Positions 1 through 64,000 of a stretch of DNA of 64,000 nt are shown here, piece by piece. The notes beneath the pieces are model-generated. The model made no database searches and was not told where the DNA came from. It was given only the letters and a program-made list of their open reading frames with translations. This DNA is from Mytilus edulis (Eukaryota): positions 23,746,001 to 23,810,000 of the forward strand of contig NC_092349.1 in assembly GCF_963676685.1 (NCBI RefSeq), in the 5' to 3' direction. Within the stretch, counting starts at the first letter, position 1. Each line of letters starts with the position of its first letter. A program made the translations under genes and the position numbers.

Positions 1-1500
1 AATCCATACGTCAGCATGGATAGTAAAAGGCAAAAGAATCCATACGTCAGCATGGATAGTAAAAGGCAAAAAGAATCCATACGTCAGCATGGATAGTAAA
101 AGGCAAAGAGAATCCATACGTCAGCATGGATAGTAAAAGACAAAAGAATCCATACGTCAGCATGGATAGTAAAAGGCAAAAGAATCCATACGTCAGCATG
201 GATAGTAAAAGACAAAAAGAATTCATACGTCAGCATGGATAGTAAAAGGCAAAAAGAATTCATACGTCAGCATGGATAGTAAAAGGCAAAAAGAATCCAT
301 ACGTCAGCATGGATAGTAAAAGGCAAAAAGAATCCATACGTCAGCATAGATAGTAAAAGACAAAGAATCCATACGTTAGCATGGATAGTAAAAAATCCAT
401 ACGTTAGCATGGATAGTAAAAGGCAAAAGAATCCATATGTCAGCATGGATAGTAAAAGGCAAAAAGAATCCATACGTCAGCATGGATAGTAAAAGGCAAA
501 AAGAATCCATACGTCAGCATGGATAGTAAAAGACAAAAGAATCCATACGTCAGCATGGATAGTAAAAGGCAAAAAGAATCCATACGTCAGCATGGATAGT
601 AAAAGACAAAAGAATCCATATGTCAGCATGGATAGTAAAAGGCAAAAGAATCCATACGTCAGCATGGATAGTAAAAGGCAAAAAGAATCCATACGTCAGC
701 ATGGATAGTAAAAGACAAAAGAATCCATATGTCAGCATGGATAGTAAAAGGCAAAAGAATCCATACGTCAGCATGGATAGTAAAAGGCAAAAGAATCCAT
801 ACGTCAGCATGGATAGTAAAAGGCAAAAAGAATCAATACGTCAGCATGGATAGTAAAAGACAAAAGAATCCATACGTCAGCATGGATAGTAAAAGGCAAA
901 AGAATCCATAGGTCAGCATGGATAGTAAAAGACAAAAAGAATCCATACGTCAGCATGGATAGTAAAAGGCAAAAAGAATCCATACGTCTGCATGGATAGT
1001 AAAAGACAAAAGAATCCATACCTCAGCATGGATAGTAAAAGGCAAAAAAATCCATACGTCAGCATGGATAGTAAAAGGCAAGAAGAATCCATACGTCAGC
1101 ATGGATAGTAAAAGGCAAAAAGAATCCATACGTCAGCATGGATAGTAAAAGACAAAAGAATCCATACGTCAGCATGGATAGTAAAAGACAAAAAGAATCC
1201 ATACGTCAGCATGGATAGTAAAATAAAGAGATCCATACGTCAGCATGGATAGTAGTATAAAGAGATCCATACGTCAGCATAGATAGTAAAATATAAGAGA
1301 TCCATACGTCAGCATGGATAGTGAAGCAGGTTGAAACCATACGTTAGCATGGATTGAAAAATTTGTATTCCATACGTCAGCATGGATGGTAAAAACAAAA
1401 ATTCCATACATAAGGCAAGCATAGACAATAAAGCATAAGGAACCCATACGTCAGCATGGCTATCAAATAAACAACAGAAAAATCCAAACATTAGCATGGA
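1..1500. repeat. Minisatellite with 38-39 bp unit (AATCCATACGTCAGCATGGATAGTAAAAGGCAAAA(A)G), degenerating after ~1200
   Basis: More than 30 near-identical tandem units read directly. Each unit contains the inverted pair ATCCAT...ATGGAT. The array runs off the left edge of the window. Confidence 0.97.
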
Positions 1501-1679
1501 TAACATAACAAAAATAAACATGAAATAAGTAAGTAATAAACAACACAAAAATGCAATTAAAAATAATAAGAAAAATAAAGTGTCATGTATGTCCATAAAA
1601 ATTTACTATAAATTTCTATAAAAATCAATTGTTCCCAGAGGCACTGACAACAAAGGCGATTGTAGGGGATGGCGGTGGG

Positions 1680-1874
1680 TGATGAAATTCTAGATATAAA
1701 TTTTCAAACGAGAACTATGCTCTGCACATGAAAGGAACAAAGAGGTTATGAAATCTGAGACGTAATGTACATAGAACCAAAGTGAGGCTGGAATGACCAC
1801 GCGGATGAAATTCTTTGAAAGGGGCACCAGGGGGTAATAACAGCTATAAACTATAAATATATACATAATTGCCA
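1680..1874 (-). repeat. Direct repeat of the YR element, downstream copy
   Basis: Near-identical to 4501-4695 (offset 2821), with a few substitutions. Confidence 0.93.
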
Positions 1875-2512
1875 TTTATAGACCTGTAATTTCCTAATGT
1901 AATAAACCCAATATTTCTCACGATATCTACATGTACGAACAGCCTAGTAAATGTCTCATGGCATATACCACAATAATGGAACTTGATACATGTATAAGAA
2001 AACCAACCTGTTACTATATTGCATGACTTATATACCAAACTACAAGTGACCTGAGCAAACTATACCAACTTATAAGTCCTTTACTGTCGCACTAAAATAC
2101 TATTGCCAAGTTGACCTGATGCTGCTTCTAAGATATGTACCATTTTAACCAAGATTCTATTGTTTTGCATGGATTTACCAGCACTTCTATCATACTTTGA
2201 ATATGTCTATGTTAACAAACAATAGGATAAAAGAAATATTTTATTACTACTAAGCATGTGTAATCTCACAACATATATACATATTTACATAACAAATTAC
2301 AACTTGGAAAAACTGGGGACTAACAGCTGTTTGACACTTTTGAAATTAAAATTGAGTTATCCCCCTTTTCATATAGATATAAAATTTAAAACTTGGGGGA
2401 TGAGATACAAAGGTTAATGTGTAGAAATTGTATCGAATTGGCCAAATACAGGTGTGAAGCAGCTGTAGCCCCCAAGTGGAATGGGGAACCTTTGTTGCCA
2501 GTACAATTTAAC

Positions 2513-3485
2513 CTAATTTCTGTCTGTTCCTGCTAATTGTTTTTGAGCATTCTTAAGAACATTAGGAGAAGTATGAATATATCTTGTGTAACAATTAGAT
2601 GACCATCTACCAAGTGTTTGAATTAAATGATCTTCAAGACGAGCTTCTTGAGCAGATGTAGCTGCACCAATTCTAAAGGAGTGTCCATTGTAGGAATCAC
2701 TAGATAAGCCTAATTTGTCGAGTAAAATTTTGACATGTGAAATGAAAAATTTTCTGTTTAAAGGTTTCATATCTTCAGAGATGAAAAAAACCTCAGTATT
2801 AGAGGAGTACACAGACTGCCTCAACTGATTGTATTTCAATATTGATAAAACAGGACAAATTTAACAACCTGTTTTATAAAGTGGAATAGTAATTCCTTGT
2901 CTAAAAGGATCAGTTTTAGACTTTTTAAGACTTACAAAAATACAGTCAGCAGTGATTTGCAAATCACTGCAGCATAAGTTACATTCAGGATCAAACTGGT
3001 TCATTACAGTGAATTCCACATATCTTAAAAAACCAAAAAAGGCTGTTGTACAGGCAGCCTCTAACATAATACTATTAAAATTACCAAAAATACATGTATG
3101 TAGTAATTTACACATTTTTGACAAAATAGACATAGTAATAGGTAAACGTTTGCGCTTGACAGTAGACCCTTGTTTTTTCTTTAAACCAAGTAAAATTGTT
3201 TTAAGACACTCAAGAGGCTTTCCGAAACTTATTAATGGATTAAAACATCCATACTTTAAAAAATGAAACCTTACGCCACATAAATATAATTTAATTGTAG
3301 AATGACATAATTGTTTGTGGTCAGCACAATATGCTACGAAGCGCATAAGTAAGGTTTCTGACACAGGTGGGAGACTGTCTTTATCCCAAGTCAATCCATC
3401 TAACAAAAGACATCTAGTATATAGTTCGATTCCTGTCCTATATACACTAGTTGTGTTATTGGAGAGTGAATATTTCCACAAACTG
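2513..3485 (-). pseudogene. Tyrosine recombinase of the DIRS/Ngaro-like element, with one premature stop
   Basis: ORFs 2861-3697 and 2513-2839 are in the same frame, separated by TAA at 2863-2861 (YKTGC*ICPVLSILKY). Catalytic R, K, HxxR, W and Y motifs are all present. Confidence 0.9.
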
Positions 3486-3510
3486 TAACAGGTGATGTGG
3501 CAACAGGAAG

Positions 3511-4375
3511 TCATTGTTTTTTGACTGGTGCTGGTCTTTGGCTTGGCTGGCCCTGTTTTGATATTTACTGCAATTGAATTTCCCATGACTTTTTGCCTTG
3601 CACAATTTACACACATGAAGATATTTGCAGTATGGCTTTTGACAACCACGTGCCCAATTGAAGTTGTTACATAGCTGTTGACCTTCGTGCCATACAATAT
3701 CTCGGCCTAGAGTATCTCACCCTTTGGATGAGTTTGCAATGGACATGCCATGTTGATTAGAGGTTTTCATTTGACACATAGCTGAAGTATGCAGAGTCGA
3801 ACTGCAGAAAGAACAGGAATTTACTTTGGAACCAGCACAAATTTTTTGGCGTAATTCAAAGTCACCCTTCGACCAATCAATTTTGAAATTATGCTGAAGA
3901 AGCATAGTTGCACATTTAGCAAAAAACATTCTGTGATACTCGAAAAATTTGTATGGCCAAATATTAACTGTTTCTACAATGTGGGCCAGATAAAGTTCCA
4001 ATTCCTCTCCCCTAGATGGGAAGCCTAGCTCATAATCCTTTTGAAACGGCCAAAAGCAATTATAAATTCATCTAGGGACAAGTTCCTTATCAAACTGTCA
4101 TCATATTCTGATGTTTTCTTCTTAATGGGAATTTCATAGTTTGGTATCAATAGTGAGTTTAAATTCACATCTTTACCTGTGATGATATTCTGCCTGATTT
4201 CCGGCGAAATCATATCTGTGTCGCTGATGGATGAAGCCGGCACACCAAACGATTTAACCGAGTATACTGGCATTCTGTACGAGTCGTTTTGGCCAAGTTG
4301 GGCGAGACGGTTTGTTGACCGGGCCGGTTCGGCCATTTGTGTTGTTGTAGAATGAGGCATGAAGGATGCCGCCAT
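3511..4375 (-). pseudogene. Gag-like protein of the YR retrotransposon (two stops, one frameshift)
   Basis: Reconstructed ...IITGKDVNLNSLLIP...EFIIAFGRFK...FFEYHRMF...KIDWS...CSFCSSTLHTSAMC...LCNNFNWARGCQKPYCKYLHVCKLCKAKSHGKFNC. Lesions at ~4025-4018 and 3719-3717. Confidence 0.8.
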
Positions 4376-4500
4376 AGCTGACTGTAAATAAAGATGGTAT
4401 TGTCTCTTGCAGCATACTCTTAACTATTAACTTGTTTCAGAGTTTGTTGACAAAGTTCTATTGTGTTTATCAACAACATATTGTTGACTTGGGCGGAAGC

Positions 4501-4695
4501 TGATGAAATTCTAGATATAAATTTTCAAACGAGAACTATGCTCTCGACATGAAAGAAATAAAGAGGTTATGAAATCTGAGACGTAATGTACATAGAACCA
4601 AAGTGAGGCTGGAATGACCACGCGAATGAAATTCTTTGAAAGGGGCACCAGGGGGTAATAACAGCTATAAACTATAATTATATACATAATTGCCA
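4501..4695 (-). repeat. Direct repeat of the YR element, upstream copy
   Basis: Near-identical to 1680-1874. Confidence 0.93.
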
Positions 4696-4790
4696 ATTAT
4701 ATTTACAACAATGGGTGAGTGCAACAACCACGTCAAGTACTGTGTAGTCCATGACTGTCTGTACATTGTTTGCCAGTTTCCCCTCTTAGC

Positions 4791-5153
4791 CAGGAAAATT
4801 GGTGCCGTTAATGTTATCACTACCACTGAATCGATGCCTCTGATGGTGGACTATTAGTCCCCGAGGGTATTACCATCCCAGTAGCCAGTTCTTCGGTACT
4901 GCATGAAAATACTGTTAAAATTTGCTGTTACAAAATGTTACACATTAGTATAAATTAAGGAATGTATCTCCCTCATGCAAAGCTCTAATTCCTTTCACGG
5001 TTTTGTATTTATTTTTTGGACCTTTTGGATTATAGCTCTTCATCTTTTATATAAGCTTTGGATTTTAAATATTTTGGCCATGAACATCACTGAAGTGACA
5101 TGTATTGTCGAGATGCGCATCTGGTGCAGGAAAATTGGTACCGTTAATGTTAT
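4791..5153 (+). mobile_element. Retrozyme-like monomer (~336 bp period) with a degenerate hammerhead ribozyme
   Basis: A 27-bp direct repeat CAGGAAAATTGGTRCCGTTAATGTTAT occurs at 4791-4817 and 5127-5153. A hammerhead-like motif lies at 5085-5127. Confidence 0.65.
5085..5127 (+). ncRNA. Degenerate minimal type I hammerhead ribozyme (two core mutations)
   Basis: CATCA-CTGAAGT-GACA tgtat TGTC-GAGA-TGCGCA-TC-TGGTG. Stems I and II and the palindromic stem III are retained, but CUGANGA and GAAA each have one change. Confidence 0.65.
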
Positions 5154-6364
5154 AAGCCCCGTAGTTTCTTAAAACCTGAACTGCATAGCAAAATATTATA
5201 AAAAAAACAACAATTCAATGTTCGCTGTAATGATCAATATCTCGATGATTTTGCAAGAGTGGGATAGGCTGATATTTCCAGAGCACCTGAGGTCGTCCGT
5301 TTTTTTCCAGGTCTGTGCTTCCAATTAGGTTTTACTTTTTAGAGTTTGGTCTATGTTGTATGTATTTGTTAGTCTTGCCTGTTTCTGTGATTGTCATTTA
5401 TCCATAATGATTGATTGTGCATTTATTGTACTTTTTGACTCAAGCTGCGATACAAATTTGTTTTCAGTGGTCATCGTTTGTTATCCGACATATTTATAGA
5501 TAGCTACATCTAATGTTTCCGTATCCTATGATTGTTGTTTTTTTACACTTTGTAGGCTTTTGAGTGACTGTATAATGGCTTGAATCATTATCCAATTTGG
5601 TATATAAAATGTGCTTAGTTGCTAACAAATAAAAATACATTGTGCATATAAAAATAATAACATCTACACTTCTAGACCACTCGACCACATCCACTATATA
5701 AAAATGTTACTTCAATGGTCGTCGTGTTAATTTTTTACACTATATTAAGCGCCGAATTCGACCTTTTCAAGTTTTTCTGTCTGTGCATTTAAAACGTCTT
5801 ATATAGGAGTACAAGTAGGGTTCTGCTAAATTAAGAACCATACTCCCCGTTAGCAATATGTAAAATTCCCAAATTTCAATAAAAAAAATTTAATTATGAA
5901 AACACAATGCTTTTCTTTAAAAATCGTCAGATTTGGACTAACACCGGAGATAATTCGTTATCTATGTTCATTTCCGTAGATGTTTGGATATTTCATCAGC
6001 TTACCTCCTATACATTTCTAGGAATATGATTAGTTAAAAGCGTCCGCGTGGAGACCGTGTATATTCCATATTAGGTTAGAAGGGAGGCACGGCTTATTTA
6101 AATACACAGTAAGTAATGGAGTAACGACTTTGGCACTGTTTGATAATTTAAAAGTATTGAAAGTTCTGATAAATATCATCATATCAAGGTTGTTGATGAT
6201 AAATAGTTATTGTTTACATTAGGTTTTTAGTGCAGACCAAATGAAGAAGGTTCTTAAAATTGAACACTTGAACACTTTAATATAGAAACAAGAAGATGTG
6301 TTATGATATCAGATGAGACAATTGTAGTTTAAATTCCACAAATAAAGATATTAGTAGCCGAAAA

Positions 6365-6518
6365 ATAAATTCGTTACATAGTGTGCTAGTGACCTAATAT
6401 GATATATACGGGGTCAGTAAATTTCATATGGGGTTCGAGCTTTGTTCTCATCCAATATGGAATTTACTGACCTCGTATATATCATATTAGCTCACTTACA
6501 CACTTTGTAACAAATATT
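6365..6518. mobile_element. Fold-back MITE-like inverted repeat with ~65 bp arms
   Basis: GTTACATAGTGTG...CTAATATGATATATACGGGGTCAGTAAATTTCATAT pairs with ATATGGAATTTACTGACCTCGTATATATCATATTAG...CACACTTTGTAAC. Confidence 0.75.
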
Positions 6519-6760
6519 ACCCTTCAATACCCCGTACCTCTTTGGCTTCGTCTCCGGTAGTTAAAGTATACATATCTACGAAAATAAACGTAGATAACTT
6601 AAAATACCACTTGAATAGCGTAATATGAAAAATTATCTTAAAAAGAAAAGAAGATGTGAACAAAAACGATAAGATAAAAATGGTTAAATATATTGCTATG
6701 TAGAACCTGCAAATCTGAATTTGAATGTAATAAATTTATAAATTTAAAATTTGTTTTTAG

Positions 6761-6796
6761 ATATTCATGATGAAGTTATTCCTCAACATATACGTG
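6761..6796 (+). CDS. Candidate 36-bp internal micro-exon of the NTPase-ankyrin gene
   Basis: Acceptor TTGTTTTTAG| and donor G|GTAAGT. Phase 1-1, so it joins in frame to the exon at 18446 to give xIHDEVIPQHIR-E-QFDNRMERWKKDD. Confidence 0.55.
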
Positions 6797-7499
6797 GTAA
6801 GTTGATTGCTATAGAACATTAGAACATTAACTTAATCATACAACAAGCTTTAAGGCATCTTTGGTACAATCAAAATAACATGCTCATTAGTGTTTGTCTT
6901 GTTATGACCATTTTCGTTATATGATATGCATTTACCTTTATATGATATGCACTTGTCATAATGTGAATTGTAAAAAACCTTTATATTAAACATAAGTAAA
7001 TCTTCACTTCGAAAAATTTAAAACACAACTCTCTATCTGTAAGAGACCACCAGGACTCAGTAAACAATAAATAAATGCAGTGTTTTCATGTTCATTTAGA
7101 CACCAATCAGTTAAATTACAGATATTGTATGTCCAAGCTATGCTTACGACGCGTATCTGAAAACGCTTCATTCTATTTTCTGTTGAGATTCTCTGATTGT
7201 TTCGGGTTTATATACATACACCTTCAAAAATGTGAAGGCTGAATTTCATTTGCTGATGTCATATCTATCAGAACTGAAAGTAAAATAAAGTGTTGTTAGA
7301 TCCTTGTAGTCAAGGCTAAGAAAAAGTATATGTACATTGTATCTTATCAGATTGGTTAAGCACCGACTCTTCGTCTAGTGTTGGCAAAACCACATATATT
7401 TCCTTTGTCCGGGACAAACAAATAGACACGTCCACTTTGTGTTTTTTTTTTAATGTATTTCTATTTTTATCCATCTGATAAGTTAACAAAATGATTAAA

Positions 7500-7715
7500 T
7501 CTTGTTCAACTGATTTTTATAGTTCGTTTCTATGTTGTACTGTTGCACCACTGTCCGAGGTTAGGGGAAGGCTTTCATCTAGCTAACATGTTTAACCCCG
7601 CCACATTCTTTATGTATGTTCCTGTCCCTAGTAAAGAGCCTGTTATTCAGTGGTTGCCATTTGTTGATATTTATTTGTTTATCGTTATTTTTTTGTACAC
7701 AAATTAGGCCGTTTG
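7500..7715 (+). repeat. Interspersed repeat sharing 3' motifs with the Naiad element
   Basis: AACATGTTTAACCCCGCC at 7585-7602 is identical to 24734-24751. It is followed by CCTGTCCC...GAGCCT, as at ~24763-24783. Confidence 0.55.
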
Positions 7716-7954
7716 TAAAATAAATTGTTTTTTTTCAATAACATGCATATTTCTATTTTAATTTCATTATTGTTTTATTTTTCCCTCATTTTCAATGGTG
7801 ACAAATTAGTTTGCTTCGCTTCTGAAAAAGATAAAACCTCTTTTAAGTAAGTTATACAAAAATATTATCCACCCCCGTTCAATTGGAAGCCCTGTTTACT
7901 GGAGTTGTACATATAAGTGGATTTCAACGAAACCTTTTATATAACGGGTTACTG

Positions 7955-8290
7955 TCTACTGGCGGTGCTTTCATGGGCAAATGTTTGCCTCGACAGCGGT
8001 AGGTTGTGGGTTCGAACCCCGAATGTTTCAAAACCAAGGACTTTAAAAATGATATTTGCTGCTTTTATTATAAGCACGCAAAATTCAGGAGATAACACTG
8101 GGCGGTTCGGAATCAGAATAATGTGTCCCGGTACGGTGAAATGTCTTCCTGTGAACTGGCATAGTAAAAATCCATTTCAGGATGTTTGCTTAGTTCAAAA
8201 CAGGATTCATAATCTTTTCACATTAACATGTTCATGTACGAATATGCATATCAATTTGCCGCAAGACGTCAGGCATCCATTCGTTATCAT
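7955..8290 (+). mobile_element. Degenerate tRNA-derived SINE, possibly MetaSINE type
   Basis: Pol III B-box GGTTCGAACCC at ~8009-8019, followed by a GACTTTAAAAATGATATTTGCTGCTT...AAGCACGCA core that resembles the Meta domain from memory. Confidence 0.55.
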
Positions 8291-8392
8291 CTAATTTAAG
8301 CAATGAAATAAATTCATAAAAACATAATAAAACTCTGATTGCAAATGTAATGCAGTTTTGATGATCCAATATGTTATTTAATCCATTGGAAA

Positions 8393-8500
8393 GGGGCGGA
8401 ATCGGTGGCCAGGTGGTCTTAGTACTGTATTTCTAGCCTGTCAACACTGAGTTTGTTAGTTTGAATCCTGCACGTGGCAAATATGCTCTACTTTAAAATT
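8393..8500 (+). mobile_element. tRNA-derived SINE head fragment
   Basis: A-box-like TGGCCAGGTGG and B-box-like GTTTGAATCC. No complete tRNA cloverleaf. Confidence 0.45.
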
Positions 8501-9559
8501 AATCTAATATTTTTATCTCGTTATGAAATTTCTTAATATTAAAACGGACTTTGAGTTCATTTGTGTCTTTTGCAATGAATAGAAATAAGGAGATATTGTA
8601 TGAGTGCCAATGGAAAAACTCTACATCCAAGTCATAATGCGTAAAAAGCAAACAATTATAGGTCAAAGAACGGTCTTTAACACGAATGTTTGATCAAACC
8701 GAACAGCAAGCTAAATATAAAGGACCCGAAATTTGTTTTAACATATTTTCGCAATAGCCGTGAATTTCTTCAACTGGTCCGGGAACCCCTTCCATATTTA
8801 TTTGTTCATGTTTCATGTCTCAAATAGCAAGTAGGGGGGGATTGTGTCATGAATTTGAAAGTAAAGAAGTGATTTGGTCCAGCTGAAAAAGGCTAAAAAT
8901 TAGAATTTTGGAAGCTGCCAAAAGATTTCAAGACAAAAAATTGTCCATATTTTGAGTTGAAAATGATGAAGTTTACTATACTTTTGATATAATTTGTCCC
9001 AAAAGTAGTACAACACACTATAAAAATATTAATGAGAAAACGCTGGTGGGATTTTTTTAATTTTCATTAAATGATAAGTAAGGTTACCATACCCTGAATT
9101 ATCGAAGTAATCTAATATGGCCAAAGGCAGATACAACTTGAGGTTTAGACGTTTGTCTTCATCAAGTTCCGTAGTAATTCTGCGATATCAAAAAGTAACC
9201 ACCGCCGGAAGTTGACAGGAACACAATAGTGAAATGTCCGGGTTCGGTGATGATAAGATGCGGACAATTAAAATAGTATTGTTTAAATGAAATCCACTAC
9301 GGAATAACCGTGTGTTCTCGGACAAACTAGTTCCTGTATTTAATTGATATTAATCTTCCTACGAAATGTTTTAAACGTAAACTTTTGTTGAATACCACTG
9401 TTTACTTTATCTTTAAAATTGCTTGCGATAGCTACAAAGCCAGCATTTTTGTAACTTCGCAGAAGCGGATCGAATCAGTTAAGACGTAAACAGTTATCAT
9501 TCTTATCGTAATCATGTTCATTGACCATAACTTCGATGAAAGCACATCACATAATAACA

Positions 9560-10050
9560 TTTCGACATCATATAATGAAGTAAACCGAAACACAATATAG
9601 GAATGCATGCACATAATATAATGACACAATCACATCATATAAAGATGGTTGCACATAATAAAAGGGACAATGCACATCATATAAGGATGTTTGCACATAC
9701 TATATGGATATTTGTACATTATATAAGTACATTTGCACTTCATATCAGTATATTTGCACATCACATAATGATGTTTGCACATTATATAATGAAGTTTGTA
9801 CATTATATAATGAAGTTTGTACATCATATAATGATGTTTGTTCATCATATAATGATGTGTGTACATCATATGATGATGTTTGCACATCATATAATGATAT
9901 TTGCACATCATATAAGGATATTTGCACATCATATAAGGATATTTGCACATCATATATAATGACAAATGCATATCATATTAAGGTGTTTGCACATCATGTA
10001 TGATGATAAGTGCACATCATATAAAGGTAAATGCACATCATATAATGCAA
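9560..10050. repeat. 21-bp minisatellite (TTTGCACATCATATAATGATG)
   Basis: About 20 tandem units. It accounts for the heptad-periodic ORFs called at 9603-10003. Confidence 0.92.
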
Positions 10051-11019
10051 ATGGTCATAGCAAGACAGTTTTTGGTCTGTCATACTCATGAATTATTAAC
10101 TTGAGGGCTCCTTTAAAGGATACATCTGCAGCTTTTAATTTGTATGTCCATATGTTACCTTTTTAACGCAAAATTCTAAAAGTATTGGTCTTTTTTTAGC
10201 TATGGCGCTGTGAATTTGTTTTTCGACTTATACGTTTGAGTGTCCCTTTCGTATCTTTCGCCCTTGCTTTAAAAGCGACTTGAGATACTAATTTTCAAAA
10301 ATACCTCAAATATATGTGAACATTCAGAGTGATTTTTTTATTTAAAATAAAGTGGTTCTTTGTTCAACTAGTCTAAGTGCTAGTAGTTCACCTACTGTAT
10401 CACTAGAATAGAAAAATAAAGGATATGGTCTTTTCGTCAATGAAAAAAAAAGTGTTCATCTACCGTAAAACACACTTAACAAAGCAAAGGAACAGCGCCT
10501 TTGTTACAGTTGGATAACTGTTCTTCATCTCATAGTGACGCCTTAAACACAGAGTACTAGCCTGTCAAAACCACTGTTGTAAGTTCGAAACTATACATTT
10601 CTGCCTGCTTCACAAATAAAACATAACTGCTGTTTTGTTTTTCATTTTCAAACTGTATGTCGTCTGCCATTTCGCAATTTAATGGTTTTACGATTAATAC
10701 AAATGAAATATTGCCCGGCCTCAATTTGAAGCTTTGCATGTAACATGAAATGATAACCAAAAAAATAATATTTATTGTATTGTTGGTATCAGTATTTATG
10801 GTTTTTCAAGCTTTTAAGAAAAGTGAGCAATACAACTTATTGCAAACTGAATATCACATCGATCCTTTAAATAAACTTATTCTGAAAGGTTGCAAATTCA
10901 ACACTGTCGGTAGATCTTTTAATATTGTTTTTATTGGTATTAATATTGATTTTTATATCAGTAAATTAAAAGCAAACAAAATATTATTATTTTTTTTATA
11001 TACAAAAGCATTTTCATGA

Positions 11020-11430
11020 AAGTTGAAAATCGAATGTTGAAACGAATGTTGAAAACAAATGTTGAATGTTAAAAACGATTGTTGAAAGTAGAAATACAAA
11101 TGTTGAAAGCGAATATAGAATGTTGGAAATGAATATTGAATGTTGAAAACGATTGTTGAATGTTGAAAACGATTGTTAAATGTTGAAAATGAATGTTGAA
11201 AACGAATGTTGAAAGTTGTAAACCGAATGTTGATAGTTAAACCTTAATGTTGATAGTTCAACCCGATTGTTTAAAACTAGTGTTGAATGTTGAAAACGAA
11301 TGTTAAAGGTTAAAAACGAATGTTGGAATTTAAAATCGAACGTTATACACGAATGTTGAATGTTAAAAACGAATTTTGCATGTTCAAAACGAAGGTTGAA
11401 TGTTCAAAACGAATGTTTAATGTTGAATGC
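11020..11430. repeat. Degenerate short tandem repeat (ATGTTGA / ATGTTGAAAACGA units)
   Basis: Seen directly in the sequence. Confidence 0.85.
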
Positions 11431-11433
11431 GAA

Positions 11434-11850
11434 CCCAGCAGACACAACAACGTTGAATCAACATTGAATAAACGTCAGATTTCAACGTTGAATTCATGTT
11501 GAAAAGTAGTGTTGGATTGAAAATTGATATGATGTTGAAAACATAACGTTGTTTCAACGTCAGATTTCAACGTTGAAAATAGGTTGAATTTTGGTCTAAA
11601 TTTGGTCGAGGTTTGTTGAAAACAAGTCGATTGGTGGTTGAATTGTGGTTGTTGTATGTTGAAATCAGGTCGAATGTTGGTTGTTCTGTGGTCAGTGTAT
11701 GTTGAAATCAGGTCGAATGTTGGTTGAAGTGTGGTTAGTGTATGTTGAAATCCTGTCGAATGTTGGTTGTTCTGTGGTCAGTGTATGTTGAAATCAGGTC
11801 GTATGTTTGTTGAACTGTGATCAGTGTATGTTAAAAATAGGTGGAATGTG
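11434..11850 (+). mobile_element. Probable DNA-transposon terminus (EnSpm/CMC-like) with palindromic subterminal repeats and a 43-bp tandem repeat
   Basis: Starts CCCAGCAGACAC and has repeated TTCAACGTTGAA palindromes. The 43-bp unit GTATGTTGAAATCAGGTCGAATGTTGGTTGTTCTGTGGTCAGT occurs 4-5 times at 11654-11850. No matching other end was found. Confidence 0.45.
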
Positions 11851-12974
11851 TGCCCAGGTAAACTTTTAATGTGGTAAATTTGGAGAATAGGATGTTGAAC
11901 AATGGTGAATTGAGTTTTTTTAACAGCTGACATTATTACCCTTTATTATATCCATCAATGCCATTTTATGCGTAATAAAACTGTCGCACAACTATATGTT
12001 GGTGGTTGGTGTACATGTAGTTTGTAGTTCTGTTGGTATACATTTTTTGTGCCTTCACTTTTCTTATTAGACATGATCTTGCTTTCCTTATAACTATTAT
12101 GTTCACACTCAAAATATGTTTGTGACATAACACAGTAGTTATATAACAAGATACCCTCATATGCCCCTTACAATGTCAAACACAATTAATCTGATTACTT
12201 AATTTTATTTTTAAAAAAATAGTCCATCTGCTAGACATCTTGTACTGTTGTTCCATGTTGTGGTCTCTAATTTTTACATTCGAAACTTGTTACTACAGCA
12301 TCTTCAACAGAAAAAAAAAACATATTGTACTATCTTTTACATAACTAGGTTAATTTCATTATACATCCCAAATAAAGAACACTAGTGTCATATGAATGAT
12401 ATAGTTATTTCTTTAAATATTTATCAATAACTATCATGACTGTTTTTTAAAACTTGAGTTCAGATAGTAAATAATAAATCATTTTAATAAAAACAAACCT
12501 AAAGATTTTAGTAGACAAAGATGAAGGGACAATTTAAAAGAAATTGTGACCAAAATCTCGCACACTTTTATGTGAAAAAAACAATGATGTACATTTCAAT
12601 ACTAACCTCTTATTATTTCAATCGGTCAAGCTTGGACACCATAGGCATATTTATTCTTTTTACCCGAGATGTACTTTACAGACATGGATTTCTTGGTAAG
12701 ACATCATCTACAAAAAAATACGTTTATTTAATTACAGCATTTTTAGATAATTAATTCCCTCCTGAACTAATAAATAAACACGCTTACAAAATTTGGACAT
12801 CCAAAACCTTTCATTGGGGACTTACTGATGTGAATTTCCATCGGAGATCACTATAATCTATTGTTGTGATCTTACATTTTTTCAATAATAGGTTGAAAAA
12901 CTTTAAGTCCAATAATTACTATTGTAGCATTACGAGAAGTTTGTCCAGTCGAGAATCAAACATGATTCTGGAAT

Positions 12975-13098
12975 CAGTGGCAGATCCTGAAATTTTCATA
13001 AGGGGTCCACTGACTTAATAACAGAGGGATGGGGGGCTCAAGTCATGCTTCAGTGATCCATTATATGATCAACCAATTTTTCCCTCTCAAGGGGGACC
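12975..13098 (-). mobile_element. MITE fragment of the same family as 14135-14289, in the opposite orientation
   Basis: CAGTGGCAGATCC terminus. The internal AGTCATGCTTCA...ATCAACCAATTTT matches the reverse complement of ~14177-14220. Confidence 0.6.
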
Positions 13099-13283
13099 AC
13101 AAGCATTGAGATTTTGCCAGTCACTCATCTTGAGAAACAATACTGCACCACAAGCACCGAGATCTTGACAGTCACTCATCTTGAGATACAATACTGCACC
13201 ACAAGCACCGAGATCTTGACAGTCACTCATCTTGAGAAACAATAATGCACCACAAGCCCCAAGATCTTGACAGTCACTCATCT
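13096..13283. repeat. 51-bp minisatellite, ~3.7 copies
   Basis: ACCACAAGC recurs at 13096, 13147, 13198 and 13249. Confidence 0.92.
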
Positions 13284-14134
13284 AAAAAAAAACAATATAT
13301 GTCATACTTTACATCTAATTTTTTCATGATCTTTCATCAATAGATACTTTCGGCATGGTTGCTAAACTTTAAACATGTGTTTACATTTTTCTTTAAACTG
13401 CAATATATTCCAGTCTTTCGTGAGACGTCTTATTTAATTTTCATTTGCATGCATATGGATTAAGGTCAAAAATAAAAGAATATTTGTTTTATTTCCTTGA
13501 CTTTTTTTGTGCTGTAATAATTCAATACGGTCAATTGATAAAGCATCTATTTAGACGTTATCATGTAGACCACTTTGAAAATGGACAGATCTGTGTGTAT
13601 TAATTTGTTATGGTCACACATGTTTCTTATCTGCCGTATTGCTTCATTGATAAATCCTCAGAATACATGCTGTGAGTGAAATCTTTTCTGACCCAGAGAA
13701 AAAAATCTGTTTGTTTTGAATGTTTTGCAAGGTCAAGAATGCCATGTGTTGTAAATCTTTGACTTGTAATTATATCAGCATATAAAATATGTAAAAGAAC
13801 TAGTATGAGATCGCATAGGTGAACTTCAATAATTATATATTATTATTTGCCAGACGAATATATTTTTTTTTTCAATTTCAACCGATGTTCCATGATATAT
13901 TATGACTCCGCCCTCCCAGTACTGCAATGATAGAATTCTTTGCCATACGCTTTTGCTTTAAATTACCAAATCAATGTTTATAAAAACACTCTCCCTTTTC
14001 AAGTCTTAACATAATAAGTTGCCGTACCCAATCAATGTACAAATATATCCCGAGACTACAAAGACATGTGTGTATAAATTATATTTGATCTGCTTAAATC
14101 ACTCTACTCATATCATGCATATAATTACGGTAAA

Positions 14135-14289
14135 CATAGGCGGATCCAGGGGCCCCGGGCCCCCCTTTCGTGGAAAAAATTTGGTTGATTATATAGGGAA
14201 TTATTGAAGCATGACTGGAGTGCCCCCCCCCCCCCCCTTTAGGTCAGTCAGCGGGCGCCCCCTTAGGAAAAGTTCTGGATCCGCCACTG
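14135..14289. mobile_element. MITE with short TIRs and a 5-bp TSD
   Basis: CATAGGCGGATCCAG ... CTGGATCCGCCACTG, flanked by GTAAA at 14130-14134 and 14290-14294. Confidence 0.8.
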
Positions 14290-15129
14290 GTAAACGCTAC
14301 ACTATTGTATATCTTAAATTATCATATAACTATCATTAAATTAAACAAGAATGAAAATTATACTTACTTTACACTGCTAAGAACAACTCTTAACTTGATG
14401 TGGTAATCAAATAGGCGCAAATGAATTCAAACAGACATTTTCTGGTGTTTTTTTTTTTTTTAGAAAATGATATTTCAATTTGATTTTCAAATTTCAACAT
14501 GAGAATAATTTGAATTTCGTACTTTTATTTTGGTAATTTGACAAATGATTTTGCATTTTATACAGAGTTTAAGTGTTAATTCATATTGGAAAAATATAAT
14601 TCCTTCAAAATTTCTCTCATGGATCTTTTATTTAATTTTAAAGCAGTCTTCAATTGGCACAAAGACGAAAACCGTTTAATTAATAATGGCCCAAATGTAT
14701 GGAAGGCTTACCTTGACTGTAACAGTTCATTTACTGAAACATCCAAAAGAACTGAATTAATTGGACGTTCTTTTCTGTGTTTAAAGAACATATGTTGCCA
14801 TTGTTTGAAAAATTTAGATTACACTCTTGTAACCTATCACCAATCTTTGCATTTTTTTGGATATGTTTCTTTGTGCATTTGCGTTATTGTTACAGAACAT
14901 GACTGCTGAACGGAATGGGTTGTGGCTTTTACATTTGCAACCGGTAGCTGCAATGTTGCCAAACTTTTTTTTATTTCCAATCAAATGAACAATGATATTT
15001 GGAAACAAGCCTACATTATGTACATATTGCATATGTTGAATCTGCTTGAAACGGTAAAATCCGCGTAAAATCTGCTTTAATGAGTCTGAAACCCGTGTCT
15101 TCTATTGTACTATTTCGAGGTCTCCTCGA

Positions 15130-15308
15130 AATAGTAATCAAAGGTACCAGGATTATAATTTAGTACGCTAGACGCGCGTTTCGTCTACATAAGACTCATC
15201 AGTGACGCTCATATCAAAATATTTATAAAGCCAAACAAGTACAAAGTTGAAGAGCATTGAGGATTCAAAATTCCAAAAAGTTGTGCCAAATACATCTAAG
15301 GTAATCTA
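15130..15308 (-). mobile_element. Hammerhead-bearing retrozyme or Penelope-like pLTR repeat fragment
   Basis: Homologous to 33512-33790, 56885-56912 and 57170-57330 (AAAGGTACCAGGATTA...AGACTCATCAGTGACGCTC...AGCATTGAGGA). Confidence 0.75.
15165..15208 (-). ncRNA. Minimal type I hammerhead ribozyme with intact catalytic core
   Basis: Minus strand reads GCGTCA-CTGATGA-GTCT tatgt AGAC-GAAA-CGCGC-GTC|TAGCGT. Predicted cleavage after GUC, between 15171 and 15170. One mismatch in stem I. Confidence 0.85.
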
Positions 15309-15319
15309 TTTAATTAGTT

Positions 15320-17300
15320 GATCTTCGTCAATAACGTTTTCAAGTATTGCTAATACCTGTAATAGTTGACTGTTCGAGGCCCATGAGCGCAAGTTTAATC
15401 CTCCATCTGCAATAAACTGCGAACGAGTTTAAACTAATCTTCTTCTAATTCAAAGCTATATACAATGTTATATACATAATTATAACTCTTTTGTAAGTTT
15501 TTTCCGTGAAATCAAATAGATGGTTATTCAAGTGCTTTGATAATACGGCGTTCAATATAAATGACAAGCATGTAGCCCCAAATAGTACGGACTTGAATCT
15601 CTATGTTGTTATATCGCTGTTTGGGTCTGTTGGTTTACTCAACCAGAAAAACCTAAATACACCCCGGTCCTCAAAGTCCAGACCAACATTTAAAAACGCC
15701 TTTTCGATGTCTGTAGATACTGCATACTTATTCATGTGGAATCTCAGTAGTATGGCGGTGACTTCATTTAGTTTCGGCGGTACCTTCAGTAAGCAGTCAT
15801 TCAAGCTAGCACTATCTGGTGTCTGTTTTCAACTAAAATCATATAGTATCATAGTCCGATCCTGATGGGCGTAGTGACTGGATCCTTCTTAACTGGGTGA
15901 TTAAGTATGTAATGCAGCTTGATAGTTGGTTTAATTTCTTCGTTATCAACTATCTCAATGAACCTCGCTTTTCTGCTTAGCAATCATTTTATTAATGTAA
16001 TTTTAAAAGTAATATTTGGTTCCTTATGAAAACGCGTTATTACACTCTCAGTCCTTTAAAAGCAACCGCTTTTTTGTTGGTAGATAGATAGATAGATAGT
16101 TTATTCCCATAAAACCATGCAGGTACAAAGGTTACAGAGAAGTTAAAAAATAATATGGTAGCGGTCGATATTCTGCTTTCCACTGGAAATCGACGAATTA
16201 CCTTTTGGTTTTGTAAGATATTGCTGTTTCTTCGTACATTGTCGGAAATTCGTCGATTTCAGTATTTCCGGTCTTATCTTTAACACCAAGCGATTCAATC
16301 ACAGAAAATTTCTGTAGGTTTAATTCCTCTTTCTTTTATGATTCAACGACATTAAGAATAGAGCTCCTACTTGTGGTACATTAACGGCCTTGCCATTTTG
16401 GGTCCTAACAGGAGGTATCCGAGCTTGGATTCAACGGCGGTTGGTCCTTCACCTGTAATAATGTCATCTCCAACTATAATCCAATAATAATCTGCTCCAA
16501 TAAGTATTTCAATTTCGAACATGTCATCGTCCGGAACAGGATGTGCTAATTTTAGTCCTCGTCAGTGTCTCATGTAACTGACGGATTTCACATGAATATG
16601 TAGTGGCATTACAATTTCAGGAATAATAAGTACGTTTAGTGGTATATTTCGTCTTCATCTGTTTGAATATAAACTGTTGCCGATTTCATGTGTCTTGCTT
16701 GTCCATTTTGTTTTCCGAAACCGGAAAGGTGCACTACTTCGTTTCCGCTTAAAACTAAATACGACTTTCTGCAAGTGTCTCCGATGTGAAGGACCTTTGC
16801 GCACCTTCATTTAACAAAATATTGGCTTCTGCACTTTTCCCCGAACTAACAGTAGCGACGGCGGTCTTTAACAGTACATTTGTAGTTCTTTGTGTTATGG
16901 AAGAATGTTCTACCGTATATTCGGTTTCTTCGGCTGGCGGTTTGTTCGATTCCTCGGATTTTTCATCTTTACTACGTATGCTAGTGGAATGACGTTTGTC
17001 ACAATTTCGGCTTTTACTTTTTGATTTACAATCAGCTACTTTATGGTGACCTATGCAGTAGAAACACAACCGTTCACTCTTGACTATATTCATTACCGCG
17101 TTAGCGGTTGTGAATTTAGTGCAGTTGGAAGATGTGTGTCCGATTTCTTTTATTACATCAATATGTTTGAAATATGTAATCCAAGGTGTTTATGTGTGGT
17201 TACCTCAGTTACTTTACGCTGTCCATTTTAAGGTTTGGATGATCAGGTTTGTGAAGTTTACGTGAAATTGTCATGATCTCGGTTTTCTGAGGGTTAATTA
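15320..17300 (-). mobile_element. Degenerate BEL/Pao LTR retrotransposon, internal region
   Basis: Gag knuckle CFYCIGHHKVADC, protease-like ANILLNEGAQRSF and ILIGADYYW, RT NDCL..PPKLN...LLRF...STDIEKAFLNVGL...DRGVFRFFW. Many stops and frameshifts. Confidence 0.88.
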
Positions 17301-17884
17301 AAGGTCACTAGCCAATTTTAAATCCATCTATTGATGTTTGCGAGATCTCTATTCAAGTTGATTGCCGATTATTGGGGATCATATACTATCAAATATAAAC
17401 TTGTAACATCAGCAGACAACTTAATAGTGGACTGTACAATGTATGTCAGATATAATATCATTGATAAATAAAAATATATATATATGAGGTCCCAGGATCG
17501 ACCCCTTGGGTAAACAAGTCTTTATATTGCCCCTCTTGGATGATACAATATTTATTACAACCCTTTGCTTTCTATCAGATAGATGACTATTACTCATGCC
17601 AAAATAGAACCTTTAATGCCGATAGCTTCTTATTTCTTCAACAACCACTTTTGCCAAACTTTTCGGGCTCGGTAAACAACATCACTACAACATATAGAAT
17701 GTGCTATTTCATATCACATAAGATGTCTACAGGTACAGCAAATTTTGTAAACTAAATCGTTGTATCTATTTATGAATTTAATAAAGGTTTTAAGTGATTA
17801 GTGGTTACGAAATCCCTGACTCAATAATTCACCAGTAATACATAGATTACGTTCATTAAAATAAAAACAAGCCACTAAAATCAT

Positions 17885-18130
17885 GGACACAGCTAACGAG
17901 TTGAGGTATATAAACATCGTAAGGCGTTGTCAAAGGAACATCGCCGTCCAAAAAACGAAAAATTAACAATATGGAGAGCAAAAATCTTCTCTTTTGTCGT
18001 AAATTTTCGTGCCGAGTTTCTGTATAAAAATGACTTATTTTTATCTAGGAATGGACAGTTATTACTGTTGATATTTGATTTATTTAAAAAATGTTCATTT
18101 AGGTACATTTCTGCATTTCTAGTCTTTTCA
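17885..18130 (-). mobile_element. Relic of a Naiad/Penelope-like RT C-terminus
   Basis: NKSN...CPFLD...DKREDF..IVNF..LDGDVPL...YDVYIPQLV, homologous to ~23830-24020. Confidence 0.75.
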
Positions 18131-18445
18131 GGGAACTTTTTTTATTATTCAACGAAAACAAATAACCAAGATAACGGTAACATAGGTGTTGTTTAATTTA
18201 TCAATTAAATGGAACTTAGACGGATCTTTACGGATTTTCTCCCTTTTTCTTATTTACAAACTTTAGAAACCAGGTTATCTCAAGCTTATGTATTTTATCG
18301 AAACACTCCAAAATAGAATAGTGCGTTAAAACAAGCATAACCTATGCAACTGTATGTGGCGTTATTAGTGTTATTACACCTCGAGAATTAAACATAAATT
18401 TCATATTTGTTTTGTTCATTTTTTTTTTGGTTTTTTTTTTTGCAG

Positions 18446-21400
18446 AGCAGTTCGACAATCGCATGGAACGGTGGAAGAAGGATGATCAACAGTTTGTTAG
18501 TACTGAAGCAGAGAAACATGTCATGGATAAACTTTTGACAGAAAGTACAGTTACCCTAGTTGGAAACTCGGGCATTGGAAAAAGTTTTCTTTCTAAACAC
18601 ATTGCCCTCAAAATGAAGGAAAATGGTTATACTGTAATTCCATGTAGTAAACCTGAAGATATTGGTAAATGGTTTAAACATAGTTGGAAAACATTATTTG
18701 TCTATGATGATGTCTGCGGCCGTTATACTCTTAATCAACAAATTTACAATGAATGGAAACAACACTTGGATCACATCAAATTTCTTCTTACAGACCAATG
18801 TTGTAAAATAATATCTACATGTAGATTGGAAGTTTTCAAAGATGAACGTTTTAGCAATCTCTCTATTTTTAAAATATGCAACATCGATTTAAATTCACAA
18901 GAATTCAAACTTAGTGCCACTGAAAGAAATACTTTAGCTGAAGTGTACTTTAAGGACAATGCTGATGAAGTAAAGGAATTGTCAGAAAAATATGACTTTT
19001 TTCCACTTTTATGCAGCCTATATCATAAACAAAACCTTCAGAAGAATGTTATCATTAGCTCGTTTTTTAACAATCCTTTTGATTTTTTTAAAGATCAAAT
19101 TGTACAAATGTATTGGGAGAGTGATGCTGGTAAGATGCAGTATTGTAGCTTAGTCCTTTGTGTGATGTTTAACAACACATTAACAGAAGAAAATTTGTCC
19201 ACAAAAGATAAAAAGATAAGAACAGTAATAAAAGATTTACTAGAAGAATGTGAACTGATTAAAGGAACATCCATCAAACGTTTAAAAAAATCGCTTGAAA
19301 CACTTGAAGGTACCTATGTGGTCAAGGAGGATAACAAATACAAAATAATCCATGATAAGTTGTTTGATTTCCTGGCTAAGTTCTTTGGGGACAAGATGTT
19401 ACAGCTCTTTTTGTATCATGCTAATACAGATTTTATTAAAGAGAGATTTCTATGGAAGATAACAGATAACATGGGCCCAGAAACAGAGTTTGTGATAAGA
19501 ATACCTGATAACGGTATAAATAGGTATATAGAAAGATTGCTGAAAGACTGGGAGAACGGATTCGTGATCAATGTATGTGTCAACAGAAACATGAAATCTA
19601 CTATATTTACAGAAAAATTTGTAACACATTTAAATCAACTTGATCAACCAAAGCAACAGGAACTTGTTTGTACAAAAGATATTCACAGTAAAGATATAGC
19701 CCTTTCAGGAAGCTGTTATATCGGTACTGTTGATCTTGTCAAATGGTTGATCAGTAGGAATAGTGACATTAATTATAGTAGAGAGGATGGTTGTTTCTCT
19801 TTATTTTGGGCAAGTCAGGAAGGACATGTTGATGTTGTTAAAGAACTGTTACAACATTCAGCTGATGCCAATAAGTGTGACAATAAAGGTGTATCGCCTC
19901 TGTATATAGCAAGTCAAAATGGACATGTTAATGTTGTAACAGAACTATTATCGCATTCAACTGATGTCAATAAATGTGCTAATGATGGCATATCACCACT
20001 TAATATTGCTTCTAACAATAACATGGTTGAGGTTGTACATGTCCTTCTTCAGTTTGTTCATATTAAAATTGATTTATGTGATGAAAACGGATGTTCTTCA
20101 CTTTATCAAGCAAGTCTGGAAGGACATATTGATGTTGTTAAAGAACTGTTAAAACATTCAGCTGATGTCAATAAATGTGACAATAATGGTGTATCACCTC
20201 TGTATATAGCAAGTCAGAATGGACATGTTGATGTTGTTAAAGAATTATTACAACATCCAGCTGATGCCAATAAGTGTGACAATAAAGGAGTATCACCTCT
20301 GTATATAGCAAGTCAAAATGAACATGTTAATGTTGTTAAAGAACTGTTACAACATTCAGCTGATGTCAATAATAAATGTCCTAATGATGGTACATCACCA
20401 CTACAGATTGCTTCTTACAACAACATGGTTGAGGTTGTACAAGTCCTTCTTAAGTGTGCCCATATTAAAATTGATTTATGTGATGAAAAAGGATGTTCCT
20501 CACTTTATCGAGCAAGTCAGAAAGGACATATTGATGTTGTGATAGAACTGTTACAACACTCAGCTGATGTCAATAAATGTACTATTGATGGTATATCACC
20601 ACTACAGATTGCTTCTAACAACAACATGGTTGAGGTTGTACAAGTCCTTCTTAAGTGTGCCCATATCAAAATTGATTTATGTGATGAAAACGGATGTTCT
20701 TCACTTTATCGAGCAAGTCAGGAAGGACATATTGATGTTGTTAAAGAACTGTTACAACATTCAGCTGATGTCAATAAATGTGACAATAATGGTGTATCAC
20801 CTCTGTATATAGCAAGTCAGAATGAACATGTTAATGTTGTTAAAGAACTGTTAAAATATTCAGCTGATGTCAATAAATGTACTAATGATGGCACATCACC
20901 ACTACAGATTGCTTCTAACAACAACATGGTCGAGGTTGTACAAGTCCTTCTTAAGTGTGCCCATATTGAAATTGATTTATGTGATGAAAACGGATGTTCT
21001 TCACTTTATCGAGCAAGTCAGGAAGGACATTTAAGTGTTGTTGAAGAACTGTTACAACATCCAGCTGATGTCAATAAAAGTAACATAAATGGTGTATCAA
21101 CTCTGTGTATAGCAAGTCACAAGGGACATGTTAATGTTGTTAAAGAACTGTTGCAACATTCAGCTGATGTCAATAAATGTACTAATCATGGCACATCACC
21201 ACTACAGATTGCATCTACCAACAACATGGTTGAGGTTGTACAAGTCCTTCTTAAGTGTGCCCATATTAAAATTAATTTATGTGATGAAAACGGATGTTCT
21301 TCACTTTATCGAGCAAGTCATGAAGGACATATTGATGTTGTTAAAGAACTGTTACAACACTCAGCTGATGTCAATAAATGTACTAATGATGGTACATCAC

Positions 21401-21483
21401 CACTACAGATTGCTTCTAACAACAACAAAGTTGAGGTTGTACAAGTCCTTCGTAAGTGTGCCCATATTAAGATTGATTTATAA
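18446..21483 (+). CDS. STAND (nSTAND3-like) P-loop NTPase with ~18 ankyrin repeats; large exon, C-terminally truncated
   Basis: Polypyrimidine tract and TGCAG acceptor ending at 18445. Walker A VTLVGNSGIGKS, Walker B LFVYDDVCG, IIHDKLFD motif. Ankyrin repeats G.SPL.IAS..GH..VV..LL run from ~19690 to the stop at 21481-21483. Confidence 0.9.
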
Positions 21484-21586
21484 GATGAAAACGGATGTTT
21501 TCACTTTATCAGGCAAGTCAGGAAGGTTCATATTCTGGACGCCAGTCTTTGCTCCTTTATAATATAATTCACTAACAAAAAAAATT

Positions 21587-24386
21587 ATGAAGCTTAGAAA
21601 TGGAAAAATATTAAATACTAAACTTGTTCAAAGGGTATCTACACGTCTCAATCTTCAAAATCGGTTATCTAAAAATACTACCATCGCTAACATTTTTAAC
21701 AATAAAAATCGTGGTAACCCTTCTATCGATAAGTGTCATGCCAAAAAATGACTTACATGTCCCCGTCTTTCCACCAACAATACGGTTAGGTCCACGTTTA
21801 ATGGTCGCATATTTTCTTTGAATTTTGAAACTGATATAACTTGAAAAACAAACAGTATTATTTATTTACTCACATGAAACAAACCGGGATGTGGTATTCA
21901 GTACGTAGGAGAAACTGGACGGTATTTATCTAAACGCACACAAGAACATCTGTATCGTTTTAAAAGTCCCAATAAATTCAAAAGTATCATTTACCAACAC
22001 CTTTAGAAGCACAACCATCATTTTAAATATTTAACAGTTCAACCTTTAGAAGTAGTAAATAAGCAGCCTGGTGAATCTCATTCAAAGTTTGTACGATCAC
22101 GGAAAATAATTGAATTAAATTGGATTAAAAAATTACAGACAGTCTACCCTCTCGGTCTTAATCATAATATCATGGGAATTGGTAATATATCTAGAACCGA
22201 TTCCGTTAACATTTTGGATATAGTTTCTAAAACTGTTCGTAAAAACCGTTCTCACGGTCGTAGGACAAATCGCAATCAAAGAAAATTTCGGACCAATCAT
22301 ACCAATATTTCGGACCTAATTTCTATTTCAAAAAACAACGGCAGACATTATCTGTTAACAAAACTGTGTTCATTACAGGTTAATAAGTTAAATAAAATTT
22401 TGGAGGATTGCAACACAATTTCATATAGCAGTTCTTAGTATGAAATTGTTCAAATTATTATGGCATATTGTTATTCTAAACTATTTCCCAAAATTGATCG
22501 CCCTGAAGATCATAAAAAACATTTTATTAAAATAAAGTATGTCAATAAAGGTTTTGATTTTGTAAATATTGCCGGTATATTTAACGACCATTCTGTTAAG
22601 GACATCGTTCAAGACCGGGAGTTAAAATCATTCCTCAGTAAAGGACCTAAATATCGTCCCCCGTCAATTATTAATTGGAATGAGTGTCGTAATATCATCC
22701 ACGACTCACTCCATACTTACTGTATGAAATGGATAAAACGGGAAAAAGCTGACAAAAAATCTTTGGACTCTTTTTTTAATTCAGTAATGAAGATAGTTGA
22801 TATACGTATTCAACATTTGAAGAACATTTTACTCTAAACAATAACCACAATAAACCTATTTCTCGTATCAAACATAAACTAAAAGAACTAGCCAAGAAAT
22901 TTGTTTTTGTCCCGGCCGATAAAGCTGCTAATAATATTATTATTGTTTGACGTAAATTTTACATTGAGGTTCTGAAAAAAGAAATCACCAATTTACCAAC
23001 ATTCCAACTGACTCCATTTTCAGAAAACGACATCTGTAACAAACATAAACTTTTAGCTACCGCTTTACAAGCAGAGCCAAATACAATGAAAGTCCCAACT
23101 ATGTACTGTCTTCCGAAGCTACACAAAACACCTTACAAATATAGATTTATTTCGTCTTCAAGCCATTGTTCCACTACTAAATTGTCTATTCTTCTTACCA
23201 GCACACTTGGTACAATTAAAAACCTGATAATAAATTGTTCAAATAAGGCCTTCGAAAATAGTGGAATTAATTACTTTTGGAGTGTCAAGAACTCGTTGGA
23301 AGTACTTGATAAATTGCATGCTTATATTTGTTATTTTAAATCTGTTCAAAGTTTAGATTTTTCTACCCTGTATACCACATTGCCTCACATTCTCATTAAG
23401 AAAAAAATCACACACCTAATTAAATGGGCATTTAAAAAGTCAGAATATGAATATATATATGTTCAAACTCTTTAAGGTCATTTTTTAGTTGCAATAAACA
23501 AAAAAACTATGTCAATTGGACATGCTTTGATACTATATATGCCCTTGAATTTTTACTAGATAACATTTTTGTTCGCTTTGGGGATTCAGTATATCGTCAG
23601 ATTATCGGAATTCCAATGGGGACTAACTGTGCACCACTTATTGCGGACCTGTTTTTGTATTGCTATGAGTTACAATTTATGACAAAAATAAGCAATGACC
23701 CATCGAAACAACATCTGATAAACAAATTTAATAATACTTTTAGATATTTGGATGATATTTTGGCTCTCAATAATGACGACTTCAGTATGTATATTAAAGA
23801 AATTTATCCTGTTGAATTTACTTTAAATAAAGCTAATACTAACAATGACCACTGCCCTTTCCTCGATCTCGATATCTATATCACTAACGGAAAGCTGAAT
23901 ACTAAAATTTATGATAAAAGAGATGATTTTTCATTTCCTATCGTTAATTATCCATTTTTAGATGGTGACGTTCCCTTGTCACCATCTTACGGTGTTTATA
24001 TATCTCAACTTGTACGATTCGCTCGTGTATGTAACAATGTTTTAGATTTTACCGAGAGAAATTTATGTATTACTGAAAAATTATTACACCAGGGTTTTCC
24101 ATATCACAAAACATTTACTAAATTTTATCATCGGTATAAGGACATCATTCGTAAATATAGCTCAACATGCAGACTTCTTATACGTTCAGGTATTTCACGT
24201 CTAATTTTTTATGGAAATATTCAATATAAAGCACAAAGGTGTCAGTATTCACCTCAAAAACTAACAAAACCTTTGAATAGACTTATTAAGAAGGGATATA
24301 GTTACGATACTGTTGTCAGGTCATTAAAGATTGCATATTTTGGCGTTAATATTGATTCACTTATAGGGTCTTTGCATCGGAATTAA
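21587..24386 (+). pseudogene. Naiad EN-RT polyprotein, predicted selenoprotein (four in-frame UGA); this copy is disabled
   Basis: ATG at 21587. TGA at 21749, 21842, 21875 and 22948, all at Cys-type sites. Lesions: TAG at 22004 and 22436, apparent deletion of the CxC linker at ~22600, frameshifts at ~22818 and ~23455. True stop is TAA at 24384-24386. Confidence 0.88.
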
Positions 24387-24437
24387 ACACATTTATTCAA
24401 AAACCAGTTGTTGGCATGACACGGGTTATTTTCTACT

Positions 24438-24502
24438 AATATATGTTATGATGGTATGGTACTAAACCCCTAACGGGAAGGATTGTGCCTGATGTTTATA
24501 TG
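24438..24502 (+). promoter_or_regulatory. Type 2 SECIS element in the Naiad 3' UTR
   Basis: ATGAT (24448) - GGTATGGTACT - AAA (24464) - CCC taac GGG mini-stem - GGATTGTGCC - TGAT (24490). This gives the GA/GA core, an ~11-nt helix II and an apical AAA, ~60 nt after the stop codon. Confidence 0.85.
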
Positions 24503-25025
24503 ATGAAATCATAATCTTTCAGTCAGTTTAATTGAAGTCTGGAGCTGGCATGTTAGTTAACTGCTAGTAGTCTGTTGTTATATATGTATTATTGTCATTT
24601 TGTTTATTTTCTTTGGTTACATCTTCTGACATCAGACTCGGACTTCTCTTGAACTGAATTTTAATGTGCGTATTGTTATGCGTTTACTTTTCTACATTGG
24701 CTAGAGGTATAGGGGGAGGGTTGAGATCTCACAAACATGTTTAACCCCGCCGCATTTTTGCGCCTGTCCCAAGTCAGGAGCCTCTGTCCTTTATTAGTCT
24801 TGTATTATTTTAATTTTAGTTCCTTGTGTACAATTTGGAAATTAGTATGGCGTTCATTATCACTGAACTAGTATATATTTGTTTAGGGGCCAGTTGAAGG
24901 ACGCCTCCGGGTGCGGGAATTTTTCGCTACATTGAAGACCTGTTGGTGACCTTCTGCTGTTGTTTTTTTCTATGGTCGGGTTGTTGTCTCTTTGGTACAT
25001 TCTCCATTTCCATTCTCAATTTTAT

Positions 25026-25508
25026 GTTGATGTTTTAAAGGAACTGTTACAACATTCAGCTGATGTCAATAAAAGTAACCTAAATGATGCATCACCTCTG
25101 TATATAGCAAGTCAGAATGGACATGTTGATGTTGTTAAAGAACTGTTACAACATTCAGCTGATGTCAATAAATGTACTAATCATGGCACATCACCACTAC
25201 TGATTGCTTCTAACAACAACATGGTACATGTCCTTCTCCAGAGTGTTCATATCAAAATTGATTTATGTGATGAAAACGGATGTTCTTCACTTTATCAAGC
25301 AAGTCAGGAAGGACATTTGAATGTTGTTGAAGAACTGTTACAACATTCAGCTGATGTCAATAAAAGTAACATCAATGATGCATCACCTCTATATTTAGCA
25401 AGTCAGGAAGGACATGTTGATGTTGTTAAAGAACTGTGACAATAATGGTGTATCACCTCTGTATAAAGCAAGTCAGAAGGGACATGTAAATGCTGTTAAA
25501 GAACTGTT
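25026..25508 (+). pseudogene. Orphaned ankyrin-repeat exon segment between the two retroelements
   Basis: Same repeat units as the main exon (VDVLKELLQHSADVNKS...), with deletions at ~25225 and ~25437. Confidence 0.9.
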
Positions 25509-26086
25509 TTTTATTTTTTTTTTTTATCTAAAATCTGATTTATTGCACTATTGCTGTTATAATTAATACCATGTCTACAGCATTTGACAGGGCATCCCTG
25601 AAGCGTTAGTTTTACTGAACAAACAGGGAGATTGTTCAGTAAATTATTAATAATAATAATAAATGGTTAGATTTACATGTTACAATATTGTGTATACAGA
25701 TTAAACAGATTACTACAGAAATTATTTTCCGGAAAAAAATACATTCGTGAACCGCTTTGACTCTGTATATATGCTAGTTGACCTGGTCATGACCTATTGA
25801 TCAAGGATTACACGATGGAGGCAAATTAACAGTCGAAGCAGTTTGTTGTATATTAATTATGTAGGTGAACATACTTGGTTACGAATTGAAGTACATTATA
25901 TAAGTATATTTATTTATGAGTATGTGATATATTAAATGAAGGATGCGTCAGAATAGTAGGGGTTTAATCTTTATCACTGATCATGATCATGACGAAGTCT
26001 ACAACACGTGGTTTTAAGATTAACTAATATAGAGACACATGTATTGCTGAATAAATTAGCATATAGCATATATGCGAGAATAATAA

Positions 26087-29000
26087 TTATATGTATAAGC
26101 TTATTTCTTTCAAAATTTTACCATGTTTACCACCTGAAAGTGTCGAAATATTTAAGTAGTTCAAAAAATCTTTTTTGAACAGGGCATACACATCAAAATT
26201 TGTAGTTTTATAATTTGAACTGTGAGTGCACTTGTGGATAGAAAATGTAATGAGTGTCACCAACAGATTTATATCATAATAATTGATATCACCGATTTTA
26301 TATCCTATAATGAGGTTTCTGTAGTTTAGGATATGATGACCTATTTTAACTTTATTTAATAGTATTTTGATCTTTTCCCAAAAAGTTTTAAAGTAACGAC
26401 ATTCTAGGAAAAAATGTTTATAATCTTCTGTTACATTACATAAGTCGCATTTACTGTCTTCTTTTATCTTCCATTGAAAAAGCAATTGTTTGCAAGGAAG
26501 GATATGATGCAGCAATTTCCATTTAAATATTTTTAATCTGTTATCTTTTAAATAAGTAAATATAAAGTTAAGCATTGATTTAATTGGAATTAACGAATCT
26601 AAATTTAGGACACGTTTCCATTTAAAGAAACCTGGAGGCGTGTCTTCATTTCCACTATTAATGTGTGTGTATATCTGTTTTGTTTCCATTACTTGTAAAA
26701 TTATTATCTTATTTTTTTCTTTTGTATTGATGCAAAGGTTAAGTTTATTTTTTACTTTTGATTTTATTGATTTTTCTGATTTAAGTACCTTGAGCCATTC
26801 ATTTGGTAAGGCATAATTAAGTTTTGAAATTTCAAACATTAAATTGGATTTTGAGGATATTTTATTAGATATTATTTCTTGAGAGATATTACCATTTTGG
26901 TCTATTATATCGTTAACGTATATAATACCTTCTTTTATCCAATTTATAAAAACTAAACACTTTCCTTGAAATTTTATCAGTTTGTTTCCCCATAAGATTT
27001 GTTGTCTAATGTTTTTAAAATTCATATTGAGTTTGGTATTATTTAAATTTTGTACTTTGAACCATGACTTTACAATTTCTAAGTAGAATTTTGGTAAAGT
27101 TTTATGTAGGTTTTGTATTGAGTAAATGTTGTCTAGATTCATGTAAAGTAGCATGAAATTAGCACCAAATTTATTAAAGTAAAATGTCGGAATTACTTTC
27201 CAGTTAGCAAAATCATCTGCAGTAAGTCTTTTTATCCATGCTATTTGTAGTGCAGTTATATAATTGTCTATATCTGTCATTTTAAGCCCTCCCTCAGTAG
27301 TATTTTTGCTAAGGGTGGTTCGTTTGACCTTTTCTCGTTTACCATCCCATATAAAATTGTAGATAATAGTTTTAAACTGTTGAATAAATTCATGTGGTAG
27401 GTTTGTGACTGAAGCTAAATATGTAAGGTTAGGTATAAGAAGAGATTTTACAACTGTTATTTTACCTATCATTGTAAGATTTCTTTTTTTCCAATTACTT
27501 ATTAATTTGTCACATTTCTGTATTATTTTTTCAGTATTCAGCTTATCACATTCAGCTCGATCTGTTCCAAAATAAACTCCTAGACTTTTTATTGGTCCTT
27601 TATTCCATGTTATATTTTCAAACTTATCTTTACAATGTTTTAATTTTCCTAACCAAATGCCCTCAGTTTTTGATCTATTTAATTTTAAACCTGATAGCGT
27701 TCCAAAGATTTCAATAATATTAAGAGTGTGACGTACTTCATCTTTTGATTTTAGAAAAAGTGTTGTGTCGTCAGCTAATTGAGAAATCTTTAAACTGTGT
27801 GTTTTAGTATCTAGCTTAATTTGAAAACCTTTGATGTTGTTGTCTTGTCTTATTCTGCAGGACAAAATTTCTACAGCAATAACAAAAATCAGGGAACTTA
27901 ACGGGCAGCCTTGTCTAATACCGCGTTTAATGTTATATGGTGATGAGACCCACCCATTGTTTAACATACAACCCGTTATGTCTTTGTACAGAGTTTTAAC
28001 CCATTTGATAAAAGGATTTGGAAGGCCGAATTTCTTGAGTGCTTCATACATAAATGGCCATTCCAATGAGTCAAAGGCCTTGGAAAAATCTATGAAGAGC
28101 AATGCTCCTTCAATATTAAAGTATTCTGCATGGTCTATTATGTCTTGAATTTGACGAATGTTGAAACCTATATATCTATTTTTTATGTAACCATTTTGGT
28201 CACTATGGATGATTTTAGTTAGTATTGGTTTAAGACGTTGTGCTAAAGAATATGCCATAAGCTTTGTATCAACATTGAGTAAAGTAATTGGTCTATAGTT
28301 GTCTAAAAGAAGTGGGTTTCCCTTTTTATATAATAAAGAGACTACTCCTATTTTTTGTAGTGTGCTCATTTCTTCCTTTTGATAGCATGTGTTAAAAACT
28401 TTAACAACAATTTCTTTTAAATTTGTCCAGAAGGTTTGATAAAATTCTACACTGATCCCGTCGATGCCCGGTGATTTATTTAATTTCATAGATTTAATAG
28501 CTTCTGTACATTCTTTTATGGTAAGCTCCCCTTCTAGATTTTGAGTTTCCTCATGAGAAAGAGTTTTATCTACTTTTGTTTCTGTTATATATTTTTTTAT
28601 TTCATTTTCATTAGGATTTGTACTTTTATATAAATTTTCATAGAAGTTTTTTTCTAACTTTAAAATTTCAGATGAATCTATTATAATTTCTCCTTTTTCA
28701 TTCGTAAGTGCAGAAATATTTTTATGAGTTTGTCTGGATTTTTCAAGGCCTATAAAAAATTTTGTGTTTTTTTCTCCTTCTTCTGTCCATTTTACACGTG
28801 ATCTAACCTGAGCTCCCTTTGCTTCATTTATGTAAAGGTTCTCTAGTTTTTTCTCAGCATTGTTTATTCTATTTTGAACATTATTATCCTGTAAGTTTTC
28901 TGCATTTTCGTTCAATTTTTTTAATGACAGTTCTAATTTAATTATTTCATTTTTATTTTCAGCTTGTTTTTGCCTACAGTATTTAATGGTTATGTCTCTT

Positions 29001-29893
29001 ACTTCAGCTTTAAAAACGTCCCACTTAACTCGAGGATCTACAGCCGTAGTAAGTATTTTTTGTTTATAAGTTTGAATTAAGTTATTAATGAGATTTTGAT
29101 ATTTTTTGTCATTCAATATACTGTTATTAATTTTAAAGAAACCTCGGCCTCTACTGTGTGCTTTGTGTCTTAGCTTTAATGAAATTGCCTGATGATCAGT
29201 GTAAGAAATAGCAGCGGGTCTAATATCTGCTGCTGTAATATGTGGTCTTATATCAGAGCTAATAAGAAAATAATCTATTCTGCTTGCTATGTTAAAGTTA
29301 TTTTTCCTTCTCCAGGTGAACTGTCTTTTGTTTGGGTTAATTTCTCTCCATATATCAACTAACTTATGTTTTTTTATTAATTGTTTCAAACTATTTACAG
29401 GTTTATTAAATTTTTGTGTACTTGTACTTTTTCTGTCGTTTTCAGTCAGACTTTCATTTATATCCCCTCCAAGTATTAAAATGCCTAATCTATTATTTTC
29501 AATTAAGTTGTTTATTTTTTTGAAGAAAGAATTTCTATTTCTTTGTATATTTGGTGCATAAACATTAACTAAAGTGAAGATGTTATTATCAAGTTCTACA
29601 TTAATTAGAATAAACCTGCCCTCCTCATCTTTTATTTCATTTATTATTTTGTGATTTATGTTTTCTTTAATTAAAATTGAAACACCTCTGGATAGGGAAT
29701 TGCCAAAGCTATGGTATATCTTACATTTAGTTTCACTATTTATTACATTTATGTTTTTATCGGTGAAATGGGACTCTTGAATAAACAAGATGTCACATTT
29801 TTGATTTTCACACCAAATATATAGTCTGTCTCGCTTTTCTTTTTTCCCTAGCCCTTGGCAGTTCAAGGAGCAAATATTTAAATTATTACTCAT
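26087..29893 (-). CDS. LINE ORF2: AP endonuclease, reverse transcriptase and C-terminal CCHC, 1268 aa, intact
   Basis: SLNCQGL, IQESH, NVYAPN, GGDIN, RIDY, TDH; KSPGIDG, YRPITLLN, DFSKAFD, GIRQGCPLS, LADD; CDLC...HFFLEC. Confidence 0.97.
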   Translation of the reverse strand: MSNNLNICSLNCQGLGKKEKRDRLYIWCENQKCDILFIQESHFTDKNINVINSETKCKIYHSFGNSLSRGVSILIKENINHKIINEIKDEEGRFILINVELDNNIFTLVNVYAPNIQRNRNSFFKKINNLIENNRLGILILGGDINESLTENDRKSTSTQKFNKPVNSLKQLIKKHKLVDIWREINPNKRQFTWRRKNNFNIASRIDYFLISSDIRPHITAADIRPAAISYTDHQAISLKLRHKAHSRGRGFFKINNSILNDKKYQNLINNLIQTYKQKILTTAVDPRVKWDVFKAEVRDITIKYCRQKQAENKNEIIKLELSLKKLNENAENLQDNNVQNRINNAEKKLENLYINEAKGAQVRSRVKWTEEGEKNTKFFIGLEKSRQTHKNISALTNEKGEIIIDSSEILKLEKNFYENLYKSTNPNENEIKKYITETKVDKTLSHEETQNLEGELTIKECTEAIKSMKLNKSPGIDGISVEFYQTFWTNLKEIVVKVFNTCYQKEEMSTLQKIGVVSLLYKKGNPLLLDNYRPITLLNVDTKLMAYSLAQRLKPILTKIIHSDQNGYIKNRYIGFNIRQIQDIIDHAEYFNIEGALLFIDFSKAFDSLEWPFMYEALKKFGLPNPFIKWVKTLYKDITGCMLNNGWVSSPYNIKRGIRQGCPLSSLIFVIAVEILSCRIRQDNNIKGFQIKLDTKTHSLKISQLADDTTLFLKSKDEVRHTLNIIEIFGTLSGLKLNRSKTEGIWLGKLKHCKDKFENITWNKGPIKSLGVYFGTDRAECDKLNTEKIIQKCDKLISNWKKRNLTMIGKITVVKSLLIPNLTYLASVTNLPHEFIQQFKTIIYNFIWDGKREKVKRTTLSKNTTEGGLKMTDIDNYITALQIAWIKRLTADDFANWKVIPTFYFNKFGANFMLLYMNLDNIYSIQNLHKTLPKFYLEIVKSWFKVQNLNNTKLNMNFKNIRQQILWGNKLIKFQGKCLVFINWIKEGIIYVNDIIDQNGNISQEIISNKISSKSNLMFEISKLNYALPNEWLKVLKSEKSIKSKVKNKLNLCINTKEKNKIIILQVMETKQIYTHINSGNEDTPPGFFKWKRVLNLDSLIPIKSMLNFIFTYLKDNRLKIFKWKLLHHILPCKQLLFQWKIKEDSKCDLCNVTEDYKHFFLECRYFKTFWEKIKILLNKVKIGHHILNYRNLIIGYKIGDINYYDINLLVTLITFSIHKCTHSSNYKTTNFDVYALFKKDFLNYLNISTLSGGKHGKILKEISLYI

Positions 29894-31022
29894 CTAAATA
29901 ATGAACTATACATGTATTAGCAAAGATTACTACAGAGATATACATCATAACAAACTGTTTTAATTTGTTGTATACAATACAACTATGACTAAACGTATAA
30001 TAGTAGTAATGCATGAGTATATATAATATATATGTATCATTATAATATGTGTTTTTTACAATAATACAGTTTTGTACTTGTGCCTGTATGTAAATGTATA
30101 TAGGAGCTTGATTTTCAGAAATTACTTTTTCTATTTTCAGATATTTGAATTGTTCAATAAGGAGTGTTCGAGTGCTCAACAACATTATAACTGTGATCAA
30201 ATGAAATATATTCTCAACAGTTTTTGATGACGTCTTAAATTTTCCATACATTTGAACCTGGAAATGATATCTTTTTGTGTAGAATTCTTTGGAGATTTTT
30301 AAATGTTCACTTAACGCTGCTGTACATGTGTGTATCATGTGTTTTAATAAGATATGGATCTGTACTTCAAGTGAATATACTGCGTCAAAATGATTAGCAT
30401 AGCTGGTTGTGGAATATGTGTGTCTTGATAGTATGGTGCAAAAATATATGAGTGCAATTCGTTTCGTACTTCCTGTGTGTGATGCGATATATGGTGATAT
30501 ACTACATATAGTTGCGTACCATATTTGCAATTTCGTAGGAATATGAAGTGGTTGGTATATTTTCCGATTATTCTTGTTTGAATTGCAGAAAATAGAAGAT
30601 TTGTTTGTACAATCAGTGCTTACGTGTAATAAAAGCATTTTGGTGATGAACCGAATTAAACAAATGCAGCCTAATGACGTGGATAGTAGAACTAGTGATC
30701 GTTTCATTTTGTTAACTAGTGAATAAAAGTTTTTTCTTTTTGTTGGTTTAATGCTTGTTTTAAAATTATCTGTTTCTTTCAGACATATGTTTTTGTTGGT
30801 ATTTTGTGAATAAACATACATATAAGATAAATTACATATTACACTGTTTTCTATTTCTACATCATCATGATCATCAATTGAGAACATATGATCTAGTTTT
30901 GTGTCATATTTCTCTTTTTGATTGGTTAATATACATGTACTACTCTTATCAACACAAATACAATATACAATATGTATAGAGGATAAGTAGTTTTCATTTT
31001 CGATATCATTATTCAAACACAT
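29886..31022 (-). CDS. Unknown 378-aa ORF between LINE ORF1 and ORF2
   Basis: ATG-initiated and open for 1137 nt in very AT-rich DNA. Its end overlaps the ORF2 start by 8 nt (G-ATG-AG-TAA). Several hydrophobic stretches, no recognisable domain. Confidence 0.5.
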   Translation of the reverse strand: MCLNNDIENENYLSSIHIVYCICVDKSSTCILTNQKEKYDTKLDHMFSIDDHDDVEIENSVICNLSYMYVYSQNTNKNICLKETDNFKTSIKPTKRKNFYSLVNKMKRSLVLLSTSLGCICLIRFITKMLLLHVSTDCTNKSSIFCNSNKNNRKIYQPLHIPTKLQIWYATICSISPYIASHTGSTKRIALIYFCTILSRHTYSTTSYANHFDAVYSLEVQIHILLKHMIHTCTAALSEHLKISKEFYTKRYHFQVQMYGKFKTSSKTVENIFHLITVIMLLSTRTLLIEQFKYLKIEKVISENQAPIYIYIQAQVQNCIIVKNTYYNDTYILYILMHYYYYTFSHSCIVYNKLKQFVMMYISVVIFANTCIVHYLDE

Positions 31023-31306
31023 ATAATCTAAATTATATCGTATTTTTTTTTAATTTTTTTTTTAACATAATAAATAAAAGTCATGAAAAAACATAAAATG
31101 AGAACATTGTTTATGTTTACCATAACATCAGTTGGACACATACAATCTATTATTACAAAGAGTTCTTTTTTTTTGTTTGTATTTTACACTATAAATAAAA
31201 ACACAGAAAAAAAGTAAATATATACAAATGTTCATGGAAATAGGTATATAATTTTACTATTTAATGCTTATAAAATTTATATACATTTAGTTGAGCCGGA
31301 TGATAG

Positions 31307-32605
31307 TTAGGGTCCCTTTGGTTTCTGAATATTTGATGTTCGTTCGTGAATTTGGTCAGTTGGTGTTGTTGCTGCGCGTTTGTCTTTGCGTCCATCAGGG
31401 GTTCCAACATTGTTGTTTCCTTGGAAGTGAAAGAACAATGTTGATTGATTAGGATTGTCCTCGTTGTCTTTATTAAGTTGTTGTGTACCGGTTTTTTTGC
31501 CAGACTTTTTTTTAGCTTTTGCCTTTTTAATTTTATTGTTATGTTTGGATGCTGAAATGCCTTGGTGTTCAGGTTCGTTCATAATGAGAGCTGCATCCTT
31601 TTTATTTGAAGCATTATAGCTGAAACTTGCGCTTGTCACATTGAAATTTTGCATAAAAGACGGAGACTGGTTGGTGGTTCCCATCTTTTCAGTATTTGTT
31701 TTAAGTTCAGATGTATTTTCATTTTCACTTGTTGAATCTTCAGATTCATGCATGCTAGCATTATTGACGTTGACTGGATGTTCTTGAGCGTGGGCAATAA
31801 CGGTCTCGAAATTTGGACATTCAGCTTTCTTATGTCCTGGGTTGTTGCATGTTGTACATACCCACTCATTTGGGCATTCTCTGAGCACGTGCCCAGTTTG
31901 TAGACATTTGTTACATGTGAGCTGAGATGAATCAGTTTTCTGTTCTTTGTGTAACAAAACGGCCATATATTTACCAATTTTAAGAGTTCTAGGCAAGACC
32001 TTTTCCATGGGTTCACAGTATAATATCCTGTCTCCTGTTTGGCAGTTGGTGAGTAAACCGTCCACTCTGAGTCGCTCTCTGTCTAATGAGTGGACTGTCC
32101 CTCCAAGATTTTCTACTGCCCTCATAATCTGTCCATCCTCAGCAGAGCATGGGATGTTCTTGACCCTAACACGCCAGTGATGAGGATTGTCATGATCGTA
32201 TACCTTTGAATTAGGATTGCGGGTATAGATTTTCAAAAGTTTTTTCCTTAAAACCAGTCCCTTTGTTATTAAGGTGTCTCTGTCAGTTTCAGAGTCGGGA
32301 TAAATTCGCCACATCCCTTTTACCCTTTGCAAACCTCTGAGGTTCCTAGAATTAACAATATGATCAATGGATTTGTAAAGTTCAACATGGTTGAGAAACT
32401 GACCTATGCTTGGTTTGACATCACCAAACAGGTCTTTCTCTAGCAGGAAAACTGGCTTAACCGAATCAAGTATCTCGTGTGGGTTCATGGGATTTTCAAC
32501 CTGATTGTTGGCCATCAGACCGTTTTTCACTGCGTTTTTGTATGACTCTGGTAGGTTTTTAATATGGCTGACATCAGCACTATTGATGTCCGAACTTGCC
32601 ATCAT
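31307..32605 (-). CDS. LINE ORF1 (RRM-like region and two CCHC zinc knuckles)
   Basis: GLQRVKGMWRIY, VRVKNIP, CNKCLQTGHVLREC and CTTCNNPGHKKAEC. First ATG at 32605 (MMASSD). Confidence 0.92.
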   Translation of the reverse strand: MMASSDINSADVSHIKNLPESYKNAVKNGLMANNQVENPMNPHEILDSVKPVFLLEKDLFGDVKPSIGQFLNHVELYKSIDHIVNSRNLRGLQRVKGMWRIYPDSETDRDTLITKGLVLRKKLLKIYTRNPNSKVYDHDNPHHWRVRVKNIPCSAEDGQIMRAVENLGGTVHSLDRERLRVDGLLTNCQTGDRILYCEPMEKVLPRTLKIGKYMAVLLHKEQKTDSSQLTCNKCLQTGHVLRECPNEWVCTTCNNPGHKKAECPNFETVIAHAQEHPVNVNNASMHESEDSTSENENTSELKTNTEKMGTTNQSPSFMQNFNVTSASFSYNASNKKDAALIMNEPEHQGISASKHNNKIKKAKAKKKSGKKTGTQQLNKDNEDNPNQSTLFFHFQGNNNVGTPDGRKDKRAATTPTDQIHERTSNIQKPKGP

Positions 32606-32795
32606 CAAAATGGTTATTTGTCCGTATATTTGTGAAAAATATTGCAACAGATGGTTATAATACAAGTGTCTACCTAGTATGCACCTATTCAGTATACTTA
32701 TACTCTGGATTACGTCTTTAAACTATTGATTTTACTTGGATTTATAGGAGCGAAAAAATTTCCGTGGAATACCTTCGGCCCCTTACGTTCATATC

Positions 32796-33004
32796 CTGTT
32801 AAATCATTCAACTAATGTCAATAAGTGTGACAATAATGGTGCATCACCTCTGTATGTAGCAAGTGAGAATGGACACGTTAATGTTGTTAAGATTTGTTAC
32901 AACATTCAGCTGATGTCAATAGGTGTAACGCTGAAGGTCAAAATCCTGTTAATGTGGCACATGAGAATGAACATTTTGAAATAGAATCATTGTTACTAAA
33001 ATAA
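32796..33004 (+). pseudogene. Original 3' end of the ankyrin exon
   Basis: Last repeats ...GASPLYVASENGHVNVV...GQNPVNVAHENEHFEIESLLLK* (TAA at 33002-33004), with a 1-bp deletion near 32890. Confidence 0.88.
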
Positions 33005-33511
33005 ATCCAAGCCAACAATTATGTCACAATGATTAATTGAAATCACGGATCTTTTCATATTTTTGTGTTTTACCAAATTTATACATTGTAATTTTGTTCT
33101 GACTGTATACATGGTGTATGTCTTTCTTGAAAAGAGATTTTTGACAGTTTATGATTAACTATGATAACTCTATGTTCTTTAATTTAAATTAACATATAAA
33201 CAATGAACTTTGGTTTAATGGCACATGGATTATATCATATACTAGAAAATCAGATAAACTATTACATATTCTCTATGTGTTTAAAATAATTGTTAAACAG
33301 TGAGATAATAAGTTCAAAAGATTATATGTTATTGTTTGTACATTTTCCAATACTAATCATCATTGATAGAAACAAGTTGATAAAGATCTATAAAAGGTGA
33401 TCAATTGTTATTGCTAAGTAAAGAATGCCATCGTTCTCAATTGCTTCTGAATTGTAGAAAAACATTTGCATGTTTTTGTTTGACTATACACATTTTTTGT
33501 GCCATTTGGAT

Positions 33512-33790
33512 AAATAAACTCATCATAGGTACCATGATTAAATTTTATATTTACGCCAGGCGTGCATTTCGTCTACAAAAGACTCATCATTGACGCTCGA
33601 ATCACCAAAAAAGTTATAAAGACGTAATAAAGTAAGAAATTGAGGAGCATTGAGGACCAAAATTCCTAAATATTATGCCAAATACATATAAGGTAATATA
33701 TATGAGGTAGAAAAGCCTTAGTATTTGAAAAGTTCAAATTTTTAGTAAATAGTTAATTTGTAAATATGATCATATCAATGATAATGCATC
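33512..33790 (-). mobile_element. Retrozyme-like repeat with an inactivated hammerhead
   Basis: Minus strand reads GCGTCA-ATGATGA-GTCT tttgt AGAC-GAAA-TGCAC-GCC-TGGCGT at ~33553-33596. Homologous to 15130-15308. Confidence 0.7.
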
Positions 33791-35189
33791 TGCATCTGCA
33801 GAATAAAAATTCAAACTGGATATTTTATTCGCAAACAACAGAGCCATCTCAATGAGTTTATTAGTCCTTAAGAAATTGAAATTTATACATTCATGAAATA
33901 AGCATTGTACAACAAACATACAAATATGAATTCAGACAATATCTACACATTGAACTCTGTATTTTAACACTGAGATTGTTATTTCTAAATACTTGTTTAT
34001 ATGTTGTCGTATTGTTGTATACCCAATATCTTTTTATCATTTAGCTTTATATTTGAAACTACTGTCGCCTTGAGTGACCCATCGTTTGACAATGTGACAA
34101 AAATGTTTAATAATGATATGTATTGTGTAAAATGTAACAGTTGTATCGAAGATTATTCTTCATTTATATTTTTGCGATTATATATTGTAATATTAAGCCT
34201 TCTTTTTTAAGGCTGTTTCAAAGAACAAGAGTGTAAGAGTGACTTAATTTGCATGAATGTTTAGTTGAGCGATCTGTTATATTATTTATAATGAAAGGAT
34301 ATAATTTTTACCAAAACAAATATTTTCTTGTTTGATGTTATATAATGATTTTGACTACGAGAGGGAGATTATATAGTTCATGATATAGCTTCAAAGTCAA
34401 CTTGCTAAAGTCAAAATATCCTTATATGGGCTATTGCCCATTAACAATGAATGTGTAAGCAATGTTTGAGTTAATGTCTTGTATCTTAAAGACGTTTACA
34501 GGCAAAACATATTAGCAAGACTACATCTTAAAATTAATCAAATTTTGCTGAAATTGTTTGAAGACCCTTTATACGAATAGTTGTTCTTTAATGACTAATT
34601 TGCAACTAAATAAAAAATCAATTGACTTTCTTGATTTGGCACTTCACCATTTTCTCATACAAATTGCAGACATTTCAATGAACATTAAATATTTCGTAAT
34701 TCTTACACATTTTCTACCTTTGCATCCTTGGAGGTCGGGGTAATTCCTCGTAAGATGTTCGTACTGACAGTCTAACTTGAGTTTGAAAGACGTCCATAAT
34801 CAATTGTAAATATCCTTCTGTTTCTCAGTGTCGGACAATTGGCATTTATTGTAAAACTGATAGACATTAGTATTCACAGCATTTGGATTGACACTTTTAT
34901 TGTACAAACAACATCATACTGGAGTGTGACCTTAGTAGTGAACGTATTATTCAGATTGGATTCCGAAAGATTTCCGGATACAGATAAAGATATAAGATTG
35001 GACTCATATTTTGACAGTTAAGTTGACAGTAATATTTGTGTAAAACTTCTTGTAAACTTTTGTATAGTAAATATTGTTAAATTTTATTATTGATTTGTGT
35101 CTTTTGTTGGTTACAATTTAAAGGTAATTTCTGGCCGTAACACTAGATAAATATATGTCTTGTATATTATATATTTCTAAAAAAAAAAA

Positions 35190-38100
35190 GCAATCAATGC
35201 CAATAGGGTAAAAACAATTGTTTATGGATTTTGGTCCCATTTTGATTAGGTCCTTCATAATATCTGAATTAAAAATTCTTGTTTTTGGAATCTTTCAAAA
35301 TTGTAATGCGACAAAATCTTTTAAATCTTGATAGAACACTTTTTTTTTAATTTTATGCATTTTAAACATATGATACATGTACATAAAAAGTAAGTCAATG
35401 TGATTTACATGTGTGCTCTTTATTGACTTTTTTTTACTTGAAAATCATGTGTCGGAGCTCGGTGACTTAACGTAGACAGCCAATCATCCACATTGAAGTT
35501 GATGCATAATAGATGCACTGTGAATTCAAAGGTCAGCCCCAATACAAAATAAATAAAAACAAATTGAATGGATTAATTTTAAAGTCTGGAAACGTCTGGA
35601 GTAAGTCAGTTTATACTTTTCTTATATTGTGCATGTAATTTTCTATAATTAACCAATCATTTAACTGATATACCTAGTGATGATACCGAGTTGATTTTAA
35701 TATTTTGTTTTCATGTTGATTTTTGTTGAGGTGTGTGTGCTTATAATTTAGATTTTCTATGTAATGAAATTGTATCCTTTGCTGCAAAACATGCAAATTA
35801 TGTAAAAACTGTTTACTTGAAGTATTACATGTTTGTTACAAAAACCATGAAAAAAAGAAAAAAAAATCATTTCCTGTATGTATAGAATAAAACGACAAAA
35901 AATTACTTAGGTCATGTACTGTTATATTTCTACCAAAATTAGAAAAAGACACTTTTATGTAATAACGTGTCTTTTAAGAATTTAAAATTTCATAAAATGT
36001 TCTTTTAGCAATGATGATTTTTTTTTCTAATACCAGTACAGTAATAATGTAAATAAATGAATCAGCGTATAGAAATCATTTGTAGATCTAGACCAATTAT
36101 ATATATGATTGTATATTATATCAGTAGCGTGATATCTTAGAATTGTTTTCCTTGTGACCATCCATATAAAATATAAATAAAAGTTTGATAATTATTCAAG
36201 AAATGAACTAACACACTTGTTCTAGAAGAAATTATTATTGTATTGTGTTTTTTTTCTTCTGTTTTATTGATTAATAATGGTCACAACATGCACGCAATGA
36301 TCCATTCTCTCATATACTGTAATGGACCGAAAATAAGAAAAATACGACTGAAGATAAATATTTTTCACTAGAAAATTGTAAAAATAATTCATCTCTGTAC
36401 TTTTCTATAGTACTGGACAGGGTAAAACTTTACTCATGCCAAATATTCTTTATTTGAAACAAAGATAAATTCTGCACATTTTTTTTGAAAGTGCAAATTT
36501 AACAAAGACTAATAGGGGAAAATCAATGGTGGTATTACACCTTTAAGGATTTTGTCCCATTTTGAGTAGGTCCTTCAAAATATCTGAATTAAAAATTCTT
36601 GTTTTTTTAATTTCTTAAATTGTAATTCAACAAATTCTTGTGTATTTTGATAGAAATTTTGGGGGAATTTTATGCATTTTAAACAAATGATACATGCACA
36701 TAAAAAGTAAGTCAATGTGATTTACATGTGTGCACTTTATTGACTATGTTTACTTGAAAAGAGGGACGAAAGATACCAAAGGGATAGTCAAACTCATCAA
36801 TCTAAAACAAACTGACAACGCCATGGCTAAAAATGAAAAAGACAAATAGAAAAACAATAGTAAACATGACACAACATAGAAAACTAAAGAATAAACAACA
36901 CGAACCCCATGAAAACCATGTTTCAGAGTTCGGAGAATAAAGTAATCATCTGATCATCTAAAATAAAAAAAAACATAAAACGTAACTGTGAACTCAAATG
37001 TCTGCTCCAATAAACAATAGGTAAAAACAAAATATTTTTATCTATTGTTCATGTCCGGTTTAATTTAAAAGTTTGGCAACATCTGTAGTAATCCAGTATA
37101 ACCTTTTCTTATAGTTTGCATGTCATATCTATATATAACCAACCATTTAACTGATATAGCTACTGCTGATACCGAATTGATTTTAATATTTTGTTTTCAT
37201 GTTAACTTTTGTTGAGATGTGTGTGTTTAGAATGTATATTTTCTATGTAATGAAACTGTATCCTTTGCTGCCAAACATGCAAATTATGTAAAAACTGTTG
37301 GCTTGAAGTATTGCATTTGTGAAACGATAAGCATAAAGGATAGAAAACATCATTGTCTATATGTATTGAATAACATAAAATTCACTTAGACTGTACATTT
37401 AACATATTTTTCAAATTTAGAAGGGAAAAAAACCACTTTTACGTAATAACTAATGTATTTTTATAATTTATGATTTCATAAAATGCTCTATTAGCCATGA
37501 TGATTTTATTCTTAGAAACAATAAAGTAATAATGTAAAAAAGTCAATCAGCACATATAAATCATTTGTAGACTTAGACTTATTGAACGTACGTGTTTTGT
37601 ATTCCGACAGCGTAATATCCTTGCTTTCTTTGTGATCATTCCTATCTATTATATATATTATACAGTTTTGTTATTATTCAAGAGATGCACTAACACATTT
37701 GTTCTGGATGAATGATTATTGTATAATATATTTTTACTTCTTTTTTTAAATTGAGAATGTTCACAACATACACACAATGAACCATTTACTCCTATACCGT
37801 AATGAAAAGATTATTAGAAAGATACTGCTGTAGATATTTACATGCAAGAAAATTGAAGTAACATCTTCAGCAGCCGTGTACTTAAATATTTTTTTTTTGG
37901 CTTTTTGATTGTAACTTGAACATTTAAATTAAATTTCTCAATATCTATTTAAATAATCAATCCATACAAACAGGCAAAAATTATTTAATGGAATTTGGCT
38001 CATTTTGGGTAGGTCCTTGAAACAATCTGTATAAAAAAATCTTGTTTTTAGATAATTTAAATATTGAATTTTGACAATATTTATAAATTCTCAATGAAAA

Positions 38101-38960
38101 CTGTGGAATTTTCAAAAACTGGGAAATGATAGACTTTCATACATTTATTCTTTGTAATAAATATACGGATGAATTGATTTATATTTTTTTGTTCATTTGA
38201 TTCCGAGGGTTGATCAATTATTGCCTTTGATCTAAAGATGAACATTCAAACGTCCCTGACAGTTTTTTGTTACACATCTATCATTTTCAATACATTTAGA
38301 AGTTATTTAAATACCTTGGTTTCAGCTACCGAAGTCAATGCTTTTTTTTTAAATGACATGACTATGTGTAGGCCTCGTTTTGTCATATAGCTCTACATGT
38401 GTTTCTTTTCTGTCAATCAGCGCATAGAATCTTTTGTGATCTAGACTTATTAAATATATGTTTTATATATTCCAGTAGCGTTATATCTTTGTTGTTTACA
38501 TTGTGATCATACCTATATAACATATTTTAAACGGTTAAGTTATTATTCAAGAGATGCACTAGGACATGTGTTCTTGATTAACATGATTAAATGATTATTG
38601 TATTATGTTTTTTAATTCCTCTTTTTTGATTGAGAATGTTTATAACATGCATGCAAAATGCGCAATGGACAAGTTACTAATATATACTGTAATGAAAAGA
38701 AAGTAAGAAGAAACGGCAGCAGATATATATTTTTCACCTGCAAGAAAATTGTAGTAACATCTACAGTCGTATACTCTAATATAGTATTTATGTTTTGGCT
38801 TATTGGTTGTACCTTAATAAATATAATGACAGTCAAATTTATCAATATCTATCAAAAAAAATAATCTATACAAACAGGTAAAATTTTAATTTTCTATTGA
38901 TTTTTGGCAAATTGTGAGTAGGTCCTTATAATAATCTGAATTAAAATATTCTTGCAACAA
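35190..38960. repeat. Old tandem segmental repeat, ~3 diverged units of 0.9-1.45 kb
   Basis: The anchor TTTTGRxTAGGTCCTT...ATCTGAATTAAAA recurs near 35.24, 36.56, 38.00 and 38.91 kb with collinear flanks. Confidence 0.8.
36761..36909. mobile_element. Short retroposon/SINE-like fragment with a 6-bp TSD
   Basis: TGAAAA at 36755-36760 and 36910-36915. The paralogous unit at ~35435-35460 shows the empty site. Confidence 0.75.
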
Positions 38961-40914
38961 TTCGAGTGTTACAATCATGTCTCTTATGTCTTTAATGAAA
39001 GATGTGGAATTTATACTCTGGAAAGAAATCACAGAATCCAGGAAACAGTAAATTTTCATTGACGTGCAAGAATTATACTGTAGATGATAAATAATGTTTT
39101 AGTTTTTCATTAGCATATTCTTTTTCTAATAAACACATAATCAAACGATTCATTTATATTGGTTTTTTTACATTCGATTCCTATCTAAAGGGTTCATATT
39201 ACTAATTTTTGTTAAGACAAAAACCTCAAACACATGAAACAGTTGGTATAACTGTCATAGTCCTGACTTGGTACAGACATTTCCCTGTGTGAAAATAGTG
39301 GATTAAACCTACTTATATCTAGCTACACTTCTCACTTGTATGAAAGTCGAAGAAAACAATGTGTGATCAAAAGAAACAGACATAAATGGTAAAAAATGCC
39401 AAAATAGCGATACAACAGTCAGCATTACGTTATAATCTTCATTCGCAATAAAAACAAACAAATGTGTCAACAAAGAATCGAAAGACCAAGGATATTAGCA
39501 AAAAAAGAAAGACAAGAATACACAATTTACCATAGCACAATAACACAATGACGGGTTGTATAAGTACAGAGCCACCTCAAGTTGATATTACAAAAATAGA
39601 TTTAACAGTAAAAGTAATATACAAATGGGAAAAAAAAAATACCATAGCACTTTATGAAGATAAAAAAAACAACTTCAGTACTTAGAAACTATAATTAAAC
39701 ACCATTGTGCATTATTTGTGAAGTTTATACGTAATATTTATCAGCAAGGTCTTGGTACCTTCCGATGAATTGTTTTCATAAAATTAATGAGATGTTCTTT
39801 GGCATATCCCTGGGTCATCAACTTTCTGATCATACACTGAGTTTACAAAAATAATAAACCCTGCTTGCGATGCTTTGTGATGTTTTACAAAGTATTAGTA
39901 GCAGCTGAAAGCTCTAGAATACCGAAAAAGTTGAGAAATGTATATATATATATCTCATATGTATGAAGTGAAGTTGATATATTAGTACTAAGGTTAGGGA
40001 AATTGATAATACTAAAATGAAAATCGTCTCGTTTGTCAGGGATTCATTTACTGATTTACCGCGTATTTCGAGATTAAATTCTACACATAGATTGTGAGAA
40101 CGAATACCTTCAATATATCTGAGTAAGACATTAAAGATCTGACTTCTTTGATTCTCTTATTTTTGACAAGAATATCGAAAACACCTTAACGAAACTTTTA
40201 CACATATATGAGTGAATTTGCACTGGATAATAATGTCTGGATATATGAAGGAATAGAAGATGCTAAAAGAACACCTCTAGTTAATACGCCTATGTGTTGT
40301 ACAAGCCCTTCAGGTTAGCATCCATTGTGAGAAAACTTTAGCGAAGATTATCCGTTAGCAACTAATGAATTGTAATGGAAATCCATTTCACAGATGATAG
40401 CGAATATGTATCAATTAACATTACACAATCCAATCCCATTTCTCTCGTGTTTGACCTACAAAAAAAAGAGTCGATACCAGGTTTGTACTTATATGAACAT
40501 ATTGAGCAGGATACGCTAAACCTTAGAATTTGCTTGGTTTCATATCGCTCAGACTGAGTCTAGTTTCCTTTGTTGCGCTTAGTGTTCTGTGTTTTATCTG
40601 TTGGTCTTTTGTCTCTTTAGTCATAGCGTTTTCAGTGTATTTCGGACTTATGAGTTTGAATGTTCCTTTGTATCTTTTGCATCTCATTTAGTTTGAAAAT
40701 GTTGAACTGCTGATTCCATGTCTGGATTTTACTTTGATAGATTATGACATTATCTAGACATAATGGAATACTGGATCATGATAAACTAAGGAATGCACTT
40801 CATCTCTTTTTAGCACAAGCTTTCAGCAAAGGTTTTTTACGAAACTGTATTCATCTGTGTGTCAAAAAATGATTCTCTGGTATATAATTTAATTCGGAAG
40901 GTCACATTCATGAA

Positions 40915-41465
40915 GGGGAAGGTGATTTTAGTTACGACGTAAGAAACAAATCCGATTGCATTTGAGAAACGATTATTCCATAATTGTCAACTACCTCATG
41001 GTGGCGTCCGTAAAATTTACGAAGAAATGATTTCAACTTCATCCTTTGGAAATCGTGTTTAATAGCTTCCTTGTGAGCAGCAACTCTCTATCAAGAAAAA
41101 CATGATAGGAAATGCAAGCATGGGAATATCGTAACAATTGGGAGATATATCATGTATATACCCCGTATGCAGGTGCTGCTGGAATGTTGCTACTTTGTCC
41201 TTTTTTACCCGACGTAGATGTAAGTCAATATATGAGGCCGACTTAACTGTATCTGTAGTTTCCTTTATCTCTAGTTCAATGGGATAGATGCATTTGACAT
41301 AGTCACCAAATTTTGTATTATTTAGTAGGAGAACATCATCTATATAGCGGAAAGTAGAGATAAAGGATATTGCTTACTTCTTATCTTTCTTCCTAAGAAG
41401 TTCCTGTATGAAGTCCTCCGAGACGTAACAAATATGTTGTCAATCAAGAAATCAAACATACCAGT
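40915..41465 (-). mobile_element. Relic of a Penelope-like (Naiad-type) RT
   Basis: Minus strand FDFLIDNIFV...FRYIDDVLLLNN...IYPIELEIKETT...SNIPAAPAYGVY. Confidence 0.8.
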
Positions 41466-44400
41466 CACCAAACACCTATTATAGTGAACATTGATGCATC
41501 TGTTAAGGTCATTGCGATGGCTCGAATAAAGGAAATGAACCATTTTCTTTGCCTATTAAACTTAAAAAAACGGTTTGACCTGAAAGGCTTCCCTGGATAT
41601 TGAAAAATACATCGTTGATTCAAATATTATTAACTAGACCGCAGCGGTTCATGGTTTGCACACCCAAAGCAGCCTTTATTTGTGGCTCACTTCGAGAAAG
41701 CAATAGATGGAGAAAATCATGTCCCGGAAAGTACCCACCCGGTGGCTTAACACTCAAACATGAACTCATGACAGAGGATTTGACCTGATGTGTTTTAATA
41801 TTGTCCACGGACCAAACAACAATCCTGGCTGTTAATGATACTGCACACTTGAAGAATAAATCTAAGGTGCATATATCATAGTTGATTTTGCGTCTAGGTA
41901 GCAACTATATGGCCATATTGATGGAGGGGTACAGTAAGGTTACGATATAGGCCCGAAGATCAGCCTGAGATGAACTAAGGAAGGGATCAAGAGAAACTTA
42001 TGGAAAGCCAAAGTGCTGATCCGAAATATTTTGGGTGGATCAATGGAGAAGTACCTGAAGACTGCCATTTGAGGGGGACTTTTCTTGACCATGATGAAGA
42101 ACAATCGAAAGTGTTCACTTGAGACTTTATATGTCTTTTCCGATAACAGATTGTTGAAATCAGTACGCATTGATAATGATAGATTACAAAATAGGAGGAA
42201 TGTATTATAATTCCCAGAAAACAACCGTCTCTAGGTTTTTGAACAAAGACATCTAGATAATAAGGTCATATACAAAAGTGTATTATATTAATTTAAAACA
42301 ATAGTGACAATAAGTATTTGATATCTTTTGTTACCTTGATTCTCACCTTCATTTATAGGTGCAGAAAATACAGCCAAGAGATAGTTTAACAAGTTTCTTC
42401 TTTAGATGTATATCTATGGAACAAGTAAGCACAGTATTGACGTTCCAAAATCATCTAAAATGAATTCCACAATAAACCTTTACTAGGAATCAAACTGTAT
42501 TCTGAAATACAAAAACATTCATAGAAGATTTGTTTTTACCAACAGCAGTGCGATATGAATATTGATGCGGACCAGAGAAGGGTTTTGCTTGAAATTCGTT
42601 TAGATCTATTTTGAGGCGCCAGCAGCAGGACAAGACGTTTCTTTCAATACAGGGTTCTTTTGATATTTGTCCTAGAGGTGCACTGATGTTTCAGTTGTGT
42701 TCTGTCCCCCATTTATAAATTTGTATGGCCAAAGAGTCTTTTGCAATGTCGAAATGTTTAAAATAGATTTCCAATAATGCTGGATAAAGGCATGTTATAT
42801 GTGGTTCACACAGATCTTTCTACCACTCTTTTGAAATGCACAAACGTTATATGTCCGAAGTTTAACATTCATATTTACAATATGATCATAGGCTTTGGAA
42901 ATTTGTCGTGCTCTTTGTACATTAAGGACTAATACTGACATTCGAGATTTGCTAAACCTTCTCCCTACGAACATGTGCATTCCAGCCAAGGGTCAGAACG
43001 ACCTTATAACGTTCCCTCACAACAAAAGTCATTTGAGGTCTGAATTACTGATTAAAGTGACGTTATACAATTCTATGTTAATCTATCTTGCATAAAAAAA
43101 TAGCTTGCGTCATTTAGTTTGGGATTGAATGTTGTTAAACGAATAAAGACTGTTCATTATAAAACATATCTTTTTGAAGTTGTAAGTGTATCCTTAAATG
43201 ATTTATATTCCTATTAATAAAAATCTATTTCTTAGATTTCATCATGACATTGAAAAATTCAATTAAAAGTATGTTAGGAAATCATTTTGTTGTCTGCTTT
43301 GCATGTACTGAATTGAATGATGATGGCCTAAGTTATCACCTTTACTGGGGTACACTAGATGGTACTATTAATAGATACATATTTGTTCATAATTTTCTAT
43401 AAATTTCGTGAAGTTTTGACGAACGTTGTTCTTAGTATTACTTGAAAAAAATACATCATTTAAAACTACAAACTACCCCCTTTTTATGAAGTCGCATACG
43501 TTTGTTCGGAAATCTCATTTAATGATGGGTTTCCACTTTCTTAATGTAAAATTTAATAAGGAAGAAAGGAGATTCAAGTTTTCGATCATTCTACTGTAGA
43601 AAGGGTATTTAAGTTGGAGTGAGATATGTAAAATTTTGTTTTTCCTTGAAAACGATATGTGACCTTTGATCAAATTTCTAAATAAAAACTGTACCTTATT
43701 TTCTTTTGACTACCAGAAGAATTTCAAAGTACACATAATTCCGTGTCCAATGATATATGATATTGCCGTGTTCCATTTTTGAAGATTAAAATTTCATAAT
43801 TCCGACTTTGGTCACCGGCTTATGACTAAAGGCTAATGCATGTATAGCATGAAACGCTTACTCTGTTGATGCATTGGACTTGTTTCCTTTGAAATTAATG
43901 CGATTTTATCAATACTTACGTGTTACCTTTGTTTGTTTGAAAATAAGAACACTACCGTCATCCACAATCACACTGTGTCATGTTTGGGGTTTCATGGTTC
44001 AATAAATGATACGGTGTTAATCATTCTAGAGGATGTTTCCTGTACAGTAACAGTCACAGATAAACTTTACATATGAATATTGTTCTTTATATTCTTCTTG
44101 TGATAACAACATACGTACGACGAATATAACAACTCAATTCAACCATAAAAAAAAATAAAAAATGTTTGCAACAAGAATATTGAATCAGATATCCCGTCCG
44201 ATCAAAGAACAGTATTGTTGTTGGTGTTGCAGTGGAAAAGATGTGAAGACTTTAACTATGGTAAGATGAGATTTAATACTAGTTACTAAAAAGTTTCGAG
44301 TTATGTAATAAATCAATATGTATAAAAAGGACTTGCTTCAGGAAGATTGAATATTTTTTTTTAATACTTTTTTAATTTACCTCTTAAAATTTTTCTGTGC

Positions 44401-45229
44401 GAGTCAAACGTTTCGGATAACATTCTGCTTAGCTTATCGTGATGATCATATTGAAATCAGCTAAAGTTGTCTCAAAAGGTCCAGGTCCATATTTTAAAGG
44501 TAAAACCGATAAAATCGAAAAATCATGTATGGGTATTCTATGAAATTAAAATGATAAAAGGCACATTTCTTGTTATTATTATTATTATTATAGGCGATGT
44601 GTTAATCGTAACAATTTTAAATAAGCATAAGTTCAAGAGTAAATGTATCGTTTATATGTTCATCATGTTTTAAAGACAATTACCTGCAAATACTGGGAAC
44701 CAATAATTATTCATGTCTTTGATGAATAAATGTCTCATACTTTCACGCAACGAAATCTTGATAACAATACTAATATCGTATAATCTTTAATGCAATAGTG
44801 ACCAATAGAGCAGTACTTTCAATTACATTGACAATTTTTGTCAACTTGATTTAAACCTTTTATTATACTTGTTCACGAGTAATGAACATGATACTCTTTG
44901 TTAAGCATTCAAGGTTCTGCACGTGATATAGTGTTATTTCAATATCAAGAAGGCGTACTTACAGTAACTTTTGTTGAAGTTATTTGATTTATAGCTGTCA
45001 TTCAAACTGCGCACTACTATAAAACGAACGACGGCTTACCAAAGTAAACTAGCATACAGTCTACCAACATGCTAGATATACAGATAGACAGACACATAGA
45101 CAGGTGAGTTAACATTTAATGGGGACTGTATATGATTTATCAAGACATACGGGTATTATATTTATCTAACGACATACTTTCGCAGCCTTAGTTCTGTAGA
45201 TACAAGTAGAAGTCTGATCTCACTATTTT

Positions 45230-45730
45230 AAAGATCAGTCTGTGTCAATCATTTCTTATACCTATAACAAACCATTTGCAATCAAATTTACAATTAAACA
45301 CACGTTTTGTAGGATTCCAATATTGATGACTTCAAGTTTAAACCTCCTGACTGCACCTGTTCTAGTTTCCAATTCACATATCATGCGGCTGCCGACGTTA
45401 TTACCGGTTACCTCAATATTGAGGTAGACACTCTTTTCGAATGGATACAGGTTGATAAAAATTAAAATTAAGAAACAAAATAAGTTTATCTATACTCATG
45501 CTACATTGTGTACGTCAATCGTTAATGTCCTTACTCAATGACAAGTATGTTGTTGTCCCTTGGATAAAGCCCAAATTAACAACGTGTTTGTGTGTAAATT
45601 ACATTCAATAAACTGCTTGATTAATAAGGTATTGACAATTCATGTAAAATTTCCAAATATACCCTTACAACACTTTCTGGATAAGCACATGTCTGTGTTA
45701 TTTCCTTTGGAATTTGAACCAAAGATTAAG
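45230..45730 (+). mobile_element. Naiad relic with CxC linker and Cys-encoding codons
   Basis: IISYTYNKP...KPPDCTCSS...VITG (TGC ACC TGT), then YVVVP.DKA..NNVFVCK. Confidence 0.75.
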
Positions 45731-45835
45731 AACTGGATTTTTGAAACAACTTTAAATAAAGTTAATATTAAAAATCCTTTATTCAGTCTTGATATGATTA
45801 TACATGTATCATATTCGGAAACTCAATACCAAAAT

Positions 45836-46180
45836 GTATGACAAAACAGATGATTTTTTATTTTCTATCATTAATTATCTATTTTGTTCCCTTGTCACTA
45901 TCATATGATGATAATAAATCCCAACTATTAAGGTTTGCTCGTTTGTGTGCAACGTATACGTTTTAAGTGAGAGAACTTGATGTATTACTGAAAATTTATT
46001 ACACCAGGGTTTTCTATATCACAAACTTTTCAAAACATTTGCTAAATTTTATTAGCGGTACACCGACATCATTCGTAAATAAAATTGAACATGCAGACAA
46101 CTTTTACGATTTGGTATTGAACTTTGTATGTTGATATTTTTTACAAAACACTACAATGTCGGTTGTCGGTTTTCACCTCA
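45836..46180 (+). mobile_element. Relic of the Naiad RT 3' region, closely related to 23910-24260
   Basis: TGTATTACTGAAAATTTATTACACCAGGGTTTTC...AAACATTT.CTAAATTTTAT...GACATCATTCGTAAAT is shared with the 21.5-25 kb element. Confidence 0.75.
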
Positions 46181-46199
46181 AAAGTAAAACACGTCCGAA

Positions 46200-49100
46200 G
46201 AGTAGCAGCATAGGTTTGCATCACGAATGTTGAAAACTAGTATTGGAATAAGTGTATTTGTTTATTATGATTTACTTTTTCAAATTTCCTGCTAAAACCT
46301 GATCCGAACAAATATTTTTGAGTGAATCATTTTTAACCAGCTGAAATTATAAACTTTTAAACTTTTCAGAGCATTCTTTCAAAAACATGTTTTTCTTCAT
46401 TTTGTCAATATTTAGCGATGAATAGTTTCAAATTACACTATTATGCAAATACTGTGGTCCTATAATTGATCAATTTGTCAATAAACAACCGTCTCTAGGT
46501 TTTTGAACAAAGAAATATAGATAATAAGATCATATACAAAAGTGTATTGTATTAATTTAAAACAATAGTGACCAATAGAGCAATCATTTCAATAAGTATT
46601 TAATATCTTTTGTTACTTTGATTCGCACCTTTATTTATATTTGTTCACGCGGCATAATAATTGCACACAATTCATAATTAATTGTGTTATTGTTTCACAA
46701 AATTGCGTACTATTCAAATACAAAGAAGGTACATTCGGTAATTATTTTGTAGTTTTTTTGTCTTAAAGCTTTCATGTGATGTAATTGCATAAAAGAAAGT
46801 ATGCACTTTCAAACTATCGACCGGATAAAAAGATATATCCGTGGACAACTGAGTAATCATTTTGTATTGAATGCATTAAACAAGATCTACATGGGAAAAT
46901 CGGGAATACAGTCAAGTACTGCTTATTTATGTATAAGGTTAAAAGATGTTATATGTATCTTATATCGACATGCCTGTTTATGTACTTATCGAAATAAATA
47001 TCCGGAATGCATTTGTGTGGTTTTCATTTAAAACCACGCATGTGTACTGAATGTCTTCATACGAAGGATAGCCGTTTAACATCGATTTAACCTGCACTTA
47101 AGTCTTTTAAATACTTGGATATTCGAATACCGTATTTTAAAAAATAATTCAGAGATAAACAAAAGGATTAAGTAAATAAAGACAACAGTAGTACATTTTG
47201 TATACAGCTGTTTATTGTTCATAAAGAGATTTTAATGTGATCAAGAAGTATGAGTTATTTTAAAAGTTATAGTTACGATTAATTTTCATTTGACGATAAC
47301 TTAATGAATGCAAGCGGATTTTATAACAAAAAGTCAAACAGTAAACCAAGACCGTTATTCGTCCGACGAGTATCAGTAACAAGAATATTGAAAACTAGTA
47401 GTGAAATAAGTGTATTTATTTGTCATTATTTATTTTTTCAAGTTTTCTGCTAAAGGTTTCTCATAACAAATTTGTCTGAGTGAATCATGTTTATCCAACT
47501 GAAGTTATAAACTTTTAATCTTCTCAGAGTAAAATAGTCTTTCAAAAACATGTATTTTCTTCATTTTGTCAATATTGAGCGATGTGTTTATAAGTAATTC
47601 AATGTAAGCTAAACATAATAATAAAGTGCTGGAGACAATGAGTAGTTTGAAATTACACCAATATGCAAATAATGTGGTCCCATAACTGACCAATTTGTCA
47701 ATAAACAACCGTCTCTAGGTTTTTGAACAAATAAATCTAGATAATAAGATCATATGCAAAAGTGTATAGTAATATCTTAAACAATAGTGACCAATAGAGC
47801 AATGATTTCAATAAGTATTTAATATCTTTTGTTACTTTGATTCTCAGCTTCATTTATAATTGTTCACGGAGCATAATAAATGCATACAATCTATAATCAA
47901 TTTTGTTAATGTTTCACAAAATTGAGTACTATTCAAACACAAAGAAGGTACATTGGGTAATCATTTTGTAGCTATTTGTCTTAAAGCTGTCATGTGATAT
48001 AATTGTATAAAAGAAAGTATGCAATATCACGCTATTGACCGGATAAAAAGATATATCCTTAGACAGCTGAGTAACCATTTTGTATTGCATGCATTAAACA
48101 AGATTTACATGGGATAATGGGGAATACGGTCAAGTACTGCTTATTTATGTATAAGGTTAAAAATATTATATGTGTCTCATATCGGCATGCCAGTTTATGT
48201 ACTTATCGAAATAAATATCCGGAATACATTTGTGTGGCTTTATTTAAAACCACGCATGTGTACTAAATGTCTTCATACGACAGTCAGGGGCATTACTTAA
48301 ACAAGTAACAATTAAAATTACCTATACAAGTAATGTTGAAAACGAGGCCAATTTAAATATAACTTATACAAGTTATTTTTCTAAATATTATTTTTATAGG
48401 TGTTTAAGAATACAGATTTTACTAGCTTTAAATAATTTTCACAGTTATCTGGTTATTTTTCCCTTGATATATAAAAACTAATTCTTCAGAAACACTAATT
48501 AACTTTCCGACGCACTTACCTTTCATACCGACGCTTCTGGGTCAAAGATTGGTCTCTTGGGACTATCAAATTATCATTTTCCTCTAAAATCTTGAAGGTA
48601 GACTGATATAAATAGATTGATACTTGTGAATTAATTAAGACCTGAAGTTATTTATAATTTGTAACCTAATTCAATTATGTGCTTTAATAGGTAAGTGTAA
48701 TTGCTATTTTTTTTCAAAAATGTTAAAAATAACTTATTCAAGTAATATTTTTGTCATTGTTTTCAAAGTAACCCTTTATTTCCATACTCCTCTCAAATCT
48801 GATAAATTCTTTATTTTATCATATAAAATGGTGTTTAAAATCATGAAAACTACATTTAGTCTATGTTTCTATTGAAAATCAAAATAACTCTATAAGTAAT
48901 TTTATTATTTTTAAAATAAAAAATTACTTATATAAGTAATTAAAAAAAATAACTTGTTTAAGTAACGCCCCTGACTGTACGATGGATAGCCGTTTAACAT
49001 CGATTCAACCTGCACTTAAGTCTTTTGAATACTTGGATATTCGAATACCTTCTCTTAAAATTAATTTAGAGATCAAAAACATGGTTAAGTAAATTAAGAC

Positions 49101-52100
49101 AACAGTTGTACATTTTGTATACAGATGTTTATTTTTTATAAATAAATTTTAATGTGATCAAGAAGTATTAGTTATTTTAAAAGTTATAGTTACGATTAAT
49201 TTTCATTTGATGATAACTTAATAAATGCAAGCGAATTTTTTTAACGAAAAGTCAAAAAGTAAACCAAGATCGTTATTCGTCCGACGAGTATCAGTAACAA
49301 GAATATTGAAAACTAGTAGTGAAATAAGTGTATTTATTTATCATTATTTATTTTTTCAAATTTTCTGCTAAAGGTTTCTCTCAACAAATGTGTCTGAGTG
49401 AATCATTTTTAACCAACTGAAGTTATAAACTTTTAATCTTCTCAGAGTAAAAAAGTCTTTCAAAAACATGTTTTTTCTTCATTTTGTCAATATTGAGCGA
49501 TGAGTTTATAAGTAATTCAATTTAAGGTAAACATAATAATAAAGTGCTGGAGACAATGAGTAGTTTGAAATTACACCAATATGCAAATAATCTGGTCCCA
49601 TAACTGACCAATTTGTCAATAAACAACTGTCTCTAGGTTTTTGAACAAAGAAATCTAGATAATAAGGTCATATGCAAAAGTGTATAGTAATATCTTAAAC
49701 AATAGTGACCAATAGAGCAATGATTTCAATAAGTATTTAATATCTTTTGTTACTTTGATTCTCACCTTCATTTATAATTGTTCACGGAGCATAATAACTG
49801 CATACAATTTATAATTAATTTTGTTAATGTTTCACAAAATTAAGTACTATTCAAACACAAAGAAGGTACATTGGGTAATTATTTTGTAGCTATTTGTCTT
49901 AAAGCTTTCATGTGATATAATTGTATAAAAGAAAGTATGCACTATCACGCTATTGACCGGATTAAAAAGATATATCCTTAGACAGCTGAGTAATCATTTT
50001 GTATTGCATGCATTAAACAAGATCTACATGGGATAATGGGGAATACGGTCAAGTACTGCTTATTTATGTATAAGGTTAAAAGATGTTAGATGTATCTTTT
50101 ATCGACATGCCTGTTTATTTACTTATCGAAATAAATATCCGGAATGCATTCCTGTGGTTTTATCTAAAACCACGCATAATATGTACTGAATGTCTTCATA
50201 CGAAGGATAGCCGTTTAACATCGATTTAACCTGTACTTAAGTCTTTGAATACTTGGATATTCGAATACCTTATTTTGAAAATAATTTAGAGATACAAAAA
50301 AATGGTTAAGTAAATAAAGACAAAAGTAGTACATTTTGTATACAGCTGTTTATTGTTCATAAAGAGATGTTAATGTGATCAAGAAGTATAAGTTATTTAA
50401 AAAGTTAGAGTTACGATTAATTTTCATTTGACGATAACTTAATGAATGCAAGCGGATTTTTTAACAAAAAGTCAAAAAGTAAACCATGACCGTTTTTCAT
50501 CCGACGAGTAAGCAACAGGAATGTTGAAAACTAGTAGTGAAATAAGTGTATTTATTGATCACTTTTTTTTTTAAAACTTTCAGCTAAAAGTTTCTCTACA
50601 CAAAAATGTCTGAGTGAATCATTTTCAATCAACTAAAGTTATAAACTTTTTAACTTTTCAGAGTAGTCTTTCAAAAATATGTTTTTCTTCATTTTGTCAA
50701 TATTTAGCGATGTGATTAAAAGTGATTCAATTTTAAGTAAACATAATTATAAAATTCTGGAGACAATGCATATTTTAAAATTACAATTATTTGCAAATAC
50801 TCTGGTCCCATAACTGACCAATTTGTCAATAAACAACCGTTTCTAGGTTTTTTAACAAAGACATCTAAATAGTAAAATCACATACTAAAGTGTGTTGTAT
50901 TAATGTAAAACAAAAGTGATCAATAGAGCAATGATATCAATAAGTATTTAATATCTTTTGTTACTCTGATTCTCACCTTCATTTATAGTTGTTCACGCGG
51001 CATAATAACTGCATACAATTCATAATTAATTTCGTTATTGTTTCACAAAATTGCGAATTATTAAAACACAAAGAAAATATTTATTCGGTATTTAATTTGA
51101 AGTTATTTCATTGAAAGCTTTCATGTGACATATAATTGTATAAAAGAAAGTATGCACTATCAAGCTATTGATCGGATCAATCGATAAACCATTTCACAGC
51201 TGGGTTAACATTTTGAAAAAATGCATTATACAAAATTTACAGGGTCAAGTACTGCAAATGTTGTTTAGCAGGGTTAAATATGGGTAAAACATGTTATATG
51301 TATCTTATATCTACATATCTGCTAGTGTAATTATCATAATACTTACATTTGTGCGGTCTTATTTAAAACCAAGCATGTGTACTAAATGTTTTCATACGAA
51401 GGATAGCCGTTTTTGTAGTGGAATAATTGTATTTATTAATCATTATTTACTTTTTTCAAACTTTTTGATAAAAGTTTATCTTGACAAATATTTCTGAACT
51501 AATTATTTTGAACCAACTGAAATTATCATAAGAGAAAGATTTCACCCTTTTTCACATGCTTGCACATTGACTTTGCTTTCAATTCAAAATTCAAAAATTA
51601 ATATTTTGAACTTTTCGGAGCATTCTTCCAAAAACTTTTTTTTCTTCTTTTTGTTAATATTGAGCGATGTGTTTATGAGTGATTCCATTTTAAGTAAACG
51701 TAATAAATTAGGTTCTGGAGACAATGCATAGTTTAGAATAACACCAATATGCAAATACTGTGGTCCCATTATTGGTCAATTTGTCTCTAGGTTTTTGAAC
51801 AAAGAAATATAGATACATGTAATAAGATCATATACCAAAGTGTATTGTATTAATTTAAAACAATAGTGATCAATAAAGCAGTGATTTCAATAAGTATTTA
51901 ATATCTTTTGTTACTTGGATTCTCACCTTCTTTTATAGTTGTTCAAGCGGCATAATAACTGCATACAATTCATAATTAATTTCGTTATTGTTTCACAAAA
52001 TGGAGTACTATTCAAACACAAAGAATTGTGTAGCTATTTGTCTTAAAGCTTTCATGTGATATAATTGTATAAAAGAAAGTATGCACTATCAAAATATCGA

Positions 52101-55100
52101 TCGGATAAATAGATATATCCTTGGACAGCTGAGTAACCATTTTGTATTGCATGCATTAAACAAGATCTACATGGGATAATGGGGAATACGGTCAAGTACT
52201 GCTTATTTATGTATAAGGTTAAAAGATGTTATATGTATCTTATATCGACATGCCTGTTTATTTACTTATCGAAATTAAATATCCTGAATGCATTTGTGTG
52301 GTTTTATTTAAAGCCACGCATAATATGTACTGAATGTCTTCATACGAAGGATAGCCGTTTAACATCGATTTAACCTGCACTTAAGTCTTTGAATACTTGG
52401 ATATTCGAATACCTTATTTTAAAAAAAAAATTAGAGATACGAAGAATTGGTTAAGTAAATAAAGACAAAAGTAGTACATTTTGTATACAGCTGTTTATTG
52501 TTCATAAAGAGATTTTAATGTGATCAAGACGTATAAGCTATTTAAAAAGTTAGAGTTACGATTAATTTCCATTTGACTAATAACTTAATGAATGCAAGCG
52601 GATTTTATAACAAAAAGTCAAAAAGTAAACCATGACCGTTTTTCATCTGACGAGTAAGCAACAGGAATGTTGAAAACTAGTAGTGAAATAAGTGTATTTA
52701 TTTATCACTTTTTTTTAAACTTTCAGCTAAAAGTTTCTCTACACAAAAATGTCTGAGTGAATCATTTTCAATCAACTAAAGTTATAAACTTTTTAACTTT
52801 TCAGAGTAGTCTTTCAAAAATATGTTTTTCTTCATTTTGTCAATATTTAGCGATGTGATTAAAAGTGATTCAATTTTAAGTAAACATAATTATAAAATTC
52901 TGGAGACAATGCATATTTTAAAATTACAATTATTTGCAAATACTCTGGTCCCATAACTGACCAATTTGTCAATAAACAACCGTTTCTAGGTTTTTTAACA
53001 AAGACATCTAAATAGTAAAATCACATACTAAAGTGTGTTGTATTAATGTAAAACAAAAGTGATCAATAGAGCAATGATATCAATAAGTATTTAATATCTT
53101 TTGTTACTCTGATTCTCACCTTCATTTATAGTTGTTCACGCGGCATAATAACTGCATACAATTCATAATTAATTTCGTTATTGTTTCACAAAATTGCGAA
53201 TTATTAAAACACAAAGAAAATATTTATTCGGTATTTAATTTGAAGTTATTTCATTGAAAGCTTTCATGTGATATATAATTATATAAAAGAAAGTATGCAC
53301 TATCAAGCTATTGATCGGATCAATCGATATACCATTTGACAGCTGGGTTAACATTTTGAAAAAATGCATTATATAAGATTTAAAGGGTCAAGTACTGCAA
53401 ATGTTGTTTAGCAGGGTTAAATATGGGTAAAATATGTTATATGTTTCTTATATCTACATATCTGCTAGTGTAATTATCATAATACTTACATTTGTGCGGT
53501 CTTATTTAAAACCAAGCATGTGTACTAAATGTCTTCATACGAAGGATAGCCGTTTTTTGTAGTGGAACAATTGTATTTATTAACCATTATTTAATTTTTT
53601 CAAACTTTTTGATAAGAGTTTATCTTGACAAATATTTCTGAACTAATTATTTTGAACCAACTGAAATTATCATAAGAAAAGGATTTCACCCTTTTTCACA
53701 TGCTTGCACATTGACTTTGCCTACAATTCAAAATTCGAAAATTAATATTTAAACTTTTCGGAGCATTTTTCCAAAAACTTTTTTTTCTTCTTTTTTGTTA
53801 ATATTTAGCGATGTGTTTATGAGTGATTTCATTTTAAGTAAACGTAATAAATTAGGTTCTTGAGACAATGCATAGTTTAGAATAACACCAATATGCAAAT
53901 ACTGTGGTCCCATTATTGATCAATTTGTCTCTAGGTTTTTGAACAAAGAAATATAGATACATGTAATAAGATCATATACCAAAGTGTATTGTATTAATTT
54001 GAAACAATAGTGATCAATAAAGCAATGATTTCAATAAGTATTTAATATCTTTTGTTACTATGATTCACACCTTCATTTATAGTTGTTCACGGAGCATAAT
54101 AACTGCATACAATTTATAATTAATTTTGTTATTGTTTCACAAAATTGAGTACTATTCAAACACAAAGAAGGTACATTGGGTAATTATTTTGTAGCTATTT
54201 GTCTTAAAGCTTTCATGTGATATAATTGTATAAAAGAAAGTATGCACTATCACGCTATTGACCGGATAAAAAGATATATCCTTAGACAGCTGAGTAACCA
54301 TTTTGTATTGCATGCATTAAACAAGATATACATGGGATAATGGGGAATACGGTCAAGTACTGCTTATTTATGTATAAAGTTAAAAGATATTATATGTGTC
54401 TCATATCGGCATGCCTGTTTATGTACTTATCGAAATAAATATCCTGAATACATTTGTGTGGTTTTATTTAAAACCACGCATGTGTACTAAATGTCTTCAT
54501 ACGATGGATAGCCGTTTAACATCGATTCAACCTGCACTTAAGTCTTTTGAATACTTGGATATTCGAATACCTTCTCTTAAAATTAATTTAGAGATCAAAA
54601 ACATGGTTAAGTAAATTAAGACAACAGTAGTACATTTTGTATACAGATGTGTATTTTTTATAAAGAAATTTTAATGTAATCAAGAAGTATTAGTTATTTT
54701 AAAAGTCATAGTTTCATTTGACGATAACTTAATAAATGCAAGCGGATTTTATAACAAAAAGTCAAAAAGTAAACCATGACCGTTTTTCGTCCGACGAGTA
54801 ATAGCAACAAGAATGTTGAAAACTAGTAGTGAAATAAGTGTATTTATTTATCATTATTTTTTTTTTAAACTTTCAGCTAAAAGTTTCTCTAAACAAATAT
54901 TTCTGAGTGAATCATTTTCAACCAACCGAACATGCTGAAGTTATAAACTTTTTAACTTTTCAGAGTAGTCTTTCAAAAACATGTTTTTTTTTTTTTTTTT
55001 CATTTTGTCAATATTTAGCGATGTGTTTAAAAGTGATTCAATTTTAAATAAACATAATTATAAAATTCTGGAGACAATGCATATTTTAAAATTACAATTA

Positions 55101-56277
55101 TTTGCAAATACTCTGGTCCCATAACTGACCAATTTGTCAATAAACAACCGTTTCTAGGTTTTTTTAACAAAGACATCTAAATAGTAAAATCACATACTAA
55201 AGTGTGTTGTATTAATGTAAAACAAAAGTGATCAATAGAGCAATGATATCAATAAGTATTTAATATCTTTTGTTACTCTGATTCTCACCTTCATTTATAG
55301 TTGTTCACGCGGCATAATAACTGCATACAATTTATAATTAATTTCGTTATTGTTTCACAAAATTGCGAACTATTAAAACACAAAGAAAATATTTATTCGG
55401 TATTTAATTTGAAGTTATTTTATTGAAAGCTTTCATGTGACATGTAATTGTATAAAAGAAAGTATGCACTATCAAGCTATTGATCGGATCAATCGATATA
55501 CCATTTGACAGCTGGGTTAACATTTTGAAAAAATGCATTATACAAGATTTACAGGGTCAAGTACTGCAAATGTTGTTTAGCAGGGTTAAATATGGGTAAA
55601 ATATGTTATATGTATCTTATATCTACATATCTGCTAGTGTAATTATCATAATACTTACATTTTTGCGGTCTTATTTAAAACCAAGCATGTGTACTAAATG
55701 TCTTCATACGAAGGATAGCCGTTTTTTGTAGTGGAACAATTGTATTTATTAACCATTATTTATTTTTTTCAAACTTTTTGATATAAGTTTATCTTGACAA
55801 ATATTTCTGAACTAATCATTTTGAACCAACTGAAATTATCATAAGAAAAAGATTTCACCCTTTTTCACATGCTTGAACATTGACTTTGCCTACAATTCAA
55901 AATTCGAAAATTAATATTTTAAACTTTTCGGAGCATTTTTCCAAAAACTTTTTCTTCTTCTTTTTTGTTAATATTTAGCGATGTGTTTATGAGTGATTCC
56001 ATTTTAAGTAAACGTAATACATTAGGTTCTGGAGACAATGCATAGTTTAGAATAACACCAATATGCAAATACTGTGGTCCCATTATTGATCAATTTGTCT
56101 CTAGGTTTTTGAACAAAGAAATATAGATACATGTAATAAGATCAAACAAAAGTGTATTGTATTAATTTAAAACAATAGTGATCAACAGAGCAATGATTTC
56201 AATAAGTATTTAATATCTTTTGTTATTTGGATTCTCACCTTCATTTAAAGTTGTTCTCGCGGCATACTAACTGCATA
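46200..56277. repeat. Non-coding tandem array of ~1.2 kb (A) and ~0.95 kb (B) units with higher-order AB dimers
   Basis: The anchor TCTAGGTTTTT recurs at ~46.49, 47.71, 49.63, 50.84, 51.79, 52.99, 53.93, 55.15 and 56.10 kb. Partial orphan copies at ~42.22 and ~44.8 kb. Confidence 0.93.
48281..48977. mobile_element. 697-bp MITE with 26-bp TIRs and a 5-bp TSD
   Basis: CAGTCAGGGGCRTTACTTAAACAAGT at both ends. TACGA is duplicated at 48276-48280 and 48978-48982. The empty site CTTCATACGATGGATAG is at ~54495. Confidence 0.93.
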
Positions 56278-57169
56278 TATTTAATGACGATATCGGAACC
56301 ATTGTCCGGACGCCTTAATTTTCTAAATAAACATAAGAATGGTTGACAAATGCGGCTATGCATTACACCTATAGGACAAAAAGGCATGATGATTAAATTA
56401 CGAAAGGAAGAGAAGCGACACATATATGAGGTCATAGCTTTACTTTCAAATCTAAAAATTCTAAAACGTGACACATTCAAATTTTTCTAAACTTTGCTTG
56501 ACAAGAAAAAGCATCGACCGTGTCTCATAATTGTTTTTGCGAATACAGATATAGTGTTTAGATATTTTACACGGTCAAATGACCATAACTATACACTTGA
56601 TTAATGAGTTTATCCCCGAAACGCCCTGCTATAGTTGAACTGGTCTTTGATAAGCGACCGGATTAAACTCCGCCCATTCATGAAATAAATCATAGCGATG
56701 TGGTAAATGTGAATCTTTTTCACGTAAATATAATAAATTAAGTTCAAGACTAAGTGATTGTCTTACAATTACACCATAGTGCATAAATGTGGTCCCGTAA
56801 TGCACGTTATATGAGCGGTAATTGTATGTTTACAAAACCTACTTTAAACTTAACGATGTTGAATATAATTTGTATGTTAGATAGAATAGTTATCAAAGGT
56901 ACCAGGATTATAAACGCATAAAATATGCCGATGTATAAAAACTGGTTACATGGTATATATATTGCTCGAAGTTTCTCAATGGTTGGTCAAGTTTCTAACA
57001 AACAAATCTACCATTTTATCCACAGAAACTCATATAGGTTTTTTTTTAACCGGTTAAAATGATCTCATGATTTTATTTTTCATATGTGTCAACTCATTAA
57101 GAAAAATGCTTAGGTGTATTAAAATCACTAGTCATAAGATTATAAAACGCCTTTCTTAAAAAGAATTAA

Positions 57170-57330
57170 AAAGTTATCAAAGGTACCATCATTATAGTTT
57201 AACGCGCCAGACGCTAGCGTCATTTATATAAGACTCATCAGTGATGCGTAGATAAAAAATAGTTTTAAAGCCAAACAACGCAAACAAGTAAATCGTGGAA
57301 ATGCATTGAGGACCCACAATTACAAAAGAC
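57170..57330 (-). mobile_element. Degenerate retrozyme-like repeat
   Basis: Retains CTGATGAGTCT and GTCTGGCG on the minus strand but has lost the GAAA box. Homologous to 15130-15308. Confidence 0.6.
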
Positions 57331-59499
57331 ACAATAGACCAATAAAAACGCACACGAAAAAAACTTACAAAGATACAAAATGTGATCTTATCAAGTATGC
57401 ATATGCTCATGACATTTCCTGACATGAATTTCTTTGCGATTGTTGCAATACGTTTCAATTATTTAAGTATTTCAAGTTTCGTTCATTTCTTAAAATACTC
57501 AGAAAAAATGGTATACTAGTGAATGGATTTTACTTTGTTGATATCAATATGTTTACCGTTTTTTTAATTTGGAATGCATATATATTTCCTTTTTGCTATG
57601 CCTACATGTGAAAATAGGGTATTTTTGTCCTTTCAAAAGTAAATTTATAGGTCTTTTGTTAAATTGAATGTAGAAACTCGTTGATTTGCGTATGAATTTC
57701 AAATCACAAAATGGACTGGGCATCAAATATGAAATATGAAATAGCTGAGTTGCAACTGCTATTTATGTTTCAATATTATGACAAAGATTTTAAATATTCT
57801 GATTTTTTGGATAAATATTTTTTTAATTTGAACAGAGGTTCTCCGCATCTAGCATAATTGTTGTATTCGTTTACTTTCTCGTGGTTTATATTTGAATTTA
57901 GGATCCGTTTCTTCGATTTCTTTTCAATCAGCCACTGGTTAGCAATAAAAGCAAAGAAATCATAAAGTGTATAAGAAAACAAAAACATTTTAAAGCCACT
58001 TCAAGACATTTAAAGGCCAACAGTATATTTCTGCCGTCTATCATATACAAGACAAGTGAAAAACATTCACTATTCGCCTATATTTAATAATATAATTGCA
58101 ATTATTAAAAGGGTACACATTTCCATATAGTCCTATACAATAATATAGAACATTATGTACAGATAAACGTATTGTTAAAGTTCAACACAACATTATCTTT
58201 TATTATCAAACTCAACTACATTCATAAGTTTGGTAAAAGTCATTCACAAAATGATTTTAATATTTTGAATAATTGTTTGTTCAGATTATCAGGAAGGTAA
58301 GTGCTTAGCTAACATGTAGATGATAAGAATTTTGTTTAGTACGTTTAGGAAAATGTGGTGGTCAACTTGATTTTTTAAGCTTTCATATAATGTGGGAATT
58401 TGAATAATTTTTAACCCTGCAAGTACAATTTTGATTTATATTTTGATGGTTGACAACACACGTTCACATAAGGGAGTTTCATAAGAACTACTGTGCGTCT
58501 CAAGCATTATATTACATCAAATTTACCTCTAAGATAATTTCCATCTTCGAAAATGATCTAAATGATAAATTCCTTTTATACAGAGTGTTCAACAGCACAG
58601 TCAATACATGTACTGTCTACAAGGCTTTCGATGGAATGAACAGCAAGAACATTCTTTAGTTAGGGTGAGTGAATATCGTAATTTTGTTTGTATATGTTAT
58701 ATACTGTATACATGATACATGATATATACACTATAGTGCTAAATAATGCAAAAACAGAGCGACCAATAACTCAATACTCATTCGATTCCCCTACAAGTGG
58801 ACTATCAGTCATGTAAATAGTTATTAATTAATTGAAATCGTATTGGTTGCATTTTCACCTGTTCTGCTCTCCATAAATTACTGCCCGTCTTCCTCCCAGT
58901 CTATGGCATTACAAAAACAAAATTGTCCTCTCCTTTAACTTTGTATAAGCATGATTTTGTCCTTCAAAAACATCAGTTCAAATTAATCAAACACCAACCC
59001 TTACCCCTCCCAGTATTGTTGGATATATATTTAGTTAATCAATTTCAGAACAAAAATATGAAGAAAAACACATTCCGCCGCCTCATGTTTAAACTAAGTT
59101 GCCGCGAATTCGACATAAACGGTAATCTCAAAATCAAAAACACGAGACGAATTTCCTCGACTTTAGTAGCAATATACCTACTTTACCTGCATATGAGATA
59201 TACATTTTTAAGTCTAGCGGTATGAAGCTACTACTCAGACTTGACAACACATGTAGATGAATTACTATTGGAGTTATTATCCACAAATGACAAAACTTTG
59301 ATCCTTAGAGAGGAACAGTTTTGTTTTCTTCTGTTATGCCTTATTTGATTTAAATTACAATAGACTTATAGACACTATAATCACAAAATAATACCAACAA
59401 GGCAATATGTATTTAAAAGTCAATTTTTGTCGACATAGTAAGTAGACTGTCACTCTTAATAGGAGTAACTGCCCTTAAATGATAATTTGTTTATCCCCT

Positions 59500-62400
59500 T
59501 TTTTGTTTTGAGCAAAAAAAAAATAAAGAAGATAGAGATTTATTTATTATACTTTGAAGTGAATTCTGGGATTTTATGTGCTACTTACGGTGAAGAAAAT
59601 GTCACTTCCGGTCTCATAATAGATGATTTCACACTGATTCCAAAAACATATAGTTTTATATACTTTTGCCTGTAAATCAAGTGATAATTGACTACTTCCG
59701 GGTACCTGGAAGTAACTTGTAGTATCTTGCGATAATATAAAGAATTCAAACTGCAAATATTTAGATTCCAATTTCTTTTTCTTGAAAAATAAGTGAAACC
59801 TTCTGGTTAACTATAGGTCACTTCCATTTGTCCTTTTTTTTCAAGGTCATATGTTTTTAAAGGTTATATAGCTTTATAATGAACCAAGTTGAAGTATTAA
59901 TCAATAAACCTGATAAGACATTTTTGGTGCACCTATAAGATGTCATTAGTGTTTCATTAGAATGAAACCAACATTTTTCACATGTTCTTTTTTATGTATC
60001 TTTGTACGGTGCTTGAAAAAAATCAAAATCAATCAAAAGTCAACATTGAGAACTTGACCTTGGCCTTTGACCATGACCTTATTTTCTAAGTTAGGACCTA
60101 TGGGCCTCAAATAAAAACATTTCAGAGTTATACGGTTAACAGTTGATGAGTTGAAAACGCATACCGACAGATTGATTGTGTAAAAGTAGATAACTCTTAT
60201 GCAATTTTATCGAAACGATTGGATCCAAATTATCCAAATATTTCTGAGGATGTAACAAACAATCTGTAAGAAAAATTTAGTCGATATCTCTTTTTTTGTG
60301 TTGAAGGAGATACACACTGATGATAAAGAGTGAATAGGGAGAGAGAAAAAAATGGTTCTGCTAAGCAGGGTGAAATTTAAAATCTCATAAACTATACAAT
60401 ACAATATGAGAAATTACTAAGCGACATATTGGGAAACACACATTTATCGTAAAAATAAAATTTGGCGGAAAAAAAAATAGAAATTAAAAACTAATTGATC
60501 AGAGAACAGTTGAAGATCTTTCAACCAATAACCAGGTATTTTGATATGAAAAGTAATAAAGTAAGTTTTAAAATGTCATTTTAATTGTCAAACCATAGCT
60601 ATCGTAAGCTGATTCCAAAAACATATGGTTTTTATACAATTATTTTTTAAATAATGGAAGTAATTTGTTACTTTCTGTTTGAAAAATGTTACTTCCGATA
60701 AAATGTGTATATTTAATTGACACTGATTCCAAAAATATCTGATTTTATATTCTTTTATATTAATAAAGTACAACACAAGGTCACTTCCGGTTGTTTTTTT
60801 TCAAGGTTAAATGGTTTGATACCTTTTGCCAAAAGTCTCATGGCTTAATGATGTACACCTATGAAGTAAAAGCAAAGGTCAAAATCTAGAACGTCAAATT
60901 AAGTTATGACCTTGTAAAATTTCAAGGTCATAAACCAAGGACATTAAATCAAAGGACCATTCATCTTATTTATATTTGGTTTATGAGTTATATCTCCATC
61001 AATGCATTTTTAATGCAAGAGGGAAGAAAACTCCCGTTTACGTTCAACATACCTTTGTAATAGAAATTTACGTGTTACGACATGTCCCAACTGACAATTT
61101 ATTAAAAATAATTTGTTGTTATCACTTATATCAAATGAATAAGGAGAAATAACTGTCATATGGAGCGTTCATATTGGTTCGGTTTTAATAGGACAAATCA
61201 TGTGAAGGATATAAAGAGCAATTTTATAAAATAAATTTGTTGTAATGTTTTACGGTTGCGAAGGAGAAGTGGACACAAGTAAAACAGTGTTCCGGGAGAT
61301 ATCTCCTACAAAGTAAAGTATACGGTTACGAAATAAGAAGAAACAATAGGTGTTTCCACAAAAAAGAAGAAAGACCTAATTATCAGAACAAACGGCCCGA
61401 GAACACAGTTATTTCGTAGTGCATTTCCTTTAGACAATAAATTCAAATTAAAAAAATCGCACCTGCTCTTTCTCAAAAATATTTTTACAGTGTAGTGTAC
61501 TACCAGTGAGACAAATAATATCAAAATTATAGAAACTTCTCCCAGCCCTAACTCAAAATATTGACAATTCTGTGTTAAGAGGGTGTAAAATTCAGTTTGA
61601 CAGCTTCAGACGTGATAAAATTTGACCTTTTAGAACTGGACCAATTCACTACTTAACATAAAGTTTCAGCACCCAAATTTGTTGACATGTAATAACATCC
61701 CCCTACTTAATAGTTCATGCATTTAATATAAAGAAATAAATTGGGAAAGTGTATTAAATAAATCATGCAAGTTATACACTGTTTTCACTAGGAACTATAT
61801 TCGTAGACAACGAAAACCAAAGGACGATAAATGTGTCCTTGGACCAGATACACTAGGGCTTTCCACAGGAAAGTGGAAAGACCTTATTCAAAACTCTGAG
61901 CAATTGAAGGTCTTTTCGAATTAAAGAAGTTTTGAAAAGAATCAATTTTCTGTAGACTGATGCGATAAATAAATGGTTTTGATATGCTTTAAAGTAAACT
62001 TAAGGAAATAATGTGCTACTCCTGGTTCAGTTAATATTACTTCCGGTCTCTTATGATAGCATCTTTCACACTGATTCAAAAATATAGTTTTATATACTTT
62101 TGCCTGGTAACCCGGATATAATTTACAACTTCCGGTTTACAGAAAGTCACTTGTACCCTTTAGTGATAAGGAAACGTATTTAAATTTAGAATGATATCGA
62201 TTCTGGGAACCTTTCAATGAAAAGTGCAAAAATAGGTACTTCCAGTTTTCTCAAGCCACTTTCGGTGGTCATTTTTTCAAGGTCATGTGTCACCTTAACT
62301 TTTGTACAAGGTCATATCACTTTATAAAGAACTCAGTTGAAGTTATAATCAAATAACCTTATATCAAGACATTTCATGGGACCTAACTCCTATACGATGC

Positions 62401-64000
62401 CATTGAGATGTATCAGACCAATGTTATAACATAAACGGTACCAATGTCATTATAATAAAGCAAAAATTGTGCACTCATGATTTTATATGTTTCATTCAAA
62501 TTGTCGGAGAAAATGCAAAAACAAGCAAAAATCACAATTGCGATCTTGACCTTGACCTTTGACCTTCTCCTCATTTCCTTAGTTATGACCTAGAGGCTTC
62601 AACTAAAAACATTCCAGGGTTTTACGGTTAAGGACTGGTGAGTTAATAACGCATACCGACAATTTTATTTTGTAAATGTAACTATATAACTCTTATAAAA
62701 TTTCATCGACTCGTTTCGATTCATATTAATTTAGCCACAATTTGCTGAGGATAAAACGAACAATTTGTAAAAAGAATTGTGTCGCTATTTTTTTTTTTGT
62801 TACGATGGAGATGCACACAGATGATAAACAGTGAACAGGGAGATAACTCTTACAAAGAATATGTTTCGACTTAGCAGGCTGAAATTTAAAAGCAAATAAA
62901 CTATACGATACAATATAAGAAATATCATAGCAACATATTACAAAAGAAACATTTATCGCTAGAAAAAAAATTTGGCGGGAAAAAATAATATCGGGTAATA
63001 ATAATCAGAACAAATACAATAGTTCTTTCCACAGAAAAATGGAAAGACCTATTAAATAACCTATTGTTCGAAGGTCTTTCCGTCAAAAACAATGTATTTT
63101 AATATGAAAGTAGTAAAATTAATTTTAAAATGTCATCTCAATCGTCAAATGATAGCTTATTGTACGCTGATTCAAAAAATACTTCCAGTTTGAAAAAAGT
63201 TACTTCCGATAATATATCAATTTCAAGGTCATATACCAATGACCTCAAATTAAAAGACCATAGGTCTTAAATATATTTGGTTAATGAGTTATATCACCAT
63301 ACGCGTATTTAAAAAAGAACAAGAGAGGAGAAAACTCCCTTTTACGTTCAACGTACCCTTGTTATTAAAATTTACATGTTACGATATGTTGCAACTTACA
63401 ATATAGTAAAAAATAATTTGTTGTTATCTTATACAGTTTTTGGGAATAAGTCAAAATAAGCCAAATTCAAAAAATAGAGTATGACCTTGAACTTTTACCT
63501 TGACCTTACTTTCATTTTATTGACAAAGGATCTCAAATCAAAAGATTCTAGGTCTCTATCACTTATGGTTTACAAGATAGAAATGCATATTACTTATATC
63601 AAATGCATAAGGGAAAATAATTCTCATATGAAGCGTTCATATTGCTTCGGTCAACATAGGACAAATCATGCGAAGGATATAAAATAAATTTGTCGTAATC
63701 TTTTACGATTGCGAAGGAGTAGTGAACACAAGGAACAGTGTTTGGGGAGATAACTCCTAAAAGTATTCGGTTACGCAGGATAAATTTCAAGAGGTCATAA
63801 ACTGTTCGATATCATATACCAAATATCTTAGCGACATATTGCGAAACAAATATTTGCCGCAAGAACAAAATTAGACAGAAGAAAAAAAAATCAGAAGAAA
63901 AAGAATAGGTCTTTTCACAGAAAATTGAAAAGACTAAATAATAATCAGAAAAAATACAATTGGTCTTTCCACAGATAAGTGTTTTGAATTAAGGGATAAA
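59500..64000. repeat. Two diverged copies (~2.4 kb period) of a modular non-autonomous element rich in TTGACCTT/AAGGTCA, ACTTCCGG and GGTCTTTCC...GGAAAGACC motifs
   Basis: ~59600-61400 is collinear with ~62040-63900. Palindromic TCTTTCCACAGAAAA(G)TGGAAAGA motifs occur near 61860, 63025 and 63910. Element class not determined. Confidence 0.7.

Follow-up and report, generated by a model that had tools for sequence, protein, structure and literature searches.

Introduction

Selenocysteine (Sec)-encoding members of the Naiad clade of Penelope-like elements (PLEs) were first described by Craig et al. (2021, PMC8557442), who found them in two clams and two spiders; these four families (Naiad_Scon, Naiad_Mmer, Naiad_Sdum and Naiad_Smim), all from that one paper, are otherwise the only known selenoprotein-encoding transposons. 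In the clam elements, one ORF encodes an N-terminal GIY-YIG endonuclease and a C-terminal reverse transcriptase (RT), and the 3′ UTR contains a SECIS. UGA replaces three Cys there: the first of the CCHH finger, the one ahead of GIY-YIG and the one 8 aa past DKA. In the spider families Naiad_Sdum and Naiad_Smim (Stegodyphus), which have 3–4 UGAs per ORF, the codons lie in the CX2-5CxxC finger (first, or first and second Cys), before GIY-YIG and 8 residues past DKA; the CCHH finger has none, and the authors consider this arthropod lineage to be independent (PMC8557442). Host selenoproteins of bivalves include a selenoprotein P that is very rich in Sec (Baclaocos et al., 2019, as cited in PMC8557442) and the deiodinases of Mytilus coruscus, which are UGA/SECIS selenoproteins (PMC8481496). 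We found no report of Sec-type Naiads in mussels in the literature searched.

Here we analyse positions 21527–25025 of a 64,000-nucleotide stretch of the Mytilus edulis genome (the window). It is very probable, taking both parts together, that this segment is a dead copy of a Naiad-clade PLE family of Mytilus and that, judged from the sequence, the ORF of the family would be translatable only if four UGAs are read as Sec. This is a new Mytilus family. It shares with the clam Sec-Naiads the domain order, the 3′ UTR SECIS, the bivalve host and all three UGA positions; to these it adds a fourth, in a zinc finger (the second Cys of CX2-5CxxC), where UGA had been reported only for a spider family (PMC8557442). 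Cys-type Naiads (our loci L024–L080, and the M. galloprovincialis Naiads counted in PMC8557442) have the same domain order, motifs and ten Cys columns, but these distant relatives use TGT/TGC at all four sites and have no detectable SECIS. The CX2-5CxxC finger of mussel Naiads is described as enlarged by an insert of 5 aa (PMC8557442), whereas the Mytilus Sec family has the short CX4 spacing.

Results

Extent of the element and its host site

The element and its surroundings are laid out as follows.

18412–21526, plus strand: upstream host gene, a STAND NTPase with ankyrin repeats; the host ORF ends already at 21483
21527–25025, plus strand: Sec-type Naiad PLE, a 5′-truncated degenerate copy of 3499 nt
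21527–21586, plus strand: remnant of the 5′ UTR
21587–24386, plus strand: single ORF (endonuclease, linker, RT) starting at ATG 21587, spread over three frames in this copy
21725–22231, plus strand: GIY-YIG endonuclease region with CX4[U]xxC and CCHH fingers, aligned to Cys-type Naiad endonucleases
22951–24383, plus strand: RT part, downstream of the fourth TGA
24384–24386, plus strand: true stop codon, TAA
24503–25025, plus strand: 3′ tail of the element
25026–25439, plus strand: host ankyrin repeats resume

The borders at 21527 and 25025 agree with the interruption of the ankyrin-repeat ORF of the host, and reads of other copies diverge at 25024. Repeat families D3 and D4 span the insertion, which sits in an ankyrin-repeat exon in sense orientation. 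There is microhomology at both junctions of the window copy, where a clear target duplication was not found. The best matches of the host gene are all Mytilus STAND-NTPase/ANK/CARD proteins, with identities of at most 83%.

An intact unit of the family measures ∼ 4.02 kb. Compared with the intact copy L001, the window copy is 96.5–96.8% identical at the nucleotide level over its full length, and its ORF matches that of L001 in four pieces of 94–97% identity (tblastn). Missing from it are ∼ 300 nt that lie further upstream in the 5′ UTR of L001 and L002 (L001 139–440 and L002 3684–3997, 84% identical to each other). The 3′ tail is 97.6% identical to L001, 90.7% to L002 and 69.8% to L003. Read depth rises 10- to 30-fold towards the 3′ end of the element, and reads of the tail far outnumber those of the 5′ part. 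Both the L001 and the L002 contig are closed by identical ends (77 and 145 nt), such that the 3′ end of the element adjoins its 5′ UTR, the outcome expected when head-to-tail copies are assembled; the window copy stands alone. L001–L005 end in TAA at the same place as the window copy, which confirms the codon at 24384–24386 as the real stop. In Rfam searches no ribozyme family reached E 10 in the element (a search of the 661-nt tail included) or in 20 related loci; the lack of a canonical hammerhead is a Naiad trait that the element shares.

Endonuclease, linker and reverse transcriptase

The translations place a GIY-YIG endonuclease N-terminal to the RT in one ORF. Pfam reported no significant domain on the pieces of the window element or on the inter-UGA segments of L001. 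The element aligns full-length with Cys-type relatives, and the endonuclease regions of 7/7 of these match Pfam PF01541 (GIY-YIG; best E 1.1e-8). A profile built from the same regions matches T4 endonuclease II (2WSH, E 0.0017). The window copy reads C-x4-[U]-xx-C and [U]-x4-C...H...H at the two fingers, in columns that are Cys or TGA in 94–100% of loci; CX2-5CxxC and CCHH fingers around GIY-YIG are a feature of Naiads that this copy retains. The diagnostic CxC motif of the linker was not found in the window copy because of a 201-nt deletion. It is kept in L001 and L002 and, at its two columns, in 50/51 and 52/52 loci, so the motif belongs to the family and has been lost by the window copy.

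The RT part is 96% identical to the predicted protein P0001 and contains the motifs YLDD, GIPMGTNCAP and FDFSTLYT. Foldseek searches with an AlphaFold model of P0001 (pLDDT 77) returned the human, Candida and Tribolium telomerase RTs (TERTs) as best matches (E 6e-8 to 3e-5), with retron and group II RTs ranking behind them. Matches to Pfam RVT_1 are weak (window piece, E 0.066; 9/19 relatives, best 2.4e-4), and no meaningful match was obtained when PDB was searched with a sequence profile of the RT alignment. Motifs (DKA/DKG region, YLDD) and structural model together indicate a PLE-type RT related to that of telomerase. Together, the position of the endonuclease, the GIY-YIG matches of the Cys-type relatives and the proximity of the RT model to TERTs bear out the assignment to Naiad PLEs that had been made in a preliminary description of this DNA.

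In-frame TGA codons and intact relatives

Four TGA codons interrupt the ORF.

21749–21751, plus strand: TGA 1, second Cys of the CX2-5CxxC finger; TGA in the window copy, L001, L002 and L004, TGT/TGC in the other 12 loci covering the site
21842–21844, plus strand: TGA 2, conserved Cys directly ahead of the GIY motif (IIY); 7 loci have TGA, 15 have Cys and 1 has another codon
21875–21877, plus strand: TGA 3, Cys between GIY and YIG, the first of CCHH; TGA in 10 loci, Cys in 13
22948–22950, plus strand: TGA 4, Cys 8 residues past DKA; TGA in 23 loci, Cys in 42, other in 0

TGA 1–3 are in frame 1 from ATG 21587 and are spaced by 30 and 10 codons; TGA 4 is in the frame that is reached after a 1-nt deletion near 22815. 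It had been proposed that all four stand where Cys is expected, including the first Cys of CCHH, and the alignment with Cys-type Naiads upholds this: the TGAs coincide with conserved Cys codons. Across loci, 124/125 aligned codons at the four sites are TGA or TGT/TGC. Conserved Cys occupies 10 columns of the ∼ 1000-residue protein (81 aligned loci), and 4/4 TGAs fall on these columns. Over all loci, 51/59 in-frame TGAs are on Cys columns, compared with 1/28 TAA or TAG codons (Fisher p = 2.5e-14). The placement therefore exceeds chance, and the four UGAs replace conserved cysteines that are presumably zinc-binding or structural.

The related copies compared here site by site are natural copies, taken as loci on metagenome contigs. 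L001 (98% identical) and L002 (96%) each have a fully open ORF of 1002 codons with exactly the same four TGAs, and L004 (62% aa identity) has an intact ORF of 1003 codons with these four and a fifth. An unrooted split with 99% support separates the TGA-bearing loci from the others. Between L001 and L002 (dS 0.27), dN/dS is 0.04–0.11 in each segment around the TGAs; it is ∼ 0.1 before, between and after them and ≤ 0.04 in the short inter-UGA segments. All segments of the ORF around the UGAs are under purifying selection. In the comparison against L004 synonymous sites are saturated (pS ∼ 0.77), but L004 retains all four TGAs. The element is also covered by RNA, in contigs and in raw reads. Among the best-supported 40 of 397 differences, where minority states at the TGA sites of genomic copies do not show, this RNA keeps the TGAs and lacks the lesions of the window copy. 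It is weak evidence: the raw reads are of low depth and unstranded or from both strands, and the RNA contigs come from metatranscriptomes in which DNA carry-over is possible. The sharing of the TGAs among copies, with other defects private to the window copy, is the pattern that the preliminary description had anticipated.

These observations bear on two other accounts of the TGAs. The first takes them for ordinary mutations that inactivated a Cys-type Naiad and came to lie on Cys codons by chance or mutational bias. A single base change turns TGT or TGC into TGA, and the window copy, with its several other lesions, is certainly a pseudogene. However, L001, L002 and L004, whose ORFs are otherwise intact, carry the same four TGAs, as do the RNA contigs; these codons persist across saturated synonymous divergence, and TAA and TAG lesions have no preference for the Cys columns on which every one of the four TGAs is found. 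Given the intact TGA-bearing ORFs, the purifying selection and the enrichment on Cys columns, we reject chance placement and plain pseudogene decay, to which we assign a next to negligible probability. The second account is that the UGAs are true stops and that the family makes separate short products, namely a 54-residue N-terminal peptide and downstream ORFs translated by reinitiation or from internal starts. Gene callers do predict UGA-bounded ORFs of this kind: P0001 (435 aa) is one, and others, of 417–426 aa, span TGA 3 to TGA 4. Such products would nevertheless split one catalytic domain, as TGA 1–3 are inside the fingers and between GIY and YIG; the strong purifying selection on the inter-UGA segments also speaks against them, and the accompanying SECIS would be left unexplained. 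We regard true stops as highly improbable and favour decoding of the UGAs as Sec.

The SECIS element

A hairpin with the features of a SECIS begins 53 nt past the TAA.

24440–24502, plus strand: SECIS, form 2 with an extra mini-stem; AUGA at 24448–24451, apical AAA at 24464–24466, 3′ UGAU at 24490–24493

On the window copy the Rfam model SECIS_1 scores 24.6 bits, which is under its gathering score of 35 (E 0.13 in 3.8 kb, 0.023 in the 3′ UTR alone), and the custom model R1 scores 77 bits. Matches to the Rfam model across the family range from 26.6 to 38.8 bits, one of them being over the threshold (L018, 38.8). Rfam detects a SECIS in 12/20 TGA-bearing loci, always on the plus strand and just 3′ of the stop, versus 0/20 Cys-type loci (p = 4.5e-5); the custom model finds it in 17/22 loci of the TGA clade versus 0/42 others. 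It was not detected in the TGA-clade loci L006, L023, L065 and L070, and in L058 the match is ∼ 590 nt past the inferred stop. In 12 loci 15/18 pairs show compensatory changes, and 91% of cells are paired compared with 41–53% when the partners are slid. The core is invariant except for one GUGA, in L018. The minimum-free-energy fold of the window SECIS is no better than that of shuffled sequences (z = −0.96). Covariation and the confinement of the hairpin to TGA-bearing lineages, in addition to the Rfam match but not the folding energy, thus support a real SECIS after the stop, as first proposed from the letters alone.

The published Sec-Naiads have their SECIS 1–21 nt past the stop or overlapping it (PMC8557442), compared with ∼ 50 nt in the Mytilus family. 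By description, the four published structures are ‘type I’ (PMC8557442), whereas the Mytilus SECIS fits the Rfam model as form 2 with a mini-stem.

The hairpin could in principle have another use, such as recognition of the 3′ end of the template by the RT, with the UGAs recoded by a near-cognate Cys, Trp or Arg tRNA instead of as Sec. The 3′ UTRs of PLEs are expected to carry signals for RT recognition, the tail is conserved even to L003, and Sec insertion is itself something that we infer. Recognition by the RT alone does not account for the invariant AUGA...AAA...GA signature, which the independent Rfam model finds as well, nor for the confinement of the hairpin to lineages with UGA at Cys sites; and readthrough by a near-cognate tRNA leaves the restriction of UGA to conserved Cys columns unexplained. 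We consider readthrough of this kind very unlikely and retain Sec as the probable reading of the four codons.

Lesions of the window copy

Comparison with L001, with DNA contigs of two species labels and with RNA identified the following lesions in the ORF; in these contigs and in RNA, nearly all other copies lack them.

22004–22006, plus strand: TAG nonsense codon; a sense codon in nearly all other DNA contigs and RNA reads (among the best-supported 40 of 397 differences)
22436–22438, plus strand: TAG nonsense codon; differs in nearly all other copies (among the same 40 of 397)
22599–22603, plus strand: 201-nt (67-codon) in-frame deletion; the L001 alignment jumps from 1517 to 1718, and loose ends of an RNA contig lie at 22599/22602
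22814–22816, plus strand: 1-nt deletion, frameshift; other copies have one extra T after 22815
23450–23455, plus strand: frameshift by insertion of 2 nt into an (AT)n run; the 2 nt are absent in 50/88 RNA reads and in RNA and DNA contigs
24106–24107, plus strand: 9-nt in-frame deletion; the 9 nt are present in RNA reads and in one RNA contig, and DNA contigs have matching loose ends

L001 and L002 are open at both TAGs, which are copy-specific and hence the ordinary nonsense lesions they had been taken for. The 201-nt deletion, the 2-nt insertion, the 9-nt deletion and the loss of ∼ 300 nt of 5′ UTR add to the defects recognized before. The window copy is dead and codes for nothing, since these six lesions were acquired after its insertion; its inactivity had been stated from fewer defects and now follows from two TAGs, two frameshifts, two in-frame deletions and the 5′ truncation.

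Discussion

We propose that the mRNA of intact family members would recruit the Sec machinery of the host (SBP2, eEFSec, tRNA-Sec) through its single SECIS, and that this machinery would decode all four UGAs processively. The full-length protein would then perform target-primed reverse transcription, as in other PLEs. If the four UGAs are decoded in this way, the output of active protein, and hence transposition, should depend on selenium supply and on Sec-decoding capacity. Selenoprotein P offers a parallel in that several UGA-Sec codons of one mRNA are processively decoded, although it is a selenium-transport protein of the host without sequence relation to the element. It typically has two SECIS elements, whereas a single one was found in the Mytilus element.

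The codons at the conserved sites show the Sec trait to be clade-wide and graded, with one to five Sec codons, among them a position in the CxC motif that PMC8557442 does not list. A fuller evolutionary scenario, which as a whole we put forward tentatively and hold at slightly less than even chances, places the present family, as the richest in Sec, at the tip of a Sec-Naiad clade that is old, diverse and monophyletic. UGA would have been gained stepwise on 5/10 conserved Cys (8 residues past DKA; then CCHH and the site before GIY; then the CX4CxxC finger or CxC), up to five per ORF and with occasional reversions to Cys. The SECIS would have shifted from abutting the stop to 50–130 nt downstream, and SECIS-bearing 3′ ends, far outnumbering full-length copies, would scatter ready-made SECIS through Mytilus genes. 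If this is true, the clade is a natural series for studying Cys-to-Sec transitions and the origin of new selenoproteins.

To the four published families the Mytilus family adds natural intact copies and a SECIS supported by covariation, in a genus that is a major model and important in aquaculture. ORF finders miss elements of this kind, which are annotated as pseudogenes, and the abundant 3′ ends of such elements could pass for, or become, the SECIS of host genes. The output of a very abundant retroelement may thereby be linked to the selenium supply and Sec-decoding capacity of its host, a connection that is testable.

Reading frame of the element

An ankyrin-repeat ORF beginning at 18412 is broken by the element (21527–25025, +) and resumes at ∼ 25026. 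Translation from ATG 21587 reproduced the two TAGs, TAA stop and four TGAs of the preliminary description, with the peptide contexts quoted there.

Features of the element
21587, +: ATG, start of the element ORF
21749, +: TGA 1, first frame
21842, +: TGA 2, first frame
21875, +: TGA 3, first frame
22004, +: TAG nonsense codon
22436, +: TAG nonsense codon
near 22815, +: frameshift into the third frame
22948, +: TGA 4, third frame, directly after PADKAANNIIIV
near 23451, +: second frameshift
24384, +: TAA, ORF stop
24440–24502, +: SECIS (Rfam SECIS_1)

The element is a Naiad Penelope-like element

Pfam gave almost no signal on the pieces of the window copy. The RT-side piece as query returned thousands of relatives, of which the nearest, P0001 (96% identical, 435 aa), is exactly the ORF starting at the first Met past the TGA at 22948. 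Scanning metagenome contigs with an alignment of RT-side relatives yielded 80 loci (L001–L080); in tblastn with the ORF of L001, an intact near-identical copy, the window and most loci align across nearly the full protein length. The endonuclease regions of 7/7 Cys-type relatives matched GIY-YIG in Pfam (best E 1.1e-8), and their profile matched phage T4 endonuclease II. The AlphaFold model of P0001 (mean pLDDT 77) is structurally most similar to telomerase reverse transcriptases, with retron and group II intron RTs ranking behind. By published definition (PMC8557442), Naiads carry the endonuclease on the N-terminal side of a telomerase-like RT, have CX2-5CxxC and CCHH fingers, and bear a CxC motif in the linker. 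The element's family matches this definition, and we assign the element to the Naiads; the GIY-YIG matches in relatives and the RT model bear out the initial reading of a Naiad.

Two related Penelope-like RT fragments, at 45741–46118 (+) and 17775–18088 (−), match element positions 2286–2668 at 73% and 68% identity; both are without the endonuclease part and without a SECIS. Right after the former begins a large tandem array (46200–56400; units of ∼ 2.1 kb with sub-periods of ∼ 950 and ∼ 1210 nt). Satellite-like repeats occupy 1–1300 (36–37 nt, at least 24 copies) and 9569–9998 (21 nt, 14 copies).

TGA codons occupy conserved cysteine columns

In 81 aligned sequences, Cys or TGA reaches 90% in only 10 protein columns, four of which hold the window TGAs. 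As the preliminary description had proposed, they fall on conserved cysteines of Cys-type Naiads: TGA, TGT or TGC makes up 124 of 125 codons aligned at these sites, the sole exception being GAT in locus L069. TGA 1 is the second Cys of CX4CxxC, TGA 2 the Cys preceding the GIY (IIY) motif, TGA 3 the Cys that opens CCHH and lies between GIY and YIG, and TGA 4 the Cys eight residues past DKA (DKA+8). Across all loci, 51/59 in-frame TGAs lie on Cys columns vs 1/28 TAA/TAG (p = 2.5e-14). The pattern is nested, with TGA at DKA+8 in 23 loci, at the CCHH site in 10, at the pre-GIY site in seven, and at the CX4CxxC site only in the window, L001, L002 (a second intact copy) and the more distant L004. 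L004 (62% protein identity) keeps all four in an open 1003-codon ORF and has a fifth, at the first Cys of CxC, where six other loci also carry TGA. Loci of 28–45% identity have Cys at all TGA sites. In-frame TGAs at variable non-Cys columns of otherwise open ORFs were seen in L017 (column N819) and L011/L012 (column D922); that of L017, in an RT6(D)-like stretch, recalls the single non-Cys UGA reported for Naiad_Scon.

TGAs are shared by the family and other lesions are private

L001 and L002 (98% and 96% identical to the window in the RT part; 96.5–96.8% and 91–93% at the nucleotide level) have 1002-codon ORFs interrupted by neither TAA, TAG nor frameshift; each holds just four TGAs, in the positions seen in the window. 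Reads and contigs were also compared with the element: raw RNA reads, RNA contigs, and DNA contigs carrying two species labels. Nearly all other copies have sense codons at both TAG positions and differ from the window by +1 base at 22815, −2 near 23451 and +9 after 24106; none of the best-supported differences listed falls at a TGA. For the RNA contigs over 21527–21993 and 22602–23171, where all differences are listed (12 and 9), none is at a TGA. Judged from these alignments, the TGAs are a property of the family and the remaining lesions are private to the window copy, as first proposed.

The window copy is without 201 nt (67 codons) spanning the CxC motif and ∼ 300 nt of 5′ UTR common to L001 and L002, and is therefore dead and 5′-truncated; with the TAGs and frameshifts, these losses agree with its earlier description as inactive. 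pN/pS is 0.25 for window vs L001 and 0.10 between the two intact lineages, and the raised value fits some neutral decay since insertion. The contig ends of both intact copies overlap (L001 1–77 = 4018–4094; L002 1–145 = 4032–4176), the element's 3′ end running straight into its 5′ UTR, as expected from assembled head-to-tail tandem copies.

A SECIS restricted to TGA-bearing loci

The window SECIS scores 24.6 bits with Rfam SECIS_1, under the gathering score of 35, with AUGA, AAA and UGAU signatures aligned. With the same model, 20 TGA-bearing loci (68.6 kb) gave 12 matches of 26.6–38.8 bits, each in + orientation and shortly downstream of the ORF stop; 20 Cys-type loci (67.1 kb) gave none (p = 4.5e-5). 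In an alignment of the 12, UGA, AAA and GAU are invariant and the base before UGA is A except in L018. Compensatory changes occur in 15/18 predicted pairs, and standard pairs fill 91% of cells vs 41–53% with partners slid by 1–3 columns, values reached by 0/500 shuffles. A covariance model from this alignment found additional matches only in the TGA clade (17/22 TGA-clade loci vs 0/42 others, counting those whose 3′ flank reaches 150 nt or more); as it was trained on that clade, independent evidence comes from Rfam. The SECIS of L004 and L005 score weakly but fold into an AUGA…AAA…GA hairpin (z = −4.1). Distance past the stop is 48–51 nt in the window's family and ∼ 130 nt in L004/L005; in the other subclade the SECIS abuts the stop. 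Covariation and restriction to TGA-bearing loci thus corroborate the SECIS noted at the outset.

Clade split and selection

A branch with 99% support in the unrooted RT tree separates every TGA-bearing locus from 47 Cys-type loci; we read this as a split and draw from it no order of TGA gains. Within the TGA-bearing clade, L003, L007 and L008 have Cys (TGT/TGC) at DKA+8, and Sec and Cys seem to have interchanged both ways. These three loci have a SECIS despite that Cys, and in L003 and L007 the first Cys of CxC is TGA.

Between L001 and L002 (dS 0.27), dN/dS is 0.04 before TGA 1, 0.00 from TGA 1 to TGA 3, 0.10 from TGA 3 to TGA 4 and 0.11 after TGA 4. These low values argue that all ORF segments around the TGAs are translated and constrained. 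In the comparison with L004, pS is ∼ 0.77 (saturation of synonymous sites), yet all twelve TGA bases are identical.

Insertion site and expression

The interrupted gene has its best matches, without exception, among Mytilus STAND-NTPase/ankyrin/CARD proteins, with identity of 83% or less, which places the genome in Mytilus or very near it. The host ORF (18412–21526) has a TAA at 21481–21483, 44 nt ahead of the insertion, where sister repeats have TGT; this gene copy looks pseudogenised, or that repeat decayed. No target-site duplication was evident at the element junctions. Both show 2-nt microhomology, with an apparent loss of ∼ 2 nt of target.

Between 71 and 76% of the element's words are present in DNA runs of three species labels, and 37–52% in six RNA runs from three studies. 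Since raw RNA reads cover the entire element, at low depth and on both strands, transcription is plausible, its strand and source less certain. Read depth climbs 10–30-fold toward the 3′ end, as expected of 5′-truncated target-primed copies. Over the last ∼ 340 nt (24686–25025) reads are 3–5× deeper than in the SECIS region and 20–30× deeper than in the 5′ ORF, and this tail may be common to other families or non-autonomous elements. P0305, an annotated Mytilus edulis ‘sulfotransferase 1A1-like’ gene model, includes a segment that matches part of the element's endonuclease-linker ORF at 84% identity, either an exonisation or an annotation artefact.

Comparison with published Sec-encoding Naiads

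We infer Sec insertion at the element's four UGAs; canonical UGA/SECIS deiodinases are present in Mytilus coruscus (PMC8481496). Four Sec-encoding Naiads have been described (Craig et al., 2021; PMC8557442), all with a SECIS in the 3′ UTR, 1–21 nt past the stop in three. In the clam elements UGA stands at DKA+8, at the Cys ahead of GIY-YIG and at the Cys that opens CCHH, and in the spider elements inside the CX2-5CxxC finger (PMC8557442). The window's family shares the three clam sites and differs in adding the second Cys of that finger. For mussels only Cys-type Naiads, with a finger 5 aa longer, were described (PMC8557442), and the literature searched yielded no subsequent account of Sec Naiads. 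The family is an addition to a kind of element already published; what goes beyond that work (PMC8557442) is the clade-wide gradation, a relative with five predicted Sec residues (L004) and a putative Sec site in the CxC motif.
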